DNA from: Hyaloraphidium curvatum SAG 235-1
Taxonomy: Eukaryota > Fungi > Monoblepharomycota
DNA length: 64,000 nucleotides
Assembly (NCBI GenBank): GCA_025558095.1
Contig: JAIVFI010000009.1
Location: 186,001 to 250,000 of the forward strand
Direction of reading: 5' to 3'
Part shown: in pieces, positions 1 to 64,000 of the stretch
Numbering within the stretch: position 1 is the first letter of the stretch
Layout of the letters: every line of letters starts with the position of its first letter
Translations under genes and position numbers: made by a program
The notes under the pieces: model-generated
The model's database searches: none
Told to the model about the DNA's origin: nothing
Seen by the model: only the letters and a program-made list of their open reading frames with translations

Positions 1-972
1 AAGCCGACGTTGGTCACGGCCAGCGTGGACGAGGTACGGGTCAACAGGAGACTAGCACTCGACAAGGACATGGTGATGTCGGGGAGGGTGGTGTGGACGG
101 GCGCCTCGTCCCTGGACGTGCTTATGGAGGTGCGGCAGGACGGCCCGGCCGCGAAACGCGATGGAGGCGACGCTGCTGCGTCCGCACCTCAGACCGAACC
201 CTCACTGGTTGCTCTCTTTTCCTACGTCGCCCTGGACCCGGTCACTCGCAAGCCCACGCGTGTGCCCCCCGTGGTCCCCAGCACGGACGCCGACCGCGCC
301 CTCTTCGCCGAACGGCAGGCGATCGCCGACGCCCGGCGACAGCGACGCAAGCTCCCCCCCTCCTCCGCCCCTCCCTTGGCACCCCCCGCTTCAGCGCTCC
401 TGGCCCGCCTACGCCGCGCCTCCTCCCTGATGTTTGACCTTCCCGCTCTCACCCCGCCGCGCTTCCTCCCAGTTCCCTCGACCCGCCTCGACGACGCCTT
501 CCTCACGCACCCCCAGGACCGCAACACGGCGGGCCGCATCTTCGGGGGCTTTCTCCTCCGCCGTGCGTTCGAACTCTCCTTTGCTGCCGCCTTCCTGTTC
601 TCGGGTGCCAGGCCGACGTTCGTACGCTGCGACGAGGTCAGCTTCGCCGCACCGGTGGACGCGGGGGAGCTGCTACGCTTCTCGGCACGGGTGCTGGCCG
701 CGTGGCCCGAGCCCGAGGGCAAGGAGGGGGATTGGCTGGTGGCCGTCGAGACTGTAGCGGAGAAGTCGGACCCCGGGCGGCGCACGTCCGAGGTGGCCAA
801 CGTGTTCAGCTACGTGTTCCGGTGCGCTCCCAAGGGGAGGCCGAGGGTGCCGGTGCCGGCTTCGGCGGAGGACGCGGCGAAAATGGCGGGGCTGCTGGCG
901 AGGCTGCCGGAGGAAGATGCGGCGGCGATCGCCGGGGAGGTGGAGGCAGCGGAGGCTGAACGTTGCGACTGA
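1..972 (+). CDS. Acyl-CoA thioesterase (double hotdog fold, ACOT9-like), 5'-truncated by window edge
   Basis: Two hotdog repeats: LVTASVDEV...GRVVWTGASSLDV and HPQDRNTAGRIFGGFLLRRAFEL...DEVSFAAPVDAGELL; stop at 970-972. Confidence 0.85.
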   Translation, partial: KPTLVTASVDEVRVNRRLALDKDMVMSGRVVWTGASSLDVLMEVRQDGPAAKRDGGDAAASAPQTEPSLVALFSYVALDPVTRKPTRVPPVVPSTDADRALFAERQAIADARRQRRKLPPSSAPPLAPPASALLARLRRASSLMFDLPALTPPRFLPVPSTRLDDAFLTHPQDRNTAGRIFGGFLLRRAFELSFAAAFLFSGARPTFVRCDEVSFAAPVDAGELLRFSARVLAAWPEPEGKEGDWLVAVETVAEKSDPGRRTSEVANVFSYVFRCAPKGRPRVPVPASAEDAAKMAGLLARLPEEDAAAIAGEVEAAEAERCD

Positions 973-1079
973 TTACTACTTCGACGCCGCTTTGTCGGAC
1001 CCACAAACGATCAAGACATCGGTCCATGACGCGCGGGAAGCTGATATGCGTATGCTGTCTATTTCAGTTTTGATGGGGA

Positions 1080-2308
1080 TCACGGTCTGGCAAGCACCGA
1101 GCCTAGGTCCAGGTGTGGCCCGTCGTGATAGCGCACCTCGTCCGCCTTGAGCCCGCCTCCCAGCCTTGCCAGGACGGCCGACACCCTCTTGTTCTCCGCC
1201 GGATCGTGGTCCAGGTCGAAGCATCCGACCCGGAGGCGCCGCAACCTCCTGGGAAGCCCCATGGCTAGCGCGGAGGTTGACACATAGTCCGCCTCGAGCT
1301 CCTCCAGGAAAGACAGGCGGATCATGTCGGTCCAGCAGGCCAGCAGAGGACCCGGTTCGAACGTTTCGCAGAGCAGCTTCACGGTGTTCGGCCTGAGGTC
1401 TGGGTTGTCCACGGCCGAGACCTGCAGGTCCTCCCAGTCGTAGCAGGTCAGCCTGCTGACCCAGAACGCCAGCCTTGGGGGAACGCAGTAGCCTTCGATG
1501 AGGTTGAACTCCAAGTCGACGTCCTTGAGCAGCGGAGACCGGTCCCCGATCGCATCGAAGAGGTCGACCGCGTCGAACCCGATGTACTTGAGCCGGCAGA
1601 GCGAGGGGAAGCTGGTGCTGAACTTCCTTGGTCGCCGTTCAAAGCCGATCTCCCCGAACGCATCGATCTGGAGCTCGAGCTCCTCCAGCTGCGGCAGGCT
1701 GAGGAAGGCAAAGCGGCCAGGTCGTCGACGTCTTGGAGCACGCAGTCCAGGGAGCGCAGGTTCGAGAAGGCTCCCAGGAAGGGCGGCAGGGTGTGGCGCA
1801 GGTGGATGCCGTCCAGCCCATTGGTGCCAAGCCGGTTGTGCGAGAACCCGGCAAGGAAGCCACGGAGGTGCCCCGTGTTGCCGTAGAACGACACGTCCCG
1901 CACGAACACGTGGTAGGTGCTCCGGTACGTCTGCCATGAGGCCACGCACAGCCGGCGCCGGTCCTTCTGAATATCCAGTCGCGCCGCGATCATGGCCAGC
2001 AGTTCGGGCGTTCCGACAAGGCGCTTCGCAGCCAGCGCCGCGCGCGCGCGGTCCCGGATCCCGCGCGCCTTCCCGCCCAGATCTCCGAGGACGCGCAAAA
2101 CCGTCGAAACCTCCTTGAGCTCCGCGGCGGACGCGTCGAGCGCCGACAGCGCGTCGACGGGGGCGGGGGAGCGGGCCAGGAGCGCGGCCGCCTCCTCGAC
2201 CGACGCGCCGGCGGCGTCCAGGGCGGCGCGCAGCTCGGTGACGAGGCCGCGGGCGCGGTCAAGGAGGGGCGGAAGTGCGGTCTGAACGGGCGCAGGAGCG
2301 GTTTGCAT
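1080..2308 (-). pseudogene. N-terminal coiled-coil + F-box-like + LRR-like protein, single 1-nt frameshift near 1712 (pseudogene or assembly error)
   Basis: ATG 2308 MQTAPAP...; F-box-like TPELLAMIAARLDIQKDRRRLCVAS; LRR-like FSNLRSLDC, LPQLEELEL, FPSLCRLKY, SPLLKDVDL; the two ORFs join if one T is added to GCTTTGCC. Confidence 0.6.
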
Positions 2309-2624
2309 GGTGTGCGTGGGGAGAAAGGGGAAGAGGTGCTGGCATACAACGCGATCTCTGTTCCACGACCGGACCACGATTGGTGGACATCGTCCGCTAT
2401 GATTTTCCTTGCTCCTCAAACTACATTCTTGGATTTGCAGATCGTCAAACGAGCTCGAGCTCGATTTCGATTCGAATCGAGCAGGTGCTGAGTCATCAGT
2501 GAAACGCGCTCAGCGCCGGGCTTCCGCGCCGCCCGACCGCGTGATCCCGTTTCCCAGAACTTCGGGAGCCTCACCGAGAACGAGCTCCTTGCTATTCTGC
2601 CGCCTCGCCTCGGTTTGTGCCGCA

Positions 2625-3938
2625 ATGGCGCCTTGGGACCGCCTCGAAGGGACCGACCCGCCACCGCTCCTGCAAGGGGCGTCAGGGCACCCGCCCGGGG
2701 CCCCGATACCGGAGATGCCGCACTCATACCAACCGGCGCCGACTCGACCGCCGACGCCCACGTGGCCCGGCGTCCCCGCGGCCCCCCCGCCGGGCAGGCC
2801 GCCGCGGCAGGCGCCGCTGCTCCCGACCGCCCGCACGCCCTCGCAAATCGCCGCGCTGCCCGACGCCGAGGTCATCCGGCTGGCCGACTTCGCCTACATC
2901 GACGCCGTCGAGCGGCGGCGGAGGGAGGCGGCGCTAGCCCACGCCAAGGACGGCTCGAGCTGGGGGTCGCAGGCGACGCTGCTCGCGGAGGACGACGACT
3001 CCAAGCTGCCCCTGGACTACGACCCGCTGGTGATGGGCCTTCCAGGATCTCGTATCGGACCAAAGGAACGGAAGCCAAAGAATTGCCGCAAATGCTGCGG
3101 GAAAGGGTGCTGCTGCTGCTGCCTCTACACCGTCCCGGCAAAGTGGGCCTGCGCCGTGACCACCGTCGCCATTCTCGCGGGCGTCGGCGTCGCCCTCTTC
3201 TTCTGCTGGCCGCGGCTCCCCACCTCCTCGGACGTCTACGTCGGCACCCCGGCCGTCGTCCCGGGCAGCTCGGTCTTTGCCCTCTCCCCCGCCCAGCGGA
3301 GCTCCTTCTCCCCCACCTTTTCCGCGGACCTCCGCGTCCCCCTCTCCGTGCGCTCCCCAATGATGATCCCCCTCACCCTGGACTCGATTTCAGTGGACCT
3401 GACCTACCGACCCCCCGACGGTTCCACCGCCGCGAAACTGGCCTCGGGCACCATCCCGCGCCCCTACTTCCCCGCCCGCTCCAACGCCTCCTTCATCCTC
3501 TCCCTCCGGGTCGCCTACTCCGGCACCGGCCTCGGCGACCCCGTCGTGCAGGGCCTCCTCGTGGACTGTGGCTTCGCCCCCGGCGGCCCGCCGTACTCCC
3601 CCTCCCTCCGCATCCCTTTGCGGTACGACGCCGTGGCGGTCCTCGGCGCCCCCCTCTCCTCCATCCGCCCGTCGTTCGGCGGCCCCATCTCCGCGGACGT
3701 CTGCCCCGCGCTCGCCTCCGCTTTGCTCCCGGTGGTCGAATCGTACTTCCAGCGGCTGCCGCAGACCGTGAAGACGTTCCTGCCGCAGGTCTCCGGGGCG
3801 AGCGCGGGGGAGAGGCTGGCGGCGTACGTGAAGCTGGTCTACCAGGCGGCTTCGGCGGTGGGCGTGGATCAGGGGGGGACGTTGCTCGAGGTCGCGGAGA
3901 GGCTGCTGTCGTGGGCGGGGATCGGGTTGGGCGGTTGA
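2625..3938 (+). CDS. Single-pass membrane protein with Cys-string and LEA_2-like beta-sandwich ectodomain
   Basis: Pro-rich N-terminus, CRKCCGKGCCCCC, TM (VTTVAILAGVGVALFFCWPRLP), then LRVPLSVRSPMMIPLTLDSISVDLTY...FPARSNASFIL pattern; intronless. Confidence 0.6.
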   Translation: MAPWDRLEGTDPPPLLQGASGHPPGAPIPEMPHSYQPAPTRPPTPTWPGVPAAPPPGRPPRQAPLLPTARTPSQIAALPDAEVIRLADFAYIDAVERRRREAALAHAKDGSSWGSQATLLAEDDDSKLPLDYDPLVMGLPGSRIGPKERKPKNCRKCCGKGCCCCCLYTVPAKWACAVTTVAILAGVGVALFFCWPRLPTSSDVYVGTPAVVPGSSVFALSPAQRSSFSPTFSADLRVPLSVRSPMMIPLTLDSISVDLTYRPPDGSTAAKLASGTIPRPYFPARSNASFILSLRVAYSGTGLGDPVVQGLLVDCGFAPGGPPYSPSLRIPLRYDAVAVLGAPLSSIRPSFGGPISADVCPALASALLPVVESYFQRLPQTVKTFLPQVSGASAGERLAAYVKLVYQAASAVGVDQGGTLLEVAERLLSWAGIGLGG

Positions 3939-5064
3939 TGTCTCCGGGTCTCTGGGCGGGGACGAACCGGGGATTGGAGAGCGAGGCGGGCGGGGACGGG
4001 AGGCTTTTTGGGAGGCGGAGGGTAGATCTTTCGCGCACGGGAGGCGGGGCATCGATACCTTCTTTGACGACATTGGTCAAGGTTGCCGATAGATATCCCA
4101 GATACTTGCTATGCGGACCCCCGTCAGGACTCCGTGCCGCCCCTCCGAGGAGAGGTCCGTTTCACGTGCTGTCCGCAGGGCGGAGCGCCCGTCAGGTACT
4201 ACGTTCCTCATGGGCGCCCCTGTGGCGGATCGGGGCACGGGACTGCCTTCATTCGCTTTCTCTTTCGTAGAACGCAACACCATATGGCCGCCCGTACGGA
4301 GGCCAGGCATCACCAGGCGCCTCCCAGCCAGATGTCATTGCGTCAGGCGCTCCGCGTCTCACACAACCCTCGCGCGCTCCCCGGCCATCCAGCGCATTTC
4401 CAGGCACTGCCGAACGCGAAAGGGGGGGGGGGGATTAAGAGCGAATGCTGAGCCGCTGCGGTGGGCGAGCTCGGGGGAACACGGGGCGCCCTGGGGGCGG
4501 GGTGCCGTTGCGCCGGCGTCCCCAGGCGGGTTCAGGGACGCCGGAGGGTTCAGGAGAGGCTCCGGGAGGGCCCCGGGCGTTGCGGCGCGGACGGGCCGGA
4601 CGCGGGAGTTGGGTGCGAGAGCGGGGATCGGGACGGCTGCCGAAGGAGTATCCCCGAGATGACCGTTTCCGGACGCACCCGCCCGCAACCCTGAAGCGCA
4701 TCCCCGCGCGCCGCTGCCTCTCCACGCCGCTCGAGGTCCCACAGCCGCGCCTTGGTGTCTCTTCAAACACGATTGGCCCCCGGAATGCCTCCGCCGTGCG
4801 CGATTCGGTTCAATCTGACCCGCAGCCACCGGACCGCCCACACCCAGCCCGGATCGAGGACACCAGCCCCAGCATATGCCCGCGATGCCGACTGGCCGCC
4901 GGAAAACCCGATGCCGAATGCCGCCAATGCTTAGCCCAGACCGCCGCCGCATCGCATAAAACCCCGGCCGCCACGACACCTCCCCCCATTCCCCGGGACA
5001 GCAGGCCACGACCGCAGCGCGACTCGCGACCCCTGCCCCACGAACGACAGCCGTTCTCCCTGCA

Positions 5065-6334
5065 ATGCAGCGCATCGCACGGATCGCCGCCGCCGCGGCA
5101 CTGCTCGCCGCCGCCACCGCATCGCTGGCCGATGCGGCGCCGCACAAAATCGAGGAGAGGGCGACCGAGGGGTGCTGGAACCTGCCCGTGGTGGGTGTTT
5201 GAGCCGCGCGGGGACGTGCGGTGGCGGGGTTGCACGGGGGACAGGGGGGTGGTCGGGTGCCGCGGGTGCGATGCCGGGGCCTTGGGAGGGCCCGGAAAAG
5301 GGCCCGGCGGGACTTGGAGAGCGGGATTCGGCCTGCTGGAGGATGCCGACGAGCATGACGGGTGGACAGGCGACGGTTGCGGTTCCGGTCGTGCACATGA
5401 CTAACGGCCTCTCCTCCCTCCCTTTCTCCAGTCCTCTGACGGCACCTGCGGGTTCAACGGGTTCCGCTGCCCCCAGGGCTCGTGCTGCTCCGCCTGGGGC
5501 TTCTGCTCGCCCGGCGGCGACGTCGGCACGCACGACCTCTGGTGCCGCGCCGACAACGGCTGCCAGCGCCAGTTCGGCAAGTGCTTCGACCAGGCCGACC
5601 TCGTCTGCGGCAAGAGCCTCGGCTCGACCTGCTCCGCCTCGGGCCCTGAGTGCGCCACCGGCTGCTGCGTCAACGGCGCCTGCGCCAACGCGCACATCTG
5701 CTACACCGCCGGCGACAACGGCGCGAGCTGCACGGCTTCGGGCGCGCTGCAGTGCAAGTCCGGGTGCTGCGTCAACGGCGCTTGCGCCGACGCGGGCGCG
5801 TGCTTCCCCAACGGCAACCCGGCCGCCGCCGTCTCCGTGAGCGGCACGGGCCCGATCCTCGGCAACTACCAGGCCCCTGCACCCGCACCTGCACCTGCGC
5901 CCGCTCCCGCCCCGGCACCGCCGCCGCCGCCGCCGGCGAGCAACGCGCAGTGGTTCGACGGCGTCTCGACTTGGTACAACGCGTAAGCATCCCCTCTCCA
6001 ATGTCTTCGTCGCGGTCCTGACGCCCTTCCCCTTCCCAGATGCGACCCCGCGCAGAACCACGGCTACGCCTGCATGGGCTCCTGCGACGGCAACCGCATC
6101 GACGACTCGATGCCCATCGTCGCCGTCAACGGGGGCCAGTACAACCATGACCAGTGCTACAATTACGTCGAGGTCTACGACTACTCGACCGGCTGGACGG
6201 CGCGGTTCCAGGTGCAGGACCGCTGCGCGGCCTGCGGCTGGGGCGCGCTGGACCTCACCCCGCAGGCGTGGAGGATGCTGGGGAGGGACCCGTACACGAG
6301 CGGGATCGGCCGCATCCGCTGGCGGTTCGTGTGA
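5065..6334 (+). CDS. Secreted CBM18 (hevein-like) + Cys-rich repeats + Pro linker + DPBB (expansin/barwin/RlpA-like) protein; exons 5065-5190, 5432-5982, 6040-6334
   Basis: Signal peptide MQRIARIAAAAALLAAATASLADA; SSDGTCG...CPQGSCCSAWGFC...NGCQRQFGKC; two C..GCCVNGAC repeats; (PA)n linker; TWYN...ACMG...VAVN...VQDRCAACGWGALDLTPQAW; phase-compatible GT-AG introns with branch points. Confidence 0.85.
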
Positions 6335-6679
6335 GCCCATCCCGGGCGGAGTGGGCAAGCCTGCGCGCCGGCGCGCAAGGCAGCAAGGGGGGCACCGCAT
6401 ATCCGCGCGCACTCGGCTGGGCCGGGACGCGCAAAAACCATATTGTAGAGGACCATTCGCGGTTGATCCGGGATACCATCAAGTACAAGAAAAGGACGTT
6501 CTCGCTGGCGGGGAAAGAAGGGGTTGGATCTCGAAGACAATGTAAAGCCCACCGTGGGGCAGAGCGGAGTTGATAGACCATCCGAACCGACCTTTTGTTT
6601 CACTTCAAGTCCAGTGACTAGGTCTTGTCTTCGGAGTTCGCGGAGTGGTCGCCGCCTACTCCGCCGCATCGTCGCACAA

Positions 6680-8675
6680 ATGGAACCCAACAACGAAGGT
6701 CCGCGCAGACCCTCCACCTCCGCCTCTCCCTCTCTCGTGCCTGAGAAAGGGAAGCCGCGCCCGCCCCGCATCGACTGGGACGACGAGTCGGGCGCCGCGC
6801 CCGGCCACGTCACCGACCGGCCCAGAATGGAGTCACCCGGCCCCGCCGGCGCAGTGAAGCTCCCCCGCCCGCTGGACGACAGCGTGCGGCTCGGCAGCTA
6901 CTCGACGCTGGTTGGAGAGGACGACGACGACGAGGAGCCCGAGTGCGATGACCTCCCGGCGCGGCGGACCAGCATGCCCCGGCGACGGCCCGTGCCTACA
7001 TCCCGCTGGACAGCCACAGGCACCGCCGCCTCAGTCCTTCGGACCTCTTCTTCCGGCCCCGCTTCTGCCCCTGCGGCCCGCGCACTCTGGGCCCAGCTGT
7101 GCTTGCCGGCTGCTGCCTGCTGCTCATTGCCGTGCTGATCGCCCTCGGCGCTCTGCGCTTCGCTCGCGAGCAGTACGTCGGCAGGCCGATGAATGCCACG
7201 GATGGCGGAGAATGGTGGATCGTCGGGGAGGAGGGCAAGGAGGCGTACAGGTTCCTCAAAAGGCAGGTGAATCACGAGGCCAGGGACGAGATGGCGATCG
7301 GGAGGCGAAGGCGGATCATCGACAGCGGGAAGTTCAAGATGTGGGTTCCAAAGCTGCGCCAGCTGCTTTCGCGTGCTGAAGAGTTGTTCCAGCTACGTGT
7401 ATCTGATGTCGCCCGCGGACACGGGGGAGGCGTTCTACCGCTCCGCGCTCATGGACACCGACCTCGGCTTCCCCCCCAACACCACGCTTTGGGACTGGTG
7501 CATTCGCAGCTAGTAAGTTCATTGCTCTTTGTGGGCCCGCAAGTAGCTGATCGCCTCGCAGCTACTCCTTCGAGATCACCTTCCGCCAGTACCTCCTCTC
7601 CAACCCCCACGGCGTCCTCACCGCCAACCAGAGCGAAGCCTCGCTTTCCTACATCCCTGTTCTCAGCGGGTGCGAGTTCTGGCGCGCCGGATGGCCGGAC
7701 ATGGCCAAGCTCACCTTGGCCTTGGACGTGCGGATCGGAAGCCTCCTCGCAAAGTTCCCGGCGGCGGCCGAGCACTTCGGCAAACCGGCCCATCTTTCGC
7801 GGCGCGACCACCTGATGGTGTTTGCCCATGACTGGGGGACCGTCTACTCGCCCGCGAACGTCACGGACCGCGTCATCTCGGTGGTCCAAATGTCTGACGG
7901 CCACGGCGCCCAAGGCTCCTCCTTCGGTGTCGACTCGATCCCCGTGCCCCCGGCCAGCAACCACCCCGCCAACGTCCCCCCACCCTACTCCATCTCGGCC
8001 TGGACCTTTGGCCGCCGCCGCATCTTCGCCTTCTTCGCCGGCACGTGCCACCCCGCCGACCCCACCCGCGAAGCTTTCTGCGCGCACCTCTCCCGCCTCG
8101 TCCGCACCCGCCCCGCGCTGTTCCCTTCCCCACCCACCACCATGCTCCCCACCCAGCACGGCATCTCCGACGCCGTGATCACCGCCGCCATGCGGGCGTC
8201 GACCTTCTGCCTCGCGCCGAGGGGCTGGACGCCCACCACCACGCGCCTTTTCGACGCCGTGTACGAGGGGTGCGTGCCCGTGGTCGTCGGCGGGCTCGGG
8301 AACGCGACGGGGCTGTGGGGGCTCGATTGGCCGTTCGGGGCCATGCTGCCCGGGCTGAGGAACGCGGCGATCGTGGTGGGCGAGGAGCAGATCGCGATGC
8401 TGGACGAGATCCTGTTGGCGGTGCCGGAGGAGGAGATCGTGCGGAGGCAGCTTGTGCTCTGCGAGCTGGGGAGGTGGGCCTTCGCGTACCGCCGCGCACT
8501 GGGTGAGCGGGGCGGGTACGCGGTGGGGTGCAGGGAGGCCAACGCGACGCAGGGTTGCGGGTTTGGGAGGGACAAGGGTTACCTGGACGTCCCCGGAGAA
8601 GAAGGGCGGGATGCGTTCGACATGTTTCTGATGGAGTTGGCAGGGAGGGCGGATCAGTTGGGGCTCGTGGGATGA
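6680..8675 (+). CDS. Exostosin family (GT47) glycosyltransferase, type II membrane protein; frame break near 6955
   Basis: TM LAGCCLLLIAVLIALGAL; FKIYVY after splicing; DHLMVFAHDWG; STFCLAPRGWTPTTTRLFDAVYEGCVPVVV; introns ~7341-7392 and ~7513-7561; cytosolic N-terminus needs +1 C at ~6955 or an intron at 6911-6972. Confidence 0.85.
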
Positions 8676-8738
8676 CGGTATCTCGAAGATTCGTTTTGGG
8701 TATCAGGTCGGGTACAGTCCTGGAAGAAAGCACCGCCG

Positions 8739-9649
8739 TTAGCCGTGCGAGCACACCAGAAAGCCGGGAAGCCCACCTCCGTCCACCAGGATCGTCTGGT
8801 TCGTCAGGTAGCCCGTCAGCACCATCGTCTCGACCACCCTTGCGACCTCCTCGGGCTTGCCCGCCCTCCCAACCGGGATCCGTGACGCCATCTGGCCCGC
8901 GTCGGGCATCATGATGGTCCCCTCGATCAGAGCCGGCGCGACGATATTAGATGTAATGCCGTCCTTGGCGTGGTTGGCGGCGATCCAGTGGCAGAGCCCG
9001 TTGAGGCCGGATTTCGACGAGGCGTAGTGGGGACCTGCAAGGTCCCTCAGTTTGCCTGGGGCGAAGCGAACGAGGAGTATGACACCGACCGACGACGCCG
9101 CCCGTGAACCCCGCGATGCTCCCGACGAATACGATCCTTCCCCACTTCTTCTTCTTCATCCCCGGCACGGTCAGCTTAGCCAGCACGAACGGCGCCTTCA
9201 GGTTGGTCGCGTGCGTCTTTTCGAACTCCTCTACCGTGAGCTCCTCCAGCGACGCCGCGCGGACCGCCCGGCCGGCGTTGGCGATGAGCACGTCGATCGT
9301 CTTGTCAAATTCGAACTCGATGGTGTGGAGGAGAGGGGGGAGGGAACTAGGGTCGGACATGTCGCACTTGTAAATCTTGATCTTGATGGAGGGGTAGCTT
9401 GCGGCCAGTTCCGACGCGAGCGCGGTGCATTCCTCCGGGTGCGAAAAGTAGGTCAGCGCCAGGTCGGCCTCCAGGGCAGCGAGCCTCTGCGCGACTGCTC
9501 TGTGCGTCAGCGGGGCGGGATCAGCGCGGGAGACGCGACCCGCCTGCCCGCCCAATGCCTCCCGATGCGCCCGTCACCAGGGCCAGCTTGCCGGTGAGCT
9601 TGCCATCGTCAATGTGGCTGCTCGTCGCGACCGGCGATTGCGTCGCCAT
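8739..9649 (-). CDS. Short-chain dehydrogenase/reductase (FabG-like), 2 introns
   Basis: KLALVTGASGGIGRAVAQRL, DVLIANAG, GRIVFVGS, YASSK catalytic motif, GITSNIVAPA; 3' end less certain. Confidence 0.9.
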
Positions 9650-9756
9650 CGCGAACACGGCGTCGACAGCGGACAACGGAACTTCGGGCACGGTGCCGAA
9701 GGGACTGCTCATCCGGCGTCTCTTTGTTTACGTCTTGCGCCACGGCGTCCTCAACG

Positions 9757-11325
9757 ATGCTGGCCCGCAGGCTCGCGTCCGGCGGGGCCCGGAGACTCTG
9801 CTCGGCTGGCGGCGCGCTCTGGACGGCCCACGCGGGGACGATGGGCCCCGCGGTGCGCCCGTTCGCCCCGCCGCCTGACCCGATCCGCTGGACGATGCGC
9901 GCGTACGCCGCCGCGAAAACCGTCAAACAGAGGCCGAAACCTGCTGCGGCGCCCACTTCGGCATCGCCGCCGGCCCCTGCGAGGGCCACACCCCCGCCCC
10001 CGGCGCCCGAGGGCCCGCCTTTGAAGGAGGTCCAGGGCCGCTTCGGCGCCATCAAGGAGCAGCCGCGGGCACAGGCCATGGTCACGCTGCAGAACAGGCT
10101 CCTGCAGTTCCACACCGTGCGGGCGATACTGGCGTACGGCCGGGACCTCGTGCACTGGGCGCAGCTGGCCGCGGGGAGCGCGAACCCGCAGGCGGGCGGC
10201 GCCTCGGCGCCCATCAGCAGGATGGACGCGAGGCTCATGATCCAGTGAGCTGCTTTGCTGGCTCTTCATCCGCTCGCCGTTCCGCTGACCGGGATCCCCA
10301 GGACGCGTCTGAGCACCGTCAAGATCATCGGTTGGGTCGTCTTGATGAACCTGATGGGCATGGTCTCTCCCCTCCCCCTCACCTACGCCATGATCCCACC
10401 AATCGTCATCGGCATCTGGCAGAACCTCCCCGAAGTATCTCCCGCCAGCTTCGTCAAGGAGGAGGCCTTTGTGGGTTATCTTTCGGGACCCGCTTGGCGC
10501 TGTCGTCTGACCGCGCCCGTTCCTCAGGTCCGCGTCCTCGTCCGCGAGGAAAAGCGCCGCATCGCGCAAACCCCCGTCATCCTCTCCTCCCTCACCAACC
10601 TCTGCGAATCCATCCTCTCCAAACCCGACGCGACCCCCAAGGACAAGGCCGACGCGCGCAAGCTCCTCGCCTGCATCCAGAACCCCCCCCGCGAGCGCGC
10701 CGCCGAGGTCCTCGCGACGACGCACAACCTGCACGACTTTTTCCTGCGGCACTACAACGCCCTGCGCCTCCCCTCGTCCGCGGACACGCTGGCCTTTGCC
10801 CGCTTCACGGGGCTGTACTTCGAGTTCCTCCTGACCCGCGTGCGGCTCGCACGGAGGCTGGACTGGATCATCGCGCGGGACGACCCGATGCTGCTGAAGC
10901 CCGAGAACGACCTGGCGCGGTACGACGACGCGGACGTGCTCGAGGCCGCCGAGGACCGGTGGTCGACGCCGCTCATCGCGCTGTACGGGTCCGCGGGGAA
11001 GGTGCCCAAGACCATAACGGGCGGCCTGGAACCCGCCCCGCAGGCTCGCGCGAGGGTGCTCGGGAGCGTGACGGCGCACGCGAGGTTCGTGGCGGGGATG
11101 CTGGCAAAGTACGGGGAGGTGCCGATGCCCCCGAAGGAGGACTGGGAGGCGGTGCCGGAGCAGGAGAAGGAGAGGCTGAGGGTGCTGGAGAAGAAGGGCG
11201 CGCTGGAGGACAAGAGGTTCCCGGCGGAGGAGCTGGGGGCCGTGGGGAGCTTGGTCGTGGTCGGGAGGGCGCTCGAGATCGCGGCGATGCTGAAGGACCA
11301 GCAGGCTGCCGCGGGCAAGGAGTAG
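9757..11325 (+). CDS. Mitochondrial membrane protein, LETM1/LETMD1-like
   Basis: Arg/Ala/Ser-rich presequence MLARRLASGGARRLCS; Pro-containing TM segment; RLARRLDWIIARDDPMLLKPE resembling the LETM1 'L..I..DD..I..E' motif; introns ~10245-10300 and 10471-10527. Confidence 0.55.
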
Positions 11326-11428
11326 GCGTCTGTAACTCTGTACGCGGCTAGGGGCGATAGACATCTTAACTGCAAGCTTCTACTGTACATTGAATAACGT
11401 TGCTCTTCTGATTTGCCTTCTTCTCCGC

Positions 11429-12304
11429 CTAGAACTCCGACGCCGGCAGGCTCTCCAAGAAGCTAAGCAAGTCGGCGGCGGTCGGTCTCATGCCGGCGTC
11501 GAGGAAGCACATGCCGGCGACCTGGCACACACCACGGGGAGCTCCGAACGGAATGAGCGGCCTGTTGCCGTCAGCGATGGAGGCCTCGAAGATGTAGCGG
11601 TCCTGACCATGCAGCGAGTCAGTGATGTGGTTCGCTGATTCCGCCGCCAAAAGCTTACAGAGAATCCCACAGGCTCGAGACCGGCCAGGACGAGCAAGGT
11701 GATGCCGAACGCGAACAAGTCGGCCGAAGGGTGCGCGGCTGCGCCCCGAAGGACTTCTTTTGGCCGGTAGCCCACCGTGCCGCCGAGCACCGGCTGGCCG
11801 ATCCGCTGGGCGAAGCCGAAATCGCAGATGACGGGGCGCCCTCGAAAGTCCAACAGGATGTTGCCGGGCTTGATGTCGCAGTGGGTGAAAACGGCGGCGT
11901 GCAGGGCGATTAGGCCGCGGAGTACGCCTTCGACGATGGCTTTGAGGTCGGCTCCTAGAATAGGGCCCGACTCGAGGCGTTTGGCGGCCGAATAGCGCAT
12001 AAGAGGCAGCACAATCCTCATGCTCTTCTCGTCGTAGTCGAGCATGTGAATGACTGGAGACGGGGAGAAGGAGTAACGGAAGGTCAGCCACGCGGCCACA
12101 CGTGGGCTCAGCCGTACCGTTCCGATGCCCGCCACGAGCGTTCACGGCCGACAGGACCCAGATCTCGCGGTGGAAGTTGGCGCGTCGGGCATGGACCTTG
12201 ATTGCCGCTGGCCGGCCACCGAAAGTGTCGCGAAAGACGGTGCCCTCGGCCCCTTGTCCGACGACGTGGTCGGAGCTGGTAGGCTGCTTCCCAGGGGTGG
12301 CCAT
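11429..12304 (-). CDS. Small Ser/Thr protein kinase (lineage-specific family), 2 introns
   Basis: GQGAEG, AAIK, HCDIKPGN, DFG, GTVGYRPKE, ADLFAFG, RPTA; introns ~12055-12117 and 11603-11658 restore a continuous frame. Confidence 0.9.
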   Translation of the reverse strand: MATPGKQPTSSDHVVGQGAEGTVFRDTFGGRPAAIKVHARRANFHREIWVLSAVNARGGHRNGTAEPTCGRVADLPLLLLPVSSHSHARLRREEHEDCAASYALFGRQTPRVGPYSRSRPQSHRRRRTPRPNRPARRRFHPLRHQARQHPVGLSRAPRHLRFRLRPADRPAGARRHGGLPAKRSPSGRSRAPFGRLVRVRHHLARPGRSRACGILCKLLAAESANHITDSLHGQDRYIFEASIADGNRPLIPFGAPRGVCQVAGMCFLDAGMRPTAADLLSFLESLPASEF

Positions 12305-12915
12305 CGCCGTTGCCCAGCGGTGTCCGCGACAGAGAAGAGTCTGGGCATTTCAGAATAGGGCCCGCTTCTTATAGCTGGAATGGGAACGAGAGACGCCCGT
12401 GGAGACACTTGGCTGGGTTCCCGGCCGGAACTCGCCCCGACTGCCGCTGCACAGCCTTGCCCATTCGGCACCACTTTCACGCACGATACAAACCCAGGTG
12501 TGCACTTCGCGGCGGCCCAAGAAAGGTCTCTCCCATCACCGGCAGGTAATGGTGCAAGGCGCGCCCTGGCGACCGACGTACATCGTCCTCACGTGAATTC
12601 GCCACCACTCTGTACTACGGGCGGAGACCGCCTCCATACCCATATCGGGCAGAAAAAGAAAGGCCAGACCACCGGCCGTAGCAGGCGGCTTCCGACCGGA
12701 TTATCCCTACCGCCATAAGCTGGGCCGGCCCGGTGCCACTCGGCGCGGTTCTTCCGCCTTCCTTTCGAGTCCCCACCCCAATCGGACCCCGCGAGTGCAG
12801 GCTGTCAGCGCCACAATCCACTGCGGAAGAGCGAACGGAAGATTCTTGAGTGGTTATCTACAACATCCTTGGAAATCCCTGGGTACCCGACGGTATCGCC
12901 CCCTCTTCTCCCCGC

Positions 12916-14456
12916 CTACTTGCCGACCTCAAAGTCCGCCGCCGGCATCGACACCTTGCACAGCCTCGCCACGAGCCCCGTCAGCTGCAGCAGCGACCCC
13001 GTCCCCTCGAGCACCCTCATGTGCGTCAGCCCGATCTCCTGCACCGCCCATCAGCACCACTTCTTCCCGCAACACCGGCGCGGCGCGGGGGAAAACCCAC
13101 CCTGATGAACTCGAGCTTCAGGTACTCGGGAATGTTGCCGTACGCCTTGACGACCTTGAACAGCGTCCCGACCAGGTCCACGGACGAGTACCCCTGCGCC
13201 GCCAGCGCGCGGATCACGTCCACGGCCTGGTCGACCTTGGCGTCGAGGCACATGCCGATGCACTGCTGTATCGCGAGGGGGTGCGGCTGGTCGCAGACCT
13301 GGCATCGCGAGGGGGTTCAGCACGGGCGCGGAGGGCGGGGGAGCGGAAGGGGACCTTGAAGACGTAGTCGGGGGTGACCATCCCGAACCCGCTGAAGGTG
13401 GACTGCAGGTTGTTCACCGCCTGCCGCATGTCCCCCTCGGCCGTGAAGATGAGCGCCTCGAGCCCCTCGGGGGTGTACTTGACCCCTTCGAACGCGCAGA
13501 TCTCGGTCAGGCGCTTGGCGAGCTGCTTGTCCGACAGCCGGCCGTAGCGCAGGATGGCGCAGCGGGACTGGATGGGCTCGATGATCTTGGAGGAGAGGTT
13601 GCAGGCGAGGGCGAAGCGGGTGGTGGAGGAGTAGAGCTCCATGGTGCGGCGGAGGGCCTGCTGCGCGCCAGAGGTCATGCTGGGGGGAGGGTGGCACGTC
13701 AGGACACGGGAAGCCGGGGAAGGGAGGGTAACACCTGTCGGCTTCGTCGAGGATGACGATCTTGTGCCGCCCCGCCGGGAGGGTGACCTTGCGCTGGGCA
13801 AACATCTTGATCTTGTTCCGGACCACGTCGATGCCTCTAATTGCGCCAACAGCAATGTCATTGAGTCACCGGACGAAGCCAGAGACACGGCAAACGACCC
13901 ACCGGTCGTCCGACGCGTTCAGCTCAATCACCGCGTCCCGGTACGCCGGTCCGAGAAGCTCGTGGGCCAGGCAGAGAATGCTGGTGGTCTTGCCAATACC
14001 CGGCGGGCCCTGAAAGAACAGGAGCGTTTCGGCTCAGCGACTGTCCCGCCGTTCCCGCGGGGAGGGAAACGAGCGCCCACCGAAATGATGATGTTGGGCA
14101 TGTTGCCGTCCTTGGCAATGACCTGCAGCCGCGACACGGTCTCCTCGTTGCCGACAATGTCCTTGAGCAGCACCGGCCGGTACTTTTCGACCCTGTTCCC
14201 CGCGAACGGTCGGTCCGATGCGTATGGTCCAAGTTGGCGGATTTCCCGCCCGTCAGCCGCGTCCTGCCCACGTCGCCGCGTCCACGCACCAGGGCAGCTC
14301 GTACCCCTCCGCGGCGGGCTTCGCCGGGCCGGCCTCGCCGACCATGCCGCCCTTCCCCGGCGGCGGCGCCATCGGCTCGTCGTCGTCCGAGTCGGGAACC
14401 GCGCGCGGCCGCCCGGGCCGGGCGATGCGCGGCTCGTCGTCGCTGTCGATCTCCAT
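12916..14456 (-). CDS. RFC2: Replication factor C small subunit (human RFC2 / yeast Rfc4 orthologue), 6 introns
   Basis: [55 protein letters not shown] motifs. Confidence 0.95.
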
Positions 14457-14550
14457 CGCGGGACGCGGAGGCGGACGCGGCGGAGGGGGCGGAAAGGGGG
14501 CGGGCGGTCGAGGTGGAATGCGACGGCCGTCCCGCTTCCGCACCGAAACG

Positions 14551-15429
14551 ATGCCGCCTCTCGCCACCCTCTCGGACCGGGCGCGCGTGGCAGCGGCAAA
14601 CAAGGCGCGTTTTCGACGTCCACTGAACGCGTTTCCGGGGCTCAATTCGCGTCCAGGTGCCGGCAGGCGACCTGCTGCCCTCGGACTTGGAGCACCCCGA
14701 GTTTTCCCTGGAAGCCTACGAAGCCGCGTCGCTCCCGCCCGAACTATCCGAGTGGTGTTTCAACCTCGTCCGTGACAACATGCGGGACACGTGAGTTGGC
14801 CCCCTTTTCCGTCTCGGCACCATCGAACACCTTTGCCAAGGTACATCGCAGCCAGCTGGCCCTGGGACGACGCCGAGAAGCGCAAGGAGATGGCCGAGCC
14901 CGGTGGGCGCTACTTTGTCGCCCGCCCCCGCGGAGGCGGGGATCCGGCTGGCATGGTGTACTTCCAGTTCCTCATGGAGGACGACGGGGACCGGGACGAC
15001 GGGAAGCAGCTCTGCGCGGCCTACTGGTGGGCTCCCATGCCCGGCTCCGACGGCGTGGGGCTGACGGAGAGCGTTTGAGCTATGAGATACAGCTGGTGCG
15101 GGGGGTTCGGGGGCGCGGACTCGGGACGCTGCTGATGGGGCTGCTCGAGTCGGCCGGGAAACAGTACGGCATGAAAAAGTGCATGCTGACGGTGCTGCGG
15201 GGTGGGTTCCCTCGTCCTGCTTTGCAATGCTTCGCGCTCACGGGACGGCAGCCAACAAGCAGGCCGTTTCGTTCTACCAGAAGCTCGGGTTGGTGTCTTT
15301 TCGAGACCAACAAAGCCTCCGTTCATCGCGCCTTCCAGGTACAAGATCGACCCCATCTCCCCCTCCAAATGCCTCCCCAAGCACAAGTGGAAGAAAATCC
15401 CCTACGAGATCATGTCCAAGCCCCTCTGA
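14551..15429 (+). CDS. NAA40: N-alpha-acetyltransferase 40 (NatD), 5 introns
   Basis: RVAAANK...[37 protein letters not shown]...[39 protein letters not shown]. Confidence 0.9.
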
Positions 15430-16274
15430 GCCCTCTCCCTCCGGAGCTCCTCGTGCGAGCCCCCAAGGGACAGCAGCCTCCCCCGTATCTCCCCCGCGCG
15501 CGCGGCGCAACCCGGCATGCCGAGCTCCCCCGCCGACGCCGCGGCGAGATGCATGAGATCGGCCAGTTCGAGGACGTCGTACTCGTCCGCGCTGCCCTCG
15601 AGCGATTCCGCGAAGCCCGGGGGGAGCACGACCGCCGCCGCCGCCTCGACCGCGGCAGCCAGCGCCTCCCTCCCCTCCTCCTCACCCAGCGGCTCAACCG
15701 GGCCGCCGATCAGCACCTCTGGAGCCGTGCGCGCCCACTTCTCCGCCGCCGGGCACCCCAACCGTACCAGCACCCCCCTCGTCGCCTTCATCGCCGCCCG
15801 CACGAACATATAGTACGACGGGCGCACGCCCATCTCGACCCCCGCGGGCCACTCGGCCAGCGCGGCGACGAGCGACGCCCATTCCCGCGCGCCCGGCGCG
15901 CCGCGGGGCCAGGGGGGCCCGGAGCCGAGCAGCGAGTTGAGCGTCGCGGTGGCCGCCGCCGCGTGCGCCGTATACACCGCTTCCCGCGGCATCCCGGCGG
16001 CGAGCTCGTCGCACGCGGCGGCTAGCGCCGTCCGGAGCGGGGCGTGGTTCGGGACCGCGTGGAAGCGCCGCACGAGGAACCGCAGCGCGTCCTCCCGCCA
16101 TTGCGGGTCGGCGAGCAGCGCGGGAACGGCCTCCGCGGCGCGCACGCGGGCGTCGAGGTCCGTGGGGTCGGGTGCCGGCGGCCAGGGAACGGCCAGGGCG
16201 CGGAGGTGCGGCACGGCGGGGGAGGTGGGAGGCAGCGCGGCGAGGAGGGCCTCGAGGGGGTCGGGGAGGGACAT
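15402..16274 (-). CDS. Hypothetical helical protein (290 aa)
   Basis: Uninterrupted ATG-initiated ORF with high GC3 and amphipathic helices; no recognised motif. Confidence 0.6.
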   Translation of the reverse strand: MSLPDPLEALLAALPPTSPAVPHLRALAVPWPPAPDPTDLDARVRAAEAVPALLADPQWREDALRFLVRRFHAVPNHAPLRTALAAACDELAAGMPREAVYTAHAAAATATLNSLLGSGPPWPRGAPGAREWASLVAALAEWPAGVEMGVRPSYYMFVRAAMKATRGVLVRLGCPAAEKWARTAPEVLIGGPVEPLGEEEGREALAAAVEAAAAVVLPPGFAESLEGSADEYDVLELADLMHLAAASAGELGMPGCAARAGEIRGRLLSLGGSHEELRRERAQRGLDMIS

Positions 16275-16526
16275 GTGCAGGGCGAAATGGGAATGAATTC
16301 GCGATGTGCCGATTCCGGAGGGTTTCGGGCGGGATTCGGGGCGTCAGATGGCGTTGTCTTCGAGGACGCTGTGAGCGGCGTCGGCGCATCCGGTGAGCGA
16401 TGAGCTGGCGGAGTTCGTGCAAAACGTGCAACCCGGAGGAGTTCCTAGCCAGTGCGGTTACTTACAAGTGCTGCCCGTCCGCGTGGTGGAACAGCCTTCA
16501 ACCTTTCCAATTGCCGCGCGTAGCCA

Positions 16527-17079
16527 TGGACGGGATGGTCCGGGCCGCCGCGGAAGCCGCAGCCTCCAACCTCATGCCCCGCCTCTCGACCTGGAAAGGC
16601 AACACCGAGTTCATCGAGGACTGCGCCCGCTGCATCGGCCAGGTCCTCAAGTCGCTCGACGCGGGGGCCGGTGGCGGAGAGTACCGGGACCTCTACGCCT
16701 CCCTCTCCCGCGGCGACGCCGAATCGGTGTTCCAAAAGCACCCGCACCTGCGCTGGGAATCGCTGCCGGACATCCAGATGACGCCGAGCGAGCTGGTTTT
16801 TGCCGCGACGCCCTTTCACGGGCATGGACCACAAGTTCAGGCCCTTCCTGATGGCCGTCGCGCCGCAACCGAAAGGCCTACGTGTGGTACTTTGCGTACC
16901 TGCTCGTCCACCAGGATGCAGAGAGGCGCGCGGATGTGCCCCGGAGGCTTCTCGGATCGGCGATCCCGAAGGCGGCGGCGTGGGGGGCGTCGCCCGAGGT
17001 TCTGGACAGCATGCAGGCGCTGATCAGCGACGAAAACTTCGTGAAGCTGTTCTTCCCCGACGAAGAGGGCGAGTCCTGA
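16527..17079 (+). pseudogene. Frameshifted paralogue of 17329-17757 (unknown family)
   Basis: Three frames join to give LVFAATPFTGMDHKFRPFLMAVA/RNRKAYVWYFAYLLVHQ...RADVPRRLL...KAAAWGASPEVLD; extra T at ~16816, deletion at ~16863. Confidence 0.7.
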
Positions 17080-17328
17080 CAAGGATCTTGATCTCGAGCG
17101 GCCGTGCGGTGTGACTGAATGCGCCTTTAGTCAGCGACTAGCGGTATTGTGCGGTAGGGTCGGTCATGCGCATCGACATCATATGTGATTGTCCGTCAGA
17201 TAGATTCAAATGTCGTATTGGGCATGTGGCAGCATGCAGGAAGAAAGTTCGTGCTACTGTGCTAGCGGCCGGACCGGTCTGCCGAATCAAAGTTCGGACG
17301 TGTTCGGACCACTCACCAGAACGCAACC

Positions 17329-17757
17329 ATGGAACATCTGACCCACACCATCGTCGAGACCGCCAGGAAGATCCTCACGCCGCAACTTAAGTCCCTGCGG
17401 AAGCTTCCCGTTTCCTGCCAGGAGATGCGGCTCGTCTTCATCGTGGAACCGTTCGTCCTCACCGACGAGGAGTGCGCCCCGTTCTTGAGGGCCGTCGCAG
17501 AATGGATCCGCAAGGACAAGGCCAGCGTGGCCTACCTTGCCTATCTGATCATGCACCAGCGCACGAACGGCCGGGCTGATGTGGCGCGGAACCTGTTGGA
17601 AGCGATCCGGAAGGCCGCGGCGTGGGGCGCACCTTCGGAGGTACTCGACATGATGTTCGAGCTGGGCTCGGACGAGTTCTTCCTCGGCGCCAGAAAGAGA
17701 GAGAGCAGATTGAAGAGAAAGAAAGAAAAGCCACATAAGTTTAGAAAGCTCCTTTAG
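17329..17757 (+). CDS. Hypothetical protein, paralogue of 16527-17079 (possibly itself partial)
   Basis: LVFIVEPF...APFLRAVA...AYLAYLIMHQ...RADVARNLL...KAAAWGAPSEVLD. Confidence 0.55.
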   Translation: MEHLTHTIVETARKILTPQLKSLRKLPVSCQEMRLVFIVEPFVLTDEECAPFLRAVAEWIRKDKASVAYLAYLIMHQRTNGRADVARNLLEAIRKAAAWGAPSEVLDMMFELGSDEFFLGARKRESRLKRKKEKPHKFRKLL

Positions 17758-17773
17758 GCCTTTTCTTCGCGAT

Positions 17774-18570
17774 CTACCCCTCGCAAATGGTGCCGAGTCC
17801 GACCAAACCCCCAGCCCCCTGAAGATGCTCCACAGCCCCACCAGGATGGTGACCGAAGTCACCACGATCGTCCTCACGACCCCGAAATCCACCACGATGC
17901 CCCCGAACCGCCCGCGGTACCTGTCGCTCTCGAGGAAGCTCCCCAGCACGGCGTCGTGCAGCCGCAGGCCCTTTTCCCCCGCGGGGTTGGACTTGCCGGC
18001 CATGTGGGCCTCGTACAGGAGCTCCCGGATCTCGAGCTGCCCGGCGTGGTAGAGGGCGCGCACGTCCGAGACGCCCGAGTTGGAGGCGGCGAGGTTGGTC
18101 ATGTCCAGGAGCACAAGCAGAACGATGTAGATGAGGTAGGTGACGTTGGGCAGGGGGATGCACCGCTGGACGATCTGTGAGGGCGCTGACTTTAGGCACT
18201 GCTGCTGCGCTAACCTGCGGGACAGCACATGCCGAACTTTCCAACCCACCATTGTCACCAGTATCGCGGTAGCGACGATGGCGGAAGAGAGGATGAGCGG
18301 CGGAGACATGTTGAAGGTCGATATCCGGCTCTGCCAGACCCCCGTGAGGACCGAGTGGAGCTCCATGTACGTCTCACGCTTGTCGCCGTTGTCCGGCTTC
18401 GGCGCCGCCTCCAGCAGGAACGTGCGGTTCCGCGGGAGCATGGATGACAGGGCGCCGGCGACGGCCCGGTGGTGCAGCCTCCTCGAGAGCTCGAGCAGCG
18501 CGATCGACCCGCTGAACCTGCCCACGGTGGGTGGCACCATGAAGCCCGCGCAGATGGCGTGCGCCTTGGC
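17774..18570 (-). pseudogene. 5'-truncated member of the 7TM receptor/channel-like family (end of TM4 to TM7)
   Basis: Aligns to 38472-40003 (LSRRLHHRAV/LSNRVQERAV; ELHSVL/DLHSTL; CIP; LAASN/LATSN; TM7); in-frame intron 18175-18249; 1-nt frameshift at ~17803. Confidence 0.75.
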
Positions 18571-18912
18571 ACTACTTGTCCGCGCGTTAAAACAAGGCGC
18601 CACAGCAAGACCTCGATAACCACCTTATTTGGGTTGAGCTAGATGGAACTCTCCAAACCTTCCACGGCCGGGATTCTGACGAGGCACGATAGCCGGGTCA
18701 TGGCATGACCTGGAGAGGGATTAAGGGCCACAAGCGCGCCGATTCCGCGAAAAGACAATCTACTCGACGACTTGAGACTCCTCGATCTGGCCGCTTGCCT
18801 CTCGCGGCGCTTCCTTGGCTATGGGCGGGGAAGTGATCGGTGGGCGGAGTCGCGGCGTTGAGCACCCCCAAACAAAGCCCGAAGCTCGACTCCCCCAGAG
18901 CCCGCCGGGGCC

Positions 18913-21612
18913 ATGCTCCAGGCCATGGACGCCCTCAGCGTGTCGCCGCTGTCCGCCGTGTCGGGCTCGTCTGCGTCGCCGGCGTCGGCGGGCTCGCGCA
19001 TGACGGGCGCGTGGTTCGCCGAGCCGCTGTCGGTGCCGGCCGGGCCGCCGTGCGCGCTGAGCGCCGGCGGCGCCCCGTGGGAGCTGTGGGCTCGCGCGCT
19101 GCCGTACATCGACGACCCGGCTTCCTTTGCCGCCAGCTGCAGGCTGTTCCGGCGGCTGGCGGGCGACCCGGTGCTGCGGCGGAACTGGTTCGTCGCCCGC
19201 TTCGGCGCCGCGGGGGCGGTCCCGGCGCTGCTGTGGCGGCACCCGCGGCTGTTCACGCCGGCCGTCGGCAAGGCCATCGTCGCCGCCGCACGGAAGCACG
19301 CCGAGAGGCGGGGCTGGGGAACCGCCGTGCCGCGATGGTGGCTCCAGCTCGCGGTGCGGGGCCTGGTCGCCGCCGGATCGGCGCCATCTCCCCGGCTCCT
19401 GGCCAACGGAGTCGCGGACGCCGGGAACCAGGCGGACCAGGAGGTCGACATCGGGCAGCTTGCCCCCGGTGTGGGCGAGGAGTCCCCCGTGGTGCCCGGT
19501 CCTCCCGTGCCCAACAACACCCCGACGGATCCCCAGGCGATTGCCCTTCAGGTCTTCACCGACACCCCTGACAACGACGCAAATGGCCTGAGCCCCATTC
19601 CGCCCCTGATCCCGCTGTCGCCGGTGCTGCTGACCCGGGTCAATGTCGGCGGTGTGGAACCGATCCGGATCAATCTTTCGGGCAAGAAGGCCTCCGCTCT
19701 CCTTACATTCCTGGTCGTGCTGGCCAACGAGGAGTACGGATCCAAGTCGGAGATGACGGGGGACGACTTTGCCGAACTCATGGGAGCTCTTGGCCTGGCG
19801 CCAGAGGCCGACCGGCTCCGTGCCGACCCGGCCAAGTTCGTGTGGCCGATAAGGCTCGAACGGGAAGCCGAAAGCCCGATCGAGGTCCTCGAAGGAGACA
19901 CCGAGGACGACGCCGACATGAACGGGGACATTGGCCTGGCCGGTGTGCAGGCTGCGCCCGCCCAGGCTTTGCCAGCGGCCGCGCCGGCACCAGAAGCGGC
20001 ACTCCCTCCTCCCATCGCCCCACCCCCTCCGGCCCACAAAGTGACCTCGCACCTCCGCCGCCTCTTCGTGCACTACTCCCTGCCGCTCTCCTTCGGCCGC
20101 CTCCCCCTGCTCCCGGTGCACCCCGTCCCCACCCTCTTCCCGCATGGCCGCTTCTCCGAGGCCCCGGACCTGATGCTGCGGACCTGGAACCCGCTCTTCG
20201 AAGCCGCCCTCCGCGACCCCCGCCTGCTCAGCCGCGCCGTCGAGACCGGCCTGGACGCGGGCTACCTCGACGGCGCAGCGTGCGGCGAGATGGTCGCCCG
20301 CCTGGTGCTGCACGTGCGGTGGCGCGCTGAACCGGAGCCCGAGGTCGTCGAGGCCGTGCTGGACGCTTGCCTGCGGAGGCCCGTCCACCGCACGTGGCCT
20401 CGCGAGCCGGTGCTGGACGACGGACAGGTGGCGTGGCTGCTCGAGCGGCTGGACCTGTTCGACGATGAGCTCTGCGCGCCGGCGTGCAGGGACGTTGCGG
20501 CGGCGTGCAGGGTGCAGGACACGGCGCTCGGGGGGCGGGACAAGGACGCGGGGCTGGTGGCGGCGTCGCTGGCGTTCCTGAAGCAGAACCCGACGTCGCT
20601 GTTTGCCCTGTTTGAGCGGTTCAGGGGGCACCTCGCGGCGCCCGCCGCCGCATTGGAGGCGTTCTTCGCCGAGGAGAACATCAGAACCGGGGCTACGAGG
20701 AACAGGTTCGTGACGCCGTTCCAGGTGGCGAGGAAGCTGGCGAGCTACCTGCCCGTCTGGGACGGAATGAGGGAGGTCATGGCCGACTACGTCGGGTCGA
20801 GGTGTGTTGCTCCTCATCATTGGCAGTTTCGACGTCTAACAGCCTGCCTATTTCTCAGATCGACTACGGTCGACATGTTTTCCGCCCTCTTCCCCTTTGC
20901 CGACTCCAACCGCCTCTCTGCCCACCGCGACCTCTTCACCCTCGCCGGCGTCCCCTTTTCCGACGCCATCGTGCTCTACGCCTCGTCCTCCGGTTTTCTC
21001 CGCACCGACCCCCGCTTCCACCGCGACATCGTCACCCGGCGCTGGGCCCCCTTCCTCCCCCCCGGTGGGCCCGAGCGGTGCGCCCGCGGCCTGCTGGCCG
21101 AGATGCGTTCGAGCGTCGAGGACTTTGCCGTGCACGGCCACGGCGAGCCCCGCCCGCTGGGCCTGCTGGGCGAGGTCTCGGTGCTCTTCTACCGCGCGCT
21201 GTCGTACCCCTTCGAGTGGCTCGCCGAGGCGTTCCCCGCGCTCAGGGAAGACGCAGTGGACGTGCTCGTGCGGGCAATTGCGGCGGGCAGCGGGATCGGG
21301 AAGCTCCGGAGCGGGGTGGCCGAGGCCACGGCGTGCCTGCGCAAGTGCTGGGAGACGTCGCCCGGGCTGGTGCTGGATCCGGAGCTGATGCACGCTGCGA
21401 GGCGCACCAGGGCCGCGTTCCCGGAGGACCGCGAGTTTCTGAAGGTGTTTTTCGAGATGGCGAGGGAGAGGGTGCGGTCGTGCGGTGCCGAGGAGAAGGA
21501 CAAGTGGAGGGAGGCGGCAGAGGGGATGGCGAGGGACAAGAGCGGGGAGGGCGGCGGCGCACTTGGGTTTGGGTGGTGGTTGAGCAGCATGCTGTTGCCC
21601 GATCTTCGTTAG
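18913..21612 (+). CDS. Large hypothetical protein with N-terminal F-box-like motif
   Basis: PWELWARALPYIDDPASFAASCRLFRRLAGDPVLRRNWFVARFG; long GC3-rich ORF; probable in-frame intron 20802-20858. Confidence 0.65.
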   Translation: MLQAMDALSVSPLSAVSGSSASPASAGSRMTGAWFAEPLSVPAGPPCALSAGGAPWELWARALPYIDDPASFAASCRLFRRLAGDPVLRRNWFVARFGAAGAVPALLWRHPRLFTPAVGKAIVAAARKHAERRGWGTAVPRWWLQLAVRGLVAAGSAPSPRLLANGVADAGNQADQEVDIGQLAPGVGEESPVVPGPPVPNNTPTDPQAIALQVFTDTPDNDANGLSPIPPLIPLSPVLLTRVNVGGVEPIRINLSGKKASALLTFLVVLANEEYGSKSEMTGDDFAELMGALGLAPEADRLRADPAKFVWPIRLEREAESPIEVLEGDTEDDADMNGDIGLAGVQAAPAQALPAAAPAPEAALPPPIAPPPPAHKVTSHLRRLFVHYSLPLSFGRLPLLPVHPVPTLFPHGRFSEAPDLMLRTWNPLFEAALRDPRLLSRAVETGLDAGYLDGAACGEMVARLVLHVRWRAEPEPEVVEAVLDACLRRPVHRTWPREPVLDDGQVAWLLERLDLFDDELCAPACRDVAAACRVQDTALGGRDKDAGLVAASLAFLKQNPTSLFALFERFRGHLAAPAAALEAFFAEENIRTGATRNRFVTPFQVARKLASYLPVWDGMREVMADYVGSRCVAPHHWQFRRLTACLFLRSTTVDMFSALFPFADSNRLSAHRDLFTLAGVPFSDAIVLYASSSGFLRTDPRFHRDIVTRRWAPFLPPGGPERCARGLLAEMRSSVEDFAVHGHGEPRPLGLLGEVSVLFYRALSYPFEWLAEAFPALREDAVDVLVRAIAAGSGIGKLRSGVAEATACLRKCWETSPGLVLDPELMHAARRTRAAFPEDREFLKVFFEMARERVRSCGAEEKDKWREAAEGMARDKSGEGGGALGFGWWLSSMLLPDLR

Positions 21613-21640
21613 TGCAATGTTCGTTGATTGGATCCGATTA

Positions 21641-21830
21641 GATCTGGAGAGGGTGCCGCAGCTCAAGAAGCTCTACCTCAACGTTGACCCCAGCTTGCCT
21701 CCCGATGGCGAGTTTTGGCGGCACTCGACAAAGGATGTCCTTCACTCGAAGAGCTGATACTGAAACTTAGAGCCGACAACCGACCTCCACAGAGCACGGG
21801 CCGACGATTCGAGAATGCTTGGGGGGGTAA
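21641..21830 (+). pseudogene. LRR gene fragment
   Basis: LERVPQLKKLYLNVD...[fs]LAALDKGCPSLEELILKL; no start codon; runs into a purine-rich tract. Confidence 0.5.
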
Positions 21831-22069
21831 AAAGGAGAGGAGAGGAAGGGGGGAGGAAGAGGGGGCGAGGGGAGGGGAGAATGACGATGGGGCGGTACTG
21901 GAAAACAAGTTGAGGCGGCAATATCGACGAATGAATGCTGGGAGAACCGATTGCTGTTGTTTACGCGTCCGTATCGGCGGCCAGGCCAGCAGGCCACCTT
22001 GCCTCCGTCTGTGTCCTTCGCATAAGCGCGAATCGACACTTCCGAAGGCATCGGATCCGAGTTTTCATC

Positions 22070-23203
22070 ATGGCCTTCCTATCGCGCCTCGCGTCCGCGC
22101 TGGGCTTCTTTGCCCCGGACCAGTCGGCGAAGGAGCCGGACGCCGTCCGCATTGGGATCCTGGGAGCGGCGGAGATCGCCCCCCCCGCTCTTATTTTCCC
22201 GGCCTTGCGCGTGCCTTCGGCAAAGGTGGTCGCCGTCGCCGCGCGGGATGGCGCGCGCGCCGAGAAATACGCGGCCAAGCACGGGATTCCCAAGTCGTAC
22301 GCGTCGTACACGGCTTTGCTCGCCGATCCGGACATCGACGCGGTCTACGTTCCGTCGCCCAACGGCCTGCACTACGCGTGGACGATCAAAGCGCTGCAGG
22401 CCGGCAAACACGTCCTCCTGGAGAAGCCGTTGACTTCCAACGCCGAAGAGGCCCGCGGCCTCGTCGAGGCGGCCACCAAGCACAAGCGCGTGCTCATGGA
22501 GGCCGCCCACTCGTTCCACCACCCCGCCGCCATCCGTGTCCGCGAGATTGTTCGCTCGGGGGAGATCGGCGATGTCGTCAGCATCGATACGGCCTTCGTG
22601 GCACCGCCCTTTAAGGGCGGCGACGACATCCGTTTCAACTGCGGCGGCACGGACGCCAAATTGGCCGGCGGCGCGGCCATGGATCTCGGCTCGTACATGT
22701 GCAACGCCGCGAGGTTTTTCACGGACCAGAAGGCCTCGGCGTGCACTTCGGCGCAGGCCCACGAGATGTTCCCCGGCGTGGACGACAGCATGGCCGCCGA
22801 GCTGGAGCTGTCCAAGGGAGCCAAGGCGCGCGTCGAGTGCGGCTTCGTGGGCAGCATGTTCGGCAAGTACTTCTTCAACGCGACCGCGACCATCAAGGGC
22901 ACCAAGGGCACCGTGACGTACTACAACTACGTCGCACCTTTCGTCTACCACTACATCGCCGTCGCCCCCGAGGGCAAACCCGCGCGGTACGAGAAGCACT
23001 ACGGCGACGGGTCGTCGACGTACAAGTACCAGCTCGAGGAGTTTGTCCGCCGCGTGCGGGAGCAGAAGGAGGGCGGACCCGCGCGGACCGCCTCGGGCGG
23101 CGCGATCGACGATATGGTGGCGGGGATGGAGATGATTGACCTCATCTACGAGAAGAGCGGGCTGGGGAAGCGCGTCGGGTACGGCGTCGACGAGGTCAAG
23201 TGA
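22070..23203 (+). CDS. Gfo/Idh/MocA family NAD(P)-dependent oxidoreductase, intronless
   Basis: RIGILGAAEIA, DPDIDAVYVPSPNGLH, GKHVLLEKP, GGAAMDLGSY. Confidence 0.95.
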   Translation: MAFLSRLASALGFFAPDQSAKEPDAVRIGILGAAEIAPPALIFPALRVPSAKVVAVAARDGARAEKYAAKHGIPKSYASYTALLADPDIDAVYVPSPNGLHYAWTIKALQAGKHVLLEKPLTSNAEEARGLVEAATKHKRVLMEAAHSFHHPAAIRVREIVRSGEIGDVVSIDTAFVAPPFKGGDDIRFNCGGTDAKLAGGAAMDLGSYMCNAARFFTDQKASACTSAQAHEMFPGVDDSMAAELELSKGAKARVECGFVGSMFGKYFFNATATIKGTKGTVTYYNYVAPFVYHYIAVAPEGKPARYEKHYGDGSSTYKYQLEEFVRRVREQKEGGPARTASGGAIDDMVAGMEMIDLIYEKSGLGKRVGYGVDEVK

Positions 23204-23429
23204 CACTGTCAAGCGTAATGTGCATTTGTGCTCCCGTAATCTATCATTCTGCGTGGTATCGGCTTATTTTGTCTAGGAGTTTGCTTTGCGGGTATGTGTT
23301 CGTGGTTCGTTGCGTTTGTGTCTTCTTGATGGTGAGCTGCACATGAAGGAGCGTATCCCGACCAGATCTGCCAGGACTGCAGTCAGTTCCAGCTCGAATT
23401 GCTCATCAGCAACTGTTTGGGAGGCCCAC

Positions 23430-24330
23430 TTAGAACTCGGAGGCCGGGAGGCCCCTTACGAACCGGAGGAGGTTGCGCGCGGTCGGACGCATACCGGCGT
23501 CGAGAAAGCATACGGCTGCGATCTGGCGGATCGCGCGGGGCGCTCCGAACGGAAGGAGAGGCTTGTTGCCGGCCAAGATGAAGCCCTCGAATATGTCGCG
23601 GTCCTGCCCAGCAGCGATTCAGTGATCAGGTTCGCTCTGAGCCCCAGACGTGGAGCAAAACTTGCAGAGAATCCAGCAGGCTCGAGACCGGCCATTTCGA
23701 GGATCGTAATACCGAACGCGAATATGTCGGCCGACGGGTGCGCCGCCGCGCCAACGAGGACTTCCTTTGGGCGGTACCCTTTCGTGCCGCCGAGCAGACG
23801 CTGGCCGATCCGCTGGGCGAAGCCGAGATCGCAAATGACAGGGGTCCCCTGCAAGTCCAACAGGATGTTATCGGGCTTGATGTCGCAGTGTCCAAAGCCG
23901 GCGGCGTGCAGCGCGATGAGGCCGCGGAGGACGCCGACGATCAAGGCTTTGAGGTCGGCTCCTCGAATAGGGCCCGACCCGAGGCGCTTGGCGGCCGAGC
24001 CCTGCATGAAAGGCAGAGCAATAATGGCTTTAGCATCGTCGAAGGACATCACATTGATCACTGGTTCGGGTATTAGCGAGGTTCTCTGTCTGCCGCCGGT
24101 TTGGGCTCGCTCACAATTGCGTTGCCGTCCGACCGTAGCAAGCACCGTAAGGAGTGTGTCACGCTCCCTAATGAAGGTGCTGTAGTTGTGGAAGCACTTC
24201 AGCGCGACGTGAAGGCCCAGCGCAGGGAAACCGTGGTCGAAGGCCACGACGGCGCTCCACGCCTCCGCCTGGCCGCCGGTTCCGAGGCGAAGGCCTCGCA
24301 GCATGATGGTGAAAGCGGAAAAGACCATGT
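23430..24330 (-). CDS. Small Ser/Thr protein kinase, paralogue of 11429-12304; start uncertain; second intron GC-AG
   Basis: GTGGQA, VALK, HCDIKPDN, DLG, GTKGYRPKE, C-terminus RPTARNLLRFVRGLPASEF*; same two intron positions as the paralogue. Confidence 0.85.
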
Positions 24331-24681
24331 CGGCGAGCTGCGGACGTTCTGGCGATGGAGAAGGCAACGGGGAAGGAGTTTGCTTCCCAGCCAGGTGCCT
24401 GTGCCTGGATCTGTCCCGGCGGACACATCCGAGGCTGGTGCGACATCATCGTGACCACGGTCCCAATCGGTCGCCACACCCACAACCATCTCGACCAAAG
24501 CGAGAAGACCAAGGCCTTGCGCTCACGGTCGATCCCTGTCCCGATGGTTCCGCAAGTCTTCGCCAACCACGCATCTTCAGAAGCCATTGCACAGAATGTT
24601 GGAAGTCTACGCTCCGAAGAAAGAGCCTCCAACTCGGCGCTCTGAGCGCCCGATCCTCATGGGCGGCACCCCGTCCGCCCC

Positions 24682-25911
24682 TCACCCGCCCTTCGCCGGC
24701 GCCGGCCCGAGCGCCTTTTCCACCGCCGCTTTGTAGTCGTACCCGTGCATGGCCCCCACCGGCGGCGCCCCCAACACCCTGATCGCCGCCGCCATCGCCG
24801 CGTCCCTGACCGCGCACGCGATCGGGTTCCTGAGCGAGTTTATCTCGCCCATCTGCCTCGCGGACCTCACGATCTGCGCCGTCCGGGCCCTCCGCAGCCG
24901 CTCGTAGACCTCGAACGCCCCCGCCGGATCCCGTGGCATCCTCCGGAGCAGCTCCGAGAGCACCCCCGCGTCCTCGAGCGCCATGTTGGCGCCCTGCCCC
25001 AGGTGCGGCGAGGTCGGATGCGCCGCGTCGCCGACGAGGGTGACCTTGCCCCTGCCCCACCGTGGGAGCGGCGGGCGGTCCCACACCGCGAACCGGATGA
25101 TCCGGAACGAGGATGCGACGAGGTCCACGACGTCGGCCGGGAACCCCTGCTTCGCGAACCATTCCGCGTTCTCGCTCGCGCTCGAGTAATCCGCGTTCCA
25201 CGTCTCGGTCGCCCGTTCCTGCCCCGCCTTCTCCCCGACGAACCACTGCAGCTCCCCCTTCCCCACGCCGTAGATCCCCGCGAACATGCCCTTCCCTTGA
25301 TAGCCCTTCATCGTGTCCCCGTCCGGCCCCCTTGCGATCCCGAGGGTCGCCAGCACGCCGGTGTAGCTCGCGGGCTGCTTGCCCCAGAGCACCTCGCGGA
25401 CCTTGGAATGCAGCCCGTCGCAGCCTATCAGCGCGTCGCCTTCGACCTCGGTGCCGTCCGCGAACCGCGCCACGACGGGCTTCGAGGGGTCCGAAGGGTC
25501 GTGCCCGATCCCGGCGAGCGGCATGCCCGCGTGCACGGGGACCCCGTCGGCCTTCGCCGCGCCGAGGAAAACATCGAGCATCCTCGTGCGCCGGATGCCC
25601 AGCGGGCGGAGGCCCCCCTGCTCCCGCGCCCACGCGTCCCCGTCGAACCCCGCGATCCCGCCCCCGTCGATCCTCATCATCCTGAACCTGCGCGTGACGT
25701 CCCCGGCCTCCGCGATCGCCGGCAACAGGCCGAGGTCCCGGACCAGCCGCAGCCCGTTCGGCGCGAGGTTCAGCCCGCCGCCCACGTCAGCCCAGGAGGC
25801 CACGGCGTCGAAGAGCACCGGCGCGTGGCCGGCCCGCTTGAGGGCCGAGGCGAGCACGGGGCCGACGGTGCCGGCGCCCACGATGAGCACGCGGAGGGGC
25901 GGGAAGGCCAT
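24682..25911 (-). CDS. FAD-dependent monooxygenase (aromatic hydroxylase class A), intronless
   Basis: VLIVGAGTVG, LIGCDGLHS, VTLVGDAAHPTSPHLGQGANMALEDA. Confidence 0.95.
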   Translation of the reverse strand: MAFPPLRVLIVGAGTVGPVLASALKRAGHAPVLFDAVASWADVGGGLNLAPNGLRLVRDLGLLPAIAEAGDVTRRFRMMRIDGGGIAGFDGDAWAREQGGLRPLGIRRTRMLDVFLGAAKADGVPVHAGMPLAGIGHDPSDPSKPVVARFADGTEVEGDALIGCDGLHSKVREVLWGKQPASYTGVLATLGIARGPDGDTMKGYQGKGMFAGIYGVGKGELQWFVGEKAGQERATETWNADYSSASENAEWFAKQGFPADVVDLVASSFRIIRFAVWDRPPLPRWGRGKVTLVGDAAHPTSPHLGQGANMALEDAGVLSELLRRMPRDPAGAFEVYERLRRARTAQIVRSARQMGEINSLRNPIACAVRDAAMAAAIRVLGAPPVGAMHGYDYKAAVEKALGPAPAKGG

Positions 25912-26247
25912 TGGGTGGGCGAGGGGTGCGGAGGTGCGGAGGTGGCGTCGGCGCGGCGGGGATTTTCCACGGCCGAGCCATTGGGATCCGACACGAGCAG
26001 GCACGCGACCGGGCATCGCAGACGGACGGAACGAGGCCGACCGCATCCGACCCCGGTCCCGCATCTGGCCGGCTCCCGGGGCACGTCGGCACCTCCCGCA
26101 AAGCACCTCGGAAACCGTCGCATGGCAGACAGGAGCCGTACACGAAACAGACCGCAACCGGGCGCTCCGAACGAAGCGGATGAAACCCATCCCACCCCCC
26201 TCCCCCCCTCCATCCTCAAGCTCCCCTCGTCCTCCTCCCGAACGCGT

Positions 26248-27503
26248 TCACCGCATCTTCCGCAGCGCCCCCGACGACGTCCCCGCCCCCCTCGCGCGCT
26301 TGTCCCTCTCCCCCTGCGCGGCGGTGATCTGCGCGTCGGCGGCGGTGCGCTGCACGCGGGGGTCAGCACGAGCAGCGCGGGAAGCAAGCGCGGGGGTAAA
26401 GGGCACCTTGGGGCTCGTGTTGGGCGCCTTGGCCGGCGGCTCGGTGCGCGAGCGGCGCGGAGGGGCGGCGGCGGCGGCGGTGGATGCGGATGCGCGGCGT
26501 GGGGGCGCGGACTGCGGAAGCAATGCGGGAGTGGGGGTCAGCGTGCCGCCCCGTCCCACCGCGCGCACGGAAAACCCACGGTCAACGGAGCGGAGGAGGG
26601 GTCGCCTGAAGCGAAGCCGAGCGCCGCCGCCGCCCCCGCCGCCTGCCTCGCGTAGTACGCCTCCGTCACGTCCGCGAGCACGGGGACCCTCTCGAGCGGC
26701 GCGCCCTTCTTTGCGCGGGCAAAGCCGGAGGGTGGGTCGTTGAGGAACCGGCGGCCGTCCCAATTTTCCTTGTCGACGAGGGCGCGTGGGGGGGCGGTGG
26801 ATGAGCGCTGGGGAAGGGGGCGGGCGGGGGGAGGGAGGGAGGTGGATGCGTGGGGGGGAGAGGGGTGGGGAGGGTGGGGGAGGGGGGCGAGTGAGGGGAA
26901 GCGGGCGCGTCGACGGACGCGGGTGCGGGAGAAGGCGCGTCGACGGACGCGAGGGGAGCGGGAAGAGCGTCAGGCGCATCTACGGATGCGGGGGTTGCAG
27001 CTGCGGGGGCGTTGGGCTCCGATTCGGGGTCCTGTGCGGCCTCGTGTACGCCATCTGCCGGCGGCTCGGGCGGTCGGTCCGCGGCGGGCGACTCGGCAAC
27101 CTCGGATCCCGGGGCCGCCGGCCCGGTCTCCGGTCCGTTCGTGGGAGATTCGGCGTCGGCGGGAGCGTTTCCGGCGTCTGGCTGGGATTCGGGGTGCGAG
27201 TCCGGGAGCGCTGAGGTGGCGGTTGGCGCGGATGCGGGCGCGGATCCGGTGCTGTTTTCGCCCTCTGCGGGGCCCGGGACCGGCGGCAGCGTGTCCTGGG
27301 CGATGGTGGCCGGCTGCTCGGGCGCGGCGGCAGGCGCCTCCGGGAGCGCGGCGGCGGCGGCAGGGGCGGCGGGCGGCGGCCCCTCCGCGATGGGCTCCAC
27401 GGCGGCAGCGCCGGGCAGCGCGGCCTGCAGCGCCCCGCCTGCCCCGCCATCCACCGGGCTCGCGGGCGCCGGCTGCCCGGCGGGCTGCGGTCCGCCCTCC
27501 ATA
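26248..27503 (-). CDS. Low-complexity Pro/Ala/Glu-rich protein with ASVDAP repeats; frame broken in G-rich tract ~26790-26900
   Basis: MEGGPQPAGQ...; repeats ASVDAP x3; later frame FLNDPPSGFARAKKGAPLERVPVLADVTEAYYARQ; intron ~26513-26579. Confidence 0.45.
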
Positions 27504-27978
27504 CTGCGCGGGCGGTGCGCGGGGGTCGACTCGGCGGGCTGTTGTGCGCGCGCGGGCCGGCGCACTCGGGGCGGGGCGCGGTGCTGCGCCGCGGGGCTGC
27601 GGGCGAGGCGGTGGGGAGCGCGGGCGCGGGAGGCCGGGAAGCGGGGTGCGGTGGTTGCGCCGTGATTCGGGGGTGAGGCGAGGTTCGTGAACCGCTGGCG
27701 CGCCCTCGATGCAGGAAATCCCTCGCTCCACGGAAGCGTCCCAAACCCCGCGCGGGCGCGAAAACATCAAGGCAGATCCTCCGGCTGCTCGATCCGCCGG
27801 AAGGAGCCTCCCAACTCCCTGGAAGGGACAAAGCCACGGACAGACTCCTCAACGTGCAACCCAGGCTCGACACCGAGCATGTGTTCCGCATCGCAAAGAC
27901 AATCCGGGGCAATCCTCCCCGCACCGTGCACCGTTCCCCCGGCCAACCACGGCCACCCAGCAGACGGAGACCCATCCG

Positions 27979-28720
27979 TCACACCGGCACCTGGCATCCG
28001 GCGGATCAGCCCCCGCCTCCCACGGACCGGCCCAGGGCGGCGCACCCACCGTCGTGTACCCCACCCTCCCCGTGGCAGTGAACGTGTACGCCGTCGGATC
28101 CACCGGCTGGTCGCCCGCCGCGTTGGTCGCCAGCACCGTGAACGTGGCCGTGGGCGTCGCCGCCCCGGTGACCGTCGCGGAATAGGTGACGTAGGCCACG
28201 AGCGTCGTCGTGGACCCCGCAGGCACCACCCCCGACGGCGTGGGCGTGTCGAGCTTCCACAACGCCGGGGGGAACGCGCGCCGGAGCAGCTGCGCCTGGC
28301 CCGAGCCGGCGACCTTGGTGATGGTCATGGGCGCGTTGCCGGCGTTGGACACCGTCAGCGTCGTCGTGGCGGCCTTGCCGGTGGTCGACGTGGAGATGCC
28401 GCCGCCGTTCTTGACGTCGAGCATGGTCAGGATGGCCTGGCCCGGGGCGTACCGGCGGTAGAGGTGCTGCGCCTGGGAGTAGCGCACGCACGCGACGTGG
28501 CCCTCGGGTGCGCCGGGGTAGGCGAACTCGCTGCGTTCGGCGCGGTCAGAAGGCGCGGCGGCGGCGGGGGTCGGGCGCACCAGAACTCGGCCTTTCCGCA
28601 CTCGCCGCAGGACCGCTTGAAGACCGGCGACGCGGGGCCCTCGGGCGCCGCGGCGGCGCCGGCGGCGAGTAGCAGCGCGCCGAGAAGGGAAATAAGCAGC
28701 GCGAGCGCCGAGCGCGGCAT
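27979..28720 (-). CDS. Secreted protein: 4-Cys N-terminal module + Ig-like beta-sandwich; introns 28531-28580 and ~27991-28049
   Basis: Signal peptide MPRSALALLISLLGALLLAAGAAA; FKR-SCGECGKAEFCEFAYPGAPEGHVACVRY...LYRR; TLTVSNAGNAPMTI...VPAGSTTTL Ig-like pattern; last exon VPV*. Confidence 0.75.
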
Positions 28721-29373
28721 GGTTTGCGCTGTTCGGGCAGGCAGTTGGCAGTGTTTGGTTTGGAACCGCAGGATGACTCGTCGTCCAGGGACATTTGGTC
28801 GGACCTTGATCCCGCTTTCCAAACGCGGAACCGCGGTCTGCGATGCATGCCCTCGCCTCGGCGCGGGTCGGAGCGAGATTCACGGTGGCCAAGGTGCCGC
28901 CGCGCCGCGCATCGGCCGGCAACCTGCGCGGGCGCGGCCGGGGGGATTTTCGGAAGGATGGGATGTGGACGTCATTTCGAGGGCTCGCGGGGGTCGACGT
29001 TGCCCTTGCCAGACCCGGAAGTCCCCGCTCCGATGCATCGACCTGCCGACAATTTGGAGGCGAGCGGGCCCGCGTTCGCGGTTGTTTGCGTCCCGGGGGT
29101 CGCAGGGTGCGCCGTCCGGCCGGCCTCCGGACCGTCCGACGGAATTCCGGTCCCCCACACTCGCGATAGCCCGTTCCGCCTTCCTCCCGTTCTCGAGCCC
29201 CTTGTTCCGGGCCACGTTACGAAACACATGCACTCCTTTTTGCGTCCCCATCCACCCAGCTAACGCGCAAGGCGCGCTTCAGGGGGCGAATCCACCACCA
29301 ACGATCCGTGCCACACACGGAGGGTCCACCGGGCAGCACCCCGGAAGAACGGCACAAAGTGGCCTCGGCGGCA

Positions 29374-29650
29374 TCAGGGAGGCGGGACGGGCTGCCATGT
29401 TTGCGCCGTCAGCCCCGCGCGGGAACGCGGCCAGCATCGTTCCACCCACCGTGTACCCCACCCTCCCCGTCGCGGTGAACGTGTACGCCGTCGGAGTGAC
29501 CGGCGCATCTCCCGCCGCGTTCGTGGCTAGCACCGTGAAGGTGGCGGTGGGGGTCCCCGACCCTGTCGTCGTGGCGGAGTAGCTGACGAAAGCTACCAGG
29601 TCGGCCGTGGACCCCGCCGGGATGACCGAGGGAGTGGTGGTGACGATCTT
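29374..29650 (-). pseudogene. 5'-truncated duplicate of the 3' half of 27979-28720
   Basis: IPAGSTADLVAFVSYSATTTGSGTPTATFTVLATNAAGDAPVTPTAYTFTATGRVGYT, near-identical to the neighbour, same last intron, terminal exon PVPPP*. Confidence 0.8.
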
Positions 29651-29734
29651 CCGTAGCTTTGGAGCTAACCAACACGCGTCCGCGCATTTCACGTCAGATG
29701 CCGGTGGAATGCGCTGGCGACGGGGATCCCTAGC

Positions 29735-30007
29735 CCAGCTACTACGAGGCCGTGAAGCACGAAGGCCAGCTGGGCCCCTGCTACGAGACGGTCCTCAAAG
29801 CATACAACAAAGTTCATACGCTGCAGCGGCAGTCTCTCGGGCGTGTGCTTCGTCTGCTCCAGGACTTTTCCCATGGACGAGGTGCAGAGATGCTCACGCT
29901 GCAAAACCGGGAAGTACTGCGGCCAGGAGTGCCAGAAGAAGGCCTGGCCGACGCACAAGAAAATGTGTTTCCCCTGGCAGAAGCCTTCCGCGCTCGGCTC
30001 TTCCTAG
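29735..30007 (+). pseudogene. MYND zinc-finger gene remnant
   Basis: From 29843: VCFVCSRTFPMDEVQRCSRCKTGKYCGQECQKKAWPTHKKMC, a complete MYND pattern; upstream frameshift and stop, no start. Confidence 0.75.
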
Positions 30008-30283
30008 ACTTCGATTGAGCACCCACTTGTACTCTTCAACTTACGGCTTTTGGCCAAAGAGATACGTTTTGTGCACTGATCTGTACTCTCTCGCTCATTT
30101 GCTCTTCCGCCGACCGCGGCTTTTTGTTCTTTGTCATTGGAGTTCTGGATGCAGCCAGGGGAACTGGGCGAGTGGCACAGCCAGACTGCGGAATCTCGAA
30201 ACTCCGCGTGCCTCCCAAGCAGTGCAGCGGACCTCGAGCGCCGGGAGACGCGGGCAGCACGTGTCATTGCCCGCGAGCTGCCG

Positions 30284-31684
30284 ATGCTGCGCGCGTTTCG
30301 CCCGGCCATGAAGCCCGTCGCCGAGATTTCCGCCGACCTCTGCCGCCTCATCGGGCTGCCCGACCCCGCGCCGCTCGCCGTCGCCGGGCACGAACCCGTC
30401 CATCCCTCGTCGTTCCGCGTCGATGCCGCCGCCGCCGCGTCGATCGGTGCGGCGGCAGCCGCCGCCGAGGCCGTCTGGAGACACCGCACCAGGGAGCGCC
30501 GCGCCGTGTCGGTCGATCTGCGGCACGCCGCCGCCGAGTTCCGCAGCGAGCGGCTGATCACGCTCGCCGGCAAGCCGCCGCCCGACCCGTGGGACCCTCT
30601 CGCGGGCGCGTACCGCACGGCGGACGGCTGGGTGCGCGTGCACACCAACTTCCCGCACCACCGCGCCGGCATACTCCGCCTGCTTGACCTGCCGGACACC
30701 GCAAAGAGGGACGACGTGGCGGCCGCTTTGCTCGCTCGCAAGGCGGAAGAGTTCGAAACTGCAGCGGCCGACGCCGGGATGTGCGTCGCCGCCTACCGGA
30801 CCCACGAGCAGTGGCTCTCCGCGCCGCAATCCCAAGCCCAGCACGCCCAAACCCCGATCCTCATTACCCCGATCGCACCTTCACCTCCGCTCCCCTTCTC
30901 TGCCAACCCCACGCGCCCCCTCTCCGGCCTGCGCGTCCTGGACCTCACCCGTATCATCGCCGGACCCGTCGCCGCCCGCACTCTCGCAGCCCACGGCGCC
31001 TCGGTGCTCTCTGTCACCTCCCCGCACCTCCCAAACATACCCTCGCTCCTTCCCGACACCAACCGCGGCAAACGTGCCTGCCACATCGACCTCGAGACCC
31101 CCGAGGACACCGAGAAGCTAAAGGACCTGGTCCGCGAGGCGGACGTCTTTCTTCAGTCGTACCGCCCTGGCTCCCTCTCCTCGCGCGGCTTCTCCCCAGA
31201 GTCGCTGGCCGCCCTCAAGCCTGGCATCGTCGTCGCGCAGCTCTCCGCCTACGCCCCCGGCGGACCGTGGGAGCACCGCCGCGGGTTCGATTCTCTTGTT
31301 CAGACCGCGACGGGGATCAACGCCGACGAGGCTGCGGCGTTCGGCTCCGACGCGCCGAGGCCGCTGCCGTGCCAGGCGCTGGACCACGGCGCGGGGCAGC
31401 TGCTCGCGCTCGGAATCGCCGCGGCGAAGCTGCGGCAGGCAACGGAGGGGGGCAGCTGGCTGGTGCGGGTGTCCCTGCAGGGCACGGCTGAGTGGCTGAA
31501 GTCGCTGGGGAGGATCGAAGGGATGAGGTTGGAGCTGCCGGGGTTCGGGGACCTGATGGAGGGCGGCGGAAGGCACGGCGGGGAGGAGATCGCGGGGGTG
31601 AGGCACGCGGGTGTCGTGGAGGGGATGGATGCTTCGCTGGGGGATGCGGGGGTGCCGGGGGAGCAGGCAGCGGAGTGGTGGTGA
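30284..31684 (+). CDS. CoA-transferase family III (CaiB/BaiF), intronless
   Basis: YRTADGWVRVH, PLSGLRVLDLTRIIAGP, NRGKR, ADVFLQSYRPG, RRGFDSLVQTATG, ALDHGAG; start 30284 or 30308. Confidence 0.92.
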   Translation: MLRAFRPAMKPVAEISADLCRLIGLPDPAPLAVAGHEPVHPSSFRVDAAAAASIGAAAAAAEAVWRHRTRERRAVSVDLRHAAAEFRSERLITLAGKPPPDPWDPLAGAYRTADGWVRVHTNFPHHRAGILRLLDLPDTAKRDDVAAALLARKAEEFETAAADAGMCVAAYRTHEQWLSAPQSQAQHAQTPILITPIAPSPPLPFSANPTRPLSGLRVLDLTRIIAGPVAARTLAAHGASVLSVTSPHLPNIPSLLPDTNRGKRACHIDLETPEDTEKLKDLVREADVFLQSYRPGSLSSRGFSPESLAALKPGIVVAQLSAYAPGGPWEHRRGFDSLVQTATGINADEAAAFGSDAPRPLPCQALDHGAGQLLALGIAAAKLRQATEGGSWLVRVSLQGTAEWLKSLGRIEGMRLELPGFGDLMEGGGRHGGEEIAGVRHAGVVEGMDASLGDAGVPGEQAAEWW

Positions 31685-32124
31685 AGTGGTTGCGTCGCAT
31701 TAGGCGAGGACATAAAAGTGCGCATGAAGTTTACAGTGCCAAATGGCGGAATTGCCCCCTTCACGACATCGAGGACCTTAACCAGCATGTCCAGCGGCGT
31801 ACTCGGCCCCTGTTTTGAGGCCCCTGCGGCGTGGTGCGCTTTGAGGGATGGGAATCCCATCGCCGCGGCATTGGTACCGTGTGCGTCGCAACCCAACTCT
31901 CACCGTTCGACAGTGCTTGGCAATCGATTGTGTGGCAGAGGCACCGACGGCGTTTCCATGGTGCACTTATGCATTGGCGACCGCCGCGTCTGCGTCGGGG
32001 AGATTTCGAGCATGCATCAGCCGCCGCCGCTTGAGTCAGAGCCCCGCCCGACCGCCCGAGCTCAGGGACAAGGACACAGGTCCACCAAAAAACCCGAAGT
32101 CCGCGACCGAACAGTGCCGCCACG

Positions 32125-33068
32125 ATGAAGCTCCTCGCGCTCTTTCTGCTTGCCGCGGCTACCGCCGCCGCGGCGCCCAGTGCTTCCGCCGCGCCGTCGG
32201 TTCCCGCACATTCACCCCGCGCCATGCCGCACCCTGACGTCCACCGTCGTCCAGGGCCGCCAACACCGCCGTAGTATACCGCCGCAGCTGCAGCGAGTGC
32301 GCCGACGACGCCGGCACGTACTGGTGGGCGTCCCCGGCCCGGCGCTGGGCAGGATCACCGGCTGACTCACGGCCGCAGCGAGTACAACTACCCCGGTTCG
32401 CCCGAGGGTGCCGTCGCCTGCATCAGATATGGCGCCGCGTCAGCCCGTGCGCTGTACAGGCGCTACGAGCCCGCCGTGTGCCCCCAGGATACCTACGTGC
32501 GGGCCAACTTCGTCGGAACTTATTGGGCCGCGGTGGACGGAGAAAGCTACTCCGGAGCTGGATCCGCTGCGGTGGTTTTCACCACCGGGCCTTCGATCGA
32601 CCCGTGCAGTAAGGTGTGGCGATGGAGGCCTGACATGGCTCTCGGGGCTGACTGATCCGGCGATAGATCACCCTCTTCGTCGCGACGTACCAAAACACGG
32701 GAACCGTCGGCTCCTCCGTGACCTTCGACCTCGATCTCCGCGGCGTCTCTGGGGGCCTACCCTCGTCCGCGCTGCTCGCCTCCGACTCGGTCTCCTTCAC
32801 CTCCAAAGCGCTCGAGCATCTGCTGGTCACCAAGGACAAGATCCCGAACATCGCGGGCTTCGCGATCTCGCCCTCCACACGGTACTCTCTCGTGATGTAC
32901 AACCTCAAGGTCGGCGGATCGCCGAGCACGGAGGTCTCGGTGCTCCGCAACGACACGGCGGACCCTGCGGGGCACACCCTGCTCACTCAGGGGTACAACA
33001 CCGTCTCGTACGTCAAGGACGGTGCAATCTATCCGGGCTCCATCGCCCTCTCTTTCGGCAACTATTGA
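32125..33068 (+). CDS. Secreted protein: 4-Cys N-terminal module + unrelated beta-rich domain; introns 32196-32254, 32324-32378, 32614-32666
   Basis: Signal peptide MKLLALFLLAAATAAAA; YRR-SCSECADDAGTYCEYNYPGSPEGAVACIRY...LYRR; all three introns GT-AG and phase-compatible. Confidence 0.75.
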
Positions 33069-33358
33069 TTTGTTGGAAGCGTTGGGATAACGGCGCCGTA
33101 ACGTGGAAAGTGTTTCTATTTCAATGGCGTCGTTCGCTGCTTCACGACTTTCTTCAAGCTCCATCCTCCTCTTTTTCGTTTATCGACTGCTTGGATTCTC
33201 CGTCGGGGCGAAGCTAGAATATTGTATGGCACAAGGCTCGTTTTCCAATAAGGCAACTATCCCCCGATCGCCATTGTTGATACTCCCAAGCCCACGACGT
33301 GCTTTCCTCCACTAAAATGATGCGGGACAACCTTATTTAATGAGTCTTGCTTTCGAAG

Positions 33359-35149
33359 TTAGCAGTTTGCGGCGCGCCCGAACGAGAACGCCGCGGTCCT
33401 CCTGTCAGAGCAGCCGAAAAGGCGCAGCTGCGATTTGTTCTAATTCGATGGGACATGAGGTGAGCAATGAAGTTCAAGCCGCAATGTCCACACCCACGTC
33501 GAGGCCAATGCACTGTCCGTTAGCAGCGCGAAGGCGGTAGCTGGATCCAATGCCGACGACGGTGAACTGCTGGAAGTTGGCGTTGGTGATCCTGCGAAGC
33601 GATCCGGAGTCAGATCGAGAATGCTCTGTGCGTGGCAAAGTTCAGTCCATTACCAGTTTGCCGTGAGCGACGACTTGGACTGCGCCAGGCAGTTTGACGC
33701 ATAGATGTAGGGGATTGCTGGCGATTGTGTTGGCCCCATGAGGAGGCGTCCTGATATTCTCAACAGCCGCGGTCCTGTGCACAACTCACCGTTCTTGGCC
33801 ACATCGACGGACATGCAAAGCTGCCGCTGGCCGTTCTTGGCGCAGCTCCGAAGCGCGACCGTGCTTCCAGCGGTCACCGGCACCTTGACGCCGTTCCTGA
33901 CGGCGTTCCACGTGGTGCCCCCCGAGGCGACGAGTCCACAGGCGGTGTCCCCGGATGTGCAACGAACTTGAACTGGACGCGGCTGGTTGGTGCGGGCCCT
34001 GTTGGTGACGGAGAGGACGAAGGAGCCGGGAGCAATCGGCCTGCGGAATAGTGGCACGGAGTCAGCGGCTGAACGGCGTGAAGCGCAAGCACATGCACAG
34101 CCAAACCTTGCTGTGGTCTTGATCGGCCTCTTGGTAGTGGTTCGGACGATCCGCTGGGTCGTCTTCACGGGGGGGGGGGTGGTAGTGGAAGGCTTCGCCG
34201 GCGGCGGGTTGCTGTCAATGATCCCCCGGATCCACGAGGTGAAGTAGCTGACGCGGGCCGTGCCGAACCAGTTGATTGGATTGCCGCAGGGCGGATTGCC
34301 TTGTACGAAGCTGTTTGCCCCCACGAGCACGGGAGATCCGCCGACTTCGATGACGAGCGGCCCGCCCGAGTCCCCGTCGCAGAGGTCCCTCCCCGGGCCG
34401 GCATTGGAACACAGAACATACGCTGCCTGGTTTTCGCAATCCGCGTTGGCCATGGTGTTGGATGTCATTTGCTGAAGAATCTGTGCCCTGAGACGACAAT
34501 ATAAGACATGCGAGGATGGGGTGGGCAAATACACTTGCTTCCGGGTAAGGACCCTCCCTGTAAACTTGCGTGCTACCCCAGCCCATGGAAAACGCCAGGG
34601 TCCCGGGCGCCGGGATGTTGGCATCAGTGTTGATGGCAGCATAGACTGCCGGCTTGCCCCCGGAGTAGCTCGGAGGATCCAGGACCAAGACCGCGAGATC
34701 GTACGCGAGCGTGTTGTTGTCGTACTGGGGATGCACGTTGACGGATTTGACGGGGTAGTCTGTGCCGCCTTCCTCGCGCGTGCTCTTGGAATTGTTGAGG
34801 CGGTACGTGGACACCATTAGCCCGGCGGGGTCGTCCGCCGCCGCGCCATCGTGGACGCAGTGGGCGGCGGTGATGGCAACGTTCTCGAGGACCAGCACGG
34901 CTGCGGCGCAATCGTGGGGAGACCGATGGGAGACTTTCCGGTCCGCGACACACCTCCGCAACCGTTCCAGGCGCCGTTCCTCTGAAATATGCCCGAGAAC
35001 CAAGGGTAGGCATCCGTGGAAGTCACATTGGTGCCGCCCACAATGGAAGGGTTGTGCGGCCCTGCGTTTCCGACGCCGTCGGACGCGAGAGCGACGAGAG
35101 GAGCGAGCGCAAAGATGAGCGTCGCAACGACTGCCATCGAGCCACGCAT
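33359..35149 (-). CDS. Secreted trypsin-like serine protease (S1) + Thr/Pro linker + C-terminal beta-trefoil-like domain, 6 introns
   Basis: Signal peptide, IVGG, TAAHC, YDLAVL, GWG, DLCDGDSGGP; linker PSTTTPPPVKTT; C-terminal YRLRAANGQCIGLD. Confidence 0.9.
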
Positions 35150-35440
35150 CCCTCCGGTAAGCGAGCAACGCGCGTGTTAGGCGGCTCAGAGCAGCACACG
35201 AAGACTAAGACGCGAAGGCGCGATGGCGACGCGAGGGCACGTTGCGGGTGGCGTTGCGTCTGGCGCGAGTGTGTCAGTTCCTCCCCAGCCCCAGCCCGGC
35301 GCTGTCGGACTCCACCAGCCCCGATCAAACTGAGTGTAGGAAGCCTCTGGTTTCCCCCTTTGGCAACGAGAGGACAGAACCGTTGCATCAAGCAGATGCA
35401 GCATCCAATCGCATCCCATACACCTCCCTGCACCGGCGCT

Positions 35441-37021
35441 CTAACCGCGTTTGGCCACCTTTTCCGCGCCGGCGTCCCCCGCCCCGACCTCGCCCTCCCC
35501 TCTCCCATCCGCCTTCGACCCCACCGCAACCCCGCCGTAAACCTCCGCCACCCACAAGCTCCCCACCTCCCACTCCCCCGTCACGTTCCACTCCCACCCC
35601 TGCACCTCCCTCCTCCCCTTCCTCCCCGCCTTCTCCGCCAAGCCCCGGAACGCAAACACCGTCGCCCTGTGAGCGCGCAGGAACCCCTCGAGCAGCGCGC
35701 GGTGGTACCGCAGGTACGCGGGGGTGAGCTTCGAGTTCAGCACGACGGTGCCCCATTCCAGGTCCGGCGCGGAGGAGGCGATCACCACCGCGTCCTTGAG
35801 GTTCTGCAGCGCGAGGTTGACCCTCAGCTCGGTCCCCGGCCCCCCGGGCAGTTCGAGCACCGGCCGCACCTCCCGCTCCCAGATCTCCCGCTCCCCGTGC
35901 TCCTCCCCCCACGGCGCGCGGAGGAGGATCTCCGACTTGTTGGTCGGGTGCGGGAAGAAGACGAGGGGGTACTGCGCGGCGATGGCGGGGGGGCAGGAGG
36001 GGAAGAATGGGGAGTAGCGGGGGTAGCGCGTGGCGCAGGGGGGGTAGGTGACGTTGGAGGCGCGGCGGTGCAGGCGGTGCGCGGGGGTTTCGGTGGAGGG
36101 AGGGGCGCCGTCCGACGGCCCCGACCCGTTCGCGGCTTCGGAGGCGACCGGAGGCTCCGAAACGGCGGCGGGCGGTTTGTCCGATTGTACGTCGGCGGGT
36201 TTTGCGTCGGAGCCGGCGGCGGGTTTCGGCTCGTCGGAGCCGGAAGAGGAGGCCGGCTTCTGCTCATGCTCCGCACCAGCCTGATCCTTCCCGGCTTCAG
36301 GACCCTCCTTCGCCGCCCCGGATGACTCCTTCTCCGGCTCGCCAGACTCTCTCTCCTTTGGCTTCTTCGCCTTCTTGCCCTTTCCCGGCAAGTCTTTCAG
36401 GACCCACGGCGGCCCCAGCCCCTCCCCGAGGATGGCCACCTCCTCCACGGCCACGAACAGCTTCCTCTTCCCCCCCACGATCCCCCTCGCGATGCAGCTC
36501 GTCGCCCTCCCCCTCCACGCGCCGATCTCGAGCACGGGGCCGGAGGAATGTCGGGCGAGGTGCAGCAGCGCGGCGCACTCACGGGCCGTGAGCCAGCCGG
36601 GCGGGATCTTCTCCATGTCCACGGCGTCGTTGAACGCGTGCTCGGCGGGGGGTGCCTCGGCGGCGACCGCGCGCAGGGGGTAGTAGGCGGTCGTTTCGCG
36701 CAAATAATGGGGAAAGTCGGGGTGGAAGCCGTCCGCGTCCGCGGGCTCCTCTGGCGGCGGGGCCGGGCACGCGGGCGGCGGCGGGCACTTTGCCGGTGGG
36801 CAGTCGGGACAAATTGGGCAAGGTGGGATGGGCGGTGGCGGAGGAGGGGGTAGAGGAGGGGGCGGCGGTGCGGGAGCGGGCGGCGCGGGGAAGACCAGAC
36901 TCTCCTTCGGCGGGAACGCGAGGAGGTACAGCACGGCCAGGAACAGCGCCGCGGTGACCGGCGACACCGGGAACCGCCGCGCAGCGCCGCCGCCGTGGCG
37001 TACGCGGTCGTCGGAGACCAT
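35441..37021 (-). CDS. Type II membrane class I SAM-methyltransferase-like protein (Methyltransf_24-like)
   Basis: TM VTAALFLAVLYLLAF, Pro/Cys stem, IPPGWLTARECAALLHLA...VLEIGAWRGRAT SAM-binding motif. Confidence 0.7.
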   Translation of the reverse strand: MVSDDRVRHGGGAARRFPVSPVTAALFLAVLYLLAFPPKESLVFPAPPAPAPPPPPLPPPPPPPIPPCPICPDCPPAKCPPPPACPAPPPEEPADADGFHPDFPHYLRETTAYYPLRAVAAEAPPAEHAFNDAVDMEKIPPGWLTARECAALLHLARHSSGPVLEIGAWRGRATSCIARGIVGGKRKLFVAVEEVAILGEGLGPPWVLKDLPGKGKKAKKPKERESGEPEKESSGAAKEGPEAGKDQAGAEHEQKPASSSGSDEPKPAAGSDAKPADVQSDKPPAAVSEPPVASEAANGSGPSDGAPPSTETPAHRLHRRASNVTYPPCATRYPRYSPFFPSCPPAIAAQYPLVFFPHPTNKSEILLRAPWGEEHGEREIWEREVRPVLELPGGPGTELRVNLALQNLKDAVVIASSAPDLEWGTVVLNSKLTPAYLRYHRALLEGFLRAHRATVFAFRGLAEKAGRKGRREVQGWEWNVTGEWEVGSLWVAEVYGGVAVGSKADGRGEGEVGAGDAGAEKVAKRG

Positions 37022-37433
37022 TGCGGGGCAGGCAGAAAAGCGGTGATGCGGGTCCGCGGCGCCCCGCCCGCCACGGGTCCGCCGTCCCGCATCCGTCGTG
37101 GGCGCCAAATCTCCCGGAATTTCGGTGCATTCGGAGTGAATGGCATTCAAAATTGCTTTTCGAGACCTGAGGGCCGAGATCGCCTGGGATTCGCGGCGCG
37201 ATCGACTCGCTGGGGTGAATATGCTCTTGGGCAGCCTTTCATCCTTCACAAAGACGCCGGCGCTGGAGATCGCTAGCGGATCCATTGACGTTCTTCGTGG
37301 CGATTCCCGATCCTCAAACTCGAAAGTTTCTTTGGTTTCTGTACCTCGCCATTGCCGCAGCCGGCCGAGGGGCTAGGGTGGAAGCGAATGGCATGTTATT
37401 GAGCTAGCGTAGTTTCAGCACGGAGCCTCATCG

Positions 37434-38319
37434 CTACGGTCGTTTCATCCCCGCCAACAGATCCGCCAACGCACCCTTGAGGATCACGCCGTCCACCATC
37501 AGGTGCTTTGCCTTCACCCCGCATCGTTCCACGGCTTTGGCGGCTTTGTCGGCGTTACGCAGGCCGTCGAGGTCCAGGTATTCGACCGCGATGCTGCGGA
37601 GATTCGGGTGCAGATCTGCTTCTAGCCAAAACGACGGCATGTACTTGGCCTCCAGGCTCTGGATCGAAGGGCAATCGAGGACTGCGGACCATGCTTCCTC
37701 AAGCTCGTGCAAGATCTCGAGGCTCCCCTCGTACTCCTGGTACTCGTCTTCCACCACAACTTCGGCCGGCTCAAAGCCGGGAACCTGTGTGGCAAAGAAA
37801 GTGAACGTCGTCCAACCTCCGCTCGAAAAGCGCCTGATCAAAGGTGCGAAATCAGGGGGCAGGTTCTGCGTCAAATTGCGGCGCTGATCCTCTGATAGGG
37901 GGCCGAGTGGGTACTCTCCCGAAAAGAAGGAGAGATGGATCTTCCGGAAGGGGGGGGGGGGGCGGGGGGAGGGAAGGGAAAGGAGAGGGGAGGGGGGAGG
38001 AAGGGAGAAAGGGAAAGGGGAGGGAGGGGGAGGGGGGGTTCGGCCCCACGAGGATCTGCGCGTCCGAGCGGAGCAAGCTTGCCCTCTCTGCGAGTTGCGA
38101 AAGCAGTGAAAGCGCGTCGCTGGCGGCCGCGAGCTCGGAAATCGCGTGCCGCAGCTCGACTTCAGCATCGGGCCCGAGATGCTCGTCGCGGCGTGCCTCG
38201 GCCCGGGTGGCCTCCAGTTCGGCGGCGAGGGCCGAGAAAGACGCATCGAAATCCGAGAACAGGAGTTTGGCGCGGGCCGTCAGCGCTGCGAGCGGTTTGA
38301 GCGCGCTGGCGGGCGACAT
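37434..38319 (-). pseudogene. Coiled-coil + LRR-like family member interrupted by a low-complexity tract
   Basis: N-terminus LAALTARAKLLFSDFDASF similar to the 2308 and 40468 genes; C-terminus CPSIQSLEAKY...HPNLRSIAVEYLDL parallels FLEELEADY...RRLRRLRVGCFDL. Confidence 0.55.
37947..38040. repeat. Pure G/A low-complexity tract (similar tracts at 21820-21880 and 26787-26900)
   Basis: Almost only G and A on the + strand; interrupts a reading frame. Confidence 0.8.
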
Positions 38320-38471
38320 TCTGTGTGACGGAGTCGGGCTGAGTCCGAGGCCGTGCCCTGGGAGACGCAGAAACTTCGGTGATTCCAATACCACGCGCAA
38401 CCGACTGGGGCGTTCGGGAAGGAGAGAGAACTGCGGTCACGTAACGCGCGGCCGCATTGCGAAGCCGCAAT

Positions 38472-40003
38472 ATGGTCGTGGACGACGAGACGGAAGTCGC
38501 TGACGACCCTCTCGGGCCTGTGCCGAAGCACGGCGGCCTGTTCACCACAGACGAATGGGCCGTGATCCTCCCGTCGTTCTCGCCTGACGAGGTGGAGCAC
38601 CCCTTCACTCTCCCGCGCACGCCGCAAAAGCGGGATGAAGAGGACCTTCCGCCGCAGCGAGGAAAGCTGCCGGACCTTTCGGCCTTTCCACATCTCCAAC
38701 GCGCGGCTGCGTTCGACGCCAAAGTTCTCGGCTCGAGAACATTCCTTCGTTTCGCCGTCGTCCTCCAAGTCGTCGGCTATTGGGGATGTGTGACCCCGCT
38801 GCTTGCGACGGGATGGCTCTATGGACCTCCTCGGTACTCGTCGCGTGCCGTGGCCGCGGGATTTGCCGCACTTGCGTGGTCGAACGCGGTATCTCTGCTG
38901 CTTCTCATGGTTTCTATCCTCATTGCCCCCGGACAACCCGCGTTCTACGGCTGGGCGCTCGAGATGGCCTCGAGATGGAAGGCACTCGCCAGCCGCGACT
39001 CGTTGCTGCTCGAACACCAGGATGACGACACACGATGCCCGTGCGAGAAGTGCGCAGGCAAACTTCCGGAATTGGCAGGGCTGTTGCGGTTCCCTGTGGG
39101 CATTGTCGGTCTTTCTCTCATCATGTTGGCTGGATACGTTGCTCCCCTTTGGAGCCCTATCGTCGTGTTTGCAGACCAGGTGTGGACATCTCCCTGGGCG
39201 GTGCCTGCGACCATCGGCTTCCTTGTGCTTCTTGTGGGCCTTGCGCCGGGGAGTTTTGTGTTCAATCCTGGAAGCGCGGCGCTGGTCAACCTCTCCAATC
39301 GCGTTCAGGAGAGGGCGGTCCATATAGCCCTCCGAACCACCTTTGCTTCCTTGCGTACGCGACTGGATGGCTCTGCACCCGGGCACGACGACCCTGACAG
39401 TCTTCTTTCGAGAGACTTCCTGCTTGATCTCCACTCGACGCTCCACTCCCGCCTCGCAAAGCGTTGGTCCGTCGTTGCCCGGGATTTTGCCAGCTCCCGT
39501 GTCGCCTTTGTGCTCATGTTCCTTTCGTGGACCGTTGCCGCCATCATTCCCGCCACCATGTCGGGTTGCATTCCCGCCTGGGTGATCCTCAACATTGTTG
39601 CCCTTGCCCTCCATATCTTCGGGGACTTGGTTTTGCTCGCAACGTCCAACGAGGGGCCAGAACGGGCGGGGAAGCTCTACAAGCAAGCGCAGGAGCTGGC
39701 GCAGGAGATGGCAGGTGTTGCCAGGTGCCGCGGGCTGGACGTGGCGGGCGAACTGCGGGACTTTGCTGCGATCGCCGGGTTGTACACCGACGTGCAGGCC
39801 ACGAGGTGCGTACCAGGACACATGCTGTCAAGCGTGGTCGCTCACATTATTGTTGCAGGGCGAGACTCTGGGGCTTCCCGATCCATTGGGCCTTCTTGAG
39901 GACCCTGACCGCCACGTTGTTCACTCTAGGTGTCGGCATGTTCACGTTGATCCGTTCTGCTGGCGTGACGTTCACGATGGAGACCTATTGTCCTGTTACG
40001 TAG
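38472..40003 (+). CDS. Seven-transmembrane protein, putative GR/OR-like (7TMIC) receptor-channel; intron 39806-39858
   Basis: Seven hydrophobic segments with alternating short/long loops; CPCEKC in a long loop; C-terminus RARLWGFPIHWAFLRTLTATLFTLGVGMFTLI. Confidence 0.75.
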
Positions 40004-40468
40004 CTATTCGGTCTATGTAACACGAGGAAGAATCGCGGACTGGTAGACAAGATGGTCAACTTCTTCAGCGCCGGAAAAGCCATTTCCGGCCGCTCTTCCC
40101 CTGGACTCCGTTGTACGAAGCTAAACGCGACTTCGAGATCATCGAGATCATTGAGGAGGGGAAGCGTCAGGGCCGCAAATGCCTCATGATCACGCACGTC
40201 CGAGATGGTGCACCGCAGGCGCCGCAGCTGCTGTGCACCGGAAAGCAGTCCGGCACTGACTGCTTTGGCGAGAGAAAAGTCTTTCAGATCGAGCTCCCGG
40301 ACAAGCGAGATCGTCTTCTGCACTTCCAGGTGCTCCTGCAAAAGGTTCCGCGCCACCGCCTCGCCGCTCTTGCCCGATCTCAACGAGCTCCGCCGCCTTC
40401 GCGTTAAGAGACGCGTGCAGCTCGGCGGCCAGGAGCCGCGCCCGGGCCGCGAGTTCGGTGAGGGACAT
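39985..40468 (-). pseudogene. Internally deleted and frameshifted coiled-coil + LRR family member
   Basis: MSLTELAARARLLAAELHASL; other frame LRRLRCTISDVRDHEAFAALTLPLL matches LRSLDCVLQDVDDLAAFAFLSLPQL of 1080-2308. Confidence 0.6.
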
Positions 40469-40594
40469 CCCTCACTTCGGACTCGGTGGGGGCGCGGAGC
40501 GGCAAAATCTCGCGTGCGGACCCGATCTCTCCACCACGCAAACGCCGTCGCCATTTCCGCCCCGCGGTACCTCGTTCGCGCCGCTGGCCTGGCG

Positions 40595-41877
40595 ATGGCC
40601 GCCGCGGGCATCTCCGCCGCCGCATCGGCGGCCCCCGTGGCAGTGGACAGGCCCGCCGGGCCGAAGGCGCACCACCCGGCCCAGAAGGGCGGCAAGTTCG
40701 TGAATCCCTGGCAGAGCTACTCGGCACACGGCACGTCGGACTTTTTCAAGCTCTTTTTCGGTGGGCTCACCGCCGAGATGCGCTCTGTCGGCCCACCCTG
40801 ACTGCCCCTGTCGGCCCTCCCTCACTTCCCCTGTCGGCCCACGCTGACTTCCCCGGCAGGCTCCGAATGGGACCGAGAACGGAGCAAGCCTCCCCCGGAA
40901 AACCAGCGGGTTCCCGTCATCAAGCCCAATTTGGACCTCATCCGCCGCTTCCACTCCGACTCGAAGGGGGGAATCGCCGCCACTTGGCTCGGCCACGCTT
41001 GTTTCTTGCTCCAGCTCGGCGGCCTGAACGTGCTCGCGGACCCGTGCTGCTCGGAGCGGTGCTCGCCCTCGCAGTGGGCGGGCCCTAAGCGGATCCGGCC
41101 CCTTCCTTGCGGCCTGGAGGAGCTAGCCAACGTGGACGCGGTGGTGATCAGCCACAGCCACTACGACCACCTGGACGTCGGAACGATCGAGAAGATCGGC
41201 AAGGGCGCGACCTACTTCGTGCCGCTCGGGATTGGGGCGTGGTTCGCTTCCAATTTCCCGGGGTATCCGGTCCGCGAGATGGACTGGTGGGACTCGTCCT
41301 CCCTCGCGCATCCTTCGGACCCGAAGCGGGGCGTCGAGTTCACCTGCACGCCGTGCCAGCACTTTTCCGGGCGCACGTTGTGGGACCGCGACACGACGCT
41401 GTGGAGCTCGTGGTCGCTGAAGGCGCTCGATTCGGGGCGGAAGGTCTTTTTCGCCGGCGATACGGGCTATAGGTCGGTGCCCAAGGGGTTCACGGGCGAT
41501 GTGGGCAGCCTGCCCCACTGCCCGGCCTTCAAGGAAATCGGCGACCGCCTCGGGCCCTTTGACCTCGCCGCGATTCCGATCGGTGCCTACTCTCCGCGCT
41601 GGTTTATGAGCCCCGTTCATCTGGATCCCAGGGTAAGTCCTTCTTTGGACTCTCATCCATCTTTTGCCCATGTACTGATCGGGATTCGCAGGACGCTGTG
41701 GACGTTCACCGCGACGTGAGGTCGAAGAAGTCTGTCGGGATGCACTGGGGCACCTTCATTCTGACGGACGAGCCGGTGATGGAGCCGCCGATCCGGCTGG
41801 CGGAAGAGGCCGCCAAGGGCGGGCTGGGGAAGGACGAGTTTGTGGTGGTAGACATTGGCGCGACGCTGGTGGTTTAG
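40595..41877 (+). CDS. NAPEPLD: N-acyl-phosphatidylethanolamine phospholipase D (metallo-beta-lactamase fold), 2 introns
   Basis: FVNPW, TWLGHA, ISHSHYDHLD, CQHFSGR, FFAGDTGY, IPIGAYSPRWFM, GMHWGTF. Confidence 0.92.
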
Positions 41878-41946
41878 ATTCCTATCTCCCTTTCCTTACG
41901 ATACAGCCATAATCTGCTCCATTCGCGGGGTCGCCTTGTTAAACGC

Positions 41947-43137
41947 TCACCCGAGCTCCTTTTCCACCACTTTCTTGTAGTCGTACCCGTGCATCACGTC
42001 TACCGGCGGGCTCCCGAGCAGCCTGATCATCGCAGCCATCGCCGCATCCCTGACCGCGCACGCAATCGTGTTCGTCATCGAGTTCATTTCCCCCATCTGC
42101 CTCGCCGACTTGACGATCTGCGCCGTCCTGGACTTCCTCAGCCGCTCGTAAACGGCGAACGCGCGCGCCGGATCGTCGGGGATGCGCCTGAGCAGCTCCG
42201 AGAGCACCCCGGCGTCCTCCAGGCCCGTGTTGGCGCCCTGTCCCAGATGCGGGCTCATGGGATGCGCGGCGTCGCCGGCGAGGGTGACGCGGCCCTTGGT
42301 CCACTGCGGGATCGCGGGGCGGTCGTACACGGCCCAGACGATGACGCGGGAAGACCGGGCGACGGTGTCGACAAAGTCGGCGGGCATGCCGAGGCTCCGC
42401 AGCTGGTCGGCGTGGGTCGTGGCCGCAGCGGCGTCGGAGGTCCACGACTCCTGGGCCTTGGTGGCGTCGGGCTCGGCACGGTTGATGAACCAGACGACCT
42501 CGCCCTTGCCGATCCCGTACAGGCCGCCGAAAAGCCCGTTGCCCTGGTAGCCCCGCATGATGTGGCCGTCGTCGCGAGTCGAGATGCCGATGAGCGAGGA
42601 GACGCCGGTATAGGTGGCCGGCTCCTTGCCCCAGAGCAGGGCCCGCGTCTGGGAATGCAGGCCGTCGCAGCCGACCATGAGATCCGCCTCGGCCGTCGTG
42701 CCGTCCTCGAAGGTCGCGACAACGGGGCTGCTGCCGCCACCTTGCTGGATGTCCTTGAGCTTCTTGCCAGTGTGGACCGGCACGCCGTCACGCTCCGCGG
42801 CGCGGATAAAGAGCTCGTGCATGCGCGACCGGCGGATGCCGATCGGAATCATCCCGTAGGCTTTCTGCCAGGGTTCGGCGGTCCACGAGGTGATCCGCCG
42901 ACCGTCGATCTTCGAGATGACATAGTCGCTCGTCGGCGTGCCCGCAGCCGCGAGCTCGTCCAGCAGGCCGAGATCCCGCACGAGACGCAATCCGTTCGGG
43001 GCGAGATTGAGCCCGCCACCCACGTCAGCCCAGGAGGCCACGGCGTCGTGGAGCGCGGGCTTGTGCCCGGCGCGTTTAAGTGCCATGGCGAGCAGGGGGC
43101 CGATGGTGCCGGCACCGGAGATGAGGACGCGTGCCAT
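41947..43137 (-). CDS. FAD-dependent monooxygenase, close paralogue of 24682-25911, intronless
   Basis: VLISGAGTIG, WADVGGGLNLAPNGLRLVRDLGLL, GCDGLHS, GDAAHPMSPHLGQGAN. Confidence 0.95.
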   Translation of the reverse strand: MARVLISGAGTIGPLLAMALKRAGHKPALHDAVASWADVGGGLNLAPNGLRLVRDLGLLDELAAAGTPTSDYVISKIDGRRITSWTAEPWQKAYGMIPIGIRRSRMHELFIRAAERDGVPVHTGKKLKDIQQGGGSSPVVATFEDGTTAEADLMVGCDGLHSQTRALLWGKEPATYTGVSSLIGISTRDDGHIMRGYQGNGLFGGLYGIGKGEVVWFINRAEPDATKAQESWTSDAAAATTHADQLRSLGMPADFVDTVARSSRVIVWAVYDRPAIPQWTKGRVTLAGDAAHPMSPHLGQGANTGLEDAGVLSELLRRIPDDPARAFAVYERLRKSRTAQIVKSARQMGEMNSMTNTIACAVRDAAMAAMIRLLGSPPVDVMHGYDYKKVVEKELG

Positions 43138-43485
43138 CTTGGTGATCAGCCTTGCTGGACGGAGCAGCAGACCCGCCTTTAAATGCGCAAGGACCGGCCG
43201 CATCGGGAGCGGGCCAATCGGCCGCATCTCCCCGGCACGCGCCGATGCGGATGAATCCCGCGCGGCGCACGGCGGCCCGCTCTCATCGCAATTGGATTAG
43301 CTCGTCGGCAAGAGTTTCAATAGAAATTGGCGCGTTCCCTGCGATCTCGCTGTCACATGTTTGCGGGGGGACCGGCCGACGCGCGCGCATAAACACAGTC
43401 CGCCGATTCCGAGCTCCGAGAGGCTGTTCCAGCCTACGCGGACGTGCGGTACTTGCAGCGACGTGGCAGCTGCGCCCTTTCCGCG

Positions 43486-44883
43486 ATGGCCGCCCTCCTC
43501 TCGAGCCCGCTGGCGAGCACCGCGCTCGGGGCGCTCGACCGCGCCTACTACTTCCTCCGGCTGCAGCCCGGCCGCCCGCTCTTCTTCGCAGACGGATGGG
43601 GCGATGTGCGCCGCGTCCAGGAGTGGGCCACAACCAGGCTCATCGCGAGGCTGGCGGGCAAACCGGGATCGGAGGCATCGGATTGCCCCGCTGCGACCGG
43701 ACGGCCGGCGGGGGCCAGGCCGGCGGTGACGCTGACGCGATTCGCCAAGCTGGACACGATCCCCTCGTACTCGGTCCTGTGGGCCAAGACGGCGGGCGTT
43801 GACCTCTGGGAGGGCGAGTTCCTCAGCCCCGCCGCCGACATCCTGCCCGAGGAATCCAAGACGGTCCACTTCATCTTCGTCACCCCCTCGCCGACCGACA
43901 AAGCTGCCCCGGACTACGCCTCCCGCCTTGCCGCGCACTTCTCCGACCCCGCTTCCAACACCTCCTCCTCCCCCCCCTCCCCCGACGCCCTGGTGATCCA
44001 CCTCCCCGCCACGGGCGAGCAGACCCACGCCCTGCGCCTCGACATCCCCTTCCACCTCGCGCGAACCCGCGGGTGGTGCTCCATCGTTCCCATCGCGGCT
44101 TTCTACGGCTCAAGGCGGCCGGTGGGGCAGGTGCAGCACCACATCCGCACCGTCGCCGGGTTTCTGGCCCAGTCGCTTTCGATCATGACAGAAGCCGCGC
44201 ACCTCGCCTCCCTGGCAGAAAGCCTGTTCCCCAAAGCGGTGGTGGGGATCACTGGCTTTTCCTGGGGCGCAGCAATGGCCGGGTGCGCGGGCCTGATCTC
44301 CTCGGCGATGCTGCCCTCCCGGGGAACGGTGGGCAGGCTGGCGGTGGTCCCCTACGTCGGCTCGTGCTCGCCGACCCCCTTTGTCGACGGGATCCTGCAG
44401 AACGACATCGATTGGGAGGCGCTGCTCCGCGACTCGCGGGCAAACGGGATCCCCGCTGCGCTGGATGTGCAAGACACGGTGCTCCCCGCAATCCTGCCGG
44501 AGGACGCAACGCCGGAGCTGATCCGCGAGCGGCTGTTTGCGGTCATGAACTCGCAGCACTCCGCGCGCTTCGTCGAGGCGCTGAAGCAGCGGAGGTTGCT
44601 GGGCGCCGGGGCGCACGACGTCGGGGGACACCCGGCGGCCGACGACGCCGCGCCGCACATTGATTCGCTCGTGTGCGTGTCGGCGCGGGACGACCACTTC
44701 GTGCTGCCGCAGTATTCCAAGGAGCTCTTCGACCTGCTGGCTTCGGTCACGGTCGACGGGGCGGCCGAGGACGTGCAGGCCACGGGCGGCCACGTCACGG
44801 CGTTCCTGTTCAAGCCGTGGACGTGGTACTCGGCGATCGAGCGTGCCGTCGACCGGCTGCTCCCCAGGGCCAAGGCGAACTAG
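43486..44883 (+). CDS. Alpha/beta hydrolase ABHD18 (DUF2048) family
   Basis: FFADGWG, EGEFLSP...LPEES, IHLPATGE, FYGSRRP, GFSWG nucleophile elbow, ARDD, GGHV. Confidence 0.85.
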   Translation: MAALLSSPLASTALGALDRAYYFLRLQPGRPLFFADGWGDVRRVQEWATTRLIARLAGKPGSEASDCPAATGRPAGARPAVTLTRFAKLDTIPSYSVLWAKTAGVDLWEGEFLSPAADILPEESKTVHFIFVTPSPTDKAAPDYASRLAAHFSDPASNTSSSPPSPDALVIHLPATGEQTHALRLDIPFHLARTRGWCSIVPIAAFYGSRRPVGQVQHHIRTVAGFLAQSLSIMTEAAHLASLAESLFPKAVVGITGFSWGAAMAGCAGLISSAMLPSRGTVGRLAVVPYVGSCSPTPFVDGILQNDIDWEALLRDSRANGIPAALDVQDTVLPAILPEDATPELIRERLFAVMNSQHSARFVEALKQRRLLGAGAHDVGGHPAADDAAPHIDSLVCVSARDDHFVLPQYSKELFDLLASVTVDGAAEDVQATGGHVTAFLFKPWTWYSAIERAVDRLLPRAKAN

Positions 44884-44963
44884 ACGTGTAGCATCTTCCG
44901 GGGTATCTAGACACAGACGCGCTGTACACCATGCCCTCCTAGACAGACCATAGACCTCCGTCG

Positions 44964-46186
44964 TCATCTCGCCGTGTTCATCTCCCCTTCGAGGCTCGCC
45001 CCGGGCCCCAGGAACTTCTCCAGCAGCGCCTTCTTCCTCCTTTCCAGCAAAAACTTGCCCACCTCCTCCTGCGTCGGGATATCGGGCACGTGCGAGACAA
45101 AGGCGTGGTATAGCTGGTGGGCCTCGTCGTCCTCGTCGTCGCCCGCGTCCGGTACCGCCGCGGCGGTGGAGGGGGAGGGCTCCGCGGCGCCGTCGGCGGC
45201 CAGCTTCCGCTTCTTGGCCATCTTGACCGAGACGGGTTCGAGGAGGGCGGCGCTGGCTTCGATGCCGCTTTTTGGCCGGTTGGGACCGTGTGCTGCCGAG
45301 TTATTGTGGTCAGCGGGCGGATCCGGGCGCCCCATGGAGAGGCCACGCACCCTTCTCCTCGACCTTGGCCTCGTAGGCCAGCAGCAGCCCGTCGTCCTCG
45401 TCGCGATAGCCGTAGTAGTCCGCGTCGATGTACCTCCCCAGCTCGGCGCGCGTCTTTTCCTTTGGCTCCGGGGCTGCGCAGCACCGGTCAGCGGATCCCG
45501 CAACTGGCCCCCACCCACGACCACCCACCCTCGACCTCGAACAGCTCCTTCACCCCCGGCAGCTCCCTCGCCCGCCCGAAATACCTGTACCCCCTCTGCC
45601 CGCCGGGGACCTCCCTGCCTTCCTCGTCCAGCATCCGCATGCTCGCGCTCATGTAGTTGGGCCCGCCGAGCTCCCGGATGCGCTTCTCCCAGTGGTGCTT
45701 TTCCCGGAAGAGCTTGTTGATGGCGTCGTTGAGGTCGCGGATTTGGTAGTCGGTGAGGCCGGCTGGGGAAAGGGGCGTGAGGTGAGCATCTGGCTTTGAG
45801 GGCACGGAGAACTAAAAGAGTGGGGGAATCGCGCGAATAGCCGAGCTGCCGAGCATCCTAGAGCGGCAAAGCAGGATATGGAAGGGCCGGAGGAGGCCCA
45901 AGCCGTCCTCTCCGCAGTTGCGGCCAGGCGGATAACCACCGCTCTCCCATCCCCACGGCACCGGAATCCCGCCCTCCACCCGACACCCACGGTCCTGAAT
46001 TCTCGCCACCTCCCGCGTGATCTCCTTGACGATCTGGCTGCGCCATTTCTCGCAGCCGCTGATCGTGTCGACCATCGACGCGAGGTACGGCCGCTTCTCG
46101 TTCTCGTCGCCCAGGCCGAGCTCGGCGCGCTGCGCCTCGCGGAAGCGGTACAGCATCGACTGCGCTTTCTCCTGGTTGCGCGCCAT
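44964..46186 (-). CDS. ISY1: Pre-mRNA splicing factor ISY1, 3 introns
   Basis: MARNQEKAQSMLYRF, DYQIRDLNDAINKLFREKHHWE, GYRYFGRARELPGVKELF, YYGYRDEDDG. Confidence 0.95.
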
Positions 46187-46300
46187 CTTAAGGAACGGAG
46201 GGAGGAGCAGGGAGGGGAGGGGAAGTGGAGTCCGATGTCGCGGCGAGTAGTACGCTTCCGGCCGCAAACATTGATCGCCCTCCTCCACGCCGAGATCGCA

Positions 46301-47087
46301 ATGGGCGGCAACGCGTCCAAGGCCGCGACGGAGGCCGCGTCCGTCACGCGGCGGTACCCTGCCGCAGCCCCGGCGCCGCCGTCGCCCGCCCCCGCCCCAG
46401 CCCCGGCCGCCGTGCGGCCCTCTCCCGCGCAGGCAACACCCCCTCCGCCGCCTCCCGACAACCCGGACCAGCTGACCCCAGAGGAGGAGGCGGCTGTAGA
46501 ACGTAACCGTCCACGTTGCAGCTTTCCCCGTTTTCCCTCTGACCGGGATCGCGGATCGGACAGGCGACGTGCGCGACATGCGCGTGGGCCACTCGCTCGC
46601 CGGCCTCAAGTTCGAGAACGTCGGCCGCGCCGTGCAGCCGGAGCAGTTCGTCCGCAAGGTATTCCTCGGCGCGATCCCGTGTCTTCAGAGGTCCGACATC
46701 ACTTCGTTTCAGGACAACGAGCTCATGGACGTCGTCCGCGGCCGCGCCGCGCGCTCGCGCAGGCTGCAGAATCCGTACCTCAACCCGCCCTCCGCCGGCA
46801 CCGCGCCGGGCACCGCGCCGGACGCCGGCGCCCCCGCGCCGCGGAAACGCCTCCTCGTCACCGAGGTCGAGGACCTCGTGGGCATCACCACCCGGCGCCG
46901 CCTCGCGCGCGGCGAATGGACCCCCGAGCAGGCCGGCGCGCGGTACGGCATCGCGGGGCGGGACGTCGAGGCGCTGCTGCGGTACCTGAACGCGCCGACG
47001 GTGGAGCAGGGCAAGGAGGAGGGGAAGCTGGAGGGGTGGTGGACCGAGCCGGACGAGAAGGGGAGGATGGCCAGGCCAAAGGGGTGA
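46301..47087 (+). CDS. Putative NDUFAF4-like complex I assembly factor, 2 introns
   Basis: Myristoylation-type MGGNASK; C-terminal EWTPEQAGARYGIAGRDVEALLRYL resembles the NDUFAF4 WT.EKI...Y.L....V..LLKYF motif. Confidence 0.5.
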
Positions 47088-47241
47088 TTGATTACGCCAG
47101 GGATCGCAAGGCGGTGCGGCGGAAGCGATGTGGCTCTGTCAGGGTGGATCTGGATCTGCGTCTTCAATCTGGAATCATTCGCATACCGAACTGCACTGCA
47201 CTGAACGTTCCTATCCTTCCGTGCCCGCCCACCGCGGGCCT

Positions 47242-49327
47242 TCAAACGGTTTCCGCCCTGCCATCGTTCTCCACGTTGCTCAGCCTGGACCTCTTCCTCG
47301 CCGGGCTCTTCCCCGCCTGCCCCGCCTGGTGCCCCCTCGCCGGCCCAGCCGCGTTCCTCTCCCTCAACGGGCTCCTCACGCTCCGCAGCGGCCCCTTAAC
47401 AGGCACATGCTGCCCCTCCCCGCCCCTCTTCCGCGCCGCCCTCCGCGCAACCTCCCGCGCAACCTCGGCCGCCGCCTCCGCGGGCTCCCAGTCGCCCCCC
47501 TTGAGCTCCACGCGCAGGTCCTCCCCGGCCTTGGAGTCCCAGTACTCCCTCGCCAGCCCCGCCGCGTCGCACCCCGGTGGAAGCACGTTCTTCAGCTCCC
47601 TCTCGAGCCTCGCGGCGCGCCGCGAAAGGGCCAAGCGCCGCATCTTGAGCCTTTCCGCGACGCCGGCGTCGATCCGCTCCTCCAGCATCCGCGCGAGCTC
47701 CGCGTCCTTCCCCCCCGGCGGCGCCGCCGGCGAGCGTTCGAGCCATGCGAGCACCGCCGGATCGGACAGCAGCGCGTCGCGCCCGCGGGCCCCGACGAGC
47801 AGCTTCGCGCACGCGGTGCGGAGGTGCTCCGCCCTCGCGCGCGAGAAGGCGGGAATGCGCCGGGATGCGCCGCGGGGTGAAGCGAGGAGCAGCGAGGAAA
47901 GCAACCGCGCGGGGTCGGTGCATTCCGCCGAAGAGAGCGCCAGGTGCGCAAGCTGCCCGCGGCGGACCAGGGAAAAGTCCAGGGAGAGGGAGGAAAAGTC
48001 GGCGCCGGGGAGCAGGTCCTCGGGGTGCAGGGAGACGGGATCGCACCGCAGCACCGGGTCCGAGGCGCCCTCGCGCACGAGGCGGAGGGAGAGGGCGAGG
48101 GCGACCGCGGGTTCGCCATCCTGTGCTTCGGCTGGGGCGTCCTCGGGCTTGTCGGGCCGCTTTTTGGCCGGCGGTATGCGGAAGGTGCAGAGCCGCGGCA
48201 GCTCGGGCTCGTCGTCCTCCGCCTCGGCGTCCTCGCCTTTGTCGGCCTCATCGGCCGAGACGGCCGGGGCCGCCAGCCGCCCCACCGGCGCAGCCAGCAT
48301 CTTCCCCCCCGCCCCGTACGTAAGCCTGATGCACCCCACCGCCGCCGGCGCAACCGGCGCCCCACCCCCCGCCGGCACGAGCCCGTGCTCCCCCGCGTGC
48401 ACCTCGGCCACCGACACCTCGACCGCCCACCCGCTTCCTTCAGACCCGATCCCCTTATGCGCGGCGGCCCACTCCCGCGCGGGCGCTTCGCCCTCGAACA
48501 GCGCACTCGCGGTCGCCCTGGCGTACAGGACGTGCACCGAGACGTCGGTGCCCGCGTCGCACTGGAACGCAAAGTCGGAGGAGAGGGCCGAGGAGAGGTC
48601 CGAGGCGGGAGGGGGGGAGGATGGGCGCTCGGAGCGGGTGGCGTAGCCGAGGACAAAGTCGGGCGTTGTTATCTGCGCCGGGGACGGTGGGTGGATTAGT
48701 GCTCTGCCGAGGGGGTGAGGGCAGCGGCGGGCGACGCACCTTCCTGCACACCCATTTCGACCCGTCCTCGGCGATCCAAAAGTCCCTGCCACTCGGCACG
48801 GGCGCGTCGTCGAACACTAGCGGCTGGTGGTAGCCCATGTGCCTGAGCGGGATGCGTTCCAGCACGGCGGGCTCCATCCTCCCCTGCCTGGCCTCGAACC
48901 GCACCGCGCCGGCCGGGTCCCTGGCGAGCCGCTCGAGGGCGCAGGTCCAGAAGATGCGGTCGGAGTGCATTGTGTAGACGGGCAGCGAGGCCAGCTGCGA
49001 GGGGAACTGGCCGCCGGGGGGGTCGCCGAAGGGGTCGACAGCCTGGAAGCACAGGGCGCCCGAGGCCGGGTCGAATGCGACGGCCTTCATGTGCACGCGC
49101 TGCGCCGGGCGTTCCCCGTCTGCGGCGGCCGGGGCGTCCGCGCCGTCGCCCGGGTGGGGCGCGCCGCCGCCAAACACGAGGAACCAGTCGCCGGCCGCCC
49201 CGAGCGCGGCCCACACGTGGCCGTCGACCGCCGCGCGGCTGCCGCGCGACACGCCGCGCAGCGCCCACGCGGTGCGGAACGGCAGGCCGCGCAGCACAAC
49301 GCGGAGCGCGGCCTCGAACGGACCCAT
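47242..49327 (-). CDS. Hypothetical protein with N-terminal F-box-like motif, intron ~48673-48739
   Basis: EAALRVVLRGLPFRTAWALRGVSRGSRAAVD; two long GC3-rich exons joined by AAG|GTGCGT...GCAG|ATA. Confidence 0.6.
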
Positions 49328-49425
49328 GCTATTTGCTATCGGTGCGGATTCAGAACCGTCACCAACCGCCGCGCGGCTGTTCGGGACGCACGCCCCAGCA
49401 TCCATCGCATTCCTGTCCTTTGGAA

Positions 49426-50378
49426 ATGTCCAGCAAGGGCAAGGAAAACCCCGCGCCCAAGTCCTCCCTGGACGCCAAGCCCGCCGGCGTCTCCAAGCGC
49501 CGCAACGTCCGCAAGAGAAAGGCCCCCACGCCGCCCGAGGAGGCCTTCGTTCCCACAAAGACGTGGTACCAGGACGGCGCGTCCTACTGGGCATCCGTAC
49601 CCGCGACCGTGGACGGCGTGCTGGGCGGGTTCGCGGAGCTGTCGGATCCGGACGCGGATGGGAGCCTGGCGTTCGTGGAGCCGTTCTTCGGCGGGGAGAA
49701 GCCGCGGCTGTCGCGCGAGGGAAGGGCGTGCGGTATGAAGGCTCCCTCGGGTTCGAAGTGCGGGAGCTGATTGCGGCGGCAGACTGCGGGGCGGGCATCG
49801 GACGCGTGTCCAAGGTGTTCCTGCTCAAGGTCTTTAAGTCCGTGGACCTGGTCGAGCAGGACCCCGCGTTTCTGAAGACCGCCGAGACCGAGTTCCTTGG
49901 CGACCTGAAGGACCGCGTGGACAAGTTTATCTGCATGGGGCTGCAGGATTTCACGCCCGAGGAGGGGCGCTACGAGGCCATCTGGTCGCAGTGGTGCCTC
50001 GGGCACTTGACTGATGGTGGGGGCCCCCGCTTGCACCGGCACCCGTCCCTTCTCACACGGCCGCAGACGACCTCGCCGCCTTCTTCCGGCGCTGCAAGCG
50101 CGGCCTCGTCCCCGGCGGCATGGTCTTTGTCAAGGAGAACATCACCCGCGGCACGACGCACGACGTGGACCGGAACGACAGCAGCGTCACGCGGTCGGAC
50201 GCGCTGATGAAGGAGATTTTCGAAAGGGCGGGGCTGAAGCTGGTGGTGGAAAAGGTGCAGGAGGGATTCCCGGCCGAGATCTTCCCGGTCAAGATGTGGG
50301 TCGCTTGCCACGTGCAGATAGTTGCGTCGCCAACACGCGCCTTCCAGGTACGCCCTCGAGCCGAGCGACGAAGAATAG
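49426..50378 (+). CDS. NTMT1: Alpha-N-terminal protein methyltransferase (NTMT1/Tae1), 3 introns
   Basis: YWASVPATVDGVLGG, DCGAGIGRV, GLQDFTP, IWSQWCLGHLTD, VKEN, DSSVTRS, FPVKMYAL. Confidence 0.95.
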
Positions 50379-50469
50379 ATTAGACGACACAGCTATACAG
50401 GGTATTGGCTTTATCGAGGGTATTTCGGGGAGCTGGTTCCCACTTCCACGCGAGTCCTGCAGAGGAGGG

Positions 50470-51178
50470 TCACGCGAACTTGATCCCCGATTCGCTGTAG
50501 TCGTTGCCCTGGAACACGGTCGCCTTGCCCTGCTTGCTCAGTATGTCCAGCACCCGCATCATCAGCACCTCGTCCAGCATCCTGAAGTCTGCCGCCGACA
50601 AGGCTCCAGCACCCGACTCCCGCGCCCGCAGCACAATCAACCCACCCTGGTCCGCCCACAAATCCCCGTGCTGCACCTCGTACACCGTCACGATCGAACC
50701 CCCCAGCCCCCTCGACGCCGCGTGCGCGTGCAAAGCAGAGGCCCACTCCTCGGGGCGGCGCCACCACACCGCGCACCGCAGCCGCGCGGGATCGAGGTAT
50801 TCCGCCCTGCCGCGCGCGGCGAGGTCGTCCATGACCGCGCGTATGCCGTCCAAGGGGAGGTATCCTATGACCGGGGGTCAGAACGACGCGTTGCGGACGT
50901 GTCCGAGGTGGACGACGCGCACTCCTCAGCTTCTCGTTCCGGAACAGCCCCCCCCTGCCTTCCCACTCCGCCAGATCCATCACCGTGACCCCCGCCGCGC
51001 GGCAGAACGACAGCACGACGTCTCCCCACAGCTGCAGCTGCTTCTGCCGCGTGTCGAGGTTGGGCTGCAGCCTGCCGGGGGGTTGGCGCCGCGCGGGGAG
51101 CGATGCGCGGCGGACGCACGTATAGAAGGGCGGGAAGTCGTGGATCGACGGGAATTGGTAGCCCGGCGGGGCGTCCAT
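50470..51178 (-). CDS. VPS25: ESCRT-II subunit VPS25, 3 introns
   Basis: FPSIHDFPPFYTLQPNLDTRQKQLQLW, WRRPEEWA, GIKF. Confidence 0.95.
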
Positions 51179-51329
51179 CGTCGGGGCGACGCGTGACTGA
51201 TGGCGCGAGAATGCTCGGACACCGATCCCCCGATCGCATACCCGCCCGCGCCGCCACGGCCAGCTCGACCAGATATATAGCGTCCGCACGCGGGTGCGGG
51301 CTGCGAGGAATCACCACCGAAACATCCGC

Positions 51330-52928
51330 ATGGCCGCCCGCCGGGATGCGGGCGCCGCGCCGCGCGTCCGCCCCGCGGCCGCGATAAGGGTGGCGCTCCT
51401 GGCGCTGCTCCTCGCGCCGCATCTCGGGGCGATCGCCGCGCCGCACGCGTCCAAAGCTGCCGCGCAACCCGCGATGGCTGCTCGTACTGCTCCGGTCTTT
51501 GCCCCCTTCGCCGCAAAGAAGCATAAGGGCGGGGAGGACCCGCCGAAGGAGGACCCGCCCGCGGGAGACCCGCCCAAGGAGGACCCGCCCACGACGGACC
51601 CGCCCCGCAACCTGTACAACTGGCTCGACGATGCCTTCGCCACCGGCGGCCTGGTCTGCTGGACGCTGCAGCCGATCCCCCAGATAATCAAGAACTACCG
51701 GGACTCCTCCACGTACGGCCTGTCTCCCTGGCTGTTTCTCACCTGGAGCATCGCCTCCTTCTTCGGGGAGGGCAGCTACTCCATCGCCCTCAAGCTGCCC
51801 CTGGGCCTGGTCCTGCAGGGCCTGCTCGGCGGCTGGATGCTCTCGGTGTGCCTGGGCCAGTGCCTGCACTACTCCTTCGGCTGGGGCATCGGCTCCTCCT
51901 GGGCCTTCACCTCGGCCTACATCGCCGCGCTGAGCGTCGCCTCCTATTTCGTTGGAATCTGGCTGGGCACGCAGGACGAGGCGTTCGAGTCCGTGTGGGG
52001 GAGCGCGATCGTGGGCCTCAACGCCTTCGGGCTGCTCACGCAGTATTGGGAAATCATCAAGCTCAAGCGGGTGCTGGGCACGTCGTCGTTTTTCCTCGCG
52101 CTGGACATCGTGGGGGGGATCCTGTCGATGCTCTCGCTGGTGTTCCACTACCTCGCGAGGCCCGAGAACCCCTTCGAATGGGTGGGTTTCGTGGCGCGAG
52201 GCAGGCAACGAATCGCCGCTCATTCACCGCGCCGCACGCAGATCTACTTCTTCAACTTCGGTGCCATCGTCGTGCTGGAAGCCGGCATCGCCATCCTCTA
52301 CGCCTGGGTCGAAGGCTGCGGCCGGCGCGAGATCGAGGAGGACGAGGCGCTCGAGAAGGCCCTGGAGATCGAAAAGGCCGGGATCGAGGGCGAGACGACC
52401 GACCTCCTCGGCCCGGAAAGCATCTCTGCCTCCCGGGAAGGGGAAGCGGAGCCGGCTGAGTCGACGCCGCTGCTACCCGAGGCCAGGAAGCCCCCCCGCC
52501 CGCGCGTGGTGCGCTCCAGCACGCTCCCCCACACGGGCGCGGCGATCGCGATCGCCGTGCCGCAGCAGCCCATGCCGGCGGACCACCCGATGCACGCGAC
52601 CTTCCGCGCCCGGCCGGCGGGGTTCGTCGGGGAGGGGCCGGTGATGCGCGCTGACGACATCAGGAAGCTGATCGAGGAGGCGGACGTGGAGGAGGAGAAG
52701 ATCGTGGCGAGGATGGATCCGCGGAGGGGGAGGGCGATGGTGAGGAGGAGGAACACGGTGGACAAGGGGACGGGGCAGGAAGGCGCGCCGGCTCCCAGGG
52801 CTGCGAGGACGGGGACGGGGGGTTCGGATCGGCCACCGGCGCCCGAAGCCGGCAGGGCTGCGAGGACGGGGACGGGAGGGTCGGATCGGCCGCCGGCGCC
52901 CGAAGCCGGCAGCTCGACCGGTGCCTAG
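51330..52928 (+). CDS. PQ-loop repeat transporter with N- and C-terminal extensions, in-frame intron 52183-52242
   Basis: CWTLQPIPQIIKNYRDSSTYGLS; second loop LLTQYWEIIKLKRVLGTSSFFLALDIVGGILS; start may be 51474. Confidence 0.88.
   Translation: MAARRDAGAAPRVRPAAAIRVALLALLLAPHLGAIAAPHASKAAAQPAMAARTAPVFAPFAAKKHKGGEDPPKEDPPAGDPPKEDPPTTDPPRNLYNWLDDAFATGGLVCWTLQPIPQIIKNYRDSSTYGLSPWLFLTWSIASFFGEGSYSIALKLPLGLVLQGLLGGWMLSVCLGQCLHYSFGWGIGSSWAFTSAYIAALSVASYFVGIWLGTQDEAFESVWGSAIVGLNAFGLLTQYWEIIKLKRVLGTSSFFLALDIVGGILSMLSLVFHYLARPENPFEWVGFVARGRQRIAAHSPRRTQIYFFNFGAIVVLEAGIAILYAWVEGCGRREIEEDEALEKALEIEKAGIEGETTDLLGPESISASREGEAEPAESTPLLPEARKPPRPRVVRSSTLPHTGAAIAIAVPQQPMPADHPMHATFRARPAGFVGEGPVMRADDIRKLIEEADVEEEKIVARMDPRRGRAMVRRRNTVDKGTGQEGAPAPRAARTGTGGSDRPPAPEAGRAARTGTGGSDRPPAPEAGSSTGA
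52797..52911 (+). repeat. 57-bp tandem duplication in coding sequence (RAARTGTGGSDRPPAPEAG x2)
   Basis: Directly visible two-copy repeat with few substitutions. Confidence 0.9.
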
Positions 52929-53065
52929 GATACTGGATGCTTTGTTTATGGCTGGATATTGTCGTGGCGGTAGATTTGGGCCCAGTGCGGCGCCGCATGC
53001 CGGGGATTCGAGGCGTTTTTCCTGTTCGCTCCCGGTTCTGTCTCAAACACTCAACCAAACAGACC

Positions 53066-55144
53066 ATGTCCGATACGACGACGAACGGCTACGGGGCCGT
53101 CGACGCCGGCCGGCCGTCTTCCAAGACAATACATGACGACATCTGGGGCGTCATGGACCTGCCCGGCTTCCTCGTCGACTTCATCGACACCCCCTCGTTC
53201 AAGCGGTGCGAATCCCTGCCGCGCGGGCTGCGCCTTCCCCGCTGACGGCCCGCTTCGCTAGGCTGAAGAGGATCAAGCAGCTTGGAACGTGCTACGAAGT
53301 CTGGTGGGCGCGCGCCCGGGATGCGGGCGGGAGCGGGGCGAATTGAACGGACGCTGCAGGACCGGGGCCACCCACAACCGCTTCGAGCATTCCCTCGGGG
53401 TGGGCCGGACCTCAGCGCCACATTATGGCGCTTCCTGATCTCTGTTCGCGGGCCCGCCCGGGCAGACTTCCCACCTCGCCTCGCGCCTCCTGAACCGCTT
53501 CATCAAGGAGCAGCCGGGGCTCGAGATCTCCCCCTCCGAGTACCGCTGCGTGGGACTGGCGGCGCTCCTACACGACCTGGGTCACGGAATCCTGTGAGAC
53601 GGGCCGGACGGCGCGGCGGACGCGGGTGCTGACCGCCGTCGAGTTCGCACGTCTTCGACAACACCTTCTTCCCCCTCGCACGGAAGGGCGAAACATGGTC
53701 CCACGAGGAGATGAGCCTGAAGATGTTCGACTACACGGTGGACAGCAACGCGTTCGACATCCCCGAGGAGGAGTGCCGGTTCATCAAGGACCTGATTGAC
53801 GGCAAGCCGACCCTTTCGCAACGACGCGACCGAGGTTTTCTTTTCGACATTGTCGCCAGTGGGTCTTTTTGGGGGGGGAGCGCCAAGGCACAGCTGATAT
53901 GCTGGTTCATCAGACAAGCGCAACTCGATAGACACCGACAAGTGGGACTAGTGAGTCGCTCGGCGTTTCCTGTCGCCACTCAAGAACTGACCTTGGCATA
54001 GCATCACGCGAGATTGCCGAAATCTCAACATGCCGGGGTAGGCACGCAGTCCGGGTGGAAAGGCGAAGAAGGCCTTACACGCCGCCAGCTACGACATCGA
54101 GCGGCTCATGGCGAACGCCTGGGTCTTTGATGACCAGATCTGCTACGCTTGGAAATCGCCCGAGGATGTGCTCGGTACGGTGCTCCCTGTTGCGTGGTGG
54201 CGGACGTTGACGAGAGCTCTCGTACAGACTTCTTCCAAACCCGTTTCCGCCTCCACCGGAAAGTTTACGGACACGCCGTGGCAAAGGTATGACAAATGCC
54301 AGTATCTTAAGCCAAAAGCACTGCTGATCAGAGCATCCCTCTGCAGGGCTACGAGTACATGTACGTGGACGCGATGATCGCGGCCGACGAGTACCTCGGG
54401 ATCAGCGAGAGCGTCCACGACCCGGAGAAGTTCGTGACCATGACCGATGGCGTCTTCGACACCATCCGGATGCTCCGACGAAAGGTCCCCGAGCTGGAAA
54501 AGGCGGGCGCGATCCTGGACAAGATCGACAAGCGGCAGCACTACCGCAGCGTGGATGCCATGATCATCCCGCCCGAAGCTCGGGCCAAGGTCACGAGGGA
54601 CGAGGTTACTGCCAGGGCAATTGTGAGCTTCCGTCCGAATGCTGGCTTCAGCGAGGACGAAATCATCGTCGACTGGTTGGAGCAAAAGTACTCGCCGCTC
54701 GGAGACGGAGAAGGCCATCCGCTGGAGAACGTCAAGTTCTACAAACGGAGCGAGGACGTGGCGGTCACCATCCATCCGAGCACCTTCAGCAACGTCCTAC
54801 CTTCGGTCTTTACTGACCTGCGCGTGAGGTGTTTCTTGAAGGACTCGGACCGAGCTCGCGTCGCCCAGCTGCAGGTTGTTTTCCGGGAGTTCATGGACGA
54901 CATCTGGGACAGATTCGGACTGCGGCATGATAGCCCGGGCAGCCAGTCGGCTGCCGACCTCTTCGTGTCGGAGAGACGGAGGGACACACTGCCTGCGCTG
55001 CAGCCCAACCAGCTGCTCACGGCCGGGCTCGGAGAGAGCAGCCCGCGGAAGCGGAGGCACTTCGGCGACCGGGACACGGACAGGGAGAGCACCCCGACGT
55101 CGAGCCCGGAGCGTTTCCAGAATCGAAAGCGGGCGGCGCGATAG
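53066..55144 (+). CDS. SAMHD1-like HD-domain dNTP triphosphohydrolase (no SAM domain), 9 introns
   Basis: [77 protein letters not shown]. Confidence 0.92.
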
Positions 55145-55219
55145 ATGGAATGCAGAGCGTTGTCTCGCCGACCCAACCATGATGGAATCTCTGAATACAT
55201 GGCTCTGTCCCTCTTTCAC

Positions 55220-56495
55220 TCATTTCGAGATCTTTTCCGTGAGTTCTGCCCATTTTGGTCAACGATCGTCCATCTCAGCGATGAAGCAAGCTCGACTCAC
55301 CAGGTACCGCCTTGAAGAGATCGGCAACCAGACCGTAGTCCGAAACCTGGAAAATCGGCGCCTCCGCGTCCTTGTTGATGGCAACAATGACCTTGCTGTC
55401 CTTCATCCCAGCCTGAACTACACGTTAGCGTTCGATCGTCGAAGCCGGCGGTAACACGAACCAGGTGTTGGATTGCTCCGGAGATGCCGACGGCAATGTA
55501 CAGCTCGGGGGCGACAATCTTGCCGGTCTGCCCAATCTGCAGGTCGTTCGGGACGTATCCCGCATCCACCGCCGCGCGGGACGCGCCGACGGCACCGCCC
55601 AGCTTGTCGGCGAGGTCGTAGAGCAGCTTGAAGTTGTCCCCGCTCTTCAGGCCCCGGCCGCCACCAATGACGACCTTGGCCGAGGAAAGCTCGGGACGGT
55701 CGGACTTCGAAAGCTCCTCCTTAACCCATTCGGTCGCGGTCGAGGTCTCGGAGGCCGGCGCGGCCTCGGAGGAGGCGGAGGAGCCTTCCGAGGCGGCGGC
55801 GGGGAAAGCGGTCGTCCGGACCGTAATGAACTTGACCGCGTCCTTGGACTTGACCTTGGCGATGGCGTTGCCTGTTGTCCGGCCAACGATGAGCGTTCCG
55901 GAGTGCAGGAACCGAAGGGTAACTCACCGGCGTAGATCGGCCGGACAAAGGTGTCCGGGGACTCAACGGCCATCACGTCAGACACCTGCGCCACATCCAG
56001 CTTCGCTGCCGCCCGCGGCATGATGTTCTTGCCGAAGGCGGTGTGGGCCGCGACGACGTGCGTGAAGCCCCCGGCTTTCTGGGCGGCGACCAGCAGCGGC
56101 GCGTACACCTCGGGCAGGCCGTGCTCGTAGGCCTTGTCCTTGGCGACAACGACCTTGGAAACGCCGGCCACCTTGACCAGCTGGCCCACCACCGCGTCGG
56201 GGTTCTCGCCGGCCACCAGCGCGGTGACGGGCCCGCCGAGCTTCGCCGCGGCCGTAATCGCGTTCAGGGTGGCCCCGCTCAGCTTGCCGTCCTTGTGCTC
56301 GACGAGCACGAGCGACGACACCGGCCCCGCGGTCGCATAGCGGCGCAGGGCAAAGTGCGGCTGCAACGATGCGTTGGCGCAGGCGGGGTCGGACGGCCGC
56401 GTGAGGGCGGAAGCACGCCGCGGACAAAGAGCACGCACCTTGAGCAGCGATGCGCTTGCCCGAGGGGCGCCGAAAGCTATCCGCAGGGCCTGCAT
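55220..56495 (-). CDS. ETFA: Electron transfer flavoprotein alpha subunit, 4 introns
   Basis: [61 protein letters not shown]. Confidence 0.96.
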
Positions 56496-56915
56496 GGCAA
56501 GTGTCCGGCGTGTGCGGAAGTTGGTGGCGACGTCGGCGACGCCGCCGGGTGAGAAAGTGAATCGCTTTTCCGCCCTCGGCCCAAGGATCTACACTCGCGA
56601 GATGCCAGCCGAAGCTTCGCGAAGAGTCATCGAGGAGCTCAATCTTGAGCTTACTCCACCGACTTTCGCTTCCGATGCCGCCACATTCTCCAGGGGTAGT
56701 CACGCGCACTCCGATCAGGCGACTTCGGTCGAGATCAGCACGTTCAACGAGCAGCCGAAGTAGATAGCGGTTTTTTAGATCTGATGCACGATGCCTCGAG
56801 GCGACGATACCTAGCATCTTGGGTCGATGTCGAGTGGGAGGAATAGTGACCGCAGTCACCCTTGCTGCCGGCGCTCTGGCCTCCGCCTTGGCACATCCGA
56901 GGCAACCAATACGCG

Positions 56916-58063
56916 ATGGAAACGAATCCTCCCGCATCCGCCGACTCGCCGAAACCCGGCACCGAAGGTGCTGCCGCGTGCGACGCGTCCTACGCGCCGT
57001 CTCACGCCCCCGCAGAGGATCGCTACCGGCAAAAGTTCCTGGACCTCAAGGCGAAGTCCGAGGACCTGGAAAAGGGCAACGACGCGCTGCACGTAAAGCT
57101 GCAAAAGGCGCAGAGGGAAATCTACAGACTGAAGGTCGAGAAAGGGTGCGTATCTCTTCGGGCCCAGGAGCCGTCGGCTGACCCGCAGCAGGTTCCTGTT
57201 CCAAAAGCTCGACGAGCTCATACGCTCGTCAGAGAAACAGCAGGCCGGGAGCGAGGAGGACAGCGAGGAGGACGCGAAGGAGGAGGAGTTTCGCCCGGCT
57301 CCGAAGAAGCGCAAGGCGGCAGACGCGCCTGCGGGCCCACCGGCGCCCAAAAAGCCGGGGAACGCGTTCGTCATATACTGCCGAAAACAACGGGAACTGG
57401 GCATTGTGCCGGAGAAGGGTGGGCCTGGGGGCCTGGGGGAGGCCACAACGTTCTACTCCAAGATGTGGGGGGCTCTGAGCGACCAGGAGAAGCAGGTTGG
57501 TAGTCGCGGCCCGTCATTTCGTTGCTCTTAACGCTGGATGTCTGCAGCCGTACGTTGACTTATTTGAGGAGGAGAAGCGCACGTACCAGCACGAAGTGGA
57601 GCGCTACATCGAGCAGTACGGCGTGGACCCGACCCAGAAGAAGCCCAAGAAGCCGAAAGGGGGCGGCGAAAGCCCGCAGGAGTTCTCCGAGGACGAGGCC
57701 GGCAACCTCTCCTACAGCGGGGCGAAGAAGAAGAAGAAGAAACCGGCCAAGCCGCGGGCAAGGCCGGCAAAGCCTTCTGGCGTGGTACCGCAAGGCTTCG
57801 CACCGAGCCTGGGCTCAGCCGCGCCGACGGACGCTTACTCGGAAAGCTCGGGCCGGATTGGGAGCCGGATGGACGTTTCAGTTCCGCAGCACGCGGGCTC
57901 CTCGAGCAGCGCCCTCGGAAGCGCTGCGCCCTCGCCGATCGCCCTGGGGTACGACCTGAGGGCTTTCGAGTCGCCATCCATGGACGTGGACGAGAACGAC
58001 GTCGAGAGCAGTGTGCTCGAGGAGGAACCGGAGGAGACCGAGGAGGACGAGCTGGAGGAGTAG
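56916..58063 (+). CDS. HMG-box protein with INO80E-like coiled coil (NHP10-like), 2 introns
   Basis: YRQKFLDLK...RLKVEKGFLFQKL; PKKPGNAFVIYC...KMWGALSDQEKQPY...EKRTY; acidic tail. Confidence 0.8.
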
Positions 58064-58217
58064 GATCGTGTCAGGGATGAATTGACCCCAGCTTACATAC
58101 GAATCCGTGTCGCTCCTCGTTCCGGCCATGCGCCGGCTACCATGACCAAGCATCTCACTGCCCAGCAGTTCTCTCCAGCACCCCGATCCCAACTGGCCCG
58201 CTCAGGGAGATTAGTCC

Positions 58218-59300
58218 CTAGAGCAGCTGCAAGTAGTTCGACGGCGCGATGCCGATCCTCACAGCTCCGTCAGGGGCCGTCCGCCTGGCCTGCCACCACT
58301 TCCCCTTGGAATCCAGGATCTCGAGAATCTCGCCCTTGGTGAACGAGAGCTCGTTTGGATCGTCCGGGTTGGCGTCATCTAGCAACCGCGTGTCAAACGG
58401 CATTGCAGCAAACGAAAGCGACAAAAAGACTCACAGGTGTAGATAGCTTTTGCCCTCTGCGACACGGCGGCAACGGGAGTCGTGACCGCCGACGACAGGT
58501 TCGAGCTCGCACTGTTCAGGTATGCGCCCGCTTCGACGTTCCCGTTGTACGTCAGGTTGTTGCCCGACGCACGCGAAAAGGCCGGGAACCCGAGGCCGCG
58601 GCCGCCCGCGGAACCAGGGAGACGGTGAACGAAAGACTCCGGCTCCGCGCCTATCCAGAAGACCCAGAAGTAAATGACGAAGGCCATGAAGTACAGGCCT
58701 GCCGCCATGCCGGCAAAGGGGCCGGTGTACCCATACTGCCGCCCGGGAAGATTGATAAGGGTCGAACGCCGTTGCGAGTCCATCACGACAGTTCCGTCGT
58801 CGGGAGACACAGACAACGGTGAAGAAAGTGGAATGATCAGCCAGCGAAAGCTTAGGAGCCTGTCCCACCCACGGTGTAGGTGTTGATTTGGAACGTGACA
58901 AAGACCATCGCTCCGGTGACGTACGCCAACAGCTGAAGCCGACGCAGAGGAAAGTAGAGACTCAGCACTCGCTACGGACAGCTCCCGATGGCGTCCAGAT
59001 GCCCACCACGAAGCGGTACGTTTTCATCGAATCGTTCACCAGCGACACCACGACCCCGATGAGCAGGAGGGCGTAGTAGAACGCAAGGAACCACGCATTT
59101 CCCAGCGCATTGCTCGGCAAGCCTGCTTGCGCGGTGCACAGACTAATGAAGTAGATGACCCATCCGAACTGCGGCGGGGAGGACGTCGAGGCGGGAGAGC
59201 CATTCAGCTGCCGTCGCGGCTCCAGGACGGCGCGGGGGCCGCTCACGGAATAAATGGCAGACGATGCCAATAGGTACGGGTTCGAAACGAGCGCCGACAT
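58218..59300 (-). CDS. SHO1: High-osmolarity sensor Sho1 (4 TM + SH3), 4 introns
   Basis: Four TM segments incl. YRFV and AAGLYFM; SH3 [38 protein letters not shown]...GIAPSNY. Confidence 0.9.
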
Positions 59301-59719
59301 CGCGGGAAGGCCTCGCAGGGACGCCGAAGGCTTTGCCCTTTTGCGTGGTTAGCGGGTCTAGTTACGTATCTGCTGCGGCCTTTAGCCGGTGACGACTCGA
59401 GCCGCAGCACGGGCGAAACTCCGGGTCGCTCGTTCGGACTCGGACCTCCAGTGCGGCCGAGCAAGTGAACCACCTGCAAAAGGCTTTTGTCTTGCCGCAC
59501 GGGGCGCGCAAGGACCTCTAGAAACGGCCGACGACAGTCCGACGACTCTACCTTTCCTGGTCGCGCCTTGGACCACGCTCCCACAATCAGGAGCCGATCC
59601 TTTGCCGCACGCTGCTGAAAGCAGCAGCAGGAGCGGAAAACGCGACCACGATCTCGCCTGGCGCCCGTGGTTGCTCCGCTCCCTGTTAGGGTCACTCCGG
59701 ACCTTCTCCCCGAGCAAAG

Positions 59720-60794
59720 ATGTCGAAGCCGGACCTCTCCTTCTCCTGGAGCGTGCCGGACTGGGGACATTATGATGTGGGACAGAAGGTGATCTCGGAT
59801 CCGGTGGTATGGCAGGGGTTCAAGTGGTCGATCGTCGTCTATCCGAACGGGACGGTGCCAGAGACTTCCGGCAAGGTCGGCCTCTTTGTCACGGTCAAGA
59901 GCCTGAACGCCTCCCAAACCACGGCATGGGCCCTGGACGTGACTTTTGCGCTCTCGATATGCGAGCGACCGCCCGCAAAGGCGACGTGCTGCTTCCGCAA
60001 CGACGCCGATATTTGGGGCTTCAAGGACATCATGCTCCGGGACTCGCTCGACGAGACGAAGCCCATTACGTGCCACGCCCAGATCTACCTGTCCAAATTC
60101 CCGGCGGCATCCAGCCTTGAACCTCCTCCTCCCCCGAAACACCCTCTGCTTTCGCTGTCTTCCTACTTCAACGACGAAGCGACGAGCGACATGCTCCTGA
60201 AGTGCGGAGACCGGAGCTTCCACGTGCACAAGATCGTCCTAATCGCGACCAGCGAGTATTTCAAGGCGATGTGGCGGCGCGGGGGCTGGAAGGAGGAGGG
60301 CGAATCCGAAGTCGAGATTACGGACTGCGAGCCGCAGATTCTCGATTCGGTTCTGAACTATCTCTACCAGGGGGAGGCCGGATTGCCGGTCGGCCTGACC
60401 TGGGAACAGTGCGCTGAGATACTCCAGGCATCTTGCTTCTTCCAGATTCCCTCGCTCCAGGATGTCCTTATTGCGAAGCTTTCGGGACTGCTCTCGTCAG
60501 ATTCGCTAGTGGGAACATTCGTCGTGGCCAAGAGGCTCGAGCTCCCGAAGCTCGGGGCCAACGTGCTGGACTTTGTTCGTGGGTCTCCTTGTTGCGGGCG
60601 TGTTGCTCCGTATCTCACAATCTCTCGCCGCGTCCTCAGGAACCAAGTACGGATCGATCCGGGAGCAGCGGAAGCAGATTCTGGCCACGATCAGGGAGGA
60701 GGCATCCAACACGGAGCTGCTCGATCTGTTGGACACTCTCATGGAGGCAGCAGAGCAGCTCACGCCTCCGCAGCCGAACAAAAAGACCGTGTGA
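59720..60794 (+). CDS. MATH-BTB (SPOP-like) protein, 1 intron
   Basis: FKWSIVVYPNG...VGLFV...WGFKDI; SDMLLKCGDRSFHVHKIVLIATSEYFKAM...LNYLY. Confidence 0.9.
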
Positions 60795-61072
60795 GCACGG
60801 TGTGAGGACGAGGCAGAAGGCTGCGAACACGGTGAAAGCGAAAAAGTAGCTGGAAGGGCGAAGGCACTTGAAGGAGTTGTGCGAACGATGGGAGCAAGAC
60901 TGGTGCTCGGTAGTAGCGTGTATGTAAGCTCTCCGATTGTCTGATTCAATAATCTGCAAAGAAAAGGCCGTGTCGGCGGCGCCCGCAATGATCGAACGAC
61001 GATTTGCTGTTCGGTCAAACAGGGCGGCGAATCCGAGTATGTTGCCAGGTCACTGTACAATGATGCAGAGCT

Positions 61073-62923
<1,851 letters not shown>

Positions 62924-63440
62924 TGTGGTAGACTATCTCCGAGTCGCGGTCGACTGCGGGAATGGGGGGAAAACAGGGTGAGAGTGCCGTCAGGGGGGTG
63001 GCCTCCCGCCGTGCCGAATTCGTCAATCCGACCAGGGTCCGCCGCCTCGCGGCGCGCCGCCGCGGGAGCAAAAAGCGACATCCGACGGCGGGCGTGGTGC
63101 GGCGCGGCTGCAGCGGCCGCAGGGGCAGGGGGAGCGCGGCGCGACCGGACCGCAACCCCTGGCCGGCGGACGCGCCCTCGCCGGCGCCGGCGGACGCGGC
63201 GTCCGGCAGGGGCACGCCACTTGCATTTCGAGCAGAACTGCGCCTCGCGCTTCGCAAGCACCGGCGGTACCAACCTTTGGGAGGTTTGAATTCAATCGCG
63301 ACGACACAGAGCTGATTTTTTGGCTGGAGAGCCGTGGGGGTGAACTGGACCGTGCGGAACCGGACAACAACACAACTCGAAGCGACGCATTCCCCCCGAT
63401 AGCCGTCGTTCTCATTCATTGAAGCGTGCACCGGGTCGAG

Positions 63441-64000
63441 ATGGACGTGGTGGCCCTCATAAGGTGCCCCTTCCGGCCGGTCGGACGCGTCGACGCGTGT
63501 TCACAGGCCCGTCAACCGCGTCTCCAAATCGGCGCCTCGCAGCGGTGGGAAGGACAGCTGCTTCAACATGATGCACTGTGTGGCCAACGGGCACAGAATT
63601 TGTGCCCTGGCGAATTTGTTTCCGGCTCCGGAAAGCGGTACAGGTCGGTGAGCGGCGCCGTCCCCCCCGGAATGTACTGCATCTCGCGATCGCATAGATG
63701 AGCTGGACTCGTTCATGTTCCAAACCGTCGGCCACGACCTGATCGATCTCTACGCGGAGTGCATGGGGGTTCCTCTGTTTCGCCGGCCGATTTCGGGCGC
63801 CTCGATCGTCCAGGGGATGGACTATGCCCCCCAGAGCGGAGACGAGGTCGAAGACCTGTTTGAGCTCCTGTCGCTCGTCAAGGTCGGCCTGCGGCACCTC
63901 GTTGGCCAGACACTCGTCTCATGACGCTGCTTCCGCCCAGCGCGAGATGCCGAATGTGCAGGCGGTTGCCGTCGGTGCGATTCTTTCCAACTACCAGCGC
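63441..64000 (+). CDS. DPH6: Diphthine--ammonia ligase, 3'-truncated by window edge
   Basis: VVALISGGKDSC, ELDSFMFQTVGH, DEVEDL, VGAILSNYQR. Confidence 0.95.

Follow-up and report, generated by a model that had tools for sequence, protein, structure and literature searches.

The precursors of conotoxins and of amphibian antimicrobial peptides combine a conserved prepro region with a hypervariable mature part. The RXLR and CRN motifs of oomycetes and the PEXEL/TEXEL motifs of apicomplexans are linear and lie in disordered regions of proteins that pathogens deliver into host cells, and the propeptide of von Willebrand factor, which is very large, carries CxxC motifs and is removed by furin. The closest known class to the family described here is formed by the K2PP effectors of plant-pathogenic fungi, which include SnTox3, ToxA and SIX1/4/6 (PMC8528282). 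Their layout comprises a signal peptide, an N-terminal pro-region, a KR, RR or LxxR site and a small, often Cys-rich secreted protein (PMC8528282). The pro-region has been suggested to assist folding, and the pro-domains are mutually non-homologous, rich in disorder-promoting residues and typically without secondary structure (PMC8528282). The extended Kex2 motif is characterised by a preference for Leu in P4, Lys or Arg in P2 and Arg in P1 (PMC8528282).

The DNA analysed here, referred to as the window, is a stretch of 64,000 nucleotides from Hyaloraphidium curvatum SAG 235-1 (contig JAIVFI010000009.1), and positions are given relative to its first letter. H. curvatum is an early-diverging freshwater fungus and is free-living as far as known. 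Two genes in the window, named gene A (+ strand) and gene B (− strand), each encode a signal peptide followed by a four-Cys mini-domain, a LYRRY motif and a C-terminal part, the last being referred to as the cargo. The mini-domain together with LYRRY is referred to as the module.

Structure and transcripts of the two genes in the window

The reading frame of gene A is open only with the three introns listed in Table 1. Contigs from the public run X1 (2018, stored as contigs), which contains 77% of the sampled words of window 27800-33300, omit exactly these three introns and the two introns of gene B, all with GT..AG ends, and a single contig of 1026 nt spans gene A from 32061 to 33253. The assignment of X1 as RNA is by guess only; its intron-less contigs nonetheless show spliced molecules, and they behave as a transcriptome. 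Every splice junction of genes A and B is transcript-supported. The module intron is in both genes in phase 2 within the third Cys codon (TG/intron/C). One transcript contig of 3188 nt crosses gene B and its upstream region (27800-31004, − strand) and also omits 29392-29449.

A previous sequence-only reading of this DNA had proposed both genes as signal peptide, module and cargo, and both do exist as read, with junctions matched by the X1 contigs. The phase-2 introns that it placed in the third Cys codon of each gene are skipped exactly. Its intron list for gene A correctly held the module intron; intron 1, between signal peptide and module, was implied by the reading and was left unlisted. 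Also its observation that the two proteins share no similarity downstream of LYRRY was reproduced. Genes A and B were searched as exon pieces, with the paralogues P0047 and P0045, respectively, as full-length stand-ins for searching and folding, and no similarity was found between the cargos of these closest paralogues (BLASTP E 1.2). The cargo of gene A had no Pfam match, and the only sequence relatives found were P0047 and P0014. The cargo of gene B groups with P0045, P0015, P0001, P0002 and P0069 and gives weak DUF1573 and HYDIN/VesB-like Ig signals.

Table 1. Positions of features of genes A and B in the window.
Feature	Position	Strand	Basis
Gene A, exons, 258 aa	32125-32195, 32255-32323, 32379-32613, 32667-33068	+	Translation
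Gene A exon 1: start codon, signal peptide, short linker	32125-32195	+	Translation; contig from 32061 joins 32195 to 32255; same N-terminus in paralogue P0047
Gene A intron 1: 59 nt, GTCGGT..CAG (donor GTCGGT), CTGAC branch site	32196-32254	+	Skipped by contig; needed by the frame
Gene A exon 2: first half of module, ends with TG of Cys3 codon	32255-32323	+	Translation
Gene A strand 1 (AVVYR)	32268-32282	+	AlphaFold2 model of paralogue P0047:25-81
Gene A upstream RR	32280-32285	+	
Gene A Cys1	32289-32291	+	
Gene A Cys2	32298-32300	+	
Gene A intron 2: 55 nt, phase 2 in Cys3 codon, conserved family-wide	32324-32378	+	Skipped by contig, GT..AG
Gene A second half of module: E-Y-N-Y-P-G-S-P-E-G-A-V-A-C, variable loop, LYRRY	32379-32466	+	
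Gene A LYRRY	32452-32466	+	
Gene A predicted kexin cut	between 32463 and 32464	+	
Gene A cargo, about 183 aa	32464-33068	+	
Gene A intron 3	32614-32666	+	Skipped by contig; needed by the frame
Gene A stop codon	33066-33068	+	
Gene B whole: signal peptide, module, Cys-free Ig-like cargo	27979-28720	−	
Gene B exons	28720-28581, 28530-28050, 27990-27979	−	Translation
Gene B module: P-V-F-K-R-S-C...	28449-28627	−	
Gene B upstream KR	28613-28618	−	
Gene B Cys1	28607-28609	−	
Gene B intron in Cys3 codon, phase 2	28531-28580	−	Skipped by contig
Gene B LYRRY	28449-28463	−	
Gene B last intron	27991-28049	−	Skipped by contig

Sequence, size and distribution of the module family

The mini-domain has about 40 residues, and its consensus in 73 resolved copies is V-[VLI]-F-x-R-S-C-x-[ED]-C-x5(-7)-C-E-[FY]-x-[YFH]-P-G-[AT]-P-x-G-x-V-A-C, with C-x-[ED]-C invariant across the resolved copies. 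A variable loop of 8-12 residues separates it from LYRRY, which is exact in 58 of the 73 copies. The site is dibasic in 68 of the 73; P1 or P2 is non-basic in about 7% of copies, and Tyr occupies P1′ in 81/88. In a set of 61 copies, 28 different 15-mers code for LYRRY, and selection therefore acts at the protein level. Within the 350 kb of DNA examined, the motif was found almost exclusively behind a module. Upstream of Cys1 the residue pair is dibasic in just 45 of 72 copies (RR in 28 and KR in 17), with AR in a further 12; here Phe occupies position −4 in 68/72, Arg position −2 in 62/72 and Ser position −1 in 57/72.

Among 77 copies, the module intron in the Cys3 codon is in phase 2 in 59 and in phase 1 in 6, while 8 copies are intronless and 4 degenerate or unresolved. 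The phase-1 copies (in L005, L033, L055 and L064) have the intron moved by one base in the same Cys codon, and two copies apparently have GC donors. The intronless copies limit the previous claim that the module is assembled in no single open reading frame, which holds for genes A and B.

No match of the module to Pfam was obtained with the exon pieces of the two window genes, even at E values up to 10, with intronless copies or with 89 full-length proteins, in which cargo domains alone were matched; its description as unrecognised in the sequence-only reading is in agreement with this. The module profile had one chance match only among PDB sequences (E 2.4), and literature searched on LYRRY and on the Hyaloraphidium secretome contained nothing relevant. 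The module apparently constitutes an undescribed domain family that is real, expressed and large.

The second-half exon of the gene A module matched 122 places in the 31.9 Mb assembly of H. curvatum itself, nearly all of the matches beginning at query residue 1, directly after the intron. A profile of seven second halves increased this to at least 150 places at E≤0.01 (150 of 183 candidates scored), two of which are the homologous modules of genes A and B, and matches to the full-module profile reached 95 bits. Reading 80 of the first 122 loci gave 77 distinct module copies. A profile search of the genome had been suggested by the sequence-only reading, which missed the scale of what it uncovers, namely a lineage-restricted family of at least 150 copies enriched at contig ends.

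When a profile of ten complete modules was compared with 1.84 billion representative proteins, 88 matches were found at E≤0.001, 65 of them at ≤1e-10. Together with P0002 these make up 89 proteins, of which 45 are encoded in the fetched loci and 30 others are named H. curvatum. A source was assigned for 76 of the 89 (45 by locus, 30 by name and 1 metagenomic). The sole match outside H. curvatum among the assigned proteins is P0089 on the ENA scaffold MUNK22-1_SAMEA7426360 (L084), a metagenome piece of 954 bp with 66% G+C. Its module has the identical phase-2 intron position and its cargo belongs to the group of P0053, P0056, P0072 and P0080. Two scans of JGI metagenomes gave no relative, the pattern of the first scan crossing the intron site so that it could detect intronless copies only. 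On present data the module family appears to be confined to Hyaloraphidium and one closely related organism from the environment.

The copies are unevenly placed in the genome. For 113 copies on contigs of known size, the share lying no more than 20 kb from a contig end is 25%, compared with an expected 5.6%, and the share lying no more than 100 kb away is 59%, compared with an expected 27% (KS p 2.5e-15). Tandem clusters, 17 in number, hold 40 copies, for example six at C28:3-17 kb and three at C17:634-636 kb. Decayed copies were also seen: L054 (C5:918 kb) has an in-frame TGA between Cys1 and Cys2, and one copy in L067 (C28:11.4 kb) has lost the first three Cys.

Protein architecture, cargos and predicted structure

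The proteins have the order signal peptide, linker of about 5-15 residues, mini-domain, loop, LYRR/Y and cargo. By a hydropathy heuristic, 68 of the 72 full-length representatives have Met and a hydrophobic core situated 12-42 residues before Cys1. No protein carries more than one module, and the module is never C-terminal; second HMM stretches in some proteins are fragments or retained introns. Repeated peptide units separated by dibasic sites, looked for as in Kex2-processed repeat proteins, were absent, and each protein holds a single module. Apparent internal modules in P0022, P0058, P0054, P0046, P0025, P0033, P0049 and P0031 are each directly preceded by an internal Met with a signal-like stretch, and these eight public gene models are probably over-extended or mis-joined. 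P0035 also has a long N-terminal extension or fusion ahead of the module, and a VIT-family protein is an example of what is fused in such models.

As the sequence-only reading had proposed from two genes, the module is common to secreted proteins with C-terminal parts unrelated in sequence: 84 cargos fall into 38 BLAST clusters with sizes of 14, 11, 7, 5, 5, 3 and 3, five pairs and 26 singletons. These 84 cargos, which are soluble and mostly Cys-rich, have a median length of about 110 aa, with a Cys content of 4% or more in 68%. Few cargos contain a Pfam domain (EGF, Stig1, NHL, PAN, Peptidase_M8, ALK/LTK glycine-rich or HYDIN/VesB-like Ig) and most contain none. The number of Cys is even in 70/84 cargos, and therefore no disulfide between module and cargo is needed and the four Cys of the module are self-contained. 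At most one Cys is present in 11/84.

No transmembrane segments were found in the 84 cargos; hydrophobic tails were noted in 2, both marginal, and Ser/Thr-rich stretches numbered 4. A function of the module as the tip of anchored adhesins was ruled out by this lack of transmembrane segments and the near-absence of hydrophobic tails and stalks.

In every one of 51 related pairs, conservation is higher in the module (54% identity) than in the cargo (33%). Module identity is 45.8% within the same cargo cluster versus 43.6% between different clusters, and the nearest module shares its cargo in 9/49; the domain of about 50 residues is constrained and carries little phylogenetic signal. That module similarity tracks the cargo cluster so weakly is compatible with shuffling and equally with saturation of a short domain.

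A few genes depart from the general layout. Three tandem genes (L033/L069, C42:6.7-8.5 kb) consist of signal peptide and module with a stop right after K/R-R-Y and have the intron in phase 1. One of them is P0036, a protein of 73 aa that ends one residue after RRY. In P0013 (in L065/L066) a cargo of about 30 residues, with six Cys in knottin-like spacing, directly follows L-Y-K-R-Y, a layout resembling that of a toxin or antimicrobial-peptide precursor.

AlphaFold2 models were made of the module alone (P0047:25-81, with an alignment of 77 sequences) and of full-length P0008. The model of the module alone, with a mean pLDDT of 78, has three beta strands (A-V-V-Y-R, T-F-C-E-F and V-A-C-V-S) and a short helical turn at CxxC; pLDDT is 77-89 in the sheet and 58-64 in the LYRRY tail. 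In P0008 the values are 81-91 for the module, 62 for the LYRRY block and 90-96 for the cargo, which matches PAN/apple domains. LYRRY is thus predicted to lie in an exposed flexible linker between two independent folded domains. Most likely the four Cys of the module form two internal disulfides. The fold had no significant match in the PDB by Foldseek (best E 3.1), the best Z in a wide VIA-align search was 2.8, which is below the meaningful threshold, a shape search of the ESM Atlas gave only unrelated proteins with TM ≤0.5 and a feature search of the Atlas had no usable match. There was also no significant similarity to defensin-like or known small disulfide-rich folds, the module having four Cys and not six or eight.

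These models bear on the dibasic sites that the sequence-only reading had placed on both sides of the module. This holds for the downstream site, which falls in the low-confidence linker and is dibasic in nearly all resolved copies, and fails for the upstream pair, which is frequently not dibasic and falls in beta-strand 1. According to the model, the upstream [KR]R more likely belongs to this strand than represents a second obligatory cleavage site. The further proposal that two flanking dibasic cuts release a peptide of about 40 aa is unsupported as it was worded; what is conserved upstream is V-[VLI]-F-x-R-S.

Proposed processing, alternatives and comparison with known systems

L-Y-R-R/Y, with Leu in P4 and Arg in both P2 and P1, agrees with the extended Kex2 motif (PMC8528282). 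By its sequence, LYRR/Y is a strong candidate for a kexin site. One H. curvatum gene (L081, C21:106.8 kb) encodes both Peptidase_S8 and a proprotein-convertase P-domain, and another 10 matches to the P-domain lie above the Pfam cut-off, including those at C33:286 kb and C17:596 kb, the pairing of S8 and P-domain having been checked in L081 alone. To our knowledge most fungi have a single kexin. With 11 P-domain matches, the P-domain/kexin family may be expanded in H. curvatum.

The reading that we prefer, and to which we give about even chances of being right, takes the mini-domain for a folded leader or pro-domain at the N-terminus that is cut off at LYRR/Y. It would serve as a common leader that helps folding, ER exit or sorting of the cargos; a kexin or furin-type convertase would then cut after LYRR in the late secretory pathway, and the freed cargos would all start with Tyr. 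This reading is favoured because the position after the signal peptide is strict, the module is present in single copy, L-x-R-R is exposed and the module is independent of the cargo. Against it stands the conservation of Tyr in P3 and P1′, beyond the known need of Kex2, which could reflect another recognition partner or a structural role. Described Kex2 pro-domains are moreover usually without secondary structure, whereas the module is modelled as folded, module-only genes are odd for a pure pro-domain, and the roughly 7% of copies with a non-basic P1 or P2 also count against it. The conserved tyrosines and the module-only genes are unexplained by simple Kex2 processing and leave room for two of the three other explanations considered, an attached binding domain and a free bioactive peptide.

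The same two observations would be accommodated if the module stays attached as an N-terminal domain for binding or recognition, of a wall polymer, a surface, a partner or in an oligomer, with LYRRY as a part of this domain or as a docking motif. Its confident predicted fold and its higher conservation than that of the cargos are also in line with such a role. Binding modules, however, usually vary in number and position, while this one is strictly single and directly follows the signal peptide; the LYRRY segment is a low-confidence predicted linker, and an adhesin-like architecture is lacking, with no anchor-like tail or transmembrane segment and few stalks. A permanently attached domain is accordingly regarded as possible though rather unlikely. 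We see only a slim chance for cleavage at both basic sites, with the free two-disulfide peptide of about 40 residues as a product in its own right (a signal, a defensin-like peptide or an inhibitor) and the cargo as second product or carrier. The upstream [VLI]-F-x-R does match the extended Kex2 motif as well, Arg being in P1 in 62/72 (PMC8528282), there are module-only genes, including three tandem ones, and the best, non-significant fold neighbours are helianthamide, cryptdin-4 and a centipede toxin (VIA-align Z 2.2-2.8). But these fold matches are far under any meaningful threshold, and the upstream pair is dibasic in 45/72 only, with Ala in P2 in 12. Upstream of Cys1, Phe is conserved best (68/72), and the segment is predicted strand 1; an upstream cut would strip off a strand unheld by any disulfide.

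Finally, the shared N-terminus might have no function of its own and be just the part of a single, massively duplicated ancestral secreted protein that has evolved slowly, with the cargos as extremely diverged homologues. One intron position is common to the intron-bearing copies, implying a single origin of the module, and tandem clusters and contig ends are typical sites of duplication. The cargos, however, clearly differ in fold and Pfam family (PAN/apple, EGF, Stig1, NHL, Peptidase_M8, ALK/LTK glycine-rich and Ig-like), and many module residues and LYRRY are near-invariant despite free synonymous change, and we consider this explanation highly improbable.

If the module is indeed a shared, folded leader that is cut off at an invariant site, it defines a new family of protein domains and draws attention to many public gene models that are over-extended or fused, and the module with LYRR/Y would be a simple sequence tag for a large share of the secretome of one early-diverging fungus. 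It would also offer a tractable test case for how pro-domains help in the secretion of unrelated folds, and the module could be tried as a secretion leader.

Compared with the known systems, the module resembles the propeptide of von Willebrand factor in that a CxxC-bearing pro-region is followed by a convertase site. It is unrelated to it in sequence and far smaller than that very large propeptide, and a redox activity of the CxxC in the module would be pure speculation. The likeness to K2PP effectors lies in the signal peptide followed by an N-terminal pro-region (68/72 by the hydropathy heuristic) and in a junction motif of the KR/RR/LxxR type (dibasic in 68/73). In contrast to the disordered pro-regions of that class, the module is predicted to be folded, with three strands and pLDDT 81-91, and one homologous, disulfide-bonded domain recurs in at least 150 genes with unrelated cargos, cleavage here being predicted only. 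With the RXLR/CRN and PEXEL systems it shares a lineage-specific N-terminal unit near the signal peptide, a short basic motif, many unrelated C-terminal domains and a location in expanded, plastic regions. The H. curvatum unit differs as a folded four-Cys domain without sequence similarity to them, and we know of no host for this fungus.

The precursors of conotoxins and amphibian peptides are alike in having a conserved leader that ends in a basic site, a fast-evolving and often Cys-rich product, and large, recently expanded families. Their mature parts are homologous short peptides, whereas the H. curvatum cargos are whole domains of varied folds with up to several hundred residues. As a tentative and, in all its parts together, doubtful extension of the leader reading, the genome may hold a genome-wide leader-domain system in which the folded CxxC mini-domain would act as a device for folding or ER export and as a handle for a dedicated L-Y-R-R/Y convertase, with new secreted domains being plugged in and diversified near chromosome ends. 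Such a system would be the fungal counterpart of conotoxin superfamilies or RXLR-type arsenals. Removal of the leader at its invariant site would in any case imply that the design of conserved leader and variable cargo, known from venoms and pathogen effectors, arose also in a planktonic fungus.

Follow-up and report, generated by a model that had tools for sequence, protein, structure and literature searches.

The gene considered here lies in a window of 64,000 nucleotides, the whole stretch of DNA that was analysed, from the freshwater fungus Hyaloraphidium curvatum. It encodes a protein of 492 amino acids in two exons, and the spliced product is the NCBI hypothetical protein DFJ74DRAFT_661889 of H. 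curvatum (referred to below as P0001), with which the two exons, read in order, are identical. The database protein was used for full-length analyses, and the two exons were also searched separately. Exon 1, which provides the cytoplasmic N-terminus, six transmembrane helices (TM1-TM6) and the helix designated TM7a, is 100% identical to residues 1-445 of P0001. An earlier note on this DNA had proposed the intron between the exons, and its placement is confirmed as exact by the match with the NCBI protein; the protein end that the same note gave (...GMFTLI) is wrong, as the chain continues for a further 16 residues to an invariant Cys-Pro tail. An unspliced reading ends at 39899 and lacks the last helix. 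Joined at the proposed sites, the exons reproduce the family motif and leave no gap in the alignment with intronless paralogues, in support of those sites. Within the whole H. curvatum genome the intron has only one match to its sequence. The close paralogues that lack it (L002-L004, L006 and L008-L012) can be aligned in one frame through TM7, and from this alignment the intron looks like a gain in the DFJ74DRAFT_661889 copy. The positions of the features are collected in Table 1.

The neighbouring reading frames may be noted briefly. A minus-strand ORF of 236 amino acids (39985-40695), without a Pfam match, overlaps the last 19 nt of the receptor gene with its own 3' end, and the two genes therefore converge. 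The other flank carries an ORF of 270 amino acids (37434-38246, minus strand), again with no Pfam match. Further along, an ORF on the plus strand (40931-41719) contains a metallo-beta-lactamase-fold domain (Lactamase_B_2, E=6e-33) and probably represents a single exon of a longer gene.

Table 1. Features of the receptor gene and of the second family copy, with positions in the window; AF2, AlphaFold2 model of P0001. Membrane topology is as predicted.
Feature	Position	Residues	Strand	Remarks
Exon 1	38472-39805		+	ATG at 38472; codons 1-444 plus 2 nt of codon 445
N-terminal cytoplasmic motif F..EW..I.P	38541-38573	24-34	+	Pro34 invariant; short helix 26-32 in model
TM1	38736-38822	89-117	+	Hydropathy, AF2
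TM2	38841-38924	124-151	+	Hydropathy, AF2
His-Cys3 cluster, in the long TM2-3 loop	39015-39053		+	His182-x6-Cys189-Pro-Cys191-x2-Cys194, 90/90; pLDDT 97
TM3	39060-39167	197-232	+	Hydropathy, AF2
TM4 and cytoplasmic continuation helix	39198-39365	243-262 and 269-298	+	AF2
TM5	39411-39563	314-364	+	51-residue helix, first half cytoplasmic (anchor-domain-like); AF2
TM5-6 external loop, very short	39564-39575		+	Carries invariant Cys366
TM6	39576-39728	369-419	+	51-residue helix; invariant Asn393 at membrane/cytoplasm boundary
TM7a-like cytoplasmic helix	39741-39785	424-438	+	AF2
Intron	39806-39858		+	53 nt, phase 2, GT..AG; GTGCGT donor, CTCAC branch-like site, TTGCAG acceptor
Exon 2	39859-40003		+	Hinge (conserved Gly450), TM7b, external tail with invariant Cys489; TAG 40001-40003
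TM7b	39887-39958	455-478	+	Most conserved helix in family
Second family copy, relic	17774-18603		-	hmmsearch E=5.8e-45 (window profile search)

There are seven hydrophobic segments in P0001 and no N-terminal signal-like segment, as judged both from Kyte-Doolittle peaks and from the helices of an AlphaFold2 model that was built on 90 family members and is predicted with confidence (mean pLDDT 89.3, pTM 0.89). This bears out what had been read from the DNA, as do the three short loops then named (YGPPRYSS, ADQVWTSP and SGC, at residues 118-125, 234-241 and 364-366) and the helical nature, in the model, of the long loops between TM2 and TM3, TM4 and TM5, and TM6 and TM7. Over the 90 members the short segments average 11 (TM1-2), 10 (TM3-4), 5 (TM5-6) and 14 (C-terminal tail) amino acids, and the long loops 70, 70 and 66 (TM2-3, TM4-5 and TM6-7, respectively). 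The density of lysine plus arginine is 0.118 in the long loops versus 0.047 in the short ones, with the long loops the richer in 89/90 members. Since this bias favours the long loops, the positive-inside rule predicts that they and the N-terminus are cytoplasmic, which is the intracellular N-terminus that the earlier note had expected and the reverse of the arrangement in a GPCR.

The model has further characteristics that are of interest. At 51 residues each, TM5 and TM6 are approximately twice the length of a membrane span, and DSSP assignment on the P0001 model places the long TM4-TM6 helices so that they project below the bundle. TM7 is split into a helix at 424-438, a break at 439-454 that contains Gly450 (conserved in 88/90 members), and a second helix at 455-478. 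A second member of the family, P0147, which is only 21% identical to P0001, gives the same structural picture, the projecting TM4-TM6 included (model pLDDT 88.7). A four-copy model of residues 265-492, made without the family alignment, left the fold of the chain uncertain. The features published as characteristic of 7TMIC proteins (PMC9998090), namely seven TM segments, an N-terminus on the inside (here by prediction), inner loops longer than outer ones, long TM4-TM6 and a split TM7, are all found.

Eight residues are invariant in 90/90 members (Pro34, His182, Cys189, Cys191, Cys194, Cys366, Asn393 and Cys489), and Gly450, Arg459, Thr467, Arg477 and Gly480 are nearly so. Conservation is highest in the TM5-6 loop (0.70), TM7b (0.61) and the hinge (0.58), and lowest, at about 0.30, in TM2-TM5; the helix at 269-298 that follows TM4 carries a near-invariant R277/R281/A282 motif. 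Four of the invariant residues form the His-Cys3 cluster of the TM2-3 loop, for which the pattern across the family is His-x6-Cys-Pro-Cys-x2/4-Cys, and which is probably a cytoplasmic zinc site. On the opposite side of the membrane, Cys366 and Cys489 are likely to form a disulfide that links the tail with the TM5-6 loop, because the model pairs a strand at 366-368, in this loop, with one at 482-484, in the tail, through beta-bridges. Three cysteines and one histidine would thus lie inside and two cysteines outside, which agrees with the predicted topology. We know of no counterpart in animal receptors of either the His-Cys3 cluster or the Cys366/Cys489 pair. TM7b has a stripe of small and polar residues along one helical face (T460, T464, T467, G471, S/T474 and G/S478); basic residues stand at both of its ends in 90/90 members (R459 and R477 in P0001), and acidic residues are absent from TM7.

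The kinship of these proteins was sought by structure as well as by sequence. A Foldseek search of the PDB with the P0001 model is dominated by insect odorant and gustatory receptors (probability 0.77-1.00), which fill every listed row down to rank 23 save two, at scores that are low (E 0.02-0.1, none <=1e-3; TM 0.30-0.46 to solved chains). All eight representatives of the clusters of odorant receptors (OR), gustatory receptors (GR) and Orco came at ranks 1-8 of 48,161 in a PDB search, with 85-90% of each chain aligned and the helices in the order TM1-TM7, although the search tool cautions that helical models can attain such Z scores from arrangement alone. It is the appearance of one small family at the top of the list, with near-complete and in-order coverage, that carries the weight of the fold evidence. 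A structural search with P0147 repeated the ranking of insect receptors. As had been anticipated from the DNA, then, the best structural matches are insect OR, GR and Orco chains, and neither a GPCR nor a transporter is found in the top 50 of the PDB searches. In the ESM Atlas there are four good matches (TM 0.55-0.57 by query and 0.53-0.68 by target, over 357-379 residues) before the fifth row falls to TM 0.25. Among the four is the plant family DUF3537 (PF12056; TM 0.56 by query and 0.62 by target, 361 residues aligned), so that the likeness to DUF3537 that had been proposed holds at the level of the fold. A language-model search of the Atlas also lists DUF3537, with a recognition score that is below the reliability mark and makes it a weak lead. 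The predicted structures, taken together, support the assignment of the family to the 7TMIC fold, which is common to insect odorant and gustatory receptors, Orco and plant DUF3537.

Viral proteins deserve a brief mention in this context. The best viral structure matches, in the BFVD, are uncharacterised giant-virus proteins of approximately 440 amino acids, A0A3G4ZRZ0 from Edafosvirus and A0A1V0SCD1 from Catovirus (probability 0.98 and 0.93, at a TM of just 0.27-0.33), and one of the good Atlas clusters (row 2) is partly from Nucleocytoviricota. On the basis of these matches between models, giant viruses may carry 7TMIC-like proteins.

Sequence comparison tells a different story at every level at which it was applied. 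Pfam searches with the exons separately and with all 90 members gave no family match; 7tm_6 and 7tm_7 did not match at E<=10 for the exons of P0001 or at E<=1 for the 90 members, for which GPCR families also gave no match at E<=1. The family profile found no match among all PDB sequences. Conversely, the HMM for 7tm_7 (PF08395) had 0 matches in the whole genome, where its control gave none either, and that for DUF3537 (PF12056) matched neither the genome nor any of the 90 members. A sequence link to 7tm_7 and DUF3537, for which the earlier note had proposed a profile comparison, is not seen in profile-to-sequence searches. The TM7 motif of insect and other animal GR and GRL proteins, T-Y-h5-Q-F, has four conserved positions, one of which is kept in the fungal family when the register is assigned, as we have done, with Thr467 as the T. 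This threonine is conserved in 89/90 members, and the other three positions are occupied by V/L, S/T/G and V/I/L.

P0001 belongs to a large family. A profile search covering 1.84 billion representative proteins returned 435, 378 and 248 representatives at E<=1e-3, 1e-10 and 1e-30, respectively, and ten proteins sampled across the best 150 matches were all (10/10) hypothetical proteins of H. curvatum. When exon 1 was compared in six frames with the 31.9-Mb genome, 95 of 470 candidates were scored and gave 91 matches; with the family profile there were 896 first-look candidates, of which 86 were scored and 86/86 matched at E<=1e-89. The genome-wide expansion suspected earlier is therefore real and far larger than had been implied. 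Approximately 80/86 of the scored copies are full-length single open frames, and 5/86 of the top matches have an internal stop. A metagenome scan with the alignment of a four-member clade found no relatives, and the family is likely to be confined to H. curvatum. A word-index protein search, whether with exon 1 or with the 90-member alignment, found only P0001 itself, an index of this kind being blind to the family. Identity to P0001 is typically 20-28%. In a FastTree phylogeny, P0001 falls with P0003 and P0038 in a small, well-supported clade on a long stem, and terminal branches are of the order of one change per site.

Most copies of the family are dispersed over nearly all contigs, and some form pairs, tandem or head-to-head, with a spacing of a few kb (e.g. 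C14:77108/78936, C39:391481/393576, C19:88527/92060 and C14:38285/40326), and many of those listed are less than about 100 kb from a contig start. One of them, L007 (G000:C16:546569-550162), which is 38-39% identical to P0001, is split across three reading frames and, from its sequence, appears either to be frameshifted or to have several introns; a match adjoining it (C16:547761-548081) contains an internal TAG.

The window holds a second copy on the opposite strand. That a second, diverged member exists was correctly noted before, as a search of the window with the family profile makes clear; it is not an intact gene, and its sequence is that of a truncated, frameshifted relic. It covers profile positions 254-483 alone (from after TM4 to TM7b), and the part corresponding to TM1-4 was not found anywhere in the window. 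Identity is 28% to P0001 and 42% to the nearest listed paralogue, P0072. The relic has an in-frame insert of 25 codons (18249-18175) bounded by GT and AG, and its C-terminal tail, including the family cysteine, is read in the +1 frame as far as 17774. Such a remnant fits birth-and-death turnover. An ORF of 899 amino acids (18913-21612, plus strand) starts approximately 310 nt upstream of the relic, and another of 142 amino acids (17329-17757, plus strand) is antisense to its read-through tail; neither has a Pfam match.

How might such proteins work? The reading that we prefer, to which we give a probability of roughly 0.6, is that the gene encodes one subunit of an H. curvatum family of approximately 400 genes with the 7TMIC fold, acting as a repertoire of ligand-gated channels. 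By analogy with the insect receptors, four subunits would assemble through a cytoplasmic bundle of helices (TM4-TM7a), and the small and polar face of TM7b would line the central pore of the tetramer. The variable outer half of TM1-TM6 would then provide a ligand pocket that differs between paralogues, and the family as a whole might sense many chemicals. The His-Cys3 cluster would be a zinc site in the cytoplasmic TM2-3 loop, and the disulfide between Cys366 and Cys489 would sit on the outer face. The combination of a conserved TM7b and hinge with diverse TM2-TM5 is, again by analogy, the pattern that would be expected of a shared pore helix and diversified ligand-pocket helices. The conserved basic residues flanking TM7b are unexpected at the mouth of a cation pore and speak against a simple pore of this kind; they may instead face lipid head groups.

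The strongest competitor accepts the 7TMIC fold and denies the ligand-gated channel: the proteins would be non-conducting receptors, adhesion or self/non-self markers, transporters of lipids or small molecules, or proteins of intracellular membranes regulated via the His-Cys3 cluster. We regard this as unlikely, though it deserves serious attention, since the fold evidence fits it equally and the residues at the ends of TM7b, basic in every member examined, together with the lack of acidic residues in TM7, speak in its favour. It is also the case that H. curvatum is an organism without a flagellum. Most non-insect 7TMICs, moreover, are without proven function (PMC9998090). Against it, a TM7b and hinge that are conserved while TM1-TM6 vary are what a shared pore would be expected to produce, the stripe along TM7b fits a pore lining, and the cytoplasmic helix bundle, which is the region of tetramer contact in ORs, is retained in the model.

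Alternatively, the likeness might be convergent or generic, the family being an unrelated and novel seven-helix bundle that resembles 7TMICs only in the eyes of structure aligners. This we consider improbable. A chance resemblance would have to account for the placing of every OR, GR and Orco representative ahead of all other structures with most of each chain aligned in helix order, for the repetition of that ranking with a member as distant as P0147, and for the independent Atlas match to DUF3537 followed by so steep a drop; the weak language-model listing of DUF3537 points in the same direction, and the topology, the pattern of loops, the length of TM4-6 and the division of TM7 are likewise consistent with 7TMIC proteins. 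It is more improbable still that the copies have no function and belong to a repeat family that is decaying or carried by mobile elements. Relics do exist, as the second copy in the window, the three-frame L007 and the matches with internal stops testify, but the great majority of scored copies are open throughout, members that are just 20-40% identical nevertheless keep eight residues unchanged and share a fold that is predicted with confidence, and the copies are dispersed over most contigs, with no transposon-type domain among the neighbours of the DFJ74DRAFT_661889 copy. Finally, a GPCR-type seven-helix receptor with its N-terminus outside, of the fungal Pth11, Git3 or Ste2 classes, has only the helix count and the large family size to recommend it and can scarcely be credited, given the charge bias towards an inside N-terminus and the failure of every PDB search to place a GPCR in its first 50 rows, and of the Pfam searches with the 90 members to match a GPCR family at E<=1; the earlier note had likewise rejected it.

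If the family is, as we prefer, a set of 7TMIC channel subunits, it differs in several respects from those already described. The insect ORs, GRs and Orco (7TMIC Class-A; e.g. AaegOR10, 8v02; MhOR5, 7lic; BmGr9, 8vc1; and Gr43a, 8jm9) have no detectable sequence similarity to the fungal proteins, in which the Thr is all that is retained of the GR TM7 motif. In contrast to the insect receptors, the fungal family carries its invariant His-Cys3 cluster in a TM2-3 loop of 70 amino acids, an invariant Cys pair in the TM5-6 loop and C-terminal tail, a conserved N-terminal F..EW..P motif and basic residues on either side of TM7b, and it belongs to a fungus that has neither flagella nor neurons. Plant DUF3537 (PF12056) has the same predicted fold, and in both families the TM7 motif is largely unrecognisable; the number of genes is very different, at 4-12 per genome for DUF3537 (PMC7746228) versus approximately 400 in H. 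curvatum. Single-copy 7TMIC candidates are known from chytrids, the GRLs SpunGRL1 and SpalGRL1 of Spizellomyces having been found by PSI-BLAST and DELTA-BLAST from animal GRLs (Benton et al. 2020, PMC7746228). Like the H. curvatum family, they are candidates from an early-diverging fungus in which one position of the TM7 motif is kept (PMC7746228); unlike them, the H. curvatum family is invisible to sequence searches, the two having been compared by description only. In the 7TMIC summary of a preprint on the Class-B (PHTF-like) proteins, Chytridiomycota and Blastocladiomycota are the only fungi named; the preprint states that its screen failed to recover the chytrid proteins known before, and it describes no large expansion (Himmel et al. 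2023, bioRxiv 10.1101/2023.08.30.555482). The Atlas neighbours of the H. curvatum protein, DUF3537 and animal-type clusters, would make it Class-A-like, as opposed to the PHTF-like Class-B.

Outside animals, Benton et al. (2020, PMC7746228) describe 7TMICs that occur singly or in small families: two Spizellomyces species have one gene each, Thecamonas and Vitrella have six apiece, and plants have 4-12 DUF3537 genes. Neither a large fungal 7TMIC expansion nor the H. curvatum family was found in the 7TMIC papers since 2023 that were searched or in those on Hyaloraphidium receptors and expansions, and we found a repertoire of the size considered here, approximately 400 paralogues, reported for this fold in animals only. 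If our reading is right, explosive birth-and-death expansion of the 7TMIC fold is not tied to nervous systems, and whole 7TMIC families are still missed by structure-based screens.

The organism itself makes the role of a chemosensory repertoire puzzling, because H. curvatum is a non-flagellated unicell. We would suggest, more tentatively than the channel reading itself and with somewhat less than even confidence, that H. curvatum has independently built approximately 400 ligand-gated channels of the OR/GR type for the sensing of nutrients, kin, prey or parasites, which would be the first large chemoreceptor-like expansion of 7TMICs outside animals, with sequences too far diverged for any sequence search to reveal the link, and one whose members, unlike animal receptors, have a His-Cys3 metal module on the cytoplasmic side and a disulfide on the outer side. 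Were this so, the fungus would be a simple microbe in which to follow the working and the diversification of channels of the OR/GR type, and would offer a microbial setting in which the gating, assembly and ligand recognition of this channel class could be tested. The sensing concerned would be that of a non-motile unicell, directed at nutrients, kin, prey and parasites, and not a smell that is based on neurons.
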